Notes under the pieces: model-generated | What the model was told of the DNA's origin: nothing | Seen by the model: the letters and a program-made list of their open reading frames with translations, nothing else | Databases searched by the model: none | Shown here: piece after piece, positions 1-64,000 of the stretch | How the letters are laid out: each line of letters begins with the position of its first letter | Position numbering within the stretch: the stretch's first letter is position 1 | Origin: an uncultured delta proteobacterium | GTDB taxonomy: Bacteria > Myxococcota_A > Polyangia > Polyangiales > Polyangiaceae | Assembly: GCA_963782055.1 (NCBI GenBank) | Contig: CAWAIF010000003.1 | Location: forward strand, 4,128,001 to 4,192,000 | Direction: 5' to 3' | DNA length: 64,000 nucleotides | Program-made: the position numbers and the translations under genes

Positions 1-863
1 ATGAGCGCGCCCACCAGCATGCTGATGGTGGTGCGAAGGCCCATCAGCATGCCCGCCGCCACCATGATGAGCGAGCCCTCGAAGGAGATGGTGTACGCGA
101 CCAGCGGCAGCCCGCGGATCTTCAGGTAGGGGATGGGGATGAGCGCGGGGATCTTGCTCAGCTTGGTGAAGACGCCGAGGATCTTGTGCCCTGGGGCCGC
201 GTGGGCGTCGCGCAGCCAGGCCACCAGCGCGCCGATGCCCATGGCCGTGAAGAGCGAGCGCGCCTTCTTGGCGGCGCCGCCCCCCGAGCCGTAGAGCGAC
301 TTGAGCGTCTCGGCGGCGGCCGTGCCCGAGGGGAAGCGCAGCTTCTCGATGTTGATCATCTGCCGCTTCATCGGGATGGCCATGATCGTGCCGAGGGCCG
401 CCATGAAGAAGAGCCACGCCATCAGCGTGCGCATCGGCAGGTGGTGCCCGGTGACCAGCAGCAGCGCCGAGATGGCCGACACCAGGATGATCGTCGTGGT
501 GCTCGCCGCGCTGGAGGCGGTCGACTGCATCGCGTTGTTCTCCAGCATCGTCAGGTTCGAGCCGAAGAGGCGCGGGAAGAGCCGCGCGAGCGTGGAGTAG
601 ACCGCGAAGGAGAGGATGCACGCGGTGATGGCGACGCCGAGCCCCCAGCCTGTCTTCAGACCGACGTAGAGGTTGGACAGCGCCATCATGGCGCCGATGA
701 GGCTCCCGACCAGGAAGGAGCGCAGGGTGAACTGCCGCACGTTGCCCTGGTAGACGTTCTTGAACCAGTCGATCTCCGGGTCGGAGATCTCGGGCGAGCC
801 GGCGGAGGCACGGTAGGGCTTGCCCTCCTCCTCGCCGGGGGTGGGCGGGTCGGTCTGCGACAT
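1..863 (-). CDS. OPT family oligopeptide transporter (N-terminal part; runs off window start)
   Basis: Manual translation from ATG at 863: MSQTDPP...QFTLRSFLVGSLIGAMMALSNLYVGLKTGWGLGV...LENNAMQSTASSA...IPMKRQMINIEKLRFPSGTAAAETLKSL; these are typical OPT/YSL motifs with multiple TM segments. Not in the ORF track. Confidence 0.9.
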   Translation of the reverse strand, partial: MSQTDPPTPGEEEGKPYRASAGSPEISDPEIDWFKNVYQGNVRQFTLRSFLVGSLIGAMMALSNLYVGLKTGWGLGVAITACILSFAVYSTLARLFPRLFGSNLTMLENNAMQSTASSAASTTTIILVSAISALLLVTGHHLPMRTLMAWLFFMAALGTIMAIPMKRQMINIEKLRFPSGTAAAETLKSLYGSGGGAAKKARSLFTAMGIGALVAWLRDAHAAPGHKILGVFTKLSKIPALIPIPYLKIRGLPLVAYTISFEGSLIMVAAGMLMGLRTTISMLVGAL

Positions 864-907
864 GGCGCGCCTCTATACCGCGGGGGGCGTCGCGCAGGAA
901 GCGCGCC

Positions 908-3900
908 TCACCCCTGCCCTGCCGCCCGGCCCAGCAGGGCGTCGGGGTCGAGGCCCCGCGCGCAAGCCAGGGCGAGGGTGCGGGCGTTCTCCGGGACGCG
1001 CGAGAGGAAGGAGCCCCGCCATCCGGCACGGCGGATCCTGTCGGCGCGCGCGCCGAGCGACTCCACGGCGAGGCGCAGGACGGCGTCTGCCTCCGGGTCG
1101 CGGCCGGCGGCGAGCAGCGCCTCGGCGTAGACCACCCGCACCAGCGACTCGGTGTCCTCCAGCCCGCCAATCTCCTCCAGCGTGGCGTAGGCCGAGGCGG
1201 CGTGCTCGAGCGCCTCCGCCGCCTCGCCCGCCGCGAGCAGGGCGTCGGCGAGCACCGCCCGTGCGCTGGCGGCGGCCGGCCGCATGGGCCCCGCCACCTC
1301 GAGCGCCCGCTCGGCCTCCTCGATCGCGCCCTCGCCATCGCCACGCGCGCGAAAGGCCATCGCCAGGTACATGCGCGAGAAGCACTCCAGCCGCCGGTCG
1401 CCCTGCGCGTGGAAGGCCTCGATGGCCTGCTGCTGGAAGGCGATGGACTCGTTCACCCTCCCCTGCAGCACGCGCAGCAGGCCGAGGTTGTGAAGGAAGA
1501 TGGCGCGGATGCGGGTGATGCCCAGCGCCTCCGCCGTGCGCAGGGCGGGCAGCAGCGCGGCGTCGGCCTCCTCGAAGGCGCCGGCGGTCACGGCGACGTA
1601 CGCCAGGTTGACGACCTGCACGCACGCGTTGCGACGATCGCCCGCCGCCTCGAACAGGTCGCGCGCGCGCTGCAGCCGGTCGTAGTAGGTGCCCACGTCG
1701 CTCGAGTAGAGCGCGCGGTGGGCGTAGGACCCCTGCACGCGCGCCGCCGCCACCGGCTCGTGGCGCCCGTCGGGCAGGCCGTAGCGATCCAGCTCGGCGA
1801 CCGCGGTGTCGGCGAGCTCGCGCGCGCCAGCGGGGTAGAGCTGGCTCGCGACGCGCGCGACGGCGACGGCGAGCGCCGGGTCCAGCCGGCCGCAGGCGCG
1901 CCACGTGACGAGCACCTCGCCGGCGAGGGCGGAGACGACGTCCACGTGCCCGAGGCCGGTGGCGGCCGTCACGAGCTCCGCCACCGCCTTGCACCACGGG
2001 CCGGAGCCGCGGGGCAGCAGCGCGACGGCCTCGCGCGCCGCCACCTCCGCGTCGGTGATGCGGCCCCTCCAGCGGTACGCCTCGGCCTGCAGCCGGCGCA
2101 TGTCACCGAGCTCGGCGCCCGTCGCGCCGCTCGCGCACGCGTGCTCGGCGAGCGTGATCACCGCGGCGAGATCGTTGCCCTCCAGGGCCTGCGCGGCGGC
2201 GCGTGCATAATACACGCGTGCGCGGTCCGGGCGCCGGCCGCGGTCGAAGTGCCCGGCGAGCTCGGCGGCGCTGCGCTCCCCCCGGCGCTCCAGCCACTCG
2301 GCGGCGAGGGCGTGGCCCATGGCACGGTCGTCCTCGGTCAGCATGGCGTAGGCCGCCTCGCGGACCAGGGCGTGCCGGAAGACGAGCTCCCGCTCCCCGG
2401 TGAGGCGGCTGGCCGGACTGCGCGTCACCAGCTCCTGCTCGGCCAGCGCGTCCAGGTACGTCGCCGCGTCGCCCGCGCCGTCCGCGGCGAGATCGCCCAC
2501 CAGCTCGCGCACGCCTCCCTCCCAGAAGGTCTTGCCGAAGACGCTCGCCGCGCGCAGGACCCGGCGCGCGGGGGCCTCCAGCGTGGAGAGGCGCCGCTCG
2601 ACCATCGCCAGCACCGTCTCCGGCACGTCGTCGCCCTTGCCCTCGGCGATCGCGCGGAGGATCTCCTCCAGGAAGAAGGCGTTGCCCGCGGCCTTCGCCA
2701 CCGCGCGGGCGAGCACGTCCGCCGGCACGCGCGCGCCCAGGACGTGACGCGCCAGCCGCTCGGCGGCCGCGACGTCCAGCTCGCCCAGGTCCACCCGCTC
2801 GGTGGAGGGCAAGGCGAGCACCGACCCGAAGGACTCCAGCGCCTCCGGCCGCGCGAGCATGAGCACCATCATCCGGGCGCCGCCCGGCGCGCGCAGCGAG
2901 CCCTCCACCAGACGCATCGTCGGGAGGTCCGCCCAGTGAAGGTCCTCGATCGACACCAGCGTCGGCGCCGCGTCGCACTCCGCGCGCATCCACGTCTCCC
3001 ACGCCGCGCGTACCTGATCGCCCATCAGCATGGGGTCCTGCCGCGCCGCCCGCAGCTCGACGCGCGACGCGTCGTCGAAGCGGACGCCGACGACCTCGCC
3101 CAGGAACTCCGCCACGCGCTGCACCTCCGGGGCGGCCACCGTCCGCGCCACGCGCCCGCGCAGGCGGGCTCGCGCGGCCTCGATGGGATCGCCGGGCTCG
3201 ATGGACGCCGCACCGCGAACGATCTGGGAGAGCAGACCGAAGGGGGAGCCCGCCGTCATGGGGTCGGCGCGGCAGGAGAAGACCTGGACGCCCTCCGGAC
3301 GCCGCGCCACGCCGCGCAGCCACTCGAAGCGCAGGCGCGACTTGCCCACGCCCGCGGGCGCGGTGACCACCGCCGCCCGGGGCGAGCGCTCGCGCAGACA
3401 CGCGGCGAGCACGCCGTCCAGCGCGCCCATCTCCCGCTCGCGCCCGACGAAGGGCGTGGGCTTGCCCAGCAGCGTCCGCACCGGCGGCGCCGTCTCCGGG
3501 CGCTCGCTGACCAGCTCCAGCGCGCCGCCGGCGCCCCCCACCTCGAAGGCCGCGCCCAGCAGTCCGGAGGTCACCTCGTCGATGGAGATGCTCCCCCCGC
3601 GCGCGGCATGCAGCCGCGCCACGGCGCGATCGATCACCTCCCCCACCACACGCTCGCCCACCTCGGCGCGGCCCGTGGCCAGCGCGACCGGCAGCTCCGG
3701 CAGCACCGCGCGCAGCGCGAGCGCCAGCCGCGCGGCGCGGGCGGCCTGGTCCACCGCGCCCCCCTTCCCGGAGAGCGCGGCGATCATCGCGCTGCCCACC
3801 ACCTCGACGCGCGCGCCGAAGCGCGCTGCCACCGCGCGCGCGGCCTCGTCCAGGTCGGCCGACCGGTCCCCCGGCGCGCCGCGCAGGGTGGCCTCCTCGG

Positions 3901-4816
3901 CGAGCGCAGCCCAGCGGCCCGCCACCAGCACGCTCACGATGCGCAGCTCGCGGTGCGTCAGCGAGGGCGGCGGACGCGACGACGCCGGCGCCTCGCCCAG
4001 GTCGACGTCGCGGAGCGCGCGCAGCGCCGCCGCGCCGTCCGCGGGGCGCGCCTTGGCGTCCCTGGCGAGCATGCGCATCACCACCGCGTCGAGGGCGCCG
4101 GGCACCTCCCCACGCACCGACGAGGGCGGCGGCGGGTCGTCGAAGAACACCTTCGCGATGGAGGCCATCGCGTCCTCGGCGGCGAAGGGGCCGCGGCCGG
4201 TGAGCGCCTTGTACAGCACGCACCCGAGGGCAAAGACGTCGGCGCTGCCATCGAGCGCCACGCTGCCGAGCGCCTGCTCCGGCGGCATGTACCCCGGGGT
4301 CCCCACCAGCGAGTCCGGCGTGAGGTCCGACCGGCCCACCATGGCGAGCCCGAAGTCGACGAGGCGCAGCGCGTCCAGCTCGCCCCGGACGAAGAAGACG
4401 TTGCCCGGCTTCACGTCGCGGTGGACGATGCCGCGCGCGTGCGCGTGCCCGAGCGCCTCCGCCAGGCGCATCCCCACGGCCACCGTGTCGGTCACCGAGA
4501 GCGGCCCGCGCTTCAGGCGCGCGCGCAGGTCCTCGCCGTCCAGCCACTCCATGGCGACGAAGGGCCCCTCGCCGGAGGTGCCGTGGCCGACGTAGCGCAC
4601 GATGCGCGGGTGCGACGCCATCGACAGGGCGCGGATCTCGCGGGAGAAGAAGGCCGGGCCGTCGGGGACGCCGGGCAGCAGCACCTTCACCGCGACGGTC
4701 GCGCCGGTCTCCAGGTCCTGGGCGCGGTAGACGCGCCCCATCCCTCCCACACCCACGGCCACGTCGATGCGAAAGCGGCTGGAGAGCACGTCTCCTTGTC
4801 GGAGGACGGCCGTCAT
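908..4816 (-). CDS. Ser/Thr protein kinase fused to AAA/STAND-type ATPase and TPR-like helical repeats
   Basis: GVGGMGRVY, VAVK, HRDVKPGN, DFG and GTPGYMPPE kinase motifs; PFVGRERE, APAGVGKS (Walker A), IEDLHWAD (Walker B), GNAFFLEE, FRHALVREAAY. Confidence 0.92.
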   Translation of the reverse strand: MTAVLRQGDVLSSRFRIDVAVGVGGMGRVYRAQDLETGATVAVKVLLPGVPDGPAFFSREIRALSMASHPRIVRYVGHGTSGEGPFVAMEWLDGEDLRARLKRGPLSVTDTVAVGMRLAEALGHAHARGIVHRDVKPGNVFFVRGELDALRLVDFGLAMVGRSDLTPDSLVGTPGYMPPEQALGSVALDGSADVFALGCVLYKALTGRGPFAAEDAMASIAKVFFDDPPPPSSVRGEVPGALDAVVMRMLARDAKARPADGAAALRALRDVDLGEAPASSRPPPSLTHRELRIVSVLVAGRWAALAEEATLRGAPGDRSADLDEAARAVAARFGARVEVVGSAMIAALSGKGGAVDQAARAARLALALRAVLPELPVALATGRAEVGERVVGEVIDRAVARLHAARGGSISIDEVTSGLLGAAFEVGGAGGALELVSERPETAPPVRTLLGKPTPFVGREREMGALDGVLAACLRERSPRAAVVTAPAGVGKSRLRFEWLRGVARRPEGVQVFSCRADPMTAGSPFGLLSQIVRGAASIEPGDPIEAARARLRGRVARTVAAPEVQRVAEFLGEVVGVRFDDASRVELRAARQDPMLMGDQVRAAWETWMRAECDAAPTLVSIEDLHWADLPTMRLVEGSLRAPGGARMMVLMLARPEALESFGSVLALPSTERVDLGELDVAAAERLARHVLGARVPADVLARAVAKAAGNAFFLEEILRAIAEGKGDDVPETVLAMVERRLSTLEAPARRVLRAASVFGKTFWEGGVRELVGDLAADGAGDAATYLDALAEQELVTRSPASRLTGERELVFRHALVREAAYAMLTEDDRAMGHALAAEWLERRGERSAAELAGHFDRGRRPDRARVYYARAAAQALEGNDLAAVITLAEHACASGATGAELGDMRRLQAEAYRWRGRITDAEVAAREAVALLPRGSGPWCKAVAELVTAATGLGHVDVVSALAGEVLVTWRACGRLDPALAVAVARVASQLYPAGARELADTAVAELDRYGLPDGRHEPVAAARVQGSYAHRALYSSDVGTYYDRLQRARDLFEAAGDRRNACVQVVNLAYVAVTAGAFEEADAALLPALRTAEALGITRIRAIFLHNLGLLRVLQGRVNESIAFQQQAIEAFHAQGDRRLECFSRMYLAMAFRARGDGEGAIEEAERALEVAGPMRPAAASARAVLADALLAAGEAAEALEHAASAYATLEEIGGLEDTESLVRVVYAEALLAAGRDPEADAVLRLAVESLGARADRIRRAGWRGSFLSRVPENARTLALACARGLDPDALLGRAAGQG

Positions 4817-4832
4817 GCGGGGCGATTATCCG

Positions 4833-6317
4833 TCAGGCGGCCCCGGGAGAAAAGGCGATGCCGGCGTTCTTGAACATCTGGATGAGGCCGTTCTTGTCGA
4901 CCGCCTTCATCCACGCGTCCCTCGGGTCGACGAGCTTCTTCTGCACCAGCAGGAGCAGCGAGTCGTTCATGGTGACCATGCCCTGGGCCTTCGACGTCTG
5001 CATGATCGAGGGGATCTGGAAGGTCTTGCCCTCACGCACCAGGCTGGCGACCGCGGTGTTGCCCAGCAGGATCTCCATCGCCGCGACGCGCCCGCCGCCG
5101 ATCTTCTTGCAGAGCACCTGCGCGACTACGCCCTTGAGCGACTCGCTGAGCATCACGCGGATCTGCTCCTGCTGGTCCGTCGGGAACTGGTCGATGATGC
5201 GGTCGACGGTGGAGATGGCGGTCGTCGTGTGGAGCGTGCCGAAGACCAGGTGGCCCGTCTCCGCCGTCTCGATGGCGATGGCGATGGTCTCCAGGTCGCG
5301 CATCTCGCCCACGAGCACGATGTCGGGGTCCTCGCGGAGCGCCGCGCGCAGCGCGTTCTTGAAGCTCATCGTGTGCTGGCCCACCTCCCGCTGGTTGACC
5401 AGACACTTGATGTTCTTGTGCACGAACTCGACCGGGTCCTCGATGGTGATGATGTGGTCGGAGCGGTTCTTGTTGATGTAGTCGATCATCCCCGCGAGCG
5501 TCGTCGACTTGCCGGAGCCCGTCGGCCCGGTCACCACCACCAGGCCCTTGGTGAGGAAGCAGAGGTCGAGCACCGCCTGCGGCAGCCCGAGCTTGTCCGC
5601 CGGGATGATCTCGATGGGGATCTGCCGGAGCACGGCGCCCGCGCCGTTGCGGTCGAGGAAGGCGTTCACGCGGAAACGCGCCAGGCCGGGGACCTCGTAG
5701 GCGAAGTCCGCGTCGTGCTTCTCCTCGAAGTCGTGGCGCGCCTTCTCGTTGAAGATGGGCCGGATGAGGTCGAGGATGCCGGCGGATTCGAGCACCGGAC
5801 GCTCGCGGATGAAGTGCATCTCGCCGTGCACGCGCATGGCCGGGTGGGACCCGGTGGAGAGGTGCAGGTCGGAGGCCTGACGGTCGATCATGTCCTGCAG
5901 GATCTCGTCGATGGCGTTGGCCCCCACCGCGGCGCGCCTCGCCGGCGCGGGCGGCCGGGCGGCGGCGGCCGGCACGCTGGCGAAGGCCCCGCTGTCGTGC
6001 CGCGGCGGAGCGGCGACGGCGCCCGCACGGCGGATGGTCATCGCCATGCTGGAGCCCTTCACCTCGAGGGTGACCTGGTAGCGGTCCACGCCGCGATCCA
6101 CCTTCACCGTCCGGGGCGCGGTGCGCACGGCGAGCAGCTCGTCCGCCTTGAGCAGCTCGCTGGCGAGCGCCTGGATGCTGGGCGCCTGCAGCGGCTCGCG
6201 CCCGATGTCCTGCCGGCGGCCGTTGCGCATGACGTAGATGCGCTCGCCCACGTTGAGGCAGACCTCGTCGGCCTCGGTCTTCTTGAGCGCGTCGATGAGC
6301 GGATCCAGCCTGGACAA
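4833..6317 (-). CDS. pilT: Type IV pilus retraction ATPase PilT/PilU family with extra N-terminal domain
   Basis: ASDLHL, GPTGSGKSTT, TIEDPVE, ALREDPDIVLVGEMRD, TGHLVFGTLHT; TTG start preceded by GGAGG. Confidence 0.9.
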   Translation of the reverse strand: MSRLDPLIDALKKTEADEVCLNVGERIYVMRNGRRQDIGREPLQAPSIQALASELLKADELLAVRTAPRTVKVDRGVDRYQVTLEVKGSSMAMTIRRAGAVAAPPRHDSGAFASVPAAAARPPAPARRAAVGANAIDEILQDMIDRQASDLHLSTGSHPAMRVHGEMHFIRERPVLESAGILDLIRPIFNEKARHDFEEKHDADFAYEVPGLARFRVNAFLDRNGAGAVLRQIPIEIIPADKLGLPQAVLDLCFLTKGLVVVTGPTGSGKSTTLAGMIDYINKNRSDHIITIEDPVEFVHKNIKCLVNQREVGQHTMSFKNALRAALREDPDIVLVGEMRDLETIAIAIETAETGHLVFGTLHTTTAISTVDRIIDQFPTDQQEQIRVMLSESLKGVVAQVLCKKIGGGRVAAMEILLGNTAVASLVREGKTFQIPSIMQTSKAQGMVTMNDSLLLLVQKKLVDPRDAWMKAVDKNGLIQMFKNAGIAFSPGAA

Positions 6318-6335
6318 TGCGAGACCTCCGGAATT

Positions 6336-6791
6336 TCACACCAGGACGGCGGCGACGTGTCGCTTGTTGACGAAGACGACCCCGACGTCGTCCTCGATGG
6401 CGAAGAAGTCGTCGGGGCCGTTGATGTGATCGGAGGGGCGGGCGCGCCCGTCGACGTCGGCGTGGGCGAGCACGCCGCTCACCTCGCCGCCGCCGAGCAG
6501 CAGCACGCGGACCATGTCCACCGCGGACACCACCTCCGCGTCGCGTCGCGCCACGCCCTGCACCTCCGGCGGCACGCGCACCACGGCGATGGCGTCGCGG
6601 CTGACCAGCGCCGAGTCCGGCCCGTGCTTGACCGGCAGGAAGCGCCGCGGCGCGTTCAGGAAGTCCTCGATCGTCTCCGGGCCCTCGTGGGTGCGGGTGG
6701 TGAGGTCGAGGAACACGGTGACCGCCTCGCGTCGCCCGCCCTCGTAGACGAGCACGACCTCGATCGGGTCCTTCGGGACGACCGCCGGCAT
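6336..6791 (-). CDS. Hypothetical protein with two similar halves, directly upstream of pilT
   Basis: ATG 6791 (MPAVVPKDPIEV); the halves DFLNAPRRFLPV..ALVSRDAI and DHINGPDDFFAI..VFVNKRHV resemble each other; strong GC3 codon bias. Confidence 0.75.
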   Translation of the reverse strand: MPAVVPKDPIEVVLVYEGGRREAVTVFLDLTTRTHEGPETIEDFLNAPRRFLPVKHGPDSALVSRDAIAVVRVPPEVQGVARRDAEVVSAVDMVRVLLLGGGEVSGVLAHADVDGRARPSDHINGPDDFFAIEDDVGVVFVNKRHVAAVLV

Positions 6792-6909
6792 GCTCGCAGA
6801 ATACACCCCGGCCTTCAGGCCGGGCAGCAACATCGGCCCGCGGGCCGCGGCGCTGACTGAAGCATCATTCATTCTTGACGCACTGCGCCCAAAGCCCCAA
6901 ATTCCCCAC
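6792..6909. promoter_or_regulatory. Divergent promoter region
   Basis: Plus strand: TTGACG (6875-6880), 17 nt, CAAATT (6898-6903), 6 nt, GTG 6910. Minus strand: TATTCT 6 nt before ATG 6791. An AT-rich imperfect palindrome TGAA-N6-TTCA lies just upstream of the -35. Confidence 0.55.
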
Positions 6910-8760
<1,851 letters not shown>

Positions 8761-8844
8761 GGTCCGGCCGGAGGCCGGCCGACGGCCCGAAGGGCACGTG
8801 GATCGAGGGCTCGCACACGTCGGGCGCGGCCTTACAATGGCCTC

Positions 8845-10068
8845 ATGGACGGGCCGCCGCCATCGCTCGCTCAGGAGCCGCGCCGCAGCAGGGCCGCCTT
8901 CGTGTCGCGCAAGTGCACGCTGCGGCGGCGGGAGCGGGCGCGTGCGGCCTGGCTGATCCCGCTGTCGGTGGGGGCCGCCGTGGCGATCGGCGTGGCCACG
9001 CACGGCAACGGCGGCCTCATCGCCCTCTTCTTCCTCCTCGGCCTGCCGCTCCTGCTGCTGGCCGTCCTGCTCGCCGGCATGCTGGACACCTGGGGGCCCG
9101 TCGTCATCCAGGCCGACCGGACCGGGCTGCGGGTGGGGACGCGCTTCATCCCGCGCGAGCACATTCGCGACGCGGTGCTCATGCCCGTGTCCGAGGGCGA
9201 GTGCCACGTCCGCGTCCGTCTGCAGCGGGGCTCCGTCGTCCAGATCCAGACGCGCAACACGCGCCACGGGCTCGAGCTGCTCCGCGCGCTCGGCTACGAC
9301 GCGGCGCACGCCACGGCGCGCTTCCGCGCGTCCTCCCTCGCCTTCCCGCCGGACACGGCCTTGCTGGCGATCTCCCTGTCCGTGCTTCCCCTGATGGCGC
9401 TGTGCGAGCTGACGCACGGGCGCGCGCTGGTGGAGGTCGTCGCCGGCGCGGCCTCGGTCGAGGCGCTGATGGTGGCGGCGGCGATGTGGCCCTCGATCGT
9501 GGAGGTCGGGGCGGACGGCGTGCTCGTCCGCTGGGCATGGAGGACACGCTTCATCCCGGCGGCGTCGATCGAGCAGGTCTCGGAGCACGCGGCCAGCGTC
9601 GACCTCACCCTCGCCTCCGGTCGCACCTTCAACGTGCGGGTGGGCACCGGGGACGAGCGGACGGCGGTGGCGACCATGGCGGAGCGCATCCGCGAGGCCG
9701 TCGCGGCGCGGGCGCGCGGCACGGCTGGCAGCGCGGCGGCGGTGCTCGCGCGCGGCTCGCGCGACGTGCGCGCCTGGATCCAGACGCTGAGGGCGGTCGG
9801 GGTCGGCGCCAACGCCACCCTGCGCGTCGCGCCCGTCGACCCGGAGGAGCTCCTGCGCTTGGCGGAGAACCCGCGCGCGACGGCGGCGGACCGCGCCGCG
9901 GCGGCGGTGGCGTTCGCCGCATCCGGGAGGACGGACGCCGCGCGCCGCCTGCGCGTGGCGGGGGAGGCGGTGGCGGCGCCGGCACTCCGCGTGGCGCTGC
10001 AGTCGGCGGCGGACGGCAACGAGGACGCGCTGGAGGCGGCGCTGGGCGAGCTGTCGGCGACGACGTGA
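8845..10068 (+). CDS. Hypothetical membrane protein (paralog of 39040-40182)
   Basis: Two pairs of TM helices, each followed by a PH-like beta segment (EVGADGV), then a helical C-terminus. Confidence 0.75.
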   Translation: MDGPPPSLAQEPRRSRAAFVSRKCTLRRRERARAAWLIPLSVGAAVAIGVATHGNGGLIALFFLLGLPLLLLAVLLAGMLDTWGPVVIQADRTGLRVGTRFIPREHIRDAVLMPVSEGECHVRVRLQRGSVVQIQTRNTRHGLELLRALGYDAAHATARFRASSLAFPPDTALLAISLSVLPLMALCELTHGRALVEVVAGAASVEALMVAAAMWPSIVEVGADGVLVRWAWRTRFIPAASIEQVSEHAASVDLTLASGRTFNVRVGTGDERTAVATMAERIREAVAARARGTAGSAAAVLARGSRDVRAWIQTLRAVGVGANATLRVAPVDPEELLRLAENPRATAADRAAAAVAFAASGRTDAARRLRVAGEAVAAPALRVALQSAADGNEDALEAALGELSATT

Positions 10069-10092
10069 GGCCCCGTCACGAGTCCGGACCGG

Positions 10093-11181
10093 TCACGCGG
10101 TCGAGAGCGTGTGGATGACGCGGGCGAGGGTCGCGACCTCCCGGCCGAGCGCGCGCACGGACGGCAGGGCGCTGCCGGTGTGGCCGTACATGCCGGTGAT
10201 CATCACGCGGCACGGATGACCCGCGGGGAGCGCGCGCGCCAGCTTGTGGGCCTCGAAGTAGGGGATGACGTCGTCGTCCCGCCCGTGCACCAGCGCGACG
10301 GGCGCGCGCACCTTCGCCAGGTGCGGCGCCGGGTCGGCGAAGGCGAACCCGCCGCGCGCCGCGTCGAGCCCGGACACCAGGAGCTCGCGCGAGGAGGCGT
10401 GGAGGCCGCAGCCGGCGAGGAAGAGTTCGCGCTCGCGCGGGCGGAGCTCGCGCGCGATGGCGTGGGCGAAGGGATCGCGCGCCCCCTCCTCCTTCAGCTC
10501 CATCTTCCCCCAGGTCCGCTCCACCATCGCGCGCCACGCGCCCATGAGCGCGGGACGGTCCACGTCCAGCTCCAGGTGCGGCAGGAGATTCATGTAGACG
10601 ACGGGGGAGTTGAGCGGATCGCGCGCGACGCGCAGCCGCGCGCCCTCGTGCTCCGCCTCCCCGGTCACGGCGAAGCGCACGGTCGCCTCGAAGTCGGCGT
10701 AGCCGCCGAAGACCACCAGGCGCGCGATCCGGTCGGCGTAGCCCTCCCGCCCCGCCAGCGCGATGGCGGGCTGCGAGCCGAAGGAGATGCTGAAGAGCGC
10801 CGGCACCCCGAGGCCGCGGCGCTCCGCCAGATCACAGGCGAAGTCGTGGGCGACGGCGAGATCGTCGGTCGTGGAGGGCGCGACGCGCAGGTCTAGGAAG
10901 TCGGGCAGGAGCGGCGCCACGACCACGAAGCCGCTCGCCGCGAGGATGCGGCAGAAGCGGTCCAGGCGAGGGTCGTCGGGGCCGAGGAAGTGCAAGCCGG
11001 GGACCACCACGTACAGGCCGCGCGCCCGGCTGCGCCCCTCGTACACGTACGCGCCGAGCAGCGGGGCGCCGGCGCCCGCCGCCGGCCGGGCGAGCATGTG
11101 CCGGTCGCGCCGGACGCCCCGCGGGACGCGCCCCTCCGACCACGGCCCGAGCCACCGCAGGAGACGGGCGGCGGGAATCAC
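10093..11181 (-). CDS. Alpha/beta-hydrolase fold protein
   Basis: VVPGLH, GFVVVAP, SISFG nucleophile-elbow-like motif, LVHGRDDDVIP, GH near the C-terminus; start uncertain (GTG 11181 or ATG 11211). Confidence 0.7.
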   Translation of the reverse strand: MIPAARLLRWLGPWSEGRVPRGVRRDRHMLARPAAGAGAPLLGAYVYEGRSRARGLYVVVPGLHFLGPDDPRLDRFCRILAASGFVVVAPLLPDFLDLRVAPSTTDDLAVAHDFACDLAERRGLGVPALFSISFGSQPAIALAGREGYADRIARLVVFGGYADFEATVRFAVTGEAEHEGARLRVARDPLNSPVVYMNLLPHLELDVDRPALMGAWRAMVERTWGKMELKEEGARDPFAHAIARELRPRERELFLAGCGLHASSRELLVSGLDAARGGFAFADPAPHLAKVRAPVALVHGRDDDVIPYFEAHKLARALPAGHPCRVMITGMYGHTGSALPSVRALGREVATLARVIHTLSTA

Positions 11182-11209
11182 GCGGCCCTTGCCGGGCGTT
11201 CGGAGCGGC

Positions 11210-13318
11210 ATGACGTGGGCCAGGATAGACCGGCTCGCGGCCTGCGCGCTCGCGTTCGCCGCGGCGGCGGGGTGCCGCGCCGGAAGTATGCAAACTGCAC
11301 ACATCGAGCGTGTCCCCGCGGTGCGCGACGCAGGCGCGCCGCGGGCCGCAGCCGACACGGCGCCGGAGGCCGACGCGGGCGCGCCCCCCGCCCCGCCGCT
11401 CTTCCCTCCCCCGCGGCAGGGATCCAGCGTGGCCCGGTCGGCCGACGGTGCGCGACTGTACGTCGCCGACGAGGACCACCACGCGCTGCGGGTGCTGCGC
11501 ACCTCCGACGCTGCGGCGCTGCTCGACACGCTCGGTCCGGTGCCACCCGCGCGGCTGCGCAGCCGCGAGATCCCCCTGCCCGGCCGCCCGGCGCAGATCG
11601 TGGTGACGGCCGACCGCGTGCTCGTCACCGTGCGCGATCCCGGGATGCTCCTCTCTTTCCGCGACCCGGAGGCGGGCCGACAGCCGGGCGACGGCAGCGC
11701 GCTGGTGGAGACCGGCCGCGCCTCGGTCCCGCAGGACGCGTGGGGCGTGGCGGTGGACGCGCGTGGCCAGTACGCGCTGGTGACCTCCGCGTGGACGCAC
11801 CGCGTGACCCGCGTCGACCTGGACTCCATGAAGGCGCGCTGGAGCGTGGATGTCCCGCGGGAGCCGCGCGGGGTCGTCGTCCGGCCGGACGGCGCGGGCG
11901 CCTACGTCAGCCACCTGACCAGCGCGCAGATCACCCGGCTCGCGAGGCTCGACGCGCCCGCCCCGGTCGTGCGTGACGTGGACCTTCCGGCAGCGCCGCT
12001 CCGGCGCGAGGGGGACACCCCGCTGGAGGCGTCGCTCGGCTGGTCGCTCGCCCTGTCGGCGGACGGCTCGCGCCTCTTCGCCCCACGGCACGCGCTCGGC
12101 GCGGTCGCCCGGGACGCCTGGTTCGGCGTGGCCACGGTCGACGTGCTGCTCACCGCGAGTGACACGCCGCTCGCCGATCCGCGCCCGGTGCGGATGGACG
12201 AGGCGGAGGAGTCGGACTCGTCGGATCGCCTCGTCGACGGCGAGCGCGGGCCGATCGCCCTCGGCCCGCTCGCCTTCGTCACCCAGCCTCGCGCCGTGGC
12301 GCTGCGGCGAAGCTCGGGCACCCTTCTGGTGGTGGGGGAGGGCGACGCCACGCTGGCGGAGCTCCACGCCGGCGCCCTCGACCCGTCGCTGGCGGTCGCC
12401 TCGACCCGCACGTTGCGCGGGTGCGACGGCGCGGACGGCGTGGCGCTCTCCGGCGACGAGCGCGTCGCCTACGTGTATTGTGCAGCCAATTTCACCCTCG
12501 CCGCCGCGGACCTCGGCGGCGGCCGCGCGGTGGCCGCGACGCTCGCCGACGATCCGCTCCCCCCGCTCGCCGCGGCCGGCCGCCGCGCCTTCTTCGACGC
12601 CACGACGACGTCGCTCAGCGGAGGCCTCGCGTGCGACGGATGCCACCCGGAGGGGCGTGACGACGGGCACGTATGGCGCGAGATCACCACCATGGAGCTG
12701 CCCTTCGACAACCCCGGCGACGTCGAGCCGCGGGTCTTCGTGGGCGGTCCGCACACCGCGGACAAGCCGGGGATGGCGAGGCAGACGCCCATGCTGGCGG
12801 GCCGCGTCGACGCGGCCGGTCCCTACGGCTGGCACGCGGAGGACCCCGACCTGCAGAGCCGCATCATGGAGAGCACCCACCTGCACCGCTGGCGCGCGCC
12901 GTCCCGCTACGACGAGCGCGCCGTGCTGCGCACCGCGCGCGAGCTCGCCGCCTTCCTGCGGCAAGGTCTGGTGCCGCCGCCGGCGCGCACCGCGCCGCTG
13001 ACCCCGCTGGAGCGGCGCGGCGAGGCGCTCTTCGAGGGCGAGGCGCGCTGCACCATGTGCCACGTCCCCTCCGGCGGCTTCACCGATCGGTCCACGGCGC
13101 ACATCCGCTGGCCCTCCGACGACGGCTTCGCGCACGACCCCGCGCCCTTCCGCGTGCCGTCGCTGCGCTTCGTGAGCGGGACGGCGCCCTACTACCACGA
13201 CGGGAGCGCCGGGACGCTGGAGCAGCTCCTGGAAGAGGACGACGACCGCATGGGCCACACCAGCCAGCTCACCGACGACGACCGCGAGGCGCTCGCCGCC
13301 TACCTGAGGACGCTATGA
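11210..13318 (+). CDS. Lipoprotein: YncE-like beta-propeller fused to di-heme cytochrome c (peroxidase-like) domain
   Basis: Lipobox AAAGC; propeller repeats (ADGARLYVAD, PDGAGAYVSH); two heme motifs CDGCH and CTMCH; RVPSLR..TAPYYHDGS. Confidence 0.82.
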   Translation: MTWARIDRLAACALAFAAAAGCRAGSMQTAHIERVPAVRDAGAPRAAADTAPEADAGAPPAPPLFPPPRQGSSVARSADGARLYVADEDHHALRVLRTSDAAALLDTLGPVPPARLRSREIPLPGRPAQIVVTADRVLVTVRDPGMLLSFRDPEAGRQPGDGSALVETGRASVPQDAWGVAVDARGQYALVTSAWTHRVTRVDLDSMKARWSVDVPREPRGVVVRPDGAGAYVSHLTSAQITRLARLDAPAPVVRDVDLPAAPLRREGDTPLEASLGWSLALSADGSRLFAPRHALGAVARDAWFGVATVDVLLTASDTPLADPRPVRMDEAEESDSSDRLVDGERGPIALGPLAFVTQPRAVALRRSSGTLLVVGEGDATLAELHAGALDPSLAVASTRTLRGCDGADGVALSGDERVAYVYCAANFTLAAADLGGGRAVAATLADDPLPPLAAAGRRAFFDATTTSLSGGLACDGCHPEGRDDGHVWREITTMELPFDNPGDVEPRVFVGGPHTADKPGMARQTPMLAGRVDAAGPYGWHAEDPDLQSRIMESTHLHRWRAPSRYDERAVLRTARELAAFLRQGLVPPPARTAPLTPLERRGEALFEGEARCTMCHVPSGGFTDRSTAHIRWPSDDGFAHDPAPFRVPSLRFVSGTAPYYHDGSAGTLEQLLEEDDDRMGHTSQLTDDDREALAAYLRTL

Positions 13319-13917
13319 GACGCACCGCCATCCCCTCCGCCATCCTGCTCGCCGCGCTCGGCGTGGTGATCGCCGCCACGGCGCGCGCCTCCTTCACGCC
13401 GCCGCCTCCCTCACCCGAGGCCGTCCCGCCCGCGCCCGCGACGCCCGCGCCGCCGCCGGCGACCAGCCACGCGGCGGCGTCCGGCGGAGGGGAGGTGGCG
13501 CTGCGTCTTCCTCCGCACCCCGCGATCATCACCCTGACGAGCCCGCTCCGCGGCACGCCGCGCACACCCTCGCGCAGGCCGACGAAGAAGGAGTGGGCCG
13601 GCGGCGCCGCGCTGGACGGCATACCCGCAGGCTGCGTTGCCCAGGTCGTGCGCGAGTGGCTCCGCATCGAGTGCAAGGACAGGCCTTTCGGCGCCGCCAC
13701 GCTGCTCAGCGGATCGCTCGAGCGCATGGGCGCCGACGTGCAGGACGGCGACGAGCACGCCCTCGTCGTCATCCAGATGCGGCCCGGCGACCGCCGCCTG
13801 ATCCAGCTCACGACGATGGAGATCCAGGACGCCTACGCCGGCACCGCGGCGCAGGACCCCGGCTTCACGCTGAGCGAGGTCTGGCTGGGCGAATCGCCCG
13901 AGGTCGTCATGAACTGA
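13315..13917 (+). CDS. Hypothetical exported protein
   Basis: ATGA overlap with the upstream gene; signal-like N-terminus, Pro-rich linker, C..VREWLRIEC motif. Confidence 0.7.
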   Translation: MRRTAIPSAILLAALGVVIAATARASFTPPPPSPEAVPPAPATPAPPPATSHAAASGGGEVALRLPPHPAIITLTSPLRGTPRTPSRRPTKKEWAGGAALDGIPAGCVAQVVREWLRIECKDRPFGAATLLSGSLERMGADVQDGDEHALVVIQMRPGDRRLIQLTTMEIQDAYAGTAAQDPGFTLSEVWLGESPEVVMN

Positions 13918-13925
13918 CGGCCGGA

Positions 13926-16058
13926 TCACGGCCGGGCGAGCACCGCCGGCCGGCTCACCGTCTCGCCGTGGAAGAATGACCGGACGAGCCGCTCGCGGCG
14001 GAGCACGCGTACGAGGTCCCTGCCCGGGACGAGCAGCCCGCGCACCGCGTCGTCGCCCACGCGGTAGACGCGCGCGGCGATCACCACGTCCGCCCCGGCA
14101 AAGGCGCCGCCGTCGATGGACGCGCCTCCCGCGGATGCGCGCAGCACCAGCCCGTCGCGCACGCGCGTGATCCCGCCGTCGGCGCGGCAGACGAAGCGGC
14201 CGCTCGGGTCGAGCACGCCGGCGCGGCGCACGTCGCGCAGCTCGCGACCGGTGGCGGCGTCGAAGATCCGCCAGGTGCCATCCTTCGCCTGCAGGTGCAC
14301 CGCGCGGCCGTCAGTGGAGAAGCGCACCTTGCTCCCGGTGGCCTGGATGGTGGCCACCCGCTTGCCCGCGGCGTCGAAGACGGCGCTCGTTCCGGCGCCC
14401 GCCACCACCACCTCACCGCCCGGACCGAAGGCCGCCTCGCGCGGGCCGCCAGCCCGCAGGTGTCGCGCCGCCTTCCATCCCCGCGTGTCGACCACCGTCA
14501 GCCCCCGCGCGCCGAGCACGGCGAGCCACCTGCCGTCCGGGGAGAAGGGCCGCGAGGCGAGCCGGCCCGGCGCCTGGAACACGACGCTCCTGTCGTCCAG
14601 ATCGCGCACCGTGACGACACCGCCGCCGCTCGCCGCGAGGATGGTGCTCGCGGTAGGGCTCCACGCGAAGCGATCCTGCGCCGCCCAGAAGAGGTCCACG
14701 CCCGCCGCCTCCGGGCGCCTCACCTCGAGGTGGCCGTCGTAGCCGAACGCCACACGCGCGCCGTCCGACGAGAGCGCCACTGCGCGCGGCATGCCCGGCG
14801 GCAGGTACGCCTCCTTGGTGTGCGGGTCGTACTGCTCGTCGCCGATGTGGTAGGCGACGCGCGTCGTCTGGTCCTGCACCCACACCGCCTTGTCGCCGTC
14901 CGGCGAGAGGTCCAGCAGCATCCGGTCGGGCCACGCCACCCCGGCGATCCAGGCGCGCGCCTCGCCGGGGCGGTAGAAGGAGAGCGCGGCGTCCTCCCCC
15001 ACCGCGGGATCGGCGGTGGCCAGCGCGACGCAGGTGCGACCGTCGGCGGCGAGCCACGCGCGGCCCTTCTGCGGCGTCGTCGGCTCCTCCCACGCCAGGC
15101 CCGGCTCGTCGCCCCCACCGATGGTGCGGATGCGCCGGAAGGGGTGCTCGGCGCCGTGGAAGAACTGGGCGCCGGAGACGAACACCCGGCGCGCGAAGGG
15201 ATCGACCACCGCGACGTCGACGCCGTCGTCCGTCACCGCCGTCCCCTGGTCGTCGACGCCTGGCGCGAAGTCGAGCACCGTCCAGAAGGGGCTCCGGTCG
15301 AGCCGAGCCGTCACCACCACGTCCCCTTGCTCCGACACGCGCACCGCGGCGACCGCGGCGGCGGGGGAGAGCGACAGGCGCCGCGTGATCACCCCGGTGC
15401 GCGCGTCCCACACCACGGCGGCGCGGGCGCCGCGTCGCAGCGCCGCCACCTGCGTGCCCTGCCGGTCGATGCCGGTCGCGCCGACCGGGCCGCACGCCGT
15501 GCCCGCGCAGTCGAGGGCGAGGATCACCGGCGGCGCCGATCCGCCGCGCACCACCAGACGGCCGCGCTCCTGCACGACGCGGCGCCCGTCGGCGCTCTTG
15601 CCCTCCTCCGCCTTCCACGCCGCGCACACCGAGGGCGGCACCGGCCCCCGGTACCAGCCGGTGGCCACGTCCCACAGCTCGCAGCGCGGGTTGCGGCCGC
15701 GCGCGTAGAGGCCGACGGAGCGCCCCTCTGGATCCCACACGTCGGGCGGCGAGGTGAGGGGCTTCTGCGGGATGCGATGTAGTGATCCCGGGTCGAACGG
15801 GACCGCCACCGGCCGCGCGCCCGCGGGCGCCACAGGCGCCGCCGAGAGCGCGACGCTCACCACGCGCGGCGACCGCGCTGCGTGGACACCGGACGGCGCG
15901 ACCGGGCGCGGCACCGGCCCGGAGCAGCCCGCCCCCGCGAGGCCCGTGAGGACGACCGAGGCGAGGCTCGCGACGCACGCCGTGGTGAAGGTAACTTTAC
16001 CCCCGCCATCCCCGCGATCGCGCCCACCGCACGCTACGCTCCTCGACACGAGACTCAT
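13926..16058 (-). CDS. WD40-like beta-propeller lipoprotein
   Basis: Repeated SPDG/SSDG/STDG, VWDARTG and IFDAATG motifs; lipobox GAGC; start uncertain (about 15990-16058). Confidence 0.7.
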   Translation of the reverse strand: MSLVSRSVACGGRDRGDGGGKVTFTTACVASLASVVLTGLAGAGCSGPVPRPVAPSGVHAARSPRVVSVALSAAPVAPAGARPVAVPFDPGSLHRIPQKPLTSPPDVWDPEGRSVGLYARGRNPRCELWDVATGWYRGPVPPSVCAAWKAEEGKSADGRRVVQERGRLVVRGGSAPPVILALDCAGTACGPVGATGIDRQGTQVAALRRGARAAVVWDARTGVITRRLSLSPAAAVAAVRVSEQGDVVVTARLDRSPFWTVLDFAPGVDDQGTAVTDDGVDVAVVDPFARRVFVSGAQFFHGAEHPFRRIRTIGGGDEPGLAWEEPTTPQKGRAWLAADGRTCVALATADPAVGEDAALSFYRPGEARAWIAGVAWPDRMLLDLSPDGDKAVWVQDQTTRVAYHIGDEQYDPHTKEAYLPPGMPRAVALSSDGARVAFGYDGHLEVRRPEAAGVDLFWAAQDRFAWSPTASTILAASGGGVVTVRDLDDRSVVFQAPGRLASRPFSPDGRWLAVLGARGLTVVDTRGWKAARHLRAGGPREAAFGPGGEVVVAGAGTSAVFDAAGKRVATIQATGSKVRFSTDGRAVHLQAKDGTWRIFDAATGRELRDVRRAGVLDPSGRFVCRADGGITRVRDGLVLRASAGGASIDGGAFAGADVVIAARVYRVGDDAVRGLLVPGRDLVRVLRRERLVRSFFHGETVSRPAVLARP

Positions 16059-17862
16059 GGTCCCTCGAAGAACGCTCCTCACCGTCCTCGTCATCCTGGC
16101 CGCGAGCTGCCAGCACCAGGCGGCCTCGCCGGTCGCGGCGACGCCCGCTCCCACCGCGCAGAGACCCGCGGCGTCCGCACCCGGCATGACCTCCGCCGAC
16201 GTGGACGCCGCCCTCCGCGCCGCCTGGCACGAGGCGGGCATCACGCCCAGCGCGCGCGCCTACGACGCGACGTTCCTCCGCCGTGCCTACCTCGACGTCG
16301 TCGGACGGCTCCCCCCGCCCGAGAAGGTGACCGCCTTCCTCGCCGACACGTCCACCGACAAGCGGGCGAAGCTCGTCGACGCCCTGCTCGCCTCGCCGGA
16401 GTACGCCGAGCACTGGACCGCGTTCTGGGACGACGTGCTGCTCGGCCACACCCGCGCCGCCGACATCGACCGGCAGGCCTTCCGCGCCTGGCTGCACGAT
16501 CAGTTCGCCAGAAACGTGCCGTGGGACAAGGTGGTCTACGCGCTCATCACCGCGACAGGGCAGAACAGCCTGGGAGGCAAGTTCGTCAAGCCGCTCCAGC
16601 AGGCGCACCACGAGCTGGACACCGGGCGCGTGGACGGCGCCGTCAACTACGTCCTCAAGTACCGGGACACGCCGCAGGACTTCGCCGGCAGCGCGTCGAA
16701 GACCTTCCTCGGCGTGCAGATCCAGTGCGCGCAGTGCCACGACCACAAGACGGAGAAGTGGAAGCAGACCGACTTCCAGAAGTTCGCCGCCTGCTTCATG
16801 CGCGCGCAGACGCTGCCCGTCGGCGACGTCCGCAACATGAAGGGCATCCGCACCGTCCGCGTGCGCGACATCCGCCGTCCCCTGCCCCGCTTCGTGAAGA
16901 ACCCCGACCTCGTCGACATGGCCCGCGCCACGCCCACCACGCTGGACGGCACGGTGCTGGAGGGCAACGTGCGGCAGGGCGTGGCCGCGTGGATCACGAA
17001 GAACCCGTGGTTGTCGCAGGAGATTGTCAACCGCATGTGGGCGCACTTCCTGGGGCGCGGCTTCGTCAACCCGGTCGACGACCTGCGCCCCTCCAACCCC
17101 GCGGTGATGGGCGACCTGATGAACGCGCTGGCGAAGGACTTCACCACGCACGGCTACGACCTGCACAGGCTCATCCGGATCATCGCCGGGACGCAGGCGT
17201 ACGGCCTCTCCGCCGCGCCGCCGCCGGGCGCGCCGGTGAAGGACGACGGCCGCGTCATCCCGCTCTGGTCGCGCTTCAAGATCACCCCGCTCGGCCCGGA
17301 GGAGCTCGCCAACGCCCTGGTGGGCGCCGCGGGGGTGGAGGGCGTCCTCAGCCGGATGACGCGCTCCGACGCGGCGGACGTGCGCGTGCGCTTGACGCAG
17401 CTCTTCTCCTTCGTCTTCGACGTGGACGAGGAGATCGACCAGCCGCGCTTCGAGGGCACCATCACCCAGGCGATGCTGCTCCTCAACGGCAAGCTCACCG
17501 TCGGCGGCTCGAGCGCGCTGCCGCCGACGGCGCTCGGTCACATCGTCCGCTCCGGGGAGCCCGGCCCGGAGATGGTGACCAATCTCTACCTCCGCACGCT
17601 GTCGCGGCCCCCGACGAAGGAAGAGCTCGCCGCGGCGATGGAGTACGTCGCCTCCGCACCGCCGCCCGGCCGGCCCCCCGAGGCCGCGCCGGCGGAAAAG
17701 GGAAAGGGAGCGGGCAAGGGCAAGGGGCGCGGGTTCGGGCGCGGGCCGGATCCCACGCGGCGCCTGCGCGCCATCCCCCGCGCGCGCAACCCGCGTGTCG
17801 CCGCGCTGGAGGATGTCTTCTGGGCGCTGCTCAACTCCAGCGAGTTCGTCTTCAATCACTGA
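16057..17862 (+). CDS. DUF1549/DUF1553 (PSCyt2/PSD1) domain lipoprotein
   Basis: FLRRAYLDVVGRLP, KRAKLVDALLASPEY, FLGVQIQCAQCHDHK, VNRMWAHFLGRGFVNPVDD, WALLNSSEFVFNH. Confidence 0.9.
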   Translation: MVPRRTLLTVLVILAASCQHQAASPVAATPAPTAQRPAASAPGMTSADVDAALRAAWHEAGITPSARAYDATFLRRAYLDVVGRLPPPEKVTAFLADTSTDKRAKLVDALLASPEYAEHWTAFWDDVLLGHTRAADIDRQAFRAWLHDQFARNVPWDKVVYALITATGQNSLGGKFVKPLQQAHHELDTGRVDGAVNYVLKYRDTPQDFAGSASKTFLGVQIQCAQCHDHKTEKWKQTDFQKFAACFMRAQTLPVGDVRNMKGIRTVRVRDIRRPLPRFVKNPDLVDMARATPTTLDGTVLEGNVRQGVAAWITKNPWLSQEIVNRMWAHFLGRGFVNPVDDLRPSNPAVMGDLMNALAKDFTTHGYDLHRLIRIIAGTQAYGLSAAPPPGAPVKDDGRVIPLWSRFKITPLGPEELANALVGAAGVEGVLSRMTRSDAADVRVRLTQLFSFVFDVDEEIDQPRFEGTITQAMLLLNGKLTVGGSSALPPTALGHIVRSGEPGPEMVTNLYLRTLSRPPTKEELAAAMEYVASAPPPGRPPEAAPAEKGKGAGKGKGRGFGRGPDPTRRLRAIPRARNPRVAALEDVFWALLNSSEFVFNH

Positions 17863-17880
17863 GAGGGCGCCGAGAAAACG

Positions 17881-19128
17881 ATGGATCGACGAAGCTTTCT
17901 GCGTGCCTCCGTCTCCGGCTTCCTCGGCGCGATGCTCGCCCGGCAGGCCGGCGAGTCCACCGCCTGGGCCGGCGACGCCCCCGCGCGACCGCGCCCGCGC
18001 GCCACCTCGGTCATCGTCCTGTGGATGAACGGCGGGCCCAGCCACCTGGACACCTGGGATCCCAAGCCCGGCGCCGCCACCGGCGGGCCCTTCAAGGCCA
18101 TCAAGACGAAGAACCCGAAGCTCACCGTCTGCGAGCACATGCCGCGCCTCGCAGCCACCGGCGATCGGCTCACCGTGCTGCGCGGGATGGCGAGCAAGGA
18201 GGGCAACCACCAGCGCGCGCAGTATCTGATGCACACCGGCTACTCCCCCAACCCGACGGTGGTGCACCCGTCGCTCGGCGGGTGGATCGCCAAGAAGGTC
18301 GGCGCCCCGCCCAACGGCCTCCCGCCCTTCGTCAGCCTGGGCGGGCCGAGCTACGGCGCCGGCTTTTTGGGCGTGCAGTACGGCCCCTTCGTCGTGCAGA
18401 GGGCGGGCGAGCTCCCCGACGACACGCGCGCCGGCGTGGACGACGCGCGCTTCGGCCGGCGCCTCGGCCTGCTGGACAGGATGGAGGCCGGCTTCGCCGC
18501 GCGCACCGGACAAGGCTTCGTCGACGACCGCCGCGCGGTCTACGGGCAGGCGCGGCGCATGATGAGCTCCAAGGACCTCGCGGCCTTCGACGTCTCGAGC
18601 GAGCCGGCCGCGGTCAGGCAGGCCTACGGCGACACCGACTTCGGCCGCGGGTGCCTGGTGGCGCGTCGCCTCGTCGAGTCCGGCGTGAAGCTGGTGGAGG
18701 TGGTGCTCGACGGCTGGGACACGCACAAGGACAACTTCAACCGCGTGAAGAAGCTCCTCGGCACGCTCGACCCGGCGATGAGCGCGCTCGTCGGCGATCT
18801 CCGCCACCGCCGCCTCCTCGACACGACGCTGGTGCTCTGGATGGGCGACTTCGGCCGCACGCCCCGCGTCAACGGCAACGAGGGTCGCGATCACTGGCCG
18901 CACGCGTGGAACGCGGTGATGGCGGGCGGCGGCACGCGCCCGGGCGTCCTGGGCGGGACCGACGCGCGCGGGGAGAAGGCGGCCGGAAAGCCCTTCGGCG
19001 TGCCCGATCTGATGGCGACCGCGACGACGCTGATGGGCATCGACCCCGACGAGGAGGTCATCTCCCCCATCGGCCGGCCCATCGCCGTCACCGACGGCGG
19101 CACACCCATCGCCGCTGCCATCGCGTAG
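17881..19128 (+). CDS. DUF1501 domain protein, Tat-exported
   Basis: MDRRSFL twin-Arg signal; LWMNGGPSHLDTWDPKP, GRGCLVARRLVE, GWDTH, GDFGRTP, GRDHW. Confidence 0.9.
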   Translation: MDRRSFLRASVSGFLGAMLARQAGESTAWAGDAPARPRPRATSVIVLWMNGGPSHLDTWDPKPGAATGGPFKAIKTKNPKLTVCEHMPRLAATGDRLTVLRGMASKEGNHQRAQYLMHTGYSPNPTVVHPSLGGWIAKKVGAPPNGLPPFVSLGGPSYGAGFLGVQYGPFVVQRAGELPDDTRAGVDDARFGRRLGLLDRMEAGFAARTGQGFVDDRRAVYGQARRMMSSKDLAAFDVSSEPAAVRQAYGDTDFGRGCLVARRLVESGVKLVEVVLDGWDTHKDNFNRVKKLLGTLDPAMSALVGDLRHRRLLDTTLVLWMGDFGRTPRVNGNEGRDHWPHAWNAVMAGGGTRPGVLGGTDARGEKAAGKPFGVPDLMATATTLMGIDPDEEVISPIGRPIAVTDGGTPIAAAIA

Positions 19129-19189
19129 CCCCGACGGCGCACCCACCCGCGCGTTGCGGTCGCTCTCCGACGACATGTACCCTGCATGC

Positions 19190-20269
19190 ATGCGTACCGT
19201 CGTCAGGGTCGTGCTGGTCACCTTCACGCCGGTCCTCGCCTGCCTCGCGAGCTGCAGCGACGGCGGGGAGGGCCTGCCGCCCGTCGACGCCGGAAGCGGC
19301 GCGGACTCCGGGCTCCCCTCCGACGCCGCATCCCCGGACGACGGCGCGGCCCCGGAGGCCGCGACCGGCACGCCTCCGCCCTGCGGCCCGGACTACGGCG
19401 CGGACGAGCCGCGCTTCGACGCCGATGCCGGCACCCTGGTGCTCAGGGACGACATGGATGGCTACGCCTCCACCGCCGACCTCTTCCCGGCGTGCAAGGC
19501 GCCCGGACCGGCGGCGTTCGTCGACTCGTCGTGGCTCAACTGCTCCAACGCCGGACCGAACACCACCCACGTGCAGACGATCGCCCCGGGTCGCGGCGGC
19601 GCGGGCAAGGCGCTGCGCCTCGTCTACGACGGCGTGAACCAGGAGTCACCCGGCCTCTCGACCAACCCGATGGCCACCGGGCCCACCGCCGCCGTGCAGA
19701 CGATGTACGTCTCGCACTGCGCGCGCCTCACGCCCGCCGCGCCGCTCGGCTCGCAGGCCGTCGCCTTCAAGTTCATCCTCTTCTATCACCAGAATTACGA
19801 CCGCATTCAGTTCAACACCCATGACCACCTGCCCTGGAGCGGCGGCAGCTTCCCGACGTACTGGCAGGTCTACGACGGCAGCCGCGAGACGGTCTCGCAG
19901 GGCGATCAGGCGCTGGGTCCGCACTTCAACGAGGACATCGCGGTGCCCGGCGCGACGTGGCACCGCTTCACCTACGCGTACCGGCAGAACACCACCGCCG
20001 ACAACGAGGGCAAGAGCCTGCCCTTCCCCGCCTCCTCGCGTGACGGCTTCGCGCGCATGTGGATCGACGGGACCAAGGTCATCGACATCTCGCAGGCGAC
20101 GGTGGGCGTGACGCCGCAGGGCGGCGAGAAGCCCTGGTGCACGGAGGACGACGTCGACGCGCTGTCGGGGCCCGACGGGATCATCCGCGTCGCGTTCGGC
20201 GGGGCGCTGACCGCGGGCCACACGGCGTTCACCTTCGACATCGACGACTTCGCGTGGTGGACGCAGTGA
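19190..20269 (+). CDS. Hypothetical lipoprotein, possibly a beta-sandwich carbohydrate-active domain
   Basis: Lipobox LASC; acidic D/G/A linker; WHRF..., DGFARMWIDG and FDIDDF motifs typical of lectin/polysaccharide-lyase-like folds (inference). Confidence 0.65.
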   Translation: MRTVVRVVLVTFTPVLACLASCSDGGEGLPPVDAGSGADSGLPSDAASPDDGAAPEAATGTPPPCGPDYGADEPRFDADAGTLVLRDDMDGYASTADLFPACKAPGPAAFVDSSWLNCSNAGPNTTHVQTIAPGRGGAGKALRLVYDGVNQESPGLSTNPMATGPTAAVQTMYVSHCARLTPAAPLGSQAVAFKFILFYHQNYDRIQFNTHDHLPWSGGSFPTYWQVYDGSRETVSQGDQALGPHFNEDIAVPGATWHRFTYAYRQNTTADNEGKSLPFPASSRDGFARMWIDGTKVIDISQATVGVTPQGGEKPWCTEDDVDALSGPDGIIRVAFGGALTAGHTAFTFDIDDFAWWTQ

Positions 20270-20382
20270 GCGGAGGGCGGCGCAAACCGTTCGGCGCCAT
20301 GCAGCCCGTGCGGGCATGAACCGAGCGCGCGCGACGACCAATCGCCCCTGGCGAATGTGGACATGCGCCCTACGTTGAAGGC

Positions 20383-21369
20383 ATGAATCGCCGAGCGCTC
20401 GTCTTCGTCGTCGGCGCGATCTTCGTGGCCGGCGCGATGATCCCCGTGGGGGGAAACGCGGCACCGGCGACGACCCCGCGCGTCGCAGGGCTGGACCTCT
20501 CCTCGTTTTCGGCCAACGGGCCGGCGACGAAGACCGACCTCCTCTTCATCCATCACTCGTGCGGCGGGCAGTGGCTCGCCGACGTGGGCGGCGGCCCGGA
20601 CGGAGACGGCCAGCGCGAGAAGTGCATCTACGCCCACCACCCCAACGGCGGGGAGCTGCGCGCCCACCTGGAGGCGCAGAACTACGTGGTGCACGAGGCC
20701 TCGTACGGGAGCGAGGTCGGCGATCAGACGGACATGTTCGACTGGCTGCCCAAGTTCCGCGATCACATGGACAAGGTGCTGACGGTCGACGAGGACGACC
20801 GCTACCTGCCCCCCGGCCGCAGCAACAAGGTGGTGATGTTCAAGTCGTGCTTCACCAACAGCGACTTCGTCGGCATGGGCGCGCCCCCCGGCGACCCGCG
20901 CGGCCCCGCTCTGACGGTGGCGAACGCCGAGGCCACCATGAAGGCCGTCCTCGCCGAGCTGGCGAAGCACCCCGACGTGCTGTTCGTGTACGTGACGGCG
21001 CCGCCCCTCGCCCCCAATCCGCCGGTCCCCGCGTGGAGGGCGCTCGCGCGCGTGGTGAAGCACGCGCTGCTCAAGACAGGTCACCTCCCGCCGGACGAGA
21101 GCGGCGCCCTCGCGCGCACCTTCGACGACTGGATGAAGTCGCCCGACGGGTGGCTGAAGGGCTACGCCCGCACCAACGTCGTGGTGTTCGACTACTTCGA
21201 CGTCCTGACCGGGAACGGGAAGCAGAACGTGCTGGCGTACCCCTCCGCGCCCGGCGACAGCCACCCGGCGAGCACCGGAAATGAGCAGGCCACCGCGGCG
21301 TTCGTGCCCTTCGTCAACCGCGCTTGGCATCGCTTCGCGGCCGGGGACGGCGCCCTCGCGCAGCCCTGA
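20383..21369 (+). CDS. Exported hypothetical protein, SGNH-hydrolase-like
   Basis: Signal peptide; FIHHSCG, VVMFKSCF, VFDYFDVL, GDSHP..GN (DxH near the C-terminus). Confidence 0.65.
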   Translation: MNRRALVFVVGAIFVAGAMIPVGGNAAPATTPRVAGLDLSSFSANGPATKTDLLFIHHSCGGQWLADVGGGPDGDGQREKCIYAHHPNGGELRAHLEAQNYVVHEASYGSEVGDQTDMFDWLPKFRDHMDKVLTVDEDDRYLPPGRSNKVVMFKSCFTNSDFVGMGAPPGDPRGPALTVANAEATMKAVLAELAKHPDVLFVYVTAPPLAPNPPVPAWRALARVVKHALLKTGHLPPDESGALARTFDDWMKSPDGWLKGYARTNVVVFDYFDVLTGNGKQNVLAYPSAPGDSHPASTGNEQATAAFVPFVNRAWHRFAAGDGALAQP

Positions 21370-21387
21370 GCGCGCCTCTCCCGCCGG

Positions 21388-22083
21388 TCAGCTCGCCGTG
21401 CCGGCGACGACGCGGACCTCTCCGTTCGCGTCCTGCAGCGCGCGCACGTCGCGGTACGCCCGCGCGCGCCCGAAGAGCAGGGAGACCTGCTTGCCCTGCC
21501 CCTCGCCCAGCTCGAACAGCAACGACCCGCCGGCGCGCAGGAAGGGCCGCGCCTCGCGGAGCACGCGCTGGTGGATGGAGAGGCCGTAGGGTCCGCCGTC
21601 GAACGCCTCGCGCGGCTCGTGCTCGAGCAGCGGCGCGCGATCCCGCACGAGTCGCGCCGTGGAGATGTACGGGGGGTTGCAGACGATGACGTCCACCCGC
21701 CCCTCCAGACCGAGCCCGGCGAGGGGGGCGAAGAGGTCGCCCTGGGCCAGGTGCACGCGCTCCTCCAGCCCGTGGTGCTCGACGTTGCGGCGCGCCAGCG
21801 CGACGCACGGCTCGGTGAGGTCGCACGCCCACACGCGCGCCTCCGGGACGTGCACGGCGACGGCACAGGCCAGGTTGCCGCAGCCACAGCACATGTCGAT
21901 GACCAGCGGGGGCTCGGCGCCCGGCGCCCGCGCCCGCACCGCGTCCACGGCGGCCTGGCCGAGAAGCTCGGTCTCCGGGCGCGGGACGAGCACTCCTTCC
22001 CCCACCAGGAGATCGATCCCCATGAAGTGCGTGCGCCCTTCCTGCAGCACGTCCTCGACCCCTGCTTGCACGATCTCGTTCAT
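21388..22083 (-). CDS. HemK/PrmC-family SAM-dependent methyltransferase lacking the N-terminal domain
   Basis: VLVPRPETELL, DMCCGCG, NPPY, EPREAFDGG, FELG; ATG at 22083. Confidence 0.85.
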   Translation of the reverse strand: MNEIVQAGVEDVLQEGRTHFMGIDLLVGEGVLVPRPETELLGQAAVDAVRARAPGAEPPLVIDMCCGCGNLACAVAVHVPEARVWACDLTEPCVALARRNVEHHGLEERVHLAQGDLFAPLAGLGLEGRVDVIVCNPPYISTARLVRDRAPLLEHEPREAFDGGPYGLSIHQRVLREARPFLRAGGSLLFELGEGQGKQVSLLFGRARAYRDVRALQDANGEVRVVAGTAS

Positions 22084-22247
22084 GGCAGCCTCGCACTCCG
22101 GAAAATGTTGCTGGATGCGCTCCCCATGGATGAGCACCCATCGGGTGCACGAAGCGGTGCACGAAGCGCGCCACAGCGCGGCGCTGGGAGGACGCGCTCG
22201 CCGGGCACGTTGGACTTCGCGCGGCACGTCGGGCACGATCCGCGCCG

Positions 22248-22631
22248 ATGCCCGGGGCCCCGCAGCGAACGACCGAGCGCCGCAGCGCGAGCCGCGCGGT
22301 GACCTTCGTCATCCTGGCGGCCGCCGCGGCGCTCGTCGCGCTGGGCATCGTGCTGCTGCACCGCGAGCCGCAGGCGGGCACCGGCGAGACACCCACGCAC
22401 GAGCTGACGACGCCGCGCCGTGCGTCGACGCGCGCCGCCACGCGCGTGACCACCGGCCTGGACACCGTCGGGCCGGCGGCGCTCTCCACACCCCCGGCCC
22501 CCGTTGTCTCCGCCCTCGCCGACGCCAGCACCCCGGCGACGCCCGACGGCTTGATCCCGGGCATCCCTTCACGCAGCCTTCCCACTCACCCCCTCATCTT
22601 CCACCACCCCGACGCCGCCCCGCCTGAATGA
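22248..22631 (+). CDS. Small hypothetical membrane-anchored protein
   Basis: One TM helix, then a Pro/Thr-rich tail; overlaps the next gene (ATGA). Confidence 0.5.
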   Translation: MPGAPQRTTERRSASRAVTFVILAAAAALVALGIVLLHREPQAGTGETPTHELTTPRRASTRAATRVTTGLDTVGPAALSTPPAPVVSALADASTPATPDGLIPGIPSRSLPTHPLIFHHPDAAPPE

Positions 22632-23497
22632 TGCGCCCCCGCCTGCTCCTCGCCCTCCCCCTCTTGCTGCTGGCATGTTGCAAGCATTCCGGCACCGGCC
22701 GCGCCGCGGACCTCGCCGACACGCTGGCGAAGGCGACGCCGGCGGTGGACTCCGACCTGCCCGCGTGCACCGAGGCCACCGCGGCGAGCTGCCTGGACAC
22801 CCTCACCAGGGACTTCGGCGGCGCCCGGTTCGACGACCGGCGCCCGGACCAGGCGTCGGCGGCCGCGATCGCCGTGCTCATCGCGCGCGATCACCACGGC
22901 TCGTGGTCGAAGCCCAGCCTGTCGTGGACCATCGCCATGCGGCAAGGCAGGGGATCCGGCGGCGACGCCCTCCGCCTGGCGACCGCCCGAGCGATGGCGA
23001 GCGTCGCCGGCAAGCACGCCCGCGCGATGGTCACCGACGACGACGCGCGCGCCTTCCTGGGCGACGTCGCCGCCTCCATCCCCGCCGCGTGCCAGACCTA
23101 CGCCGCGCTCGCCCGCGGGGAGACGAACCTCCCGCCGGAGGAGGGCCCCAACAACGCGCGATGCGTGCAGCTCGACCTGATGCGCAAGACCGGACCCGGC
23201 GGCGCCTACGGCCAGGGCCTGTGGCGCGCCGCCGCCGGCGCGCTCGCGGTCTGGAAGGACACCGTCGACGCCCTGGAGGGCGGCACGAAGCTCATGAGCG
23301 GCGACCGCAAGGCCGCGGTGGACCGCGCCCTCGCCACGCTTCAGGACGCCACCCCGAAGATGAGCGTCAAGCAGGTGGCAGCGCCCGCGGGCAACGCGTG
23401 GAACGCGACGATGGGCGAGCACCAGGACGCCGGCGTCATGCCGACCGACGCCGCCGCGCCCGTGCCGGCAGGCCGCCCGGGTCACGGCGCGCGCTGA
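22628..23497 (+). CDS. Hypothetical lipoprotein
   Basis: LLLACC lipobox; GC3-biased codons. Confidence 0.7.
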   Translation: MMRPRLLLALPLLLLACCKHSGTGRAADLADTLAKATPAVDSDLPACTEATAASCLDTLTRDFGGARFDDRRPDQASAAAIAVLIARDHHGSWSKPSLSWTIAMRQGRGSGGDALRLATARAMASVAGKHARAMVTDDDARAFLGDVAASIPAACQTYAALARGETNLPPEEGPNNARCVQLDLMRKTGPGGAYGQGLWRAAAGALAVWKDTVDALEGGTKLMSGDRKAAVDRALATLQDATPKMSVKQVAAPAGNAWNATMGEHQDAGVMPTDAAAPVPAGRPGHGAR

Positions 23498-23501
23498 GAC
23501 A

Positions 23502-25322
<1,821 letters not shown>

Positions 25323-25387
25323 CTTGGTCTTGCGGGTGGAGGAGAGGACGCCACCACTTTACGCAAGAGCCGCCAGCACGAAAAGGA

Positions 25388-27334
25388 TCACGGCATGGCG
25401 TCGTGGACGGTCGCGTCACCTTGCCGCAGCTCGATGAACTTGGACGTCGGGACGTTGTCGAACGTCTGCTCGTCCAGCGCCTGGTTGGGCCAGCGCACGG
25501 TGACCGAGTCCACCGTCGCGCAGTCACCGAGGCCGAAGGAGAGCACGGTGTCGTTCTGCATGGACATGTGGCCGTAGCTGCCGTCCAGCTCCTTGACCAG
25601 CGTCTCGCCGCCGGCCTTGACCGTGACGCGCGCGCCGATGCCGGTCTTGTTGGTGTCGGTGCCGTTGCCGACGAGCCGCATCTCCAGCCACTTCTGGATG
25701 CCGGTGCCCTTGTTCTCGTAGAAGTGGACCTCGTTGGTCTTCCAGATCTTGGAGCAGTCGCGCGCGGTGCCGGAGCCGACGACCACGTCCAGGTCCCCGT
25801 CGCGATCGAAGTCGGCGATGGTGAGGCCGCTCATGCACGCGTGGTGCAGGCCCCACGCTGCCCCCACCTCCTCGAAGGTGTGGTCGGGCTTCTGGTGGAA
25901 GACCAGGCCGTACTGGTCGGGGTAGTCGCTCGCGGCCACCACCAGGTCCTGCAGGCCGTCGTTGTCCAGATCGCCGCCGGCGACCATCAGGCCGCCCTCG
26001 TTCCAGTCGGGCGTCGGGTGCGGCCAGGTCATGCCGGTCGCGTCGTTGCCCGGACGCTCGAAGGAGATGGTCCCGTCCGCGCTGGTGTTGTGGAGCAGCT
26101 CGGAGCTATCCCCGTTTTCGCCCGCCCACCAGTGGTGGATCTCGGCGGAGTAGAGGTCGAGCTGCCCGTCGTTGTCCAGGTCGGCGCAGTAGGTGGAGAA
26201 GGTGTTGCCACCCAGGCGCCAGGGCTGATCGTCGGCGCCCTTCTGCCAGCTCGAGTCCGCCGGGGTGGGGCACTGCACGAGCGGCAGCGCGACGCCGGCG
26301 CACTCCGGGTCGGTCTTGTTGACCGTGCACCAGCACCGGAAAAACTGGTTGTCGGAGTAGTCCAGCTTGTCGTCGGCGGCGTAGCCGCTCGCCTGCCCGA
26401 CCTCGTTGAAGGCGCCGGAGCCATCGTTCTGGTAGAGCAGGTTCCACTGCCGGCCGTAGGCGCTGACCATCAGCTCCGGCGAGCCGTCGCCGTCCAGATC
26501 GCAGGACGTGACGCCGTACGAGGGGCGGTGGTTCTTGCCCTGCGCGTAGTTGGTCGGCTGCGTCGTCAGGCCGGCGGGCCCGGTGTTCGTCTTGAACGTG
26601 CCGTCGCCCTGACCCATGTACAGCTGCGCCTGCACGCCGAGGTAGCTGTAGCCGTAATTTTCGTACCAGAAGCCCACGAACAGGTCGAGCTTGCCGTCCC
26701 GGTTGACGTCGGCCATCGTCGCGCCGGTCGTCGGGAGGAGCTGGTTGGCCGCGGGGTGCGGGTCGGAGATGGGGGCGAGGGAGAAGTGACCCTTGCCATC
26801 GTTGAGCATGATCTCGCTGCGATCGCCCGGGTCGGTCTCGGGGTGCTGCGGGTCGACGTAGGTGCCGCTGAAGACGTCCAGGTCGCCGTCGTTGTCCACG
26901 TCGCCGAGGCTGGCGAGCTGCGCGGAGCGGTACTCGGTGGTGGACCCGCCGCGCACCTGGAACAGCCCGCTGTCCCCGGTGGCGTCGACGAACTGCCGCC
27001 CTTGCCCGTTGGCGCGCGGGCGGTTCATCAGCACCGACACCAGCTTGGGGGGCGTGCCAATCTGCTCGCGCTTGTTGCTGTCGATCGCCTCGACGATGAG
27101 GTCGGGGTAGCCATCCCCGTCCAGGTCGGCGCTCACGATGCGGTTGCCCACCACCGAGGCGAGTCCCCAGTCGGCGGTCGCGTCGACGAAGGTGGTGCCC
27201 CCGCCGGCGTGGACGTCGCAGGTCGGGCCGGCGTCAGGCGTCGGCTGGGTCTGCTGCGGGTCCGAGGAGCACGCAGACGCGACGAGGAAAGCGGGGAGGA
27301 GGAGGGCGAAGGGGGCAAGGTGCAAGGATCGCAT
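25388..27334 (-). CDS. FG-GAP/VCBS repeat lipoprotein with C-terminal ASPIC/UnbV domain (CRTAC1-like)
   Basis: Lipobox ASAC; repeated DxDxDGxxDL motifs; GIGARVTV...LSFGLG..VTVRWP. Confidence 0.88.
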   Translation of the reverse strand: MRSLHLAPFALLLPAFLVASACSSDPQQTQPTPDAGPTCDVHAGGGTTFVDATADWGLASVVGNRIVSADLDGDGYPDLIVEAIDSNKREQIGTPPKLVSVLMNRPRANGQGRQFVDATGDSGLFQVRGGSTTEYRSAQLASLGDVDNDGDLDVFSGTYVDPQHPETDPGDRSEIMLNDGKGHFSLAPISDPHPAANQLLPTTGATMADVNRDGKLDLFVGFWYENYGYSYLGVQAQLYMGQGDGTFKTNTGPAGLTTQPTNYAQGKNHRPSYGVTSCDLDGDGSPELMVSAYGRQWNLLYQNDGSGAFNEVGQASGYAADDKLDYSDNQFFRCWCTVNKTDPECAGVALPLVQCPTPADSSWQKGADDQPWRLGGNTFSTYCADLDNDGQLDLYSAEIHHWWAGENGDSSELLHNTSADGTISFERPGNDATGMTWPHPTPDWNEGGLMVAGGDLDNDGLQDLVVAASDYPDQYGLVFHQKPDHTFEEVGAAWGLHHACMSGLTIADFDRDGDLDVVVGSGTARDCSKIWKTNEVHFYENKGTGIQKWLEMRLVGNGTDTNKTGIGARVTVKAGGETLVKELDGSYGHMSMQNDTVLSFGLGDCATVDSVTVRWPNQALDEQTFDNVPTSKFIELRQGDATVHDAMP

Positions 27335-27417
27335 GGGAGATCACCCTGATTTTCCACCAAGATCGCCCGCGCTTCCATATCTTCTTATTTGCCGTGAGCC
27401 GGAACGTACCTCCCACC

Positions 27418-28707
27418 ATGTCGGAGCACCCCTCCAAGCCCGCGCCCGGTTCGGGACCTCAGCCCTTCCTGTGGGGCACCGCCACCTCGGCGCACCAGGT
27501 CGAGGGCGGCAACGACGCCAACGACTGGTGGGACTGGGAGAACCATCCCGGCCGGATCCACGACGGCTCGCGCTCCGGCGCGGCGTGCGGGTGGTGGGCC
27601 GGCCGCGCGGAGGAGGATCTCGCGGCGGCGGCGAAGCGCGGGCAGAACGCCCATCGCCTGAGCGTGGAGTGGAGCCGCCTCGAGCCGGAGCCTGGCCGCT
27701 TCGACGACGCCGCCTTCGACCGCTACCGCGGCATCCTGGAGGCGATGGGGCGCCTCGGCCTGACGGCGATGGTCACCCTCCACCACTTCACCTTGCCCCG
27801 CTGGGTGGAGGCGCGCGGCAGCTTCACCTGGTCGGGCATCGTCCCGGCGTTCGAGCGCTTCGCCGCGGAGTGCGGCAGGCGCCTAGGCGACCGCGCCACC
27901 CTCTTTTGCACCATGAACGAGCCCAACGTGCTGGCCTTCCTCGGCTACGTGGGCACCGAGTGGCCGCCCGCGCTCGGCCACCTGCCGAGCGGCATGCGCG
28001 CCCTCGCCACCATGCTGCGCGCCCACGCCGCGGGCTACCGCGCCCTCACCCGCACCGCGCCCAACGTGCCCGCCGGGATCGTCCTCAACCTCCCGGACTT
28101 CGAGCCGGCGACACGCTCCCCGCTCGACGCCGGGATCGCCCGCGCGCAGGACTGGGCCTTCGGCGGCGCGGTGCTCCACGCGCTGCACACCGGCGAGCTC
28201 TTGCCGCCGCTGGCGATCACCCCGCGCAAGGAGCTCGGGCTCGCCCGCACGTTCGACTTCCTCGGCCTCAACTACTACGGGCGCTACGCCGTCCGCTTCG
28301 ACCTGGGCGCGCGCGATCGCCTCTTCGGCGGCTTCGACCGCTCGAAGACGGTGCACACCGCGCACAACGACTGGGGGGAGATCGCGCCGCAGGGCCTGAC
28401 CCACCAGCTGCTGCGCCTGCGCCGCTACGCGGTGCCGCTCTACGTGACCGAGAACGGCGTGATGGACCGCGAGGACGCGCTGCGGCCGGCGTACCTGCGC
28501 GACCACGTCACCGCCGTGATGCGCGCGAAGGAGCGCGGCGCCGACGTGCGCGGGTACTTCCACTGGTCGCTGGTGGACAACTTCGAGTGGGCGGAGGGCT
28601 GGTCGGCGAAGTTCGGGCTGATCGCGGTGGACCCCGCGACGCAGGAACGCCGACCCCGCCGCAGCGCCGACGTCTACGAGGAGATCTGCCGGCGCGGGGG
28701 CGTGTGA
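27418..28707 (+). CDS. Glycoside hydrolase family 1 (beta-glucosidase-like)
   Basis: FLWGTATSAHQVEGG, RLSVEWSR, TMNEP, LYVTENG, WSLVDNFEWAEG. Confidence 0.93.
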   Translation: MSEHPSKPAPGSGPQPFLWGTATSAHQVEGGNDANDWWDWENHPGRIHDGSRSGAACGWWAGRAEEDLAAAAKRGQNAHRLSVEWSRLEPEPGRFDDAAFDRYRGILEAMGRLGLTAMVTLHHFTLPRWVEARGSFTWSGIVPAFERFAAECGRRLGDRATLFCTMNEPNVLAFLGYVGTEWPPALGHLPSGMRALATMLRAHAAGYRALTRTAPNVPAGIVLNLPDFEPATRSPLDAGIARAQDWAFGGAVLHALHTGELLPPLAITPRKELGLARTFDFLGLNYYGRYAVRFDLGARDRLFGGFDRSKTVHTAHNDWGEIAPQGLTHQLLRLRRYAVPLYVTENGVMDREDALRPAYLRDHVTAVMRAKERGADVRGYFHWSLVDNFEWAEGWSAKFGLIAVDPATQERRPRRSADVYEEICRRGGV

Positions 28708-28719
28708 GCCCACGGCCGT

Positions 28720-29200
28720 GATGGGCTACCTGGTGTGGTCGGCGCTGCAGCAGGCGTCCGACGGGGACGCGCGCATGCGCGCGGCGCAGCGCGCCTGGAT
28801 GGCGCACGCGCAGCGGCAGGCGCTCATCGCGCAGTTTCCCTACTTCAACCCCGGCCACGACTGGGAGATGGCGACCTACCACGACCGCCGCGTCGGCTTC
28901 ACCGTCGCGCTGCCGGGCTACCCGCGACCGCTGCCGGTGACCCCGCACGGCGCGTGGGGCTGGCAGGAGCAGGCGACGGCGCCCCCGGAGCCGCCGGCCG
29001 ACGCGCTCCTCGGCCTGTCCGACGTGCCGGTGGGCGTGCGCTTACCGCGCCGCGAACGCGCCCGCGGTGCGCGAGCCGACGGTGGACCAGCTCCGCGGCT
29101 GGGGCGTGGGGGCTGCGGCGAGCGCGGCCTACGACCTCGCCCGCCCCGACGCTTACGGCGCGGACCGCGAGGTGAGCGCTCCCTCTCGCGCCCGCTCACG
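28720..29200 (+). pseudogene. Hypothetical gene with apparent frameshift at ~29042 and 3' end lost in a repeat element
   Basis: GC3-biased frame up to ...VPVGVR; an extra T (GTG CGC T TAC CGC) moves the coding-like sequence (YRAANAPAVREPTVDQLRGWG) to another frame. Confidence 0.45.
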
Positions 29201-29207
29201 TACATGG

Positions 29208-29761
29208 GGGCGCGGGCGCGGGCGCGAGGGCGGGCGCGAGCGCGAGGGCGGGCGCGAGCGCGAGGGCGGGCGCGGGCGCGGGCGCGAGGGCGGGCGCGAG
29301 CGCGGGCGCGGGCGCGAGCGCGAGCGCGGGCGCGGGCGCGGGCGCGGGCGCGAGCGTGTGGAGAAGAAGGAGCTCGCTCGGGATGGGGTATCGTCCCGGC
29401 CTTGCGGACTCCGAGCACGGCGGGACGATGACCTCCGCCCGAGCGAGCCCCCTCCCTCACGCGCTCCCCTCCCTCACGCGCTCCCTCCCCCCCCTCGCGC
29501 TCCCTCCCCCTCCCGCGCTCCCCCTCCCTCCCGCGCTCCCTCTCCCTCCCGCGCTCCCTCTTCCCCTCGCTCTCCCTCTCCCTCTCGCGCCCGCTCTCCC
29601 TCCCCCTCTCCCTCCCCCTCTCCCGCGCTCACAAGAGAGAAGCGCGGGCGCGGGCGCGGGCGCGGGCGCGAGCGCGGGCGCGGGCGCGAGCGCGAGCGCG
29701 GGCGCGGGCGCGGGCGCGAGCGCGGGCGCGGGCGCGAGCGCGGGCGCGGGCGCGGGCGCGG
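29208..29761. repeat. Low-complexity palindromic element: GCGCGG/GCGCGA hexamer arrays, central hairpin and C/T tract
   Basis: Hexamer arrays at 29208-29356 and 29641-29761; CCCT/CCCGCGCT tract at 29449-29630; inverted repeats 29372-29382/29438-29448 and 29390-29398/29421-29429. Confidence 0.85.
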
Positions 29762-30514
29762 TCAGTCCGCCTCCGCAGCCCCCACCACGTGCAGGTTCGC
29801 CCGCGATTGCACGAACACCACGCTCCGGGTCCCCGCCTTCGCCGGCTGCGTCACCGTGCCGTGGTACGCCCTGCCGGCGAGCGACCCGAGCCTCCGCAGC
29901 GATCGCACCACCGGGCCGTGCTCCAGCGTCAGCCCGCCGTTCTCCCCGCGCGTCACGTGCGTGGAGAGGCCACGCTCCACCACCGCGAGGAGCACGTCCG
30001 CCGCGCTCGCGTCCGCCACCCCCGCGCCGTTCACGTCCACCCGGAGCGTGTCCCCCGCGCGCACAAGCGTCACCTTCGCCTTCGGCGTGCGGGCCGCCAG
30101 GGCGATGGCCCGCTCCGCCGCCGCACCGCGCGAGCCCACCAGCTCGCTCGCGCCGTCGATGACCATCTGCGGCGTGTAGACGCCCGCGCCCACGAAGGAC
30201 CGCGCGTAGGCGCGCTGCCGGTCGGAGAACGCCGCGCTGGAGAAGGGATCCGTCCAGCCGAGGCGGTTCCAGTAGTCGACGTGGAGCTCCAGCGCGATGA
30301 CGTGCGCCCCCGCCACTGGCTGCTCCCGGTCCAGCCGCCGCAGCTCCTCGTCCGCCGGCGGGCACGAGGAGCACCCCTCGCTGGAGAAGAGCTCCACCAG
30401 CACCGGCGCGCGCGGCCCGGCGGGCGCCGCCTTCGCCGCGCGGTGGTGAACGGCAGCCCCCGTGGCGATCGCCGCCGCGCCCACGCCCAGCCCGAGGAGC
30501 AGCCATCCGCGCAC
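29762..30514 (-). CDS. DUF1223 thioredoxin-like exported protein
   Basis: VELFSSEGCSSCPPAD, HVDYWNRLGWTDPF, YTPQMVIDG, RGENGG. Confidence 0.9.
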   Translation of the reverse strand: MRGWLLLGLGVGAAAIATGAAVHHRAAKAAPAGPRAPVLVELFSSEGCSSCPPADEELRRLDREQPVAGAHVIALELHVDYWNRLGWTDPFSSAAFSDRQRAYARSFVGAGVYTPQMVIDGASELVGSRGAAAERAIALAARTPKAKVTLVRAGDTLRVDVNGAGVADASAADVLLAVVERGLSTHVTRGENGGLTLEHGPVVRSLRRLGSLAGRAYHGTVTQPAKAGTRSVVFVQSRANLHVVGAAEAD

Positions 30515-30568
30515 GAGGGGTCTACGCGCGAGCCGCGCGCCGGTTTCGCGCGGCCCGGGAGGAGACCT

Positions 30569-31090
30569 TCACTTCGGGAGGGGCGGGACCACCACGGTGT
30601 TGATGGGCTTCACGCTCGCGCCGCCGGGGTAGGCGTAGCTCACGTAGCTGTCCCAGCCCCACACGGTGATCCCGAAGGGCGCGTCGCTGTGGATCTCGTG
30701 CAGGCCGTTGTCGCACTTGCCCACCGGCGCCTTGTTCTTCACCAGGTCCACGTACGCGTACTCGTACGGCCCGACGGCCTTCCACCCGCCCACGTCCCCC
30801 ACGCAGTCCAGCGTCACCGGCTTGAAGGTGTTGTCCTTGGCCTTCACCCGCACCAGCACCACCGTCGTCCAGCCCATCGTCGGGTCGGTCATGAAGAGGT
30901 ACTTGGCCAGGTACTGCTTCGGCGGGATGACGTTGACGAACTCGGGGTCGCCGTTGCCGCCGAAGTTGTCGCCGCCCAGCATGTGCGCGGAGATGTAGAA
31001 GGGGTGCTTGTCGTCCTGGCTGGTGACGATGAACGGCCCGCTCGACTTGAAGTTGACCACCTGCCGGCTGTTGAGGCTCGTGGGCCGTCG
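30569..31090 (-). pseudogene. C-terminal fragment of an IgGFc-binding-domain protein
   Basis: GDPEFVNVIPPKQYLAKYLFMTDPT, HEIHSDAPFGITVWGWDSYVSYAYPGG; no signal peptide or plausible 5' part; codon bias breaks at about 31090. Confidence 0.65.
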
Positions 31091-31207
31091 ACCTTCCCGC
31101 ATCTTCCCACGCGTGCACAGCACCAAACCGGTTGGAGCTCACACCGATGTGCGCCGACGCGCCGACGCGCCGCGGCGCGCGCTGCCGCGCTGCGCTATGC
31201 TCGCAGG

Positions 31208-32128
31208 ATGGCTCGCGGCCATCGTCGGTGGCGTGGTGTGCTCGTCGCGCTCTCGCTCGCCTCCGGGCTCGCGCCGGCGTGCGGCGGACGGACCGGGCTG
31301 CTCGCGCCCGCCGGACCGGAGGACGGCGGGCCGGACGCCGACGCCGGACAGGACCAGTCCGCCGACGTGCCGGTCGACGCGCCCGCCGACGCGCCGGCCG
31401 ACGTCCCGGTGGATGTCCCCGCCGACGTGCCGATCGACGTCCCGGTCGACGCGCCCGTCGACGCGCCCCCGCTCGTCCAGGGCTGCGCCGACGGCCAGCG
31501 GGAGGGCTTCGTCGACGACGAGACCTTCCCCGACATCGCCGGCTGCTCCGGGGGGTGGTCCGTCCCCGGCGTGATGCCCTTCAACCCCGGCACCGCGCCC
31601 GACTGCCCTTCCATCAAGACGTTCGACACCGTGACCCCCGCGTGCAACCGGCAGGGCGGCGACGACGGCCCCAATCCGAACGGCGCCGGCTGCGACGTCG
31701 CCGATCTCTGCCAGGCCGGCTGGCACGTGTGCGAGAGCTCGGACGACGTGACGAAGCACTCCCCGAGCGGCTGCACGGGCGCGACGAAGAACGGCAATCC
31801 CTCGCGCTTCTTCGTCACGCGGCAGTCGAGCAACGGCTGCGCCCTCTGCGCCACCGGCGGCGGCAGCGGCAGCAACTGCAACGGCGCGAGCTGCACGCCG
31901 GGCTGCGCCGAGAGCGCGCGGACCACCAACGACCTGTTCGGGTGCGGCAACTTCGGGCAGCCGAACCCCGACCTCACCTGCAATCCGCTCGACCGCTACT
32001 CCAACAACGTCTGCACCGCCCTGCAGGCCAACTGGAGCTGCCCGGACGACGGCAGCGGCCTGTGCGAGGCCTTCACCGTCGTCCACCACGGCGCGGCCTT
32101 CGGCGGGGTGCTCTGCTGCCGGGATTGA
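31208..32128 (+). CDS. Cys-rich lipoprotein with PxD[VA] repeat linker
   Basis: Lipobox APAC-GGRTGL; 12-nt repeats at about 31360-31470; GCADGQREGF ... GGVLCCRD. Confidence 0.8.
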   Translation: MARGHRRWRGVLVALSLASGLAPACGGRTGLLAPAGPEDGGPDADAGQDQSADVPVDAPADAPADVPVDVPADVPIDVPVDAPVDAPPLVQGCADGQREGFVDDETFPDIAGCSGGWSVPGVMPFNPGTAPDCPSIKTFDTVTPACNRQGGDDGPNPNGAGCDVADLCQAGWHVCESSDDVTKHSPSGCTGATKNGNPSRFFVTRQSSNGCALCATGGGSGSNCNGASCTPGCAESARTTNDLFGCGNFGQPNPDLTCNPLDRYSNNVCTALQANWSCPDDGSGLCEAFTVVHHGAAFGGVLCCRD

Positions 32129-32200
32129 AGGAGGGACGGAGGCGGCACGCCGGGCCGGAGACGGACCCGCGGCCGGCTGCAGAAAGGTCGAGCCGACCCC

Positions 32201-32247
32201 TTGACGCGACGCGTTTTCTGACAATACTTCGCACACGAAACTTTCGT
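32201..32247 (+). promoter_or_regulatory. Putative sigma70 promoter and operator of the MFE-2/thiolase operon
   Basis: TTGACG (32201-32206) then AATACT (32223-32228); perfect palindrome ACGAAA-C-TTTCGT (32235-32247); AT-rich island in GC-rich DNA. Confidence 0.5.
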
Positions 32248-32299
32248 ACAGGTAACGCCTCGGACCCGCCCCGCGGGCCGAGAGGAGAAGAGGAAAGTC

Positions 32300-35200
32300 A
32301 TGTCCGATCTTCGTTTCGACGGGCGCGTGGTCATCGTCACCGGCGCGGGCAACGGCCTCGGCAAGTCGCACGCGCTGCTCTTCGCCTCGCGCGGCGCCAG
32401 GGTGGTCGTCAACGACCTGGGCGGCAAGCACGACGGCACCGGCAAGGGCTCCGCCGCCGCGGACGCGGTGGTCAAGGAGATCAAGGACGCGGGCGGCGAG
32501 GCCGTCGCCAACTACGACTCGGTGGAGGACGGCGCCAAGATCGTCCAGACCGCGATGGACGCCTTCGGGCAGATCGACGTCGTGGTCAACAACGCCGGCA
32601 TCCTGCGCGACACCTCCTTCCAGAAGATGACGCAGGACGACTGGGACCTCATCTACCGCGTCCACGTCCTGGGCGCCTACCGCGTCACCCACGCCGCGTG
32701 GAACGTCACCGGCGGCATGCGGGAGAAGAGCTACGGCCGCGTCATCCTCACGTCCAGCGCCGCGGGCATCTACGGCAACTTCGGCCAGACCAACTACTCC
32801 ATGGCCAAGCTGGGCCTGGTCGGCATGGCGCAGACCCTCGCCATCGAGGGCAAGAAGCGCAACATCCGGGTCAACGCCATCGCGCCCATCGCCGGCTCGC
32901 GCATGACCGAGACGGTGCTGCCGAAGGACATGATCGACGCGCTCCGCCCGGAGTACGTCAGCCCGCTCGTCGCGTGGCTGTGCAGCGAGGAGTGCGAGGA
33001 GAGCGGCGGCCTCTTCGAGCTGGGCGGCGGCTTCTTCGGCAAGCTCCGCTGGCAGCGCAGCGAGGGCAAGACCTTCAAGCTGGGCCGCAACATCACCCCG
33101 GAGGACGTGCGCAAGTCCTTCGGCGACATCAGCGGCTTCGAGAAGGTCACCTACCCGACCGACATCCAGGCCTCGATGCAGCCCATCGTCGCCAACCTGG
33201 GCACCAAGAGCCGCGGCGGCAACGATCTCATCGACGTCGACGCCGCCCTGGACGCGCCGCCCATCAAGGCGGAGTCGCGCTACGACGAGCGCGACGTGTC
33301 CCTCTACGCCCTGGGCGTGGGCGCCGCGGAGAACCCGCTCGACGCCAAGGACCTGTCCCTCGTCTACGAGATGAGCGGCGAGGGCTTCCACGTGCTGCCC
33401 ACCTTCGCCGTCATCCCGGCGATGAAGGTCATCTTCGACGGCTTCAAGAAGGGCGAGAAGGCGCCGGGCCTCAACTACGGCTTCGAGCGCATCCTGCACG
33501 GCGAGCAGTACACCGAGGTCAAGCGCCCGCTGCCGACGCACGCCAAGCTGCGGCACGAGGTGAAGATCAAGGACATCTACGACAAGGGCAAGAACGCCAT
33601 CGTCGTGACGGCCATCAAGACCTTCGACGAGAGCGGCGACGAGCTCGCCTACAACGAGCTCACCTCCTTCGTCCGCGGCGCGGGCGGCTGGGGCGGCGAC
33701 CGCGGCCCCTCGACCGACGTCAACGTGGCGCCCGATCGCAAGCCGGACGCGGTGGTGGAGGAGAAGACGCACCCCAACCAGGCGCTGCTCTACCGCCTCT
33801 CCGGGGACATCAACCCGCTCCACGCCGACCCGTCCTTCGCGCAGGGCTTCGGCTTCGACAAGCCCATCCTGCACGGTCTGTGCAGCTTCGGCTTCGCCGC
33901 GCGCGCGGTCATCAAGGCGATGAGCGGCGGCGATCCGCGCTTCTTCAAGAGCATCAAGGTGCGCTTCGCCGACACGGTGTTCCCCGGCGAGACGCTCGTC
34001 ACCGAGATGTGGAAGGAGTCCAAGACGCGCATCGTCTTCCGCACCAAGGTCAAGGAGCGCGACAAGGTCGTCATCTCCAACGCGGCGGTCGAGCTCTACG
34101 AGGAGATCCCCAAGCCCAAGCCCAAGCCGGCGGCCAAGCCCGCGCAGGCGACGACCACCGCGCCGACGATGCCCATCAGCGCCGACGTCTTCCACGCCAT
34201 CGGCGAGTTCATCGAGCAGAACTCGGCGATGGTCGGCAAGATCGCCACCGTCTACCAGTTCAAGCTCACCGGCCCGGACTCCGTCTGGACGGTGGACCTG
34301 AAGAACGGCAAGGGCTCGGTCACCCACGGCGCCACCACCGCGCCGGAGTGCACGCTCGAGCTCAGCGACGCCGACTTCATGGCCATGTGCACCGGCAAGG
34401 CCGACTCCATGAAGCTCTTCATGGAGAAGAAGCTGCGCATCTCCGGCAACCTCATGGCCAGCCAGAAGCTGGAGTTCCTCAAGAAGATCGATCCGCAGCT
34501 CGTCATCAACGCGATGAACGAGCGCGGGGGCGACGCGGTCGCACAGACGGGCGACGCGGGCACCGGCGGCCCGGACGCGCAGGAGCCCTCGGCGTCGGAC
34601 ATCTTCGCCGTCATCGGCGACTTCATCGGCCAGAACCCGGAGATGGCCGGCAAGATCGCTGTCGTCTATCAGTTCAAGCTCACCAGCCCCGACAGCGTCT
34701 GGACGGTCGACCTGAAGAACGGCAAGGGCTCCGTCGCCGAGGGCGAGACCGCCAAGCCGGAGTGCACGCTGGAGCTCACCGAGGCAGACTTCCTCGCGAT
34801 GACGACAGGCAAGAGCGACCCCATGAAGCTCTTCATGGACAAGAAGCTGCGCATCTCCGGCAACCTGATGGCCAGCCAGAAGCTCGAGTTCCTCAAGAAG
34901 ATGGACCCCGAGAAGGCCAAGAAGATCATCGCCGAGCGCAAGGGCAAGTCGGGCGGCGCTACGGCGGCGAAGGCCGCGCCGGCGGCGGCTCCGGCCCGGA
35001 GCAAGGCCGGACAGGCGGCGGCCATCTTCGCCGCGCTGGGCAAGCGCCTCGCCGAGCAGCCCGCCCTCGCCAAGGAGGTGGGCGCGGTGCTCCAGTTCGC
35101 GGTGGACGACAAGCAGTGGGTCGTCGACCTGACGGGCAAGGGCGCGGTGAAGGAGGGCTCCGACCCCGAGGCCGCCGCCACCATCCGCATGTCCGACGCG

Positions 35201-35323
35201 GACCTCGTCGCCCTGGTCAAGGGCGCCGAGAGCGCGCTGTCGCTCTACATGCACGATCAGCTGCGCGTCGACGGCGACGTCCGCGTGGCGCAGAAGCTGG
35301 GTTTCCTGAACAAGTTGGTGTGA
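32300..35323 (+). CDS. Peroxisomal MFE-2-like multifunctional enzyme: (R)-hydroxyacyl-CoA dehydrogenase + MaoC-type hydratase 2 + three SCP2 domains
   Basis: TGAGNGLG, NNAGILRD, YSMAK; LHGEQ, YRLSGDINPLHADP, ILHGLC; SCP2 motifs WTVDLKNG..LRISGNLM (twice) and WVVDL..LRVDGD. Confidence 0.92.
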   Translation: MSDLRFDGRVVIVTGAGNGLGKSHALLFASRGARVVVNDLGGKHDGTGKGSAAADAVVKEIKDAGGEAVANYDSVEDGAKIVQTAMDAFGQIDVVVNNAGILRDTSFQKMTQDDWDLIYRVHVLGAYRVTHAAWNVTGGMREKSYGRVILTSSAAGIYGNFGQTNYSMAKLGLVGMAQTLAIEGKKRNIRVNAIAPIAGSRMTETVLPKDMIDALRPEYVSPLVAWLCSEECEESGGLFELGGGFFGKLRWQRSEGKTFKLGRNITPEDVRKSFGDISGFEKVTYPTDIQASMQPIVANLGTKSRGGNDLIDVDAALDAPPIKAESRYDERDVSLYALGVGAAENPLDAKDLSLVYEMSGEGFHVLPTFAVIPAMKVIFDGFKKGEKAPGLNYGFERILHGEQYTEVKRPLPTHAKLRHEVKIKDIYDKGKNAIVVTAIKTFDESGDELAYNELTSFVRGAGGWGGDRGPSTDVNVAPDRKPDAVVEEKTHPNQALLYRLSGDINPLHADPSFAQGFGFDKPILHGLCSFGFAARAVIKAMSGGDPRFFKSIKVRFADTVFPGETLVTEMWKESKTRIVFRTKVKERDKVVISNAAVELYEEIPKPKPKPAAKPAQATTTAPTMPISADVFHAIGEFIEQNSAMVGKIATVYQFKLTGPDSVWTVDLKNGKGSVTHGATTAPECTLELSDADFMAMCTGKADSMKLFMEKKLRISGNLMASQKLEFLKKIDPQLVINAMNERGGDAVAQTGDAGTGGPDAQEPSASDIFAVIGDFIGQNPEMAGKIAVVYQFKLTSPDSVWTVDLKNGKGSVAEGETAKPECTLELTEADFLAMTTGKSDPMKLFMDKKLRISGNLMASQKLEFLKKMDPEKAKKIIAERKGKSGGATAAKAAPAAAPARSKAGQAAAIFAALGKRLAEQPALAKEVGAVLQFAVDDKQWVVDLTGKGAVKEGSDPEAAATIRMSDADLVALVKGAESALSLYMHDQLRVDGDVRVAQKLGFLNKLV

Positions 35324-35346
35324 GCGACTCCGGAGAAGGTGCAGCC

Positions 35347-36525
35347 ATGAAGCGTCGAGTCAATGTGATTGGCGTCGGGATGATCAAGTTCAGCAAGCCC
35401 GGCGCGAGCGAGGACTACAACGTGATGGCCGCCAAGGCGGCCCGCGCGGCCATCGAGGACGCCAAGGTGCCCTACGCCGAGATCGAGCAGGCCTACGCCG
35501 GCTACGTCTACGGCGACTCCACCTGCGGCCAGCGCGCCGTCTACGAGGTGGGCCTGACCGGCATCCCCGTCTTCAACGTCAACAACAACTGCTCCACCGG
35601 CTCGACCGCGCTGATGCTCGGCCGCCAGGCGGTCGAGGGCGGCATCGCCGAGTGCGTGCTCGTCGTCGGCTTCGAGCAGATGGAGAAGGGCGCGCTCGGC
35701 AGCAAGTTCACCGACCGCACCAACCCGCTCGACCAGCACGCGGGCGTGATGAGCAAGGTGCAGGGCTTCAACAACGCGCCCCCCGCCGCGCAGATGTTCG
35801 GCGGCGCCGGCCGGGAGTACCGCTGGCGCTACGGGACGAAGAAGGAGACCTTCGGCAAGGTCAGCGAGAAGGCGCGCAAGCACGCGCACCAGAACCCCCT
35901 CGCCATCTTCAACAACCTGCTGACGCTGGAGGAGATCATGACCTCCCCGGAGGTCTTCGACCCGCTGACGCGCTACCAGTGCTGCCCGCCCACCTGCGGC
36001 GCAGCGGCGGCGGTCATCTGCTCCGACGACTTCGCCAAGAAGCACAACATCCAGAAGCCGGTCTACATCGCCGCGCAGGCCATGACGACGGACTACCAGT
36101 CCAGCTTCGGCGACTCGATGATCAAGATGGTCGGCTACGACATGACGGTGAACGCCGCGAAGAAGGTCTACGAGGAGAGCGGCATCGGCCCGGAGGACGT
36201 GGACGTCGTCGAGCTGCACGACTGCTTCACCGCGAACGAGATCCTCACCTACGAGGGCCTCGGCCTGTGCAAGGAGGGCGAGGCGGAGAAGTTCATCGAG
36301 GAGGGGCAGAACACGTACGGGGGCAAGTACGTGACGAACCCGTCGGGCGGGCTCCTGTCCAAGGGGCATCCGCTCGGGGCGACGGGGCTCGCGCAGTGCA
36401 CCGAGCTGGTGTGGCAGCTCCGGGGGCAGGCGGACAAGCGGCAGGTGGAGGGGGCGAAGGTCGCGCTGCAGCACAACCTGGGGCTGGGCGGGGCGTGCGT
36501 CGTGACGATGTACAGGAAGGATTAG
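35347..36525 (+). CDS. SCPx-type thiolase (lipid-transfer protein)
   Basis: NVNNNCSTGS, QCCPPTCG, VELHDCF, NPSGGLLSKGHPLGATG, QHNLGLGG; ATG 35347. Confidence 0.93.
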   Translation: MKRRVNVIGVGMIKFSKPGASEDYNVMAAKAARAAIEDAKVPYAEIEQAYAGYVYGDSTCGQRAVYEVGLTGIPVFNVNNNCSTGSTALMLGRQAVEGGIAECVLVVGFEQMEKGALGSKFTDRTNPLDQHAGVMSKVQGFNNAPPAAQMFGGAGREYRWRYGTKKETFGKVSEKARKHAHQNPLAIFNNLLTLEEIMTSPEVFDPLTRYQCCPPTCGAAAAVICSDDFAKKHNIQKPVYIAAQAMTTDYQSSFGDSMIKMVGYDMTVNAAKKVYEESGIGPEDVDVVELHDCFTANEILTYEGLGLCKEGEAEKFIEEGQNTYGGKYVTNPSGGLLSKGHPLGATGLAQCTELVWQLRGQADKRQVEGAKVALQHNLGLGGACVVTMYRKD

Positions 36526-36924
36526 GGGGGCCCCTCCTCGCGTGTGCTCGGGCCCATGCTCGCTCGCACGCGTGCCGTCGGTGGGTGCGAGGTGCACCGG
36601 CGTCGGCACGCGCGCGAGCTTGCGCGTGGGCCCTGCGCGCACGCGCAAGCTCGCCCGTCGCTCGCTCGCGCTCGCTCGGGACGGGGAGGATGGTGTCGTG
36701 CACGACCCTTCCTCGGCGGAGATGCGTCGTTGACCCTCCCCTCCCCCGCGTTCGAGGAACGGGGTGGGCGGCGCACGAGGGGCTTCGTGCAGCGCCACGC
36801 CGGTGGGCGGAAGAAGCCCGCCGGCCTTCCGGGTGGGCGAGCTGGCGTGACTGCGGCCGTCATGCTTCTTTCGCCTCGGGAGGGCATGGCGCTGCACGAA
36901 GCCCCCTCGCTCTTCTTCCTCCAT

Positions 36925-37030
36925 CACCACGCTCGGCGGATCCGGCGGGAGGATGCGACGCGGTCGGAGGTGATGATGTGGCGGGCGCTCAAGGGGCGGA
37001 AGGTGGGCGGGTGAAGTTCCGGCGGCGGCG
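36925..37030 (+). pseudogene. DUF559/Vsr-like endonuclease N-terminal remnant
   Basis: [27 protein letters not shown], then VKFRRR after a 1-nt shift, matches the family opening (ARxLRR..T..E..LW..L..R...G.KFRRQ); the rest is absent. Confidence 0.55.
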
Positions 37031-37088
37031 AGAGCGGCTCGGACTGGTCGGAAGCGCGCGCGCGCATCCTTCGGCGTCTCGGCCACGC

Positions 37089-37235
37089 GTGAAGCTGCGC
37101 ATCGATCCGGAAGCAGAGGAGGAGCTCGCCGCTGCCACGACGTGGTACGAGTCCCAGCGCGCAGGACTGGGCGCGGACCTCGTGGCTGCGGTGGACGCGG
37201 CGTTCGAAGCAATCCTGTCGGCCCCGCTCGCGTCT
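37089..37235 (+). pseudogene. RelE/ParE-family toxin N-terminal fragment
   Basis: [46 protein letters not shown], followed by unrelated sequence; no antitoxin upstream. Confidence 0.65.
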
Positions 37236-37351
37236 CATCGCGCTGGCGAGCGCGTTCCTCGCCCCGGGCGGCGAAGCGTACGTGGGGGGCGAGACGTACG
37301 TGGCGAAGCCGGCGGGGACGCTCTTTCGCCGCGCACCGTGACCCGACACGA

Positions 37352-37593
37352 TCAGCGACGATAGTCGCGCCGCATGGATCCGTCGTGGCGGCCGCTGCGC
37401 ATGCAGCAGGCCTTGAAACCGCCTCGTCGACCCGCACGGGCACGGATCGTTGCGACCGAGGCGCTCGAGGAGCTCCTTGTCGCCGTGCACGACGCGGTCA
37501 CCGCGCTTGACGTGGGCTTCGGACGGGAAGCCCGCGCGGCGCTTGCTCGTCCGCTCGAAAGCAGGGGGCTTCCAGGTGGTCCTCGGGTCTCAT
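37352..37593 (-). CDS. Small SEC-C zinc-binding protein (79 aa) decoded across two +1 frame changes
   Basis: GGGAGG SD + ATG 37593; frame 0 [12 protein letters not shown]; +1 frame [28 protein letters not shown]; +2 frame [12 protein letters not shown] stop. Both junctions are TTT-C. Confidence 0.7.
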
Positions 37594-38160
37594 GGCGCAC
37601 CTCCCGGTGTGCTGGACGCACGCGCGGCGCGCGCCTGACATCGCTCGCGCGCGGCTCAACGGCGAGGCTCGTCCCCACCGGGAGCTCCATCACCAGACCC
37701 CGCGTCGCGTAGCCGAGGCGCTCGTAGAGCTCGCGTGCGCGGGTGTTCCAGCTCCAGACGTGGAGCTGGACGGCCTCGGCGCCCTTGGAGGCGGCCCACG
37801 CGTGCGCGGCCTCGAGGAGGGCGCGGCCGACGCCACGACCTCGGTCCGGCTCGCGCACGACGACGCCCTCGACGACGGCGACGCGGCGCGGGACGGACCC
37901 GTCTCCGTCGCGCGGGGGCTTCATCAGCACCTCGACGACGCCCAGGACGGCGCCGTCCTCGCGCGCGACCAGGAGGGCGTGATCCGGGGAGCGGATCCGT
38001 TCGAGCATCCAGTCCATGGATCGCGCGGGGCCCGCGCGCGGGCGGAACACGTCGGGCGTCTTCTCGGCGTGGACATGATCGGATTCGGCGAGCACCTCGC
38101 AGACCGCGTCGTAGTCGGCCAGGGCGGCGGGTTCGACCAGCATCGAGAGAGGCTAGCACC
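37423..38160. repeat. Diverged direct duplication, copy 1 (GNAT + SEC-C gene)
   Basis: Colinear high similarity to 41173-41904, including the intergenic and promoter sequence. Confidence 0.9.
37668..38143 (-). CDS. GNAT acetyltransferase, copy 1 (stop bypassed by a 1-nt deletion relative to copy 2)
   Basis: VVREPDRGRGVGRALL motif A; LHVWSWNTRARELYERLGY; near-identical to 41399-41887. Confidence 0.85.
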
Positions 38161-38323
38161 CGAACACGATCGACCAGGAAGTCGCCCGGCTCCTGGGCCT
38201 CACGGGGCTCTACGGGCGTCGCCCCACTTCCGAGGCGCGAGCGCTCGAGTCGGCATGGCTTCCCATCGAGCCCACATCGCCGTCGGACCCTTTGGCCGAC
38301 GTGCGCAGCGGCGGCCCGTCGTC

Positions 38324-38950
38324 TCAGAATCGCCCTGCCACGCCGGCGACTGCGCCGCCTGGCAGGAGCGAGACCACCGGCACGGCGTCGGGATCGGACG
38401 CCTTTTTCGGGTACGTCCTCGCGAGGAAGGCCGCATCGATCGCCATCGCGGCGACGATACCCACGCCGGAGCCGACGATGCCGGCGTAGATCATCGCGTT
38501 CTCGTCGCTCACGGTTCCGCCGCCCCCGCCGCAGTTGAAGCACCCCCGGCCGTAGGGAGCTCGCTGCACGAGCGAGCCGAACGCCGCGCCGAGAAATCCG
38601 TTCGCCACGAGCGAGAAGGTGTGCAGCCCCAGGCTCGCAAGACCGATGAGGCCGCGGCCGTGAAACCAGTGCACCGTGGGCGCGGCGAAGATGGCCGCAC
38701 CGCCGACGAGCAAGGACGGCACGGGGTTGCCCGTCGTCAGGGCTAGCCCCGCGCTCCCCGCGACCGCCCCGAGCGCCACCACGTCGGCGAGGACGATCTG
38801 GCCGGGATAGGACGGCATCGGAGCCTGGTGATGCTCCACCGGCGGCAGCATCGGATCGTCCACCACGTCCGGGGCGGCGGCGTGCGCGCTGCTCGCCAGA
38901 CTGCAGACCGCGAACGCCACGCACGTGGCCAGCACCGCGCCGACTCGCAT
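38324..38950 (-). CDS. Hypothetical exported/membrane protein
   Basis: Signal peptide (SSAHAA), hydrophobic Gly-rich helices, YPGQIVLAD, C-terminal GVAGRF. Confidence 0.7.
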   Translation of the reverse strand: MRVGAVLATCVAFAVCSLASSAHAAAPDVVDDPMLPPVEHHQAPMPSYPGQIVLADVVALGAVAGSAGLALTTGNPVPSLLVGGAAIFAAPTVHWFHGRGLIGLASLGLHTFSLVANGFLGAAFGSLVQRAPYGRGCFNCGGGGGTVSDENAMIYAGIVGSGVGIVAAMAIDAAFLARTYPKKASDPDAVPVVSLLPGGAVAGVAGRF

Positions 38951-39039
38951 GCGCTCAGCGTACTGCCCCGCGGTGCTCGACGCCACGTGGGCCACGGCGG
39001 GCACCGGAGAAGGACGCGCGGGCTGGTGGCCGGGAGGGA

Positions 39040-40182
39040 TCACGAACGGCCGCGTTCGAGCGATGCCTCGAGGCGCTCCTCGTCCAGGGTCTCGTCGGAC
39101 GCGGCCTCCAGGGCGACGCGCACGTGCGGATCGGCGGACTGGTTGGCGGCCACGCGGACGGTGACGCGCGCCTCCGGATCGTCACGCAGCGCGAGGGCAG
39201 CCCCGACGCGCCGCTCGAGCGCGACCTTCGGGTCGACGACCACGCCCACCAGGTCCGTGCGATCGAGCGCCGCGTCGCGGAAGCCGCCGCCCGCGAGCTT
39301 GCGCAGCTCGGCGATCCACGCGCCCGTGGACCGACCCCCGCGCTCGAGCGACTCGAGGGCGCGCGCCGAGTCCCTCTCGTAGCGCGCGCGGCCGTCGCGG
39401 ATTCGCCCGACGATCGCGTCCACGCGCGCGCGCGTCTGGGCGACCAGGGGCAGCACCAGCCTCCCGCTCTCCAGGCCGACGACGATCTGCTCGCCGGTGC
39501 CCTGGCTCGGGTCGAGCGAGCAGACGTTCACGGCACGGATGGCCGAGTACGGGACGAAGCGCGGGCGGAGCACGCCCGTCGTCCGGAGCCCGTCGAGCCC
39601 CACGATCACGCCGGGTCGCAGCTTCTTGACGACGAGCACCGTCGCGGCGACCGCCACGATGGGAGGAACGGCGAGGGCCGCCGCAGTTAGGTGCAGCGAC
39701 GCCATCACGACGGAGGCGACAATCCACGTGCTCATGAACCCGAGGAGCCCGCGGGTGAAGACGCCGAGGACGCCCCGCAGCGATGCGGAGAGCGCGCGCT
39801 GATCCAGCGTGAGCCCCAGCTCCGCGAGCACGTCGGCCGGGGTCCGGTCCGCCGGCTCGGCCTCGATCACCGCGCCGTCGCGCGCGTGGAGGATCACCTT
39901 GGATCCGGCCCTGTAGCCGTCCTCGACCGTCCGCGCGTCGACGTCGAGCACGACGTCGTGCCGGAGGCGGCGGCCGGCCAGGACGGCGGCAAGCACCGCA
40001 ATCCCGAGTCCGGTGACGAGCACCGCACCCACGGGCGCCGACCACGACGCCAGCATGATCGCCGCGAGCGGTGTGACGACGAGGCCGGCGACGGCCGCGA
40101 GCGCCACGCGCCAGCGATTCGAGCCGACGCGCAGCGTGCGGCAGGGCACGTGGAGCATCTTCGCGCGGCTCGAGCGGGTCAT
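39040..40182 (-). CDS. Hypothetical membrane protein (paralog of 8845-10068)
   Basis: Two TM pairs; VIVGLDGL, ERGGRSTGAWIAELR, DPKVALERRVGAALAL, VRVALEAAS. Confidence 0.72.
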   Translation of the reverse strand: MTRSSRAKMLHVPCRTLRVGSNRWRVALAAVAGLVVTPLAAIMLASWSAPVGAVLVTGLGIAVLAAVLAGRRLRHDVVLDVDARTVEDGYRAGSKVILHARDGAVIEAEPADRTPADVLAELGLTLDQRALSASLRGVLGVFTRGLLGFMSTWIVASVVMASLHLTAAALAVPPIVAVAATVLVVKKLRPGVIVGLDGLRTTGVLRPRFVPYSAIRAVNVCSLDPSQGTGEQIVVGLESGRLVLPLVAQTRARVDAIVGRIRDGRARYERDSARALESLERGGRSTGAWIAELRKLAGGGFRDAALDRTDLVGVVVDPKVALERRVGAALALRDDPEARVTVRVAANQSADPHVRVALEAASDETLDEERLEASLERGRS

Positions 40183-40219
40183 CGACGCGAGTGTAGCGGA
40201 CGGCGCCGGATGCCACACG

Positions 40220-40975
40220 TCAGGGCGGCGTGGGTCCCGGGGCGGCGCACAGCTTCGAGGAGCCGGCGCGGCAGCCGATGCGGGTCGCTCGGTCGATGGC
40301 CTTCGACACGAGCGGACTCGACGGCGCGTTCTGCAGGACGCCCACCAGGTACTCGCACGCCGTCGCCACGCCGTCGGGGTGGTCGAGCGCACCGTCGCAG
40401 CCTCTGAGCAGTGCCTGCAGCGCCCGGGAGCGATCTTGCGGGACGCCTTCCCCCCGCGCATACGCCGCACCGGCCATGGCGCAGCCCTCCGCCTCGCCGG
40501 CGGCGCAGGCGAGCGCGAAGAGCCTGGCGGCGCACGCGAGGCTCACCGGATCGCGATGCTCCAGGCGCACCGTCGCACCGTAGTTGGTGCACCCGAGCAC
40601 GTTCCCCAGACGACACGCTCGCTCGTAGAGCCGCAGCTCCTTGCCGCGGTCGGGGTGGTCCGACTCCGCGTCCATGTTGCCTGCGGTCACGCACGCCGGG
40701 GCGCCGCCCGCGTCGCAGGCGCGCTCGCACGCGTGCGCGTCGCCGCACGCGTCGTCCGGCTCCAGACCGGAGATGGCGCCTGCGGGCGCCGCGCAGGCGG
40801 CGATGGCCGGCTTCGCGGACGAGGCTGAAGGCGCAGGCGCGTCGGGCAGGCGTACCTCGGTGGCCGCAGGCGACGCGGGTGGAGGGCTGCTCCCGGCACC
40901 GCACCCGAGCATGAGCAACACGCCGCAAACCGCGCGGACGTGTCGGGCGGCGAGAGGGAGGGTCGGTGGCTTCAT
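40220..40975 (-). CDS. Sel1-like repeat lipoprotein
   Basis: Lipobox MLGC; repeats [34 protein letters not shown]. Confidence 0.8.
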
Positions 40976-41172
40976 CGCGAGCCGGAGAGTGGTCGGAGCG
41001 CGCAGCGATGGCAAGCCGGGCGCTCGCGCGTGGCGCACCCCGGACCGGGCACCGGCAGTCGCAGCACGCCGTTGAGTGCGAGACCCCAGGTGCCATCCGC
41101 CCCGCTCGTCTGCGTCTGCCTTGCGATGGCGGTCGAAGCTCTCCCGCGACGCCCACGGCATCGCGCATGGGT

Positions 41173-41342
41173 TCGTCGATCCGCACGGGCACGGATCGTT
41201 GCGGCCGAGGCGCTCGAGGAGCTCCTTGTCGCCGTGCACGACGCGGTCACCGCGCTTGACGTCGGCCTCGGACGGGAACCCCGCGCGGCGCTTGCTCGTC
41301 CGCTCGAAAGCAGGGGGCTTCCAGGTGGTTCTTGGTTCTCAT
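41173..41342 (-). pseudogene. SEC-C small gene, copy 2, truncated after CPCGST
   Basis: Same SD/ATG and same TGC-TTT-CGA site (41307-41309) as copy 1; similarity stops just before the second TTT-C site. Confidence 0.7.
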
Positions 41343-41398
41343 GGCGCACCTCCCCGTGTGCTTGACGCACGCGCGGCGCGCGCCTGACACCGCGTCGC

Positions 41399-41887
41399 TC
41401 ACCGGCGAGGCTCGCCCCACAGCGGGATCTCCATCACCAGGCCCCGCGTCGCGTAGCCGAGGCGCTCGTAGAGCTCGCGCGCGCGGGTGTTCCAGCTCCA
41501 GACGTGGAGCTGGACGGCCTCGGCGCCCTTCGAGGCGGCCCAAGCGTGCGCGGCCTCGAGGAGGGCGCGGCCGACGCCGCGGCCCCGGTCGGGCTCGCGC
41601 ACGACGACGCCCTCGACGACGGCGACGCGGCGCGGGACGAAGCCGTCCCCTTCGCGCGGCGGCTTCATCAGGACCTCGACGACGCCCAGCACGGCGCCGT
41701 CCTCGCGCGCGACGAGGAGCGCGCGATCCGGGGAGCGGAGCTGCTCGAGCATCCAGTCCATGGATCGCGTGGGGCCGGTGCGCGGGCGGAAGACGTGGGG
41801 CGTCTTCTCGGCGTGCAGGCGGTCGGACTCGGCGAGCACGTCGCAGACCGCATCGTAGTCGGCGAGGACGGCGGGTTCGACCAGCAT
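41399..41887 (-). CDS. GNAT acetyltransferase, copy 2
   Basis: RGRGVGRALL, NTRARELYERLGY; intact 162 aa. Confidence 0.9.
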   Translation of the reverse strand: MLVEPAVLADYDAVCDVLAESDRLHAEKTPHVFRPRTGPTRSMDWMLEQLRSPDRALLVAREDGAVLGVVEVLMKPPREGDGFVPRRVAVVEGVVVREPDRGRGVGRALLEAAHAWAASKGAEAVQLHVWSWNTRARELYERLGYATRGLVMEIPLWGEPRR

Positions 41888-41930
41888 CGGGAGAAGCTAC
41901 CACCACCGCCCAGGAAGCGGCGGGCGTCGA

Positions 41931-42467
41931 TCACCGCGCGGGGCGCGGATCGGGGCGCGGCAAGGGGACCGCGGGCGCGCCATCGAGGACGCGACCGCTG
42001 CGGCTCATCGCGTAGTGGAGGAGCTGATCGGCGTCGAGCTCGACGGAGAGCATGCTCTCGTCCGAGAACCACGCGTTGGGCCAGTAGATCAGATCGCTCA
42101 CGTTCGCGCCGGGGAAGTTCTCCTCCAGCCAGTCGAGGAAGTAGTCGTGCTCGGCCGGCGGCAGCTCCCCGGCGGCGACGGCCGCGAAGACGTCGCGCGC
42201 CTCGGCGTACGTGAGGTCCGGGGCGCGCGCGGGCGCGTGGGCGAGCGCGTTCTTCACGAAGTGCTTCGTCGAGATCGCGCCGGCGTACGTGCGGAACTCC
42301 GCCGGCGCGTAGGCGCGGGCGGCGCGCGCGTTCCACCGCGCGAGGAGGGCATCCAGCTCCGGCGCCTCGTCGATGGCGGCCTGTTCGATCTGGTGGCAGA
42401 GAGCGACCATCTCGTCGACGTCGCGCTTCGTGGGCTTGACGAAGCGAAGACGGCTCGGGACGGGCAT
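41931..42467 (-). CDS. Hypothetical protein with bacteriocin-immunity-like C-terminal motif
   Basis: ATG 42467; LDWLEENFPGANVSDLIYWP resembles the colicin/pyocin immunity SDLIYYP motif. Confidence 0.6.
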   Translation of the reverse strand: MPVPSRLRFVKPTKRDVDEMVALCHQIEQAAIDEAPELDALLARWNARAARAYAPAEFRTYAGAISTKHFVKNALAHAPARAPDLTYAEARDVFAAVAAGELPPAEHDYFLDWLEENFPGANVSDLIYWPNAWFSDESMLSVELDADQLLHYAMSRSGRVLDGAPAVPLPRPDPRPAR

Positions 42468-42634
42468 GGGCGGAGGATAGCGTCGCCCGGGGTCCTCGGG
42501 CGAGCGCTGCCCCACCCGCGCGTCGATGCGGGACGGCCAGCGCAAGGACGGGCTTCGCGCGTCGCCGGTACGACGTCGTGTCCGGCGGGCCCGCGCGAGC
42601 GCGCGCGCGGGTATCATGACGTCCGGAGGGTCCC

Positions 42635-42880
42635 ATGGGATTCGAGTACAAGATCCGCTTCGACGTGCCGCCTGCCTTCCCCGAGGAGCTGCTCGCCAAG
42701 CGCCCGCCCGATCCGACGATCCCGGGCAGCGAGTGGGTCGAGTACGACTACAAGCTCGAACCGTACGGCTTCTACTTCGTGGACCACGGCGGCAACCGGG
42801 AGACGTCCTCCGTCGCCTTCCGGTGCCTCGTCGACGCGGCGCTGGAGTACGGCGGCGCCGCGGTGATCGAGGAGCTCTGA
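42635..42880 (+). CDS. Small acidic hypothetical protein (81 aa)
   Basis: GGAGG SD, ATG, strong GC3 bias. Confidence 0.7.
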   Translation: MGFEYKIRFDVPPAFPEELLAKRPPDPTIPGSEWVEYDYKLEPYGFYFVDHGGNRETSSVAFRCLVDAALEYGGAAVIEEL

Positions 42881-43228
42881 CGGCGCCTCTCGAGACCGCC
42901 CGGATCACTTCGACGTCAGCGTCATCACCGTCTGGCCGAAGAAGTATGACCCAGTACACGCTCGTGCCGTCCACGGCGATGTCGCGTGGATCGAGCTGCC
43001 CGGAGGCCGGCGTGGTGGGACTGGTCCACCGCGACGTGAACCTACGAGCTGCACGGCGCGCCACCACGCCGCACTTCGATCTGACGGCCGGACGCGAGCA
43101 CACACGCGGCGCCGGCGGGGAGGTCGACGCTGGCCTGATCGCGCGAGCCCCGGTGACACGCAGTGGCACACGAGGCCTCGTGATCTCGGAGCCTTGCGCA
43201 GGCACGTGACGTGCTAGCGGTTCCGACC

Positions 43229-43720
43229 ATGCGCACCTGGATACTCCTCTTCGTGCTCGCAGGTTGCGGAGGGACCACCTCCCAGCAGCAGGACTCCGAC
43301 GCCGGGACTCATGACGGCGGCGGCGGCGACGGCGGCTGCATCCAGGCGACGGAGCGCGCGAGCTGCACGAAGGGGGAGCAAGCGTGCTCCATCGGCGGCG
43401 ACGTGTGCTGCACCGGGTTCCTCGACTGCGTGGGCGGCGTGTGGACGAAGGAGTACCCTGGCTGCGCCTGCCAGCCGAACCCCGGCTTCACGTGCGGCTC
43501 CGAGACGTGCTCCGCATTCGACTACTGTTCGGGGCAGCCCGGCGCAGCGGGAGCGGACGGCGGCGTCCCGCCGACCACCTACCAGTGCATGCCGCTGAAC
43601 TCCTGCCAGCAAACGCCGACGTGCGATTGCGTGAAGCAGCTCGGGACGTGCGGGGACGCCGGCGTCTCGAGCTGCGACGACACCAAGGGGCACGTCGAGA
43701 TCACGTGCACGGGGCAGTGA
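43229..43720 (+). CDS. Cys-rich lipoprotein
   Basis: MRTWILLFVLAGC lipobox; many Cys residues. Confidence 0.8.
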   Translation: MRTWILLFVLAGCGGTTSQQQDSDAGTHDGGGGDGGCIQATERASCTKGEQACSIGGDVCCTGFLDCVGGVWTKEYPGCACQPNPGFTCGSETCSAFDYCSGQPGAAGADGGVPPTTYQCMPLNSCQQTPTCDCVKQLGTCGDAGVSSCDDTKGHVEITCTGQ

Positions 43721-43750
43721 TCGGAGGAGCCGCGCCTGCCGCGCCAGCGC

Positions 43751-43918
43751 TCATGGGCGCTTCAGGAACCTCAGGTAGAACGCCCCGAACACCAGGACGA
43801 TGCCGACGTTGACCATCAGCCGCGCCCAGAGTCGGTGCCTGAAGAACAGCAGGTCCACGCCGACCACCACGGTGATCAGCGCCACCACGTAGAGCACGAC
43901 GACTGCCTGTCTCGTCAT
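43751..43918 (-). CDS. Small two-TM membrane protein (55 aa)
   Basis: MTRQAVVVLYVVALITVVVGVDLLFFRHRLWARLMVNVGIVLVFGAFYLRFLKRP; AAGGAAG SD. Confidence 0.75.
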   Translation of the reverse strand: MTRQAVVVLYVVALITVVVGVDLLFFRHRLWARLMVNVGIVLVFGAFYLRFLKRP

Positions 43919-44507
43919 CTTCCTTCGGTCCGTGGCCTCGACTGGTGCAAGGAGCGAGCCGGGAGAGTCCCGGCCGCCTTGAGTGCGCGCGCGCGTGGAT
44001 CTCCGAGGCACGAGCGCAAGCCGCGCGCGGCCGATGCAAGCAGGGCGCGGGACAGCGCCGCTCACCAGATGCGGGTGCGGCGCGCGTCGAAGGCGCGGTC
44101 GAGGGCGTCGAATCCCGGGCGGCCGAAGTCGTTGTACTCGACGTTCAGCGAGCGGAGGCGCTGCGGGAGGTCGGAGGCGCAGAGACCACGAGCCGTGGCG
44201 CGTGCTGGAGAGTCCCGGGCCGGACGCCGCGAGCCGTCTGGTGGCGGCCGTCGTGCCGATGTCCGCGGGCAGGCGCGACCAGAGCCACTGCTCGCTCCGC
44301 GGCTCAGCGAGGCGCCGCTACGACGTCTCCACCGACTACCACCGCGCCGCGGTCGTCCACGTGAGCCCGACCGGGAGCAACTGCGGCGGCCTGCACGCCC
44401 TCGACGTCCCGGTCACCGTGGACATCGGCCCGAGCCTCTTCTGCCCTCCGATGCACTGATGGGGCCGTCATCCCGGCCGTAGGACGGCATGCCCAGGACG
44501 GCGCCCC

Positions 44508-46073
44508 TCACTCGCAGCGGTCCACCTCCCCCTGAAGCTCGGTCAGGTACGGGTAGCTGTGCGAGAGGGCGCTACGGATCTTCGCCTCCTTCATCATGCG
44601 TCTCGCCTCCGCGCATCTCCCCGCTTCGACGCAGGCGCGCGCCGCGGCCATCGGGACGTACGGCGATTCGGTGTTGGCGGCGACCGCAGCGCGATAGAAG
44701 ACGAGCGCGCCGTCGGGATCGGACTCCATGCGCTCCGCGCCGAGGCCGAGCATCGTCCGGAGGCTGCCCCCCTCGAGCACCGCGGCTCGCACGCAGGCGG
44801 CGTCGTCGTGGGGCGCGCACGCCGGGGTCACCGCGGCGCGCATCCGCCTTGCCAGAAGGATCGCCAGGACCGCGCCCGCGACGGTCGCCACCGCCGCGAC
44901 CGTTCCGCTCGCGGCCCTCGGCCGCGAGGGCACCTTGCCTCCCGCGTCCGCGATGCGATCGTGCGGGTGACCGTGGGTGCCCTTCTCCGAAAGCACCAGC
45001 GGCACCATGTTGGCCTCGTGCATCCTCGCGAGCGCGGACGCGTAGGCTCCAGGGTTGTCCTCGGCGACCTTGGCGAGCCCGTCGGCGCGCTTCTCGAAGT
45101 GCCGGACGAACCTGGGTTTGAAGACCGTGGTCATGAGCGCCAGTCCCACGATCCCGGACGCCACCGCCTGAGTGTCCGAGTACTGATAGAGGGCCGCGAT
45201 CCCGATCAGCCCGATCTCCGGGATCCACGCGACCGCCCTGCGCACGCGCCACACGGTCGCGCCCTCCGCGAGGTGGGCGAGCTCGTGCGCTGCGAGGGCA
45301 TCGAGCTCGTCGTCGGTCAAGAGTTCGATCGCGTCCGTCGTGAAGCCGATGAGCCCCTGCTTCGAGGACCGGAACGCATACGCGTTGACCACCGGCCACC
45401 GCACCTCGAACACCGAGGGCGGTGACACGCCCATGGCCGCAGCGCGCGCCGCCACCATCGCCACGAGCCGCTGCGGCGCCGGCCGCACGATGCCCAGGAG
45501 CTTCACGATGAGCCAGCGGAGAAGGACTCCTACCGCGATGGCCACGACCGCGGCGAGCACCGGCGGCAGACCGACGCGCACATCGACCATGAGCACCAGA
45601 AGAAGGAGCGGCAACAAGAAGCGAACGCGGACGAGGTGCACTGCCATACCCAGGAGCCACCGGCCCGGACCGAAGGGGCGGCGCAGCGCCGCGCGCTCGG
45701 CGAGGATGCGAGCCGGCACCGCGGCGGCGAAGGCGACGACGGTGACGGCCTGGACCACCAGATCCCCCCGGACGACCGTGAGGGGCCCGACGGACTTCGC
45801 GAGGTCGATGGCAAGCACGGCGGGGATGGCGACGAGAAGCGCCATGGACGCCACCCGCCCGACGTACGTGCGACGCGCGTGCTCCCACCACGGCGCGCCC
45901 GGAGGGCTGCGCCATGGGCGTAGCGCCACCTGCGTGGTCAGCGTCGAGGCGATCAGCGACGCGAGGAAGGCGATGGGCAGGACGATGAGCGCGCCGTACC
46001 CTGCAGTCGGTGGCAACAGGGCCCGTGCGGCATCCAGTGACGGGTCATGCACCTTCACCCATGCTGCCGGCAA
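44508..46073 (-). CDS. M48-family membrane zinc metalloprotease
   Basis: VNAYAF, LTDDELDALAAHELAH, FEKRAD, TH..P.DRI; multiple TMs; start uncertain. Confidence 0.8.
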   Translation of the reverse strand: MPAAWVKVHDPSLDAARALLPPTAGYGALIVLPIAFLASLIASTLTTQVALRPWRSPPGAPWWEHARRTYVGRVASMALLVAIPAVLAIDLAKSVGPLTVVRGDLVVQAVTVVAFAAAVPARILAERAALRRPFGPGRWLLGMAVHLVRVRFLLPLLLLVLMVDVRVGLPPVLAAVVAIAVGVLLRWLIVKLLGIVRPAPQRLVAMVAARAAAMGVSPPSVFEVRWPVVNAYAFRSSKQGLIGFTTDAIELLTDDELDALAAHELAHLAEGATVWRVRRAVAWIPEIGLIGIAALYQYSDTQAVASGIVGLALMTTVFKPRFVRHFEKRADGLAKVAEDNPGAYASALARMHEANMVPLVLSEKGTHGHPHDRIADAGGKVPSRPRAASGTVAAVATVAGAVLAILLARRMRAAVTPACAPHDDAACVRAAVLEGGSLRTMLGLGAERMESDPDGALVFYRAAVAANTESPYVPMAAARACVEAGRCAEARRMMKEAKIRSALSHSYPYLTELQGEVDRCE

Positions 46074-46174
46074 GCGCGAACGCCGTCAACACCATACCAG
46101 AGGAGGCGGAGTACGAGCGGATGGACTCCGGGTTTCGGCAGCCGCACCCGTCCCCCCGCTGATACCCTGTCCCT

Positions 46175-47404
46175 GTGTGGCGGCTGGTGCCCCCTTTCCT
46201 CGTCCTGCCGCTCGCCCTGTCCTGCGGTGGCCGCACGGGTCTCGGCGTGGTTCGTCACGACGTCGAGGACTCCGGACCGGACGCGCCTGCCCGTGACGCC
46301 GCGCCCGACTCGCCGCCGCCCGTCGACGCCGGCGTGGTCATCACGCCGTCCATCTCGGTCGGCGAGGACGCGGCGTGCGTGGTGCAGCCGACGGGCGACG
46401 TGAAGTGCTGGGGGCAGGCCCCCATCGGCGACGGCACGGAGGACGCGGCGCCGACGGCGCGGAGCATCGGCGTGGCCGGACGGGTGGCGCAGATCGCGGT
46501 GCTCGGCCGGACCGGCGCGCTGAGGATGGACACCGGCGCCGTCCGCTCCTGGGGATCGAAGGACTCGCCGTCCCTCGGGCTGGGCCTGGACGCGGGCACC
46601 TGGGCCGACGACGCGGGCAACGTGACGAGTCCGGTGGACGTGAGCCTGCTCGGAACGGACACGACGGATTTGTCGGGTGCCGCGCAGCACGGCTACGGTC
46701 GCGCGTGCGCCATCCTGGTCGACGGCGGCGTCCAGTGCTGGGGAATCGATCCGCAGCCCGCGTACGGACTGAACGGTCCGATCGTCCAGACGGCGGAGAG
46801 CGAGAGCTTCACGTGTGCCCTCCGCGCGGAGGGGAGCATCCAGTGCTGGGGCGCCAACGACCACGGGCAGCTCGGCGACGGGACCACCGAGTATGCGGCG
46901 GTCGAGTCGCCCGCGACGGTCGCCGGCATCACCGACGCGGTGGCCATCGCCGTGGGGCTGGGGCACGCCTGTGCGCTGCGCGCCGGTGGCGAGGTGGAGT
47001 GCTGGGGGAGCAGCGCGCTCGGCCAGCTCGGGGACGGCGATCCAGGTGACGGCGATCCGGATCAGTTCAGCGCGCTCCCCGTGCAGGTCGTCGGTCTGGG
47101 CGGGCCGGTCGCCAGGCTGCGCGCCTCCACCGAGGACACCTGCGCCGTGCTGGCCGATGGCCGGTTGCAGTGCTGGGGCGACAACCGCGACGGCGACCTG
47201 GGCGACGGGACCAGCATCACGCGCTTTGCGCCGTCCGACGTCGTCGACCTCGCCGGACCGGTGGTGGACGTGGGCATGGGGAACCGCCGCGCGTGCGCGC
47301 TGCTCGCCGACGGCCGCGCGCAGTGCTGGGGAAGGGCGCCGCTCGGCACGGGGAGCCTCACGCAGACGAGCAAGGTGCCCGTGACGGTCGTGGGCCTCCC
47401 TTGA
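46175..47404 (+). CDS. RCC1-repeat lipoprotein
   Basis: Lipobox ALSC-GGRTGL; repeated CA...G.V.CWG.N..GQLGDG. Confidence 0.88.
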   Translation: MWRLVPPFLVLPLALSCGGRTGLGVVRHDVEDSGPDAPARDAAPDSPPPVDAGVVITPSISVGEDAACVVQPTGDVKCWGQAPIGDGTEDAAPTARSIGVAGRVAQIAVLGRTGALRMDTGAVRSWGSKDSPSLGLGLDAGTWADDAGNVTSPVDVSLLGTDTTDLSGAAQHGYGRACAILVDGGVQCWGIDPQPAYGLNGPIVQTAESESFTCALRAEGSIQCWGANDHGQLGDGTTEYAAVESPATVAGITDAVAIAVGLGHACALRAGGEVECWGSSALGQLGDGDPGDGDPDQFSALPVQVVGLGGPVARLRASTEDTCAVLADGRLQCWGDNRDGDLGDGTSITRFAPSDVVDLAGPVVDVGMGNRRACALLADGRAQCWGRAPLGTGSLTQTSKVPVTVVGLP

Positions 47405-47568
47405 AGGTCCCCGCACCGGCGACGGAACCACTGACCCTGCTCACCGCTTCTTGCGCCGCGCGCGGCGGTCGGGATCCTCGACCTGCTGACGGGCGCCTGG
47501 CACACGCTGTGTCACCCGCGCCCCGCGCGCCGTTGCAATCGCCGGGCGCCCGCCGCACCATCGTGCCG

Positions 47569-48590
47569 ATGCCACGCCACGCCGCGCTGCTCGTGCTGCT
47601 CGCCGGCTGCGGTGCGCGCACGGAGCTCGGGCACCCGCTGCGCGCGAGCCGCGAGAACGCCGGCGCCGACGGCGCGCCGCTGGGCCCGTGCGTCGACCAG
47701 GACATCGCCCACGATCCGACGGGCGCCGCCGCCATCGCCGTGGACGGCGACACCGTCTTCTGGACCACTACCAACGGCCAGCTCTGGCGCCACGACGCCT
47801 CCGGCAACACCAAGCTCGCCGACGACGCCTACTCCTTCTCGCTGGCGCTCGACGCGACCTACGTCTACGCGCCCTCGAGCGACGGCACGCGGATCTGGGC
47901 GGTGCCGCGCGCCGGCGGCCCGCTCGTCACCCGCGTGCCGGACCTGCAGGGTGCCTTCGCCGTCGTCCTCCGCGACGACACCTTCTACGTCGAGCAGCAG
48001 AAGTCCATCGTGTCGGTCGGCCCGGTGGAGGCCCCGGCCCAGCGGACGACGATCCTCGACGGCCTCGACGGGCCGGAGGGCTTCGCCGTCGACGACGAGA
48101 ACGTCTACGTCGTCGCCACCACCGCCAGCGTCGGGGGCAAGGTCGTCACGCGGCCGGTGCTCTCCGCGGACCGCGCGCTCTCCTCGACGCAGCGGACGCC
48201 CACCGTGCTCGCCACGACGGTCACGTCGGTCGCCGGGCTCGCGGTGAGCGCCACAGACGTCTACTTCGCCGACGTGGACGCCGGCTACGTCGTCTTCGCG
48301 GTCCCGAAGGGGGCGGCGCCGTCACGCCGATCGTCCCGGGCGCGGGGGAGTCGCCGCAGGACGTCTTCGTCGACGAGAGCGGCGTGTACGTCGTCTCGGA
48401 GATCGACCCGTCGCTCTACGACATCGACCACGCATCGCTCGACGGCTCGAGCCACGACGTCTTCTTCGAGGGCGACATCGACGAGGCCGTCTTCCGGATC
48501 CACGCGAGCGCCGACGCCATCTTCTACACGATGGAGTTCGGCGCCAGCCCGTCCATCGAGGGCGTGAGCGTGCGCAAGCGGTGCAAGTGA
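47569..48590 (+). CDS. Beta-propeller lipoprotein with a frameshift in a G5 run at 48309-48313
   Basis: Lipobox LAGC-GARTEL; repeats IAVDGDTVFW, ALDATYVY, AVDDENVY; continues as GAVTPIVP..FVDESGVY in another frame. Confidence 0.7.
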
Positions 48591-48645
48591 GGGCGCCGCG
48601 CCGCGAGCCCGCCTCGGTCGACGCTTGGTGACGCCGGAAGCCCGG

Positions 48646-49356
48646 TCACTCCGCGCGGAGCGGCGCGGTCTGGAGCACGAGCGCCTGCACCGCGGGAGAG
48701 AGCGAGTCGAAGTAGGCGCGCTCCGCCGGGTCGAGCGCGCGACCCTGCCGGAAGCTCACCTGCAGGGCCGTCCCGCCCCTGACGACGTGCACGATCCGCT
48801 CGCCGTTCCAGCACGCCTCCACCTGGTCTGCGTCCCGCGTCGGGACGAACCAGTAGAGGACCGAGCCGCGGCGGCCGAGCGCGCGGTTGCGGAGCCAGCC
48901 CACCGGAGGCGCCTCCCGGACGACGCCGTGGCGCGGCGACCTCGGCGTCCTGCGCAGGACGCCGTGCCGGTCGACGAAGTACTCCGCCCACGGGCGCTCG
49001 GTGTCGTGCGGGCTCGTCACGACGTCGCGGAGAAGGTGGTCGAAGAGTATGTGCCGCCCCGCGGTGGTGCGCGTGTCGAAGCGCTCCGCCATCAGGGCGC
49101 GCGTCTTGTTCCAGGACTTGCCGACGCGCGAGTCCAGGAAGCGGTACGCGGGCGCGAGCTTGTCGTGAAACTGCCGGCGCACGCGCGGCCGCCGCGGCTC
49201 CACGGTCTCCATCGCCGTCTCCGGGTCGAGCCGCAGCGTCCCGGCGCGCGCACGGGCGCGGGCGCGCTCGACCGTGTGCGAGTGCCTGCGCTCGAAGCTG
49301 TTGTGGCGATGTCTCCCGCCCTCGATGACCGAGCGCGAGAGGTCCTTGGTGGCCAT
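48646..49356 (-). CDS. Basic hypothetical protein
   Basis: MATKDLSRSVIEGGR..FHDKLAPAYRFLDSRVGKSW..FDTRTTAGRHI; coding-like codon usage. Confidence 0.72.
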   Translation of the reverse strand: MATKDLSRSVIEGGRHRHNSFERRHSHTVERARARARAGTLRLDPETAMETVEPRRPRVRRQFHDKLAPAYRFLDSRVGKSWNKTRALMAERFDTRTTAGRHILFDHLLRDVVTSPHDTERPWAEYFVDRHGVLRRTPRSPRHGVVREAPPVGWLRNRALGRRGSVLYWFVPTRDADQVEACWNGERIVHVVRGGTALQVSFRQGRALDPAERAYFDSLSPAVQALVLQTAPLRAE

Positions 49357-49420
49357 GACACTCGCTGACGCGTGCCGGACGCCGGGCTGACGGATCCTCG
49401 CGTCGAACGGCGGCCGGCCC

Positions 49421-50413
49421 TCACCGCTGGTTGATCGAATTGGGCCCGCGCTCCTCGTTGCGATCGGTCGCGGGGGGCGGCTCCGGCGAGAGCGCGGCGA
49501 TCCGCGCGTAGAGCTCCGGCGTCATGGCGAAGTCCGCCGCGGCGAGGGAGTCCGCGAGCTGCGCGGTGTCCCGGGCGCCGATGATGGGCGCGGTCACGCC
49601 CGGATGCGCGGCGACCCAGGCGACGGCGAGCGTCGCCGGCTTCACGCCCACCTCGCGCGCCAGCGCGACGAACGCCTCGGTGGTGTCCTCGTAGGAGCCT
49701 GCGGCGTAGCGCGCCCGGTACATCTTCACACGATGGAGGCGCGAGGTCTCCGTCGCCTGGCCGGTGAGGTACTTGCCGGTGAGGATCCCGCCGGCGAGCG
49801 GGGAGTACGGGAAGACCGCGAGGCCCTCGCTCCGCGCCATCGGCAGGATCTCCACCTCCGCCTGGCGCTTGAGCAGGTTGTACATCGGCTGCAGCGCGCT
49901 GAACGCCGTCCAGTGGTGGAGCGCGGACAGGCCCAGTGACTTGGCGACCTGCCACGCGGCGAAGTTGGAGGCGCCGGTGTACAGGACCTTGCCCGCGCGG
50001 ACGAGGTCCTCGAGCGCGCGGAGGGTCTGCGCCAGGTCGGCGCGGTCGTCGAAGCGGTGGACGTAGAAGAGGTCGACGAAGTCCGTCTGCAGGCGGCGCA
50101 GGGACGCCTCCAGGGCGAGGACGAGGTGGCGCCGGGAGGCGCCGCGATCGTTGGGTGCGCCGGAGGTCGGGAAGTAGGCCTTGGTGGCGAGGACGACATC
50201 CCGACGATGGGTCTTCGTGAGGCGGCCCAGAATCTCCTCCGAGGCACCGCCCGTGTAGACGTCGGCGGTGTCGAAGAAGGTGACGCCGGCGTCGCGGCAC
50301 GCCTGGTAGAGCCTGGTGGAAGTGGCCTCGTCCGCGTCGCCGCCGAAGGACATGGTGCCGTAGCAGAGGCGGGAGACCTCGATGCCGGTGTTCCCGAGGA
50401 AGGTCGTCTTCAT
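49421..50413 (-). CDS. Aldo/keto reductase
   Basis: VSRLCYGTMSFG, FFDTADVY, LATK, SLRRLQTDFVDLFYVH, YSPLAGG. Confidence 0.93.
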   Translation of the reverse strand: MKTTFLGNTGIEVSRLCYGTMSFGGDADEATSTRLYQACRDAGVTFFDTADVYTGGASEEILGRLTKTHRRDVVLATKAYFPTSGAPNDRGASRRHLVLALEASLRRLQTDFVDLFYVHRFDDRADLAQTLRALEDLVRAGKVLYTGASNFAAWQVAKSLGLSALHHWTAFSALQPMYNLLKRQAEVEILPMARSEGLAVFPYSPLAGGILTGKYLTGQATETSRLHRVKMYRARYAAGSYEDTTEAFVALAREVGVKPATLAVAWVAAHPGVTAPIIGARDTAQLADSLAAADFAMTPELYARIAALSPEPPPATDRNEERGPNSINQR

Positions 50414-50473
50414 GGTGCGGCGCACCGTAGCGGAACGAGCGGTACCGGGAGAACGAGGACCGACGGCGACGGA

Positions 50474-51343
50474 TCAGCGAGGCGCGGCGAGCGCCCGCGC
50501 GAGGGCCTGCGACGCCGTGAGGACGTCGGGGAACCGATCCTGCCCGCGCTTCGCGAGCATCCTCGCCACCACCTCGCCCACCGCGGCGGGCAGCTCCGGC
50601 GCGACGTCGGAGAGCGGCGGCGGCGGCGTGCGGATCTGCATCTGGACCATCTCCAGCGGCGACTTCGCCTTGAAGGGGCGCCGCCCCGCGAGCATCTCGA
50701 ACACCATGACCCCGTACGCATACTGGTCAGCCAGCGTGTCGACCGGTTGCCCCATGCACTGCTCCGGTGGCATGTACTCCGGCGTCCCGAACACCGCGCC
50801 CTTGCGCGTGAGCGGCGTGCCGGGCGCGCCGACGAGCAGGCGCGCCATGCCGAAGTCGAGCACCTTGATGAACGGCTTCTCGGGCGAGGGCCAGGAGACG
50901 AGGACGTTCTCCGGCTTCAGATCGCGGTGGACGACGCCGAAGGAGTGGGCGCTCGCGAGCGCCTCGGCGAGCTGGGTCGCGATCTCGGCGACGCCGTGGG
51001 ATGGGACCCGATCGACACGCTTGAGCATGCTGCGCAGCGTCTCGCCCTCCACGTACTCCATCACGAGGCACATGTCGCCCTCGGGCGAGCGGCCGAAGCC
51101 CAGGGCGCGCACGATGTGCTCGTGGGTGAGCACCGTCATGGCGGTGGCCTCGCGGTCGAACCGCGCGAGCACCTCCGGGTCGGTCGCGACGTCCTTCTTC
51201 AACAGCTTGAGCGCGACGCGCATCCCCAGCGTCAGGTCCCTGGCCAGGTACACCGCCCCAATCCCACCCTCCCCGAGCGTCGAGAGGATCTCGTAGCGCT
51301 GGCCGATCACCGTACCGACGCGGTCTTCGAGGACTTCGGGCAT
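50474..51343 (-). CDS. Ser/Thr protein kinase (kinase domain only)
   Basis: GEGGIG, HRDLKPEN, DFG, GTPEYMPPE; start 51343 (alternative 51352). Confidence 0.92.
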   Translation of the reverse strand: MPEVLEDRVGTVIGQRYEILSTLGEGGIGAVYLARDLTLGMRVALKLLKKDVATDPEVLARFDREATAMTVLTHEHIVRALGFGRSPEGDMCLVMEYVEGETLRSMLKRVDRVPSHGVAEIATQLAEALASAHSFGVVHRDLKPENVLVSWPSPEKPFIKVLDFGMARLLVGAPGTPLTRKGAVFGTPEYMPPEQCMGQPVDTLADQYAYGVMVFEMLAGRRPFKAKSPLEMVQMQIRTPPPPLSDVAPELPAAVGEVVARMLAKRGQDRFPDVLTASQALARALAAPR

Positions 51344-51389
51344 CGGGACCATCCTACACGAAGGAGGCTCGCCTCCTCGACCTGCTCAC

Positions 51390-53111
51390 TCACCGGGGGT
51401 GCGGATGACCATGGTCGTGCCCGTGGCCAGGACCGTGAGGGGGACCGTGATGCTGCGGCTTGGGCTTGCCCTTGTCGCCCGCCCCGGCGCCGCGAGCACT
51501 GCCGTGACACTCGTCGCACAGCGTCGTCCGGCGCAGCATGTGCTTGCACTCCTGTCCACGAACCTCGGCGAGATCCGCCGCGGCGCCGGTCGAGTCGAGC
51601 TTGCCGAGCGAGTCCTCCGCGCGCGCGATGGTCTCGCAGTCCTCGGCGTCGCGGAGCTCGACGCGCGACCGGCGCTCGGTGTCCAGCGCGTCGTGGCGAT
51701 CGCGCAGGAGGTGGAGCGCGGCGTCGCGCTGCGGGACCGGGCCCTGGATCGCCGCGTCGGCGAGGGCGCCGGTCAACGCGCTGGAGTGTCCGAGCGCGGT
51801 CTGGTCCATGAGCTGATCGACCTCCTTCTCCGCGGCCGGATCGTCGACCGACGCGGAGAGCGCGCTCGCCACGTCGGGGTCCTCCTGGAGGCCGGGGTCG
51901 GCGTCGAGCAAGGCGCGGAGCGCTGCCGCTCCCTCCGCGTAGTGGTGGTTGTTCCACAGGTCGAGCGCCGCGGTCACCTGGCTCGGGTCCGCGGCGGACG
52001 ACGCCGCCGTGCGCAGGTGCCGCGCCACCAGGACGACGCCGGCGACCACGACGACAGCCCCGAGCAGGAGGGCCAGCGCCACCCCGAGCGCCAGCCACCG
52101 GACGGGGAGGACGGTCGCCGGGCGGGAGGGGGGCCCCGCGAAGGCACCCGACGCGGCGGCCGCGGCCTGGGGCTGCGACGACGCGGGCGCGAGCTGCGAC
52201 GACGCGGGCGCGAGCTGCGACGACACGGGCGGCGCGTCCACGGCGGAGCCCAGCGCGGCGATGGCGTCGGCGACCGACGCGTACCGCTCGTCCGGCAGCT
52301 TCCCCATCATCCTCTCCACGACGTCGGCGACCGCGGCCGGGACGTCGGGCGCGGTCTCGGTGACGCGCGGGATGGGAGCGCCCACGTGCATGTAGAGGAG
52401 CGACGCGACGTTGTCCGACACGTACGGCGGCTTCCCGGTGAGGAGCTCGAAGGCCATCGCCCCGAGCGCGTACTGATCGGCGCGCGCGTCGACCTCCTGT
52501 CCCATGGCCTGCTCCGGCGCCATGTAGTCCGGCGTGCCGAACACCGTCCCCGCCTGCGTGAGCGCGGTCTTGCCCCCGCCGAACGAGCTCGACATCCGCG
52601 CGATCCCGAAGTCGATGACCTTGACGACGTCTCGCTCGTCCTCGCGATCGAACACGATCACGTTGTCGGGCTTGAGATCGCGGTGGACCACGCCGCGCCC
52701 GTGGGCGAAGGAGAGCGCCGCGCCGACCTGCTTCAGGATCGCAAAGGCGCGCGGGGGCGGCAGGCGCCCGTCCGACACCAGCGCGCGGAGGTCCTTCCCG
52801 TCAAGGTACTCCATGACGAGAAAGAGCGTTCCATCCGGGAGCCGGCCGTAGTCGGTCGACTCGGCGATGTTCGGGTGCTTGAGGTTCGCGGTGGCGATCG
52901 CCTCACGCTCGAAGCGGGTGACGGTCTCCTCGTCGGCACGGGCGGTCTCGCGGAGGAGCTTCACCGCGACCGGCTTGCGCAGCGCCTCGTGCACGCCGCG
53001 ATACACCGCGCCCATCCCGCCCTCGCCGAGCTTGGAGAGCAGGCGATACCGGCCGGCGACGACCGTACCGACGCGCGGGTCGGTGCTCTCGTCGGTTGCG
53101 GCGGGGTTCAC
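51390..53111 (-). CDS. Membrane Ser/Thr protein kinase with extracytoplasmic helical domain
   Basis: GEGGMG, HRDLKPDN, DFG, GTPDYMAPE; TM helix; His-rich tail. Confidence 0.92.
   Translation of the reverse strand: MNPAATDESTDPRVGTVVAGRYRLLSKLGEGGMGAVYRGVHEALRKPVAVKLLRETARADEETVTRFEREAIATANLKHPNIAESTDYGRLPDGTLFLVMEYLDGKDLRALVSDGRLPPPRAFAILKQVGAALSFAHGRGVVHRDLKPDNVIVFDREDERDVVKVIDFGIARMSSSFGGGKTALTQAGTVFGTPDYMAPEQAMGQEVDARADQYALGAMAFELLTGKPPYVSDNVASLLYMHVGAPIPRVTETAPDVPAAVADVVERMMGKLPDERYASVADAIAALGSAVDAPPVSSQLAPASSQLAPASSQPQAAAAASGAFAGPPSRPATVLPVRWLALGVALALLLGAVVVVAGVVLVARHLRTAASSAADPSQVTAALDLWNNHHYAEGAAALRALLDADPGLQEDPDVASALSASVDDPAAEKEVDQLMDQTALGHSSALTGALADAAIQGPVPQRDAALHLLRDRHDALDTERRSRVELRDAEDCETIARAEDSLGKLDSTGAAADLAEVRGQECKHMLRRTTLCDECHGSARGAGAGDKGKPKPQHHGPPHGPGHGHDHGHPHPR
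52172..52230. repeat. 21-nt tandem repeat (about 2.7 units) in the kinase linker
   Basis: gctgcgacgacgcgggcgcga repeated; encodes SSQLAPA. Confidence 0.8.
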
Positions 53112-53192
53112 GTCGACACCGCCCCGATCGTACCACGCCGGGTCGGTCTGCAGCCGGCGCAGGGAGGCCTCGGGGGCGAGGGTAAACGCGGC

Positions 53193-55433
53193 TCAGAAGC
53201 CGCCCTCCACCCCGAGGCTCGGGAGGGTGAGCGGGCTCATCGTGTCCATCGTGATCCCCGCGTCCGGTGAGTACGACGCGCCGGTCACCTCGCTCGACAG
53301 GGTCGCGTTGAACCACTCGATGCTGCCGCCGATCCACCACGTGGGGAACGTCCACCGCTTCTCCATGCGCACGTCCAGCCGGTAGAACCACGGCCCGCGC
53401 ACCTCCACGAGCGTGTGCGCCTGCGCGGGGTCCCCGCCCGGCGCGCACGCGGAGGTCGGGCAGGCGACCTGGTACGGGTAGCCGGTGCGCAGGAAGAAGC
53501 GCGCGCCCACGTGCCACGACCGGCCGAGGTCGTAAGTGAGCACCGCGGTGAGGACGTGCGTGCTGTCGAACGGCCCGAGGCTCCCGTCGCTCGGGTGCTC
53601 GGTGCGCGAGAGGGTGTAGGAGAGCATGCCGCCGAGCTTCCGCGTGAGCGCGCGACGCAGGAACACCTCGAGCCCGTAGCTCCGCTCGCTCGCCAGCGCC
53701 GCCGGCGTCGTGGCGACCGTGCTGGTGGCGACGCGGGTGGCGTAGAAGCCCGTCACCTTGGCGCTCAGCCCCGCGGGCAAGCCCGCCTGTACGGCGGTCG
53801 AGTACTGGTAGGCGACCTGCTCCGAGCCCTCGAGCACGTTCGTCGCACGCCCGGGCATGAGGACCGCGGCGGTGGCCGTCTGGTGCGCCGTACCCAGCGC
53901 GGTGATCCACGTGACGCGCGGCGCGATCCGCACGCGCAACGCGAGGCGTGGGCCGGGGAAGGCGGCGTTCGCCCCGCGCACGTGCTCGTAGTCGTACCGC
54001 ACCCCGGGCACGAGCTCCACGCGGCCTCGCCTCACGACGAGATCGACATACGCGCCGGCGTGGTAGTCATCGTGCGGGCCGAGCGCCACGCTCCCGCCGG
54101 GTACGGTCGCCTCGTCCTGGGAGTACGGCGCGTAGCTCGCGTCGGCGCCCGCTCGCAGGGTCAACCCGCGGCCCCGCGTGAGGCGCTCGGAGACGCGGGC
54201 GCGCAGGCGGCCGCTGAAGAAGCGGCGTCTCGCCGGCCGGGAGAGATCCTGCTTCGCCGAGAGGATATCGTCGTACCCGAAGGTCGCCGCCACGCGCGCC
54301 GCGCCCCGCTCCGTCCGGTGGTCGTAGCGCAGGTCGACCCGGTGGAACTCCGACCGGAAGAACGCGGTGTGCTCCGGGCCGGTGTCGACCTCGTCGCTGG
54401 CGCCGAGTGCGAAGAGGGTCAGCCGGCCGTGGTCGCCGACCACGTGGGACACGCGCGCCTGGTAATCCCAGTAGTCCAGGCCGTAGTTCGGCGCGACCAG
54501 CGACAGCAGCGCGCGCGTGTACGCATAGCGACCCGACACCGAGGCCGCGCCCCGGCCGTGATCGAACGGGGACTCCACGAACGCGCGCGCGTCGAAGACG
54601 CGGGCCTCTGCCTCGCCGTGCAGCTTCCTGGCCGGCGCGCGCGTCGTCCCGACGACGACCCCGCCCGCATGGCCGTCGTAGGCGGTGGGGTAGCCCCCGG
54701 CGAAGAGCTCGACGTCGTCGACGAGCGCCGGCGCGATGATGGACGGCCCGGCACCGACGTGGAACAGGAGGGGCACCTGGACCCCGTCGATGAAGTAGCC
54801 GACATCCCCTGACGCCGCCCCGCGGACGAGGTAGTACGGGAGCCCGCTCACCACCGGCGCGACGCCCGGGAGCACGTCGATGACGTGGAAGGGATCGCCG
54901 AAGGCGCCGGGGACGAAGCGCGCCTCCTCGCGAGGGATGTGGGTGGTGCCCAGCTCGACGCGCGTCGCGTGGACGCTCACGTCGGTGATCGGCTCCGCCG
55001 CCTGCCGTGGCGCGGCGGTGGAGCTCGGCGGCGGCCGGGGGGTCGATGCCGGCGGCGGCGCGTGCCGGGCTGGAGGCGGTGGCGGGGGCGCGACGGGGGC
55101 CGCCGCGGGGGGCGTGAAGACGATCTGGACACGGATCGCCGCGGCCATCGCGACACCGTCTCGTCGGGCGGGACGGAAGCGCCATCGCTTCACCGCCGCG
55201 ACCGCGGCGTCGATGAACGCCGGCGCGCCGGAGATGGGCGTCGCCCCCTCGACGCCTCCGTCCTTGCCGACGATGACCCGCAGCACCACGGTCGCGCCCC
55301 CCGTTTCCCCCGCCGGGTACATCGCGGGCGGGCGATCGAGGGGCGCCGGTGGGATCACGGTGGGCGCGCCGGCCGCGCTCCGCGCACACACCAGGACGAC
55401 GAGCGCAACGAGCACGGGTCGCAAGCGAGACAC
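53193..55433 (-). CDS. TonB-dependent receptor with N-terminal TonB C-terminal-like domain
   Basis: YP..G.TVVLRVIVGKDG..AAVAAVKRWRFRPA; plug PGAFGDP..LPGVA..IDGVQVPLLFH; C-terminal LGVEGGF. Confidence 0.85.
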   Translation of the reverse strand: MSRLRPVLVALVVLVCARSAAGAPTVIPPAPLDRPPAMYPAGETGGATVVLRVIVGKDGGVEGATPISGAPAFIDAAVAAVKRWRFRPARRDGVAMAAAIRVQIVFTPPAAAPVAPPPPPPARHAPPPASTPRPPPSSTAAPRQAAEPITDVSVHATRVELGTTHIPREEARFVPGAFGDPFHVIDVLPGVAPVVSGLPYYLVRGAASGDVGYFIDGVQVPLLFHVGAGPSIIAPALVDDVELFAGGYPTAYDGHAGGVVVGTTRAPARKLHGEAEARVFDARAFVESPFDHGRGAASVSGRYAYTRALLSLVAPNYGLDYWDYQARVSHVVGDHGRLTLFALGASDEVDTGPEHTAFFRSEFHRVDLRYDHRTERGAARVAATFGYDDILSAKQDLSRPARRRFFSGRLRARVSERLTRGRGLTLRAGADASYAPYSQDEATVPGGSVALGPHDDYHAGAYVDLVVRRGRVELVPGVRYDYEHVRGANAAFPGPRLALRVRIAPRVTWITALGTAHQTATAAVLMPGRATNVLEGSEQVAYQYSTAVQAGLPAGLSAKVTGFYATRVATSTVATTPAALASERSYGLEVFLRRALTRKLGGMLSYTLSRTEHPSDGSLGPFDSTHVLTAVLTYDLGRSWHVGARFFLRTGYPYQVACPTSACAPGGDPAQAHTLVEVRGPWFYRLDVRMEKRWTFPTWWIGGSIEWFNATLSSEVTGASYSPDAGITMDTMSPLTLPSLGVEGGF

Positions 55434-55572
55434 GCACGTGGTTCCCGCCCGCGCGCGCCGCGTTCACCCCGCATGGGACTCGCGTCCGGGAGGGGCGGCG
55501 CGGGCGAGGAAACGGTCGCTCCCTCCGCGGGCACCAACGGTCGAACACGGCGTGAGCCGGACGGAGGACGAC

Positions 55573-56319
55573 ATGAAGGGACTCAGATACGTGATCATGG
55601 CCGTCGCGCTGCTCGGCTGCAGCGCGGCCTTCGGCAACGGTCGGTCCGGGACCGAGACGCGTCCCACGCCCGCCTTCGATGCAATCTTGGCGAACACCGC
55701 CCTCCCCGTGACCATCGTCGCCGGCCCGACGACGTCGGTCGTCGTGACCACCGACGACAACCTCCTGCCCCTCGTCAGGACGACCGTCACGGGCTCGACC
55801 CTCGTCATCGATCAGGTGGCGAGCATCCAGCCCCGCACCGCCTCCTCCGTCACCGTCCGCGTCCCGACCCTCGCGTCGCTCGAGCACGACGGGTCGGGGT
55901 CGATGAGCGTCAGCGGCTTCTCCGTGCCGACGCTCCACGTCGTGGCCGGCGGCTCCGGCCGTCTCGACCTGGACGCGCGCGCCGACACCCTGAACGTGGG
56001 CGCCTTCGGGTCAGGCTCCGTGTCGCTCTCCGGCGACGCCGGCGCGCTGGCGCTCCTCGCTCGCGGGTCGGGGTCGGTCGACGCGTCGCGGCTCACCACA
56101 CACGGCGCCGACGCGTCCGTCCAGGGGAGCGGGAGCACCAGGCTCCTCGTCTCGGGGGACGCGACGCTCTCCGACTCGGGGTCGGGCTCGATCCATGCCG
56201 AGCTGGACGACGGGGACGCCTCGCTCTCGATCAGCGGCTCGGGATCCATCCGCTGGAAGGGAAACTCCCGCGTGATCGCCGAGAGCCGCACCGGGTCGGG
56301 TGACATCGTCCACGATTGA
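55573..56319 (+). CDS. DUF2807/GIN-domain adhesin-like lipoprotein
   Basis: LLGC lipobox; DDNLLPLV; repeated GSGS beta-helix units. Confidence 0.82.
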   Translation: MKGLRYVIMAVALLGCSAAFGNGRSGTETRPTPAFDAILANTALPVTIVAGPTTSVVVTTDDNLLPLVRTTVTGSTLVIDQVASIQPRTASSVTVRVPTLASLEHDGSGSMSVSGFSVPTLHVVAGGSGRLDLDARADTLNVGAFGSGSVSLSGDAGALALLARGSGSVDASRLTTHGADASVQGSGSTRLLVSGDATLSDSGSGSIHAELDDGDASLSISGSGSIRWKGNSRVIAESRTGSGDIVHD

Positions 56320-56377
56320 CGTCTTTTCAGCTTTTCCTTGAACGCCGGCCCCGCCTGCGGGAACCAGAAGATCGACG

Positions 56378-56959
56378 ATGACGACCTTCCTGGGGGCCAT
56401 GCCATTGCTAGGGAGAGCCGAGGGAGCCGACCTGCTGTCGCGGGTCGCCTCCGGCTCGCTCGGGGCCCTCGCGGAGGTGTACGATGCCCACTCCGAGCGG
56501 GTGTACGCCTTCGCGCGCCGGCTCGTCGGCGAGGACGCCGCCGCCGAGGACCTCGTCCAGGAGGTGTTCCTCGCGCTCCCGGCGGCCGCGCGCCGGTACC
56601 GCGGCGAGGCGACGGTGCGGACATTCCTCCTGTCCATCGCCCAGAACCACGCACGGCACCACGTCCGGGCCGCAGCGCGGCGGCGCGCAGCCATGACGCG
56701 CCTCGGGCGCGAGCCGGGCCCCGCGGCCGGGGCCCCCCCCGACCGCGCCCTCGAGCAGCGCGAGCTCGCGGCGCGGCTGCAGCGCTGCCTCGACGAGCTG
56801 CCACTCGAGCAGCGCGTCGCCTTCGTGCTGTGCGAGATCGAGGAGCTCACCTCCGCCGAGGCGAGCGCCATCGTCGGCGCGCCGGAGGGTACGGTGCGCA
56901 CGCGAGTGTTCCACGCCAGGAAGAAGCTGCGCGAGCGCTTCGAGGAGTCGCGATCGTGA
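56378..56959 (+). CDS. ECF sigma-70 factor
   Basis: AEDLVQEVFL, RVAFVLCEIEELT, GTVRTRVFHARKKL. Confidence 0.92.
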   Translation: MTTFLGAMPLLGRAEGADLLSRVASGSLGALAEVYDAHSERVYAFARRLVGEDAAAEDLVQEVFLALPAAARRYRGEATVRTFLLSIAQNHARHHVRAAARRRAAMTRLGREPGPAAGAPPDRALEQRELAARLQRCLDELPLEQRVAFVLCEIEELTSAEASAIVGAPEGTVRTRVFHARKKLRERFEESRS

Positions 56960-57678
56960 GCGCCCTGCTGGAAGAAGCGCTGGGCGCGCTGCGCGAGGAG
57001 GGCGCGCTCGACGAGGGGCGCAAGCGCGCGCTGCGCCTGCGCCTGCTGGCCACCGCCACGAGACGGTCGCGCGTGCAGGTCGCGCGCTGGTCGATCCCGG
57101 TCGCCGCGGTGCTGGTGGTGGCCTCGGCGTGGGCCGCCGTCGGGCGTCATCGCGCGCCGATCGAACCCCGCCCGCCGGCGCCGCGCGCGCCGGTCGCGCT
57201 GCTGACGGGCCCGGCGGCGTTGCCCTCGCCGGCGGTCTCGGCCACCGAGGTCGCCGCCGCTGCCGGGGCCCCGGCCGCCACGCCGGCCCCCGCCGCCTCG
57301 TCCCCTCCCCACTCGACGCGCGCGGCGAAGGTCGTGCAGTCCGCGGTGCACCCGCGACCCGCGCAGCGCGGCGCGGCGAGCGCTCCCCCGCCCGCCGGCG
57401 ACGACGCCGCGCTGCGCGCGCTGCGTGTCTTCCGCGAGGCGGATCACCTCCAGTTCGAGGACCACGACTACGCCGGCGCCCTCGACGCCTGGGATCGCTA
57501 CCTCGCGCAGGCGGGCACCAACCCTCTCACCGTCGACGCGCGCTACGAGCGCGCTCGCTGCCTGGTGCGCCTCGGTCGCGTCGAGGAGGCGCGCGCCGCG
57601 CTCTCGCCGTTCGCCGACGCGCCCGCCGGCGCCTACCGGCGCGAGGAGGCCCGCGCGCTGCTCGACAGGATCCGATGA
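56956..57678 (+). CDS. Putative anti-sigma factor (TM + Pro/Ala linker + TPR)
   Basis: GTGA overlap with the sigma gene; TM segment; ALDAWDRYL..ARYERARCLVRLGR. Confidence 0.72.
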   Translation: MSALLEEALGALREEGALDEGRKRALRLRLLATATRRSRVQVARWSIPVAAVLVVASAWAAVGRHRAPIEPRPPAPRAPVALLTGPAALPSPAVSATEVAAAAGAPAATPAPAASSPPHSTRAAKVVQSAVHPRPAQRGAASAPPPAGDDAALRALRVFREADHLQFEDHDYAGALDAWDRYLAQAGTNPLTVDARYERARCLVRLGRVEEARAALSPFADAPAGAYRREEARALLDRIR

Positions 57679-57709
57679 ACGGCGGGCGGCCCGCCGGGAA
57701 CCACGGCGC

Positions 57710-59098
57710 ATGAAGCGCAGAGTCCTTCTCGCGTTGTCGGCGGCGGCGCTCCTGGCGTCGAGCGCGCGCGCCTCCGACGACGACGTCGACCTCGACGTTC
57801 GCGCGCCCGGCTTCGACACCGCCGCCCTGCGCGCTCGCGTCGGCGCCGATCTCCACCGGAGCGTCCTCCCGCCTGGCGCCGGCGCGAGCGTCCACCTGTT
57901 CGTCAACGAGGTGGACGGGAGCACCATCGTGGGCGTGGCCGCGGGGGAGCGCCAGGTCACGCGGCGCGTCGTGCTCCCGCCCGACCGCGTCGCCGCCGAG
58001 GAGACGCTCGAGCTGATGCTCGTCGAGATGGCGCGCACCGAGGCCATCCCTCCTGCCGCCACCGCGCCCGCCCCCGCTTCGAAGGCGCCGCCGCCGCCGC
58101 CCGCGCGGGCGACGGTGCATCCGCGCCCCCCTCCCCCGCGCCCCGCGCCGGCGCCGCACACGCCCCCGGCCGGCGCGCCCGAGCAGGTCGTGCCCGTCGC
58201 GCTCGACTTCGCGCCCTTCGTCGGCTTCTCGTCGGCGACCCGCGCCCGCGACGTGCGCTTCTTCTCCCTCGGCGCCGCCGGCTCGGTCACTCGCGATCTC
58301 CACGGCCTCGGTCTGGACGGCACCGTCGGCGTCGCCACCCACGGCGTGCGCGGCGCGCAGATCGCCGGGGTGGTCGCGGTCGCCGGCGCGACCGAAGGCG
58401 CGCAGGTCTCCGGCGTGCTCGCCGTGACGGCACACGACGCCGCGGGGGCCCAGCTCGCCGGCATCGCCAACGTCGCGGGCGACGTCGCCGGGCTCCAGCT
58501 CTCCGGCGTCCTGAACGTCGCCGGAGGCGACGTCCACGGCGCGCAGATCGGCGGCGTCATGAACGTCGCGACCGGCCACGTCCACGGCGCACAGATCGGC
58601 CTGGTCAACGTCGCCGACGAGTCCGACGCGCCCATCGGCCTGTTCAACTTCATCAAGCACGGCCGCCATCACGTGGACGTCTGGGGCTCGGAGATGGGCC
58701 TCTTCATGGCCGGCGCCCAGCTCGGCGGCAAGTACACCCACGCGATCATCGGGATCGGCGTCCGCCCCGGGCCAGAGGGGCCCCGCTTCGTCTTCGGGGG
58801 TGGCGTGGGCGTCCACGTCGACCTGACCGACCGGCTCGCGCTCGACCTGGACTTGCTGCACCACGACCTGGCCGGCTTCGTCTGGACCAACGCCCAGCTC
58901 TCGCAGGCGCGGCTCGTCGTGGACCTGCCGATCGCGCGGGGGCTGCGCGTGTTCGGCGGACCGACGTTCAACGTCTTCGTCTCCGACGATCCGAAGGACA
59001 CCCAGCCCAGCCCGTTCGGATCCTGGGCGTTCGGCGCGGCGGACCGGACACACGTGGCGCTGTGGCCCGGTGTCACGCTCGGCGGGCGCCTGCTCTGA
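57710..59098 (+). CDS. Exported protein with GxQxxGxxNVA repeats and a probable C-terminal beta-barrel
   Basis: Signal peptide; about 6 GAQI/LxGxxNVA repeats; PIGLFN; terminal alternating beta strands. Confidence 0.75.
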   Translation: MKRRVLLALSAAALLASSARASDDDVDLDVRAPGFDTAALRARVGADLHRSVLPPGAGASVHLFVNEVDGSTIVGVAAGERQVTRRVVLPPDRVAAEETLELMLVEMARTEAIPPAATAPAPASKAPPPPPARATVHPRPPPPRPAPAPHTPPAGAPEQVVPVALDFAPFVGFSSATRARDVRFFSLGAAGSVTRDLHGLGLDGTVGVATHGVRGAQIAGVVAVAGATEGAQVSGVLAVTAHDAAGAQLAGIANVAGDVAGLQLSGVLNVAGGDVHGAQIGGVMNVATGHVHGAQIGLVNVADESDAPIGLFNFIKHGRHHVDVWGSEMGLFMAGAQLGGKYTHAIIGIGVRPGPEGPRFVFGGGVGVHVDLTDRLALDLDLLHHDLAGFVWTNAQLSQARLVVDLPIARGLRVFGGPTFNVFVSDDPKDTQPSPFGSWAFGAADRTHVALWPGVTLGGRLL

Positions 59099-59100
59099 AC

Positions 59101-59118
59101 GGCGGCCTCACGGCCGCC
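59101..59118. terminator. Hairpin between convergent genes
   Basis: GGCGGCC-TCAC-GGCCGCC; no U tract. Confidence 0.4.
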
Positions 59119-59146
59119 TGATCCCCGCGTGGATCGTCGGGTCGCC

Positions 59147-59599
59147 TTACTGCGCCCGCACCCAGGGGAAGCGCCAGGCGCGAAACGCTCGGGAGGTGGC
59201 CTTGCGCTCGAAGTCCTCGCGCACGGAAGAGGGCACGTCGGCGTAGGCCATCCGCGTACGCACCGTCTCTTCCCCGCCGTCCTCGAAGCGGACCCTCGCG
59301 CACACGTCCACCCTGTCGCGCACGTGCGGATCGCGCTGGTACTCCAGGTCCACCCCGCGCACGTGCTGCTCGAGCGTGGAGACGACGCCCGGGTCCGGAT
59401 CGCCGCCGAGCGCGCGCGCGACGGGATCGCGATCCACTCCCTGCCCCGCCAGGTGCCTGGCGATCGCCGCCGGGAGCGCCGCCTGGATCCAGCGGTCGAC
59501 CGCGCCGGACGACTCGCCGAGGGGCACGGAGCCACCCCGCTTGCGGCGAAGGACCAGGAAGACGACGAGCGCCACGACGAGGACGAGCAGGATGCGCAT
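59147..59599 (-). CDS. Hypothetical membrane-anchored protein
   Basis: N-terminal TM followed by RRKR; GC3 bias. Confidence 0.7.
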   Translation of the reverse strand: MRILLVLVVALVVFLVLRRKRGGSVPLGESSGAVDRWIQAALPAAIARHLAGQGVDRDPVARALGGDPDPGVVSTLEQHVRGVDLEYQRDPHVRDRVDVCARVRFEDGGEETVRTRMAYADVPSSVREDFERKATSRAFRAWRFPWVRAQ

Positions 59600-59668
59600 G
59601 GGGGAAGCCTAGCTCACCTGTCCGGCCGAGCCAGCACGCCGTCGTGGACGGTCCGGCGGATCGCGCGG

Positions 59669-60541
59669 TCACCCTCGAAGGAACTCCTCCACCGCCGGCG
59701 CCACGCTCCGCACGACCGCCCCCGGGTCACGTGGATTGAACCACCGGAATGGCGACACCCACGTCCGCGGGTCCTTCCACGACAGCCCCCCGCGCGAGCA
59801 CTCCACGAGCAGGCTCCGCGCCCCGTAGGCCTCGTACAGGTGGTCGATCTCCATCCCCGGCGCGAGGAAGCCGGGCACCCACCGCGCCGACTGCCGCGCG
59901 TGATAGCCGCCGATGCGCTCCGCCAGCCGCGCCGCCGCGCGCGAGAGCTCGGCGTGCTCGGGCGCGCGTCGCCAGATGCCGCCGTACGGGAAGAGCACCT
60001 TCGCTCCGAAGCTGTGGAGCGAGACTGCGCGCAGGTCGTGACCGCCGACGGCCATCGCCTCGTCCAGCACCGAGGTGACCGCGCGCGTCTCCGGCTCGGA
60101 GAGCGGAGCACCGGAGCGAAAGACGCGGGGCACCAGCCCCGAGAGGGTCGGCGCGCCGTGGAAGGTGGGGAAGTTGCGGTTGAGGTCGACGCCGTGCGCG
60201 TTGCCCCTGCGGAACCGCCGCGCCCCCCGGGCGAGGTCCGCCTCGACGCGCGCGTAGCCGTCCACGTTGACCACCGGGAACACCAGCACGCGGCGATCCT
60301 CCGGCGGACGCGCGGCGAGCGAGCGCGCCACCTCCAGCGCGCAGAGCACGCCGATCCACTCCAGCGCATGCAGCCCCGCCATCACCACCGAGAGGGAGGT
60401 CGCGCGCGGCGGTCCCGCCTCGACGGCGAGCACGGTGCGGCCTCGCACCGACGTGCCGCACACGCGCACGCGAGCGCCGGCGCCGGCGAGAGCGTGCACG
60501 GCCGAGCTGACCTCGGCCAGGCGCAGGTAGGGTGACGTCAT
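59669..60541 (-). CDS. M14-family zinc carboxypeptidase
   Basis: GLHALE (HxxE), NVDG, NAHGVDLNRNF, SEPET, SLHS. Confidence 0.88.
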   Translation of the reverse strand: MTSPYLRLAEVSSAVHALAGAGARVRVCGTSVRGRTVLAVEAGPPRATSLSVVMAGLHALEWIGVLCALEVARSLAARPPEDRRVLVFPVVNVDGYARVEADLARGARRFRRGNAHGVDLNRNFPTFHGAPTLSGLVPRVFRSGAPLSEPETRAVTSVLDEAMAVGGHDLRAVSLHSFGAKVLFPYGGIWRRAPEHAELSRAAARLAERIGGYHARQSARWVPGFLAPGMEIDHLYEAYGARSLLVECSRGGLSWKDPRTWVSPFRWFNPRDPGAVVRSVAPAVEEFLRG

Positions 60542-60602
60542 CGTCAGGGCGGCGAAGCATACCGGACTTGCGCGCCCGCCCGCAGACCTCTACACGAGGC
60601 CC

Positions 60603-61349
60603 GTGACCGCACGACCCACGCTTGGTGAATGGCTCCGCGAAGGTCCCTTTCAGCTCGCCCTCTCCGCGGGCTTCTTCGGCTTCTTCGCGCACGCGGGGTT
60701 CGTCGCGGCGCTCGAGGAGATCGACGTCACGCCGGCCCGCGTGACGGGCGCGAGCGCCGGCGCCCTCGTCGGCGGCCTCTGGGCGAGCGGCACGCGCGCC
60801 GCGCGCATCGAGGCCGAGCTGCGCGGGCTGCGCCGCGAGCACTTCTGGGACCCCGCGCCGGGCTTCGGCCTGCTGCGCGGCGAGCTCTTCTGCGCGCGCG
60901 TCCGCGCGCTGCTGGACGCTACGGCCTTCGAGGGCGCCCCGGTTCGGCTTGCGCTCTCGGCCTTCGACGTGCGCGCGGGCCGAACCGTCGTGCTCGACCG
61001 CGGCGATCTCGCCTCCGCCATCTGCGCCTCGTGCGCCTTCCCTGGCCTGCTCCAGCCCGTGCGCGTGGGTGGTCGGCCCATGCTCGACGGCGGCATCGCC
61101 GACAGGCCCGGCCACGCCGGGCTGGACGCGTCCTCGCGCGTCCTCTTCCACCACCTCGCCTCGCGGTCGCCGTGGCGCGCGCGGCCGCCGCGCGCCCCCG
61201 CGCGAGCAGGCATGATCACCGTGACCGCCTCCGGACTTCCCCGCCTCGGCCCCTTCCGCCTCGGCCGCGGGGCGGAGGCCTTCGAGAGGGCGCGCGCCGC
61301 GGCCCGCACGGCGCTCGGCCGCTCGGTCGAGCCGGTGCTCGCGGTGTGA
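60603..61349 (+). CDS. Patatin-like phospholipase
   Basis: ALSAGFFGFFAHAG, GASAG, ASCAFP, LDGG. Confidence 0.88.
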   Translation: MTARPTLGEWLREGPFQLALSAGFFGFFAHAGFVAALEEIDVTPARVTGASAGALVGGLWASGTRAARIEAELRGLRREHFWDPAPGFGLLRGELFCARVRALLDATAFEGAPVRLALSAFDVRAGRTVVLDRGDLASAICASCAFPGLLQPVRVGGRPMLDGGIADRPGHAGLDASSRVLFHHLASRSPWRARPPRAPARAGMITVTASGLPRLGPFRLGRGAEAFERARAAARTALGRSVEPVLAV

Positions 61350-61381
61350 CCCAGCGTTTAACGCGCTATCTTGATGGTTGC

Positions 61382-63396
<2,015 letters not shown>

Positions 63397-63400
<4 letters not shown>

Positions 63401-64000
63401 TCGGGCGGCGCGCGGGGCTCGTCTGGGCCGGCGCGCTCGCCGCGGCCGCGTGCTCGCCGTCCTCGCCCGCCGCGGGTGGGCCCCCCGGCTGGCACGTCGC
63501 CGGCGGCGCCCTGCGCGATCCGCAGGGCCGCACCGTGGTGCTGCGCGGCGCCAACGTGTCGGGCATGAACAAGCAGAAGCCCTACCTGGACTTCCAGCAG
63601 CAGGCGGACTTCGACCGCATGCGGCAGGACTGGGGCATGAACTCCATGCGCTTCCTCCTGGTGTGGGCCGCGGTGGAGCCTCAGGAGGGCGTCTACGACG
63701 ACGCGTACCTGGACGCGGTGGGCCAGCGCCTCACCTGGGCGGAGCAGGCGGGCGTGCTCGCGGTGCTGGACATGCACCAGGACCTCTTCGGCGAGGGCTT
63801 CGCCGGCGGGGACGGCGCGCCGCTCTGGGCATGCGACGCCTCGCGCTACGCCGCCTTCACCCCCACCGACCCGTGGTTTTACGGCTACCTCGACCCCAAC
63901 GTGGGCTACTGCGTCGATCAGGTCTACGTGAACGCGAAGCTCCAGGACGACTACGTCGCCATGTGGAGGCACGTCGCCGAGCGGCTCTCGTCGCACGCCA
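63397..64000 (+). CDS. GH5 endoglycoceramidase-like lipoprotein (partial, runs off window end)
   Basis: Manual translation: lipobox AAAC; LRDPQGRTVVLRGANV, WGMNSMRFLLVWAAVEPQEGVYDDAYL, LDMHQD, GDGAPLWA. Confidence 0.85.

Follow-up and report, generated by a model that had tools for sequence, protein, structure and literature searches.

Can a small bacterial gene whose reading frame is broken twice be a working gene, and if so, what joins its parts? The question is raised by a SEC-C gene on the minus strand of a 64,000-nt stretch of DNA from an uncultured delta proteobacterium of the Polyangiaceae (GCA_963782055.1, contig CAWAIF010000003.1, forward-strand positions 4,128,001-4,192,000; the whole of this stretch is called the window here). 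An earlier note on this DNA had described a Shine-Dalgarno (SD) sequence, an ATG, two +1 breaks and a length of 242 nt from ATG to stop (80 codons plus 2). All of these, with their coordinates, hold on re-reading, and the gene is laid out as follows.

37600..37605, minus strand: SD sequence GGGAGG, 6 nt upstream of the start codon (read directly)
37593-37591, minus strand: start codon ATG (read directly)
37558..37593, minus strand: segment A, a 12-codon leader from ATG to TTT in frame 0 (by translation)
37555..37563, minus strand: shift site 1, TGC TTT CGA, with C 37557 skipped and GAG 37556-37554 as the next codon
37498..37500, minus strand: frame-0 stop at codon 32, reached without a shift at site 1 and leaving a 31-aa abortive product
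37416..37556, minus strand: segment B, 47 codons (ERTSKRR...CPCGSTRRF) in the +1 frame, carrying the first two SEC-C cysteines
37413..37421, minus strand: shift site 2, CGG TTT CAA, with C 37415 skipped and AAG 37414-37412 as the next codon
37352..37414, minus strand: final segment after site 2, 20 codons and TGA, carrying the last two cysteines of the motif and aligning with natural in-frame homologs

On the minus strand, the slippery TTT of site 1 (37560-37558) is codon 12 of frame 0, that of site 2 lies at 37418-37416, and the final stop TGA occupies 37354-37352. The stitched product, P0001, has 79 aa when each TTTC counts as one step. Near site 1, frame-specific GC3 switches from the first frame to the second, and in segment B it reaches 0.83-0.93. 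In the frame of this body, ATG, GTG and TTG are all absent from the upstream stop as far as GTG 37490. The slippery codon and the two codons that follow it had been called scarce, and each makes up less than 5% of its synonymous set across the 13,315 codons of 25 long, GC3-rich ORFs in the window: TTT accounts for 15 of 409 Phe codons (3.7%), CGA for 54 of 1151 Arg codons (4.7%) and CAA for 13 of 333 Gln codons (3.9%). A GAGG stands 3 nt upstream of site 2 in the window and is not conserved in relatives.

Joined across both breaks, the gene is predicted to encode a basic protein of 79 aa that carries a SEC-C zinc knuckle of the Cys4 type at its C-terminus. P0001 matches the Pfam SEC-C profile (PF02810) with 34 bits (cut-off 20.4) over all 19 profile positions (1-19). 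Without a shift, the middle ORF reaches positions 1-9 only, and the full match is restricted to the stitched product. The four ligands are C51, C53, C62 and C63; they lie two and two on either side of site 2, in agreement with the proposal that the second junction splits the metal-binding residues. The strongly basic N-terminal part falls outside any named family of Pfam or NCBIfam. Our NCBIfam search found no family-specific model for the gene and gave weak, motif-level hits on YchJ/YecA-type models that stayed far under the cut-offs, while a protein atlas search returned SEC-C clusters only, some of them viral. For the natural in-frame homolog P0002, modelled with 10 homologs, AlphaFold2 reached a mean pLDDT of 56.8 with residues 1-33 below 50, and in this low-confidence model the N-terminal third looks disordered.

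The SEC-C gene is preceded by a gene for a GNAT acetyltransferase, and the two form a unit that is duplicated 3.7 kb away (37424-37972 against 41173-41716, 94-95% identity).

37655..38143, minus strand: upstream GNAT acetyltransferase gene (Pfam Acetyltransf_1, 4.6e-19), its end estimated from the 162-aa paralog
41399..41887, minus strand: GNAT paralog accompanying the truncated SEC-C copy, a direct repeat
41173..41393, minus strand: truncated second SEC-C copy (L002), with SD, leader, TGC TTT CGA and body to CPCGST, 95% identity

The upstream GNAT ORF has no stop where the 162-aa paralog ends and continues for about 100 codons to 37352, in the third frame of the SEC-C gene. The second SEC-C copy breaks off inside the zinc motif and is followed by an unrelated 339-aa ORF (40220-41239), for which a Pfam search gave zero matches. 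The spacing of the repeat blocks differs by 5 nt (3744 against 3749), which places an indel between 37644 and 37673. A plus-strand ORF ending at 37364, taken by eye for ParE-like, was dropped when Pfam gave no match.

We then looked for relatives of the SEC-C gene. A six-frame search of 40 related genomes identified close homologs in two genomes of the same genus (L009, L010) and in a member of another family (L011). In each of the three the short leader closes with TTT, the next codon being CGA or TGA, and a second TTT_CAA stands at the same place in the zinc motif. Thus homologs with the same TTT-C breaks at the same positions, which the earlier note had named as the test of its reading, do exist, and because the same two breaks stand in independent genomes they are well beyond chance. 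A scan of one genome per prokaryote species yielded at least 476 relatives, the best 80 of which were retained; these come from Verrucomicrobiota, Planctomycetota, Acidobacteriota, Alpha-, Beta- and Gammaproteobacteria, Gemmatimonadales, Deinococcales and others, and cultured carriers among them include Chthoniobacter flavus (L036), Stieleria magnilauensis (L035) and Massilia (L037, L039). In a protein library clustered at 50% identity, 649 clusters matched at E <= 1e-10. Viral contigs gave 2 family members among 20 matches and plasmids 2 records, and these matches show no sign of a mainly phage or plasmid gene. One family member (L104) sits among 7 scattered tRNA genes on a 532,729-base contig classed as viral.

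Frame breaks were mapped by aligning P0001 residues 12-79 to each locus by dynamic programming, with a skip of 1 or 2 nt penalised equally. The 80 loci tabulated are 76 of the 80 retained relatives together with L001, L009, L010 and L011. Outside the counts are L052, L072, L087 and L092, which the motif search left unanchored, the truncated L002, and L012, whose divergent N-terminus gave a poor alignment with two -1 steps. This last locus (in genome G037) shares the zinc-motif half only; its site 2 has a +1 break at CGG TTT CGA, and its N-terminal region is a different one.

The direction and position of the breaks are strikingly uniform. Site 1 is TTT_Y in 79 of the 80 loci (58 TTT_CGA, 15 TTT_TGA, 6 other). 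Site 2, after the Phe of RRF/KxCC, is shifted in 52 loci and in frame in 28, and reads TTT_CAA, TTT_CAG or TTT_TAA in 48 of the 80, so that the test just mentioned extends well beyond the three closest homologs. A third site, after the aromatic residue of G-x-F/DG, is shifted in 44 loci and in frame in 36. The internal breaks number 96 over the 80 loci, all of them +1 and none -1; 86 fall at TTT_Y and the others at CTT_Y (4), CTG_C (2) and AAR_R (4). At a fourth place, the C-terminal ..YF, TTT_Y occurs in 44 of 80 loci with the +1 frame reading R[E/D]-stop, and most of the 36 loci that have no site there end in frame as ..Y-x-R-(D/E)-stop. Counting sites 1-3, two shifts are needed in 56 loci and three in 20 (together 76 of 80), and one locus, L097, is shifted at all four places.

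The codons around the breaks are also constrained. At each of the 165 TTT-type breaks of sites 1-3, TTT is followed by C or T and never by A or G; only these two bases allow tRNA-Phe (anticodon GAA) to re-pair one base forward. In the old frame, sites 1 and 3 are followed by CGA or TGA and site 2 by CAA, CAG or TAA, and stops (TGA, TAA or TAG) are common as the old-frame A-site codon in relatives. The second and third bases of that codon are fixed by the Glu, Lys or Asp that comes next in the new frame, so its slowness may be a by-product and not selected. Relatives have leaders of 11-13 codons for the most part, with ..P[C/S/F]F at the end and, in 77 of 79, with the start codon behind an SD-like motif. 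Upstream of site 1 the sequence ..GAY nnn CCC TGC (D-x-P-C-F) is moderately conserved, which could reflect an effect of the E-site codon or of the nascent peptide. No conserved prfB-like SD stimulator was found at the shift sites across the tabulated loci. In four Lysobacteraceae-like loci (L055, L058, L094, L098), site 2 has no TTT_Y and the break is best set one codon later, at AAG_G or AAA_A (Lys); this would be a different slippery codon or out-of-frame binding in the A site.

Substitution patterns follow the predicted frame through each break. Between the window and its same-genus relatives, dN/dS is 0.09-0.29 in segment B and 0.12-0.23 overall, and after site 2 it is 0.20 for L009 against L010; the same nucleotides read in either wrong frame give 1.1-2.7. 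Over all pairs, the median in the predicted frame is 0.12 for segment B and 0.28 for C+D, and 1.2-2.4 for both in the wrong frames. Across comparisons, predicted-frame values span 0.09-0.4 and wrong-frame values exceed 1; the codon alignments were protein-guided, which lowers dN somewhat, and the wrong-frame controls share the same columns. Third codon positions vary about three times as much as first and second positions in each segment read in its predicted frame. The sites themselves persist within clades. Shifts at sites 1, 2 and 3 are common to all of six Sphingomonadaceae loci, and shifts at sites 1 and 3 to all of eleven Pirellulales-like loci; in both groups every site is kept at 54-94% synonymous-site difference, with pN/pS of 0.06-0.32. 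Purifying selection thus acts on each segment in its predicted frame, and so on the trans-frame product.

A conserved Phe that is never used as a shift site provides a further comparison. At this position (F22, with Pro next), TTC occurs 50 times and TTT 5 times, and where Tyr replaces Phe, TAT occurs 17 times and TAC 7 times. The preference for TTC looks like avoidance of an unwanted UUU_C.

Nature also provides versions of the gene that need no joining. In-frame homologs, among them P0002, P0007 and P0014, align with P0001 over its whole length, leader included, and in them a leader of like length is fused to FERTSK. Most relatives fare worse in automatic annotation: among the best 120 predicted homologs, 53 gene-caller products end at the site-3 Phe and 3 at the site-2 Phe, 36 continue out of frame past site 2, and 13 run in frame through both. 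With 107 of these 120 truncated or fragmented, the expectation that standard annotation would miss or break up the gene is borne out.

From this evidence we consider it very probable that the gene is real and expressed through two programmed +1 ribosomal frameshifts by slippage of tRNA-Phe in the P site. Translation would initiate at ATG 37593 and proceed for 12 codons, leaving tRNA-Phe on UUU in the P site with the scarce CGA in the A site. There the tRNA would re-pair one base forward, from UUU to UUC, and 47 codons further on the same slip would occur at UUU_CAA. Ribosomes that fail to slip would release the 31-aa peptide at site 1, or at site 2 a product without two of its four metal ligands. 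That the ribosome is the agent correcting the frame is what we infer from sequence comparison. The mechanism put forward in the earlier note, +1 slippage of tRNA-Phe on UUU, fits every feature tested, with UUC or UUU as the new pairing and a slow codon or a stop next in line. Two or more serial slips imply a very low output unless each is efficient. UUU-pyrimidine shift sites have been studied in E. coli. UUU_Ynn is a published shift-prone sequence, with influenza UCC_UUU_CGU and Yersinia YopN-TyeA among the cases given in PMC5009743.

What such an arrangement might be for is suggested by the neighbours of the relatives. Genes for RNA repair or ribosome rescue lie nearby in 11 of 80 loci (317 neighbouring ORFs), and in all 9 loci with coordinates checked they are on the same strand as the SEC-C gene. 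These neighbours include RtcB (L025, L037), an RF-1-domain PrfH-like protein (L025, L089), Ro60/TROVE (L061, L066, L078, L086), Hen1 (L067, L095), and an RNA ligase with an HD/kinase protein (L070, L032). A GNAT acetyltransferase is among the neighbours in 8 loci, the window included. Among the neighbours of the window gene itself no RNA-repair gene was identified, and the functional context comes from relatives.

Arrays of 5-24 tRNA genes surround 9 of 85 loci, and no tRNA gene was found in the 64-kb window. Long tRNA arrays are described as induced by translational stress, in neighbourhoods enriched in RNA-processing and translation genes (PMC8421152); the text of that paper mentions neither SEC-C nor frameshifting. 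Beside tRNA-cluster copies of the gene, an HNH endonuclease gene and SPFH/Band-7 genes recur (L075 3253-3810; L023, L027, L080), and an HNH gene is also reported beside cyanobacterial long tRNA arrays (PMC8421152). Other contexts are clade-specific. In Xanthomonadales-like genomes the SEC-C gene follows a YqeY-domain gene, with TsaD or DnaG genes nearby, and in sphingomonads it lies between argJ and a UvrD/PD-(D/E)XK helicase-nuclease gene; contexts stable within a clade are seen at L055, L060, L094 and L096 and at L048, L054, L063 and L077.

On the basis of this genomic context of relatives, we tentatively suggest that the serial UUU_Y sites may form an ultrasensitive translational sensor of stalled A-site decoding, whose product would act on the ribosome or on RNA-repair and spare-tRNA modules. 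The yield would be the product of two to four slip probabilities. Being multiplicative over the slips, it would rise steeply when A-site decoding slows, and the gene would report damage to, or shortage in, translation. Possible triggers are tRNA cleavage, ribosome damage, or a shortage of release factor or tRNA. The targets of the protein could be the ribosome or the Rtc, PrfH, Pnkp/Hen1, Rsr and tRNA-array modules that are often encoded next to relatives. A plainer alternative is constitutive attenuation of a dose-sensitive protein.

The shifts may, more broadly, be ribosomal and yet have no regulatory role, with slippage at UUU_Y frequent enough that one-base insertions at Phe codons are tolerated, or merely holding a dose-sensitive protein low, and sensing nothing. 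We regard this as possible, though doubtful. Sites occur both ways among relatives (28 in frame and 52 shifted at site 2, 36 and 44 at site 3) and fully in-frame natural genes exist, so the protein works without shifts; translational "correction" of indels is, moreover, among the uses of frameshifting listed in PMC5009743. But mere tolerance fits poorly with two or three obligatory shifts in 76 of 80 loci, with shifts kept within clades at saturated synonymous divergence, or with the avoidance of TTT_C at the non-shift Phe F22. Neutral tolerance does not predict such a build-up and retention of sites.

Could the first site involve no frameshift, the leader being an upstream ORF and the body translated by re-initiation or from a non-canonical start, so that the internal sites alone slip? 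An ATG 3 codons past the junction in 21 of 80 loci, and the TTT_TGA that ends the leader in 15 and would permit termination followed by re-initiation, lend this some plausibility. The window is not one of those 21, however, and like 32 other loci it has no ATG, GTG or TTG in the body frame ahead of the conserved SKRR. Re-initiation has no need of the TTT_Y junction found in 79 of 80 loci, and the like-length leader fused to FERTSK in natural in-frame homologs speaks for a continuous protein. Re-initiation at a downstream ATG could therefore replace the site-1 slip in the 21 loci and cannot do so in the window, and we consider it an unlikely explanation of site 1.

It is very improbable that the window copy is a decaying pseudogene or a product of assembly indel errors, whatever its relatives do. 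The region has seen indels, as the adjoining GNAT ORF without its paralog's stop attests, and a truncated second copy lies 3.7 kb away; public sequencing runs hold at best 0.15 of the sampled words of the window, and no run with this DNA was found. Yet both breaks are of the same kind and at the same codons as in L009, L010 and L011, the four cysteines, SD, start and final stop are all intact, and dN/dS against same-genus relatives is well below 1 (0.12-0.23). Contigs of relatives from other samples cross both sites gap-free; those from four runs represent relatives at 80-95% likeness and bear on neither this assembly nor its expression. An assembly error at the window is excluded by conservation of the breaks among relatives, and not by its own reads.

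Restoration of the frame by other means, through a four-base-decoding tRNA or through polymerase slippage or editing that takes one U out of the RNA, is also highly improbable: tRNA-like genes with abnormal anticodon loops do occur in the tRNA arrays of three relatives (L023, L027, L091), but most loci, the window among them, lack a nearby tRNA gene, known transcriptional slippage sites are much longer than a run of three T, and a metatranscriptome contig of a relative crosses site 2 gap-free, a weak point given possible DNA carry-over. The tRNA-like genes are those that ARAGORN reports as 'tRNA-???' with two-base anticodons, in tRNA clusters beside the SEC-C gene (L023 634-721, L027 1026-1099, L091 560-633).

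Serial slippage by tRNA-Phe is accordingly the reading that we set against known systems. The family needs two to four slips within about 80 codons, nearly all at UUU_Y, over many phyla. If confirmed, it would provide a natural, portable and tunable frameshift cassette, and a candidate for sensing translation damage, with links to RNA-repair systems and to tRNA arrays whose induction signals are poorly understood. It would also offer annotation pipelines a concrete fix for the truncated and fragmented predictions described above. In the literature searched, neither the family nor multi-site +1 frameshifting in a bacterial cellular gene is described; the GeneTack cluster supplements of PMC3711429 lay outside the search and could list the family. 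The accessible parts of PMC5009743, PMC3711429, PMC8421152, PMC4758250 and PMC10272220 contain no description of it.

The SEC-C motif itself is shared with SecA, YecA and YchJ, which carry the same Pfam motif with four metal ligands, but the window protein of about 79 aa has no SecA, UPF0149 or YchJ body. To our knowledge, programmed +1 frameshifting in bacterial cellular genes comprises very few cases, chiefly prfB, and each is single-site. In prfB, which encodes release factor 2, the motif is CUU_UGA_C with an upstream SD-like stimulator (PMC3711429). The SEC-C gene resembles it in the proposed bacterial +1 P-site re-pairing with a putatively slow A-site codon and in a shift early in the gene, and two of the four CTT_Y breaks among relatives, both at site 3 (L035, L081), are the prfB sequence CTT_TGA. 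In the window, however, the slippery codon is UUU, read by tRNA-Phe, and the A-site codons are the sense codons CGA and CAA; no prfB-type site, with an SD-like element 3 nt upstream of CUU_UGA_C, is present. The family also has no conserved SD stimulator and has two to four sites per gene instead of one, and whereas release factor 2 reads its own UGA, the SEC-C product has no known link to the A-site codon.

Influenza A PA-X (UCC_UUU_CGU) and Yersinia YopN-TyeA share the tetranucleotide and the logic: tRNA-Phe shifts from UUU onto UUC ahead of a rare Arg codon (PMC5009743). UCC_UUU_YGA is found in 12 of 79 site-1 contexts. In those cases a single site yields a minor product beside the main one, whereas the SEC-C family has several sites, is spread over many bacterial phyla, and would have no functional product unless shifted. 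A need for more than one +1 shift per coding sequence is likewise reported for Euplotes nuclear genes and some mitochondrial genes (PMC5009743). There it is a genome-wide habit of eukaryotic or organellar translation, and here it concerns one small family in ordinary bacterial genomes. The mechanism belongs to a known kind; what is new is the family itself, how many sites each gene has, and its spread over phyla.

Follow-up and report, generated by a model that had tools for sequence, protein, structure and literature searches.

Does the small gene at positions 41173..41342 really change its reading frame after a dozen codons and, if so, what brings the change about and what might it be good for? 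The gene lies on the minus strand of the window, i.e. the whole 64,000-nucleotide stretch of DNA that was analysed, where it belongs to the second copy of a block consisting of a GNAT acetyltransferase gene and the small gene. An earlier note on this DNA had claimed that the frame change is genuine, and that the differences between the two copies reveal selection on the shifted frame.

The first copy of the small gene (copy 1) is intact. It follows a GNAT gene (37656..38143, minus strand; PF00583, E 1e-19) and a Shine-Dalgarno (SD) sequence GGAGGT (37599..37604, minus strand), starts at ATG 37593 and encodes, in three frame segments (37352..37593, minus strand), a 79-aa protein designated P0123. 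If each TTT-Y is taken as one four-base step, of which copy 1 needs two, the gene translates as a single open frame. Site 1 is the TTT-C within TGC-TTT-CGA (37557..37560, minus strand), and site 2 the TTT-C within CGG-TTT-CAA (37415..37418, minus strand). The latter is placed between Cys-Pro-Cys and Cys-Cys of a SecA-type (SEC-C) metal-binding motif (37397..37454, minus strand) of the form CXCX8CC (bioRxiv 10.1101/613315, in part), which is whole only across site 2. Read across both sites, P0123 gives a full match to PF02810 (positions 1-19 of 19; 34 bits against a cut-off of 20.4). Both breaks use codons that are rare in the host genome, TTT representing 2.9% of the Phe, CGA 3.2% of the Arg and CAA 3.0% of the Gln codons. 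The folding of the copy 1 mRNA was unremarkable (z -0.41).

Directly after copy 1 the window contains a repeat (36500-37030) with about 60 blastn matches in the genome at 70-95% identity, and no Pfam match was obtained for its ORFs. Parts of two ORFs converge on copy 1 from the plus strand (37015-37250), namely the last part of one that looks antitoxin-like and the first part of one that, by eye, resembles ParE/RelE; a Pfam search with the latter remnant gave no match. Long low-complexity tandem arrays with 12- and 18-base units are found at 29150-29810.

Copy 2 has the same beginning. Its GNAT gene (41399..41887, minus strand; PF00583, E 1e-19), the 5' part of the duplicated block, differs from that of copy 1 at 47 of 480 nucleotides, and 21 of the changed codons are synonymous and 17 non-synonymous. 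In both GNAT genes a TAGC(C/T)T hexamer stands 7 bases ahead of the ATG in place of an SD sequence (38144-38160 and 41888-41904, minus strand), an arrangement that may indicate leaderless transcripts. The small gene of copy 2 starts at ATG 41342, preceded by GGAGGT (41348..41353, minus strand), and its frame-0 leader comprises 12 codons, the last of which is TTT for Phe (41307..41342, minus strand). Site 1 is again the TTT-C within TGC-TTT-CGA (41306..41309, minus strand). Without the putative +1 shift at this site, translation would end at the frame-0 stop (41247..41249, minus strand) with a product of 31 aa. The +1-frame core (41173..41308, minus strand) extends up to the first half of SEC-C (Cys-Pro-Cys), and matches PF02810 at positions 1-9 of 19 with 17.7 bits, which is below the cut-off.

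At 41173, before the second site would be reached, the resemblance to copy 1 breaks off. Copy 2 is a 3'-truncated duplicate that comprises the 5' two-thirds of the gene, and it lacks the second site and Cys-Cys; instead of the complete CXCX8C(C/H) with the conserved Ser and aromatic residue, only Cys-Pro-Cys-Gly-Ser is retained. The 3' third has been replaced by unrelated DNA (41024..41172, minus strand), throughout which the +1 frame is open. No match was found between this segment and a DNA profile of the family 3' part (the copy 1 tail scores 35.7 bits), nor did it have a second match in the whole genome. The missing 3' piece occurs in the genome a single time, in copy 1. Copy 2, in which site 2 and both terminal metal ligands are missing, is most probably a non-functional relic.

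It could alternatively be a functional new fusion, in which one +1 shift would join the half SEC-C peptide, via a 65-codon linker, to a lipoprotein-like protein. The candidate partner (40220..40975, minus strand; weak Sel1 repeat, PF08238, E 0.004, below the cut-off; a lipobox-like motif is visible by eye) is in the frame of the copy 2 core, and this frame runs open from 41308 into it, as far as 40223. Start, SD sequence and site 1 are all intact, and the core carries a single amino-acid change within 45 codons. However, 60% of random 66-codon stretches of the GC-rich window are stop-free. The lipoprotein-like gene has its own ATG, and its second genomic copy, 91% identical over window positions 40213-41023 (G000:C3:2328817-2329630), is without this leader; the signal peptide would presumably be buried by an N-terminal extension. 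Furthermore, no recurrent fusion partner was seen among the best 120 of 299 longer database proteins, and the one amino-acid change, to Asp, occurs in none of 132 representative relatives, which have Q, R, H, N, K, G or S at this position. We therefore consider a working fusion highly improbable.

The sequence comparison of the two copies went as the earlier note had described it. The leader has changed, while CCC-TGC-TTT-CGA (codons 10-13) is identical in both copies (41304-41315 and 37555-37566); allowing at most one mismatch, this string was matched three times against 0.28 expected. Three differences (41279, 41267 and 41263) separate the copies between the site and the stop. All are non-synonymous in frame 0, two (GGC/GGG and GAA/GAG) are synonymous in the +1 frame, and the third exchanges His and Asp in that frame. 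The later differences at 41204 and 41180 are both +1-synonymous. A TGA of the +1 frame lies across the ATG, and this frame has no ATG, GTG or TTG ahead of site 1. The use of the pair as internal evidence held up in part: four of the five post-site differences are +1-synonymous (P for at least four of five = 0.015), which is barely above chance. The pairwise synonymous test was discarded as a means of locating the shift, because two of the three leader differences (41333 and 41330) are synonymous in the +1 frame as well. The claim of selection acting on copy 2 itself was not borne out, as the 4:1 pattern also fits a neutral copy 2 and a constrained copy 1 (P = 0.084), and neither the Asp nor the tail has a counterpart in the family. 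That the first frame change is no sequencing error, and that the +1 frame is under selection, was supported by the evidence of homologs rather than of the pair.

Homologs were collected using the middle segment of the gene. A protein search identified 168 proteins of similar length, and a scan of GTDB genomes yielded at least 177 relatives from presumably about ten phyla (assigned from record names), of which 80 loci were used. The query for a second set, of 80 metagenome loci, was a natural protein with sites 2 and 3 fused in frame, a choice that biases the set towards such forms. From the frame offsets between conserved anchors, 144 of 162 loci were parsed; the 18 dropped loci were copy 2, seven without an SD-linked start, four in which the last Arg could not be placed and six lacking another anchor. 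After removal of redundancy, 132 representatives with less than 90% nucleotide identity were retained.

The distribution of the gene is patchy. It was detected in none of 200 other genomes of the class (23 of these with part of their bases left out) and in 3 of 81 genomes of the genus of locus L078, which is that of the cultured bacterium Caulobacter vibrioides OR37. The protein core is 71-88% identical across phyla. One genome (G202, locus L068) has two copies on different contigs. A search of mobile elements returned one full-length match in IMG/VR and two plasmid records, and a phage origin was set aside on this basis. Databases contain only out-of-frame fragments of the family, and its real product is therefore unannotated: none of 240 database proteins is open through sites 2-4.

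No single-frame gene was present among the 144 parsed loci. The 132 representatives have 376 breaks, 366 of them on an in-frame TTT-C/T, seven on CTT-C/T and three on neither, so that 373 carry a phased motif permitting P-site tRNA re-pairing; by comparison, only 2 of 151 unbroken windows contain TTT-Y. In a profile alignment of 82 loci that allowed +1 and -1 steps anywhere and used no nucleotide motif (the profile was built from 65 frame-restored products and is thus not fully independent), 105 steps were +1 and one was -1. The +1 steps fell exactly on TTTC/TTTT in 93 cases, two codons earlier in seven, near CTT-C in two and elsewhere in three. The breaks occupy four main positions: after the leader (site 1), inside the metal motif (site 2), before Asp-Gly (site 3) and at the last Phe before the terminal Arg (site 4). 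Each position is fused in frame somewhere in the family, site 1 in L156 and sites 2, 3 and 4 in 45, 60 and 44 representatives, respectively.

A strong SD sequence precedes the start in 129 of 132 representatives, and in 76 of the 78 loci that have such an SD-linked start it is +1 out of frame. The segments beyond the breaks are conserved only in the shifted frame (amino-acid entropy 0.30-1.37 versus 1.24-2.56); in the block right after site 1 the values are 0.30 in the +1 frame and 1.84 and 1.73 in the others. The leader amino acids are unconserved in every frame (3.10, 2.97 and 2.98), and the assignment of the leader frame therefore rests on the SD sequence, on the start codon and on the lack of stops: frame 0 of the leader is stop-free in 119 of 119 representatives, the other frames in 37 and 29. 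Past site 1, frame 0 always stops ahead of the cysteines (119/119), at a median distance of four codons and in 31 of 119 genes immediately. Site 1 is TGC/TTT/TCC-TTT-CGA in most genes, with C-ending 5' codons favoured (TGC commonest, 41/119) and CGA the commonest 3' codon (75/119). At site 2, all 87 broken representatives have TTT-Y, followed by CAA in 71. Programmed +1 frameshift genes are characterised by a conserved break beyond which the new frame is under purifying selection, and this is what the family displays; we infer a frameshift here from these sequence patterns.

The number of sites is constrained while their positions turn over at four Phe codons. Three sites are present in 103 of the 132 representatives, two in 18 (the type to which copy 1 belongs), four in 10 and one in a single gene, so that the constraint is not strict. 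All pairs among sites 2-4 are common (45, 31+8 and 25 in the main patterns); the three sites occur together once, and none of them is never the case. Exactly two of sites 2-4 are broken in 111 of 131 genes, compared to a permutation mean of 58 and maximum of 82 (20,000 permutations), and the pattern recurs in each set taken apart (63/73 versus 37 and 48/58 versus 29). A tree of 128 tips, computed with the site columns left out, implied 10, 18 and 20 minimum changes; it is weak (SH-aLRT at least 80 on 48 of 125 branches). Against a tree-aware null of independent evolution, exactly two sites were found in 110 of 128 genes (mean 56, maximum 99), and all three of sites 2-4 in one (mean 33, minimum 4). 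In an acidobacterial-type group (L087 and L135-L137), site 2 has been lost and a CTT-C is present three codons on, leaving the total at three. A need for a net gain of three bases was rejected as the reason for three sites, given that 29 of 132 genes have another total.

Some loci depart from the main pattern. In L045, L087, L135, L136, L137 and L166, site 2 is gone and CTT-CGG, a prfB-like Leu site, stands three codons later. L066 has site 1 in frame and TTT-TAG at the next conserved Phe instead, its total again being three. At site 1 the offset is +2 in nine of the ten four-total genes, for the most part on a seven-T run, which may represent one event. Ten loci (L099, L106, L116, L122, L123, L132, L143, L149, L153 and L155) have seven rather than six T at site 1, many of them within tRNA arrays; such a site needs +2, be it by two slips, one +2 slip, a -1 slip or polymerase slippage.

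These data bear on the simplest objection, namely that the breaks are sequencing or assembly errors, or that the genes are decayed pseudogenes. A T added to TTC would indeed also yield TTT-C, and four single loci (L057, L061, L086 and L095) have a damaged appearance. Such accidents would not be expected to recur at fixed positions in 132 representatives of less than 90% identity, to go in the +1 direction in 105 of 106 steps, to keep to three of four sites, or to leave purifying selection on all shifted segments. Moreover, for L078, three of four public runs are identical to the record over the whole stretch including all sites, and the fourth covers two sites; these runs, probably DNA and contigs that may include the source of the record, bear only on assembly error. 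The chance that errors or decay account for the family is, in our view, negligible.

A second alternative dispenses with frameshifting: separate peptides would be made by internal initiation or re-initiation at ACG, GTG or ATG, or only the middle segment would matter. The +1 frame has an ATG, a possible independent start, in 40 of 119 representatives and any ATG, GTG or TTG in 65, and in 31 frame 0 ends right after site 1. Nevertheless, the +1 frame of 54 of the 119 reaches the KRG motif without any such codon. The stretches of 20 residues that follow sites 2 and 3 contain no start and are conserved only in the shifted frame, the metal motif is split by site 2, and each site is fused in frame in some natural homolog. 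Separate peptides are thus a most unlikely explanation.

If the frame is changed, it could be changed in the RNA, by polymerase slippage or another one-base deletion followed by normal reading, or on the ribosome. All sites are T runs, some of six or seven T, and a seven-T +2 site 1 was seen in 8 of 9 inspected +2 representatives (10 in all), which speaks for restoration in the RNA. The runs on which RNA polymerase slips are typically far longer than three or four T, which is the length at most sites, and seven breaks are on CTT-Y, the P-site codon type of prfB. In addition, the family avoids TTT-Y within the reading frame. At unshifted Phe positions before a pyrimidine, TTT was used in 10 of 118 cases, these ten being unshifted in-frame TTT-Y, versus 386 of 1019 in ORFs next to the GTDB loci (P = 4e-12). 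No such difference was found ahead of a purine (20/84 versus 501/1790, P = 0.46).

The codons around the sites are also under selection. Of the 363 A-site codons after TTT, as read in the old frame, 127 are stops (74 of them TGA) and 330 are either stops or CGA/CAA/CAG, a bias that is partly forced by the following amino acid. AGR encodes the terminal Arg after site 4 in 69 of the 85 shifted genes, as opposed to 14 of the 44 unshifted ones (P = 6e-8), compared to 62 of 747 Arg codons of the middle segment; AGR after site 4 makes the A-site codon TAG or CAG. TGC stands 5' of site 3 in 31 of 71 shifted genes and 1 of 60 unshifted ones. Because these codon patterns depend on the reading frame, they favour the ribosome over RNA polymerase. 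We are highly confident that ribosomes do the shifting, and regard restoration of the frame in RNA as very unlikely.

Stimulators of the kind known from other frameshift genes were searched for at the sites. SD-like pairing was present at 6/119, 13/87, 5/65 and 2/85 sites against a background of 10.5%, which gives no indication of an internal SD of the prfB type, and no clear 3' structure was detected in the first 70 of the 132 representatives (mean downstream folding z -0.20, -0.78 and -0.32). The basal efficiency may therefore be very low. No convincing k-mer emerged as an upstream motif, and a -10-like upstream hexamer was dismissed, its frequency (45/126) being close to that in shuffles (43).

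As regards the tRNA, the host genome has one tRNA-Phe(GAA) gene, with a 7-nt loop and A37-A38, together with miaA and miaB, and 670 of its 30,165 Phe codons are TTT-Y. Quadruplet decoding by an expanded-loop tRNA was rejected, as there is no tRNA-Phe with an 8-nt loop in the host genome and no four-base anticodon among the tRNAs of the loci. ARAGORN indicated two tRNA-like elements with four-base anticodons elsewhere in the host genome (gccg and gcaa; G000:C3:1261047-1261132 and 6242435-6242514), neither of which reads UUUC and both of which are possibly false. Five of eight array-borne tRNA-Phe(GAA) genes (L068, L102, L150, L156 and L157) have G37 and hence no MiaA site, and could encode a slip-prone inducer in some hosts. 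As a general trigger this tRNA was rejected, the host tRNA-Phe being only of the A37 type; in a pattern search of five carrier genomes, A37 genes were found in all five and the array-type G37 in one, with three having only A37 as a clear match; there were also some weak G37-like matches elsewhere. Loss of the A37 modification of tRNA-Phe reportedly raises +1 slippage. This modification needs the Fe-S enzyme MiaB, and drops under iron restriction (PMC5699536, in part).

The product would be a basic protein of about 80 aa with a SecA-type SEC-C motif. The best matches among solved structures were the YchJ and SecA motifs, and an ESM Atlas search gave SEC-C clusters only. Domains specific to the YchJ, YecA or SecA families were not recognised, the NCBIfam scores being 16-32 bits against cut-offs of 68-267. 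An AlphaFold2 model of the natural protein P0053 (86 alignment rows; pLDDT 69, pTM 0.40) was confident only from residue 41, and Foldseek retrieved nothing for it from the PDB. SecA-type motifs bind ribosomes and prefer iron; for those of SecA, YecA and YchJ, binding of Zn or Fe and of the ribosome or SecB has been reported (10.1101/613315, in part). By analogy, the family product may bind a metal and the ribosome or SecB; that it acts on the ribosome or on RNA is a tentative proposal, to which we give somewhat less than an even chance.

The genomic surroundings were surveyed for further hints. The nearest ORFs (150 of the 156 passing a crude ORF filter, six doubtful ones being left out) are mostly unrelated, and neighbours and orientation vary widely. 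GNAT was discarded as a conserved neighbour, occurring at only 2 of 80 GTDB loci. Of 160 loci, 27 have at least two tRNA genes close by, with near-identical loci counted separately (7 of 80 GTDB loci within 2.5 kb and 20 of 80 metagenome loci within 1.5 kb), compared to 0.2-0.3% of random windows of the host genome; the other 133 loci have fewer. RtcB, Rsr, RtcA, HNH or RNA ligase genes are found beside several loci. Four loci were widened after such hints and so do not constitute a sample: L176 has 23 tRNA genes with Rsr, RtcB and RtcA, L177 tRNAs, HNH, Band-7 and RtcB, L178 RtcB, and L179 an RNA ligase and an HD-kinase protein. In the window, none of these repair genes is near the gene, the host rtcB being about 2.7 Mb off. 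In Anabaena, tRNA arrays with rtcB are induced by ribosome-targeting antibiotics (PMC8421152, in part).

That HNH, RNA ligase or tRNA genes lie just downstream on the same strand at some loci would suit another explanation, in which the product is irrelevant and the progress of the ribosome controls the downstream gene in cis, in the manner of a leader peptide. The variability of the neighbours among the 150 ORFs speaks against it, as does the conservation of the protein core across phyla with the complete metal motif kept, and we judge control in cis to be very improbable.

Taken as a whole, it appears likely that serial programmed +1 slips gate the synthesis of a small, possibly ribosome-associated metal-binding protein, which may be a sensor of translation stress. 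Ribosomes would start efficiently, and most would terminate within a few codons of site 1. When UUU occupies the P site and is followed by a pyrimidine, the peptidyl-tRNA-Phe(GAA) could move forward by one base to pair with UUC or UUU, aided by slow reading of the A-site codon (CGA, CAA, CAG or a stop). As the sites are in series, their efficiencies would multiply, and the yield of full-length protein would be about p cubed for three sites; going from 1% to 10% at each site would, arithmetically, increase the three-site output a thousandfold. Accurate translation would then give almost no full-length protein, and more P-site slippage a steep rise. Since sites 2 and 4 precede the second half of the metal ligands and the conserved last Arg, respectively, partial products would lack these parts. 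Such an accessory translation-stress gene would report the loss of reading-frame fidelity by its own synthesis.

Whether the efficiency is regulated, making the gene a sensor, appears to us evenly balanced. The fullest version of this reading, in which a horizontally spread gene counts three slips of tRNA-Phe at positions that turn over, yields a small metal protein binding the ribosome or RNA only on fidelity failure (due to damaged, repaired or under-modified tRNA, or to antibiotic-hit ribosomes) and acts as a trigger or effector of repair by tRNA arrays and RtcB, is possible, though we would put it at rather less than even. Its main rival accepts the same ribosomal frameshifts at a fixed ratio: the serial sites would serve to keep the amount of protein very low and constant, because the cell is harmed by an excess or requires only traces, and nothing would be sensed. 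No stimulator able to carry a specific signal was found, the patchy spread is typical of accessory genes, and a conserved site number is as compatible with a target level as with a switch. On the other hand, a weak start would be sufficient for low constant expression, whereas the SD sequence is strong in nearly all genes. Nearly all sites share one P-site tRNA, so that their efficiencies should move together, and the gene is linked to tRNA arrays of a kind induced by antibiotics in Anabaena. A fixed ratio seems the less likely reading, albeit well within consideration.

Copy 2 alone adds little, and the weight of these proposals is on the family. Two to four sites per gene, with the total mostly kept at three, point to the number of slips as the means by which evolution adjusts expression, which would produce a steep response to translation accuracy. 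If this is true, UUU-Y slippage, an error hot spot, has become a used signal, and the gene offers a ready natural reporter of ribosome fidelity. The claim is testable because cultured carriers, such as C. vibrioides OR37, exist.

No description of the family was found in the literature searched, which was mostly open, subscription papers being largely outside it. The family was not found in the consulted part of the GeneTack survey (PMC3711429) or in two of its three supplementary files, and file 1 may list it. No bacterial programmed frameshift with several sites was found in the same literature, those encountered being single-site. In the consulted part of PMC5009743, the only examples given of genes with multiple shifts come from retroviruses, Euplotes and mitochondria.

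Outside frameshifting, two systems resemble the family. The SEC-C domains of SecA and of YchJ/YecA (PF02810) share with it CXCX8CC and the conserved Ser and aromatic residue; unlike them, the family protein is stand-alone, has a basic N-terminal half of no known family and a motif split by a frameshift. The trn operon arrays of Anabaena (PMC8421152, in part) are similarly horizontal and patchy, with HNH and RtcB neighbours, and the gene at L176 lies inside such an array. However, the main text of that paper names no SEC-C gene, and most family copies stand alone.

Among frameshift genes, prfB (CUU_UGA_C) is comparable in its short frame-0 leader, P-site +1 slip at YUU-Y, slow A-site codon and function in the new frame. 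The family differs from it in having two to four serial sites instead of one, in the use of Phe rather than Leu, and in the changing position of the sites. Its A site holds all three stops or CGA/CAA/CAG, so no single release factor is sensed, and it has no internal SD stimulator, the prfB combination of an SD-like element with an RF2 stop cassette being absent. UUU_Y is especially prone to +1 slippage in bacteria, and the shift tetramer of the family is that of the E. coli argI error site, Yersinia yopN-tyeA and the influenza PA-X cassette UCC_UUU_CGU (PMC5009743, in part), to which site 1 is close. Those are single sites that give a minor second product or an error, whereas in the family repeated shifts are needed for the conserved product. 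The multi-frameshift genes of Euplotes and some mitochondria (PMC5009743, in part) likewise have several frame changes per gene; there, however, shifting is corrective and a genome-wide decoding habit, while the family is found in ordinary bacterial hosts, TTT-Y is rare in the genome studied here and the number of sites is constrained. The slip on UUU_Y at a single site is known chemistry; its serial use within one small gene is the unusual part of the design.
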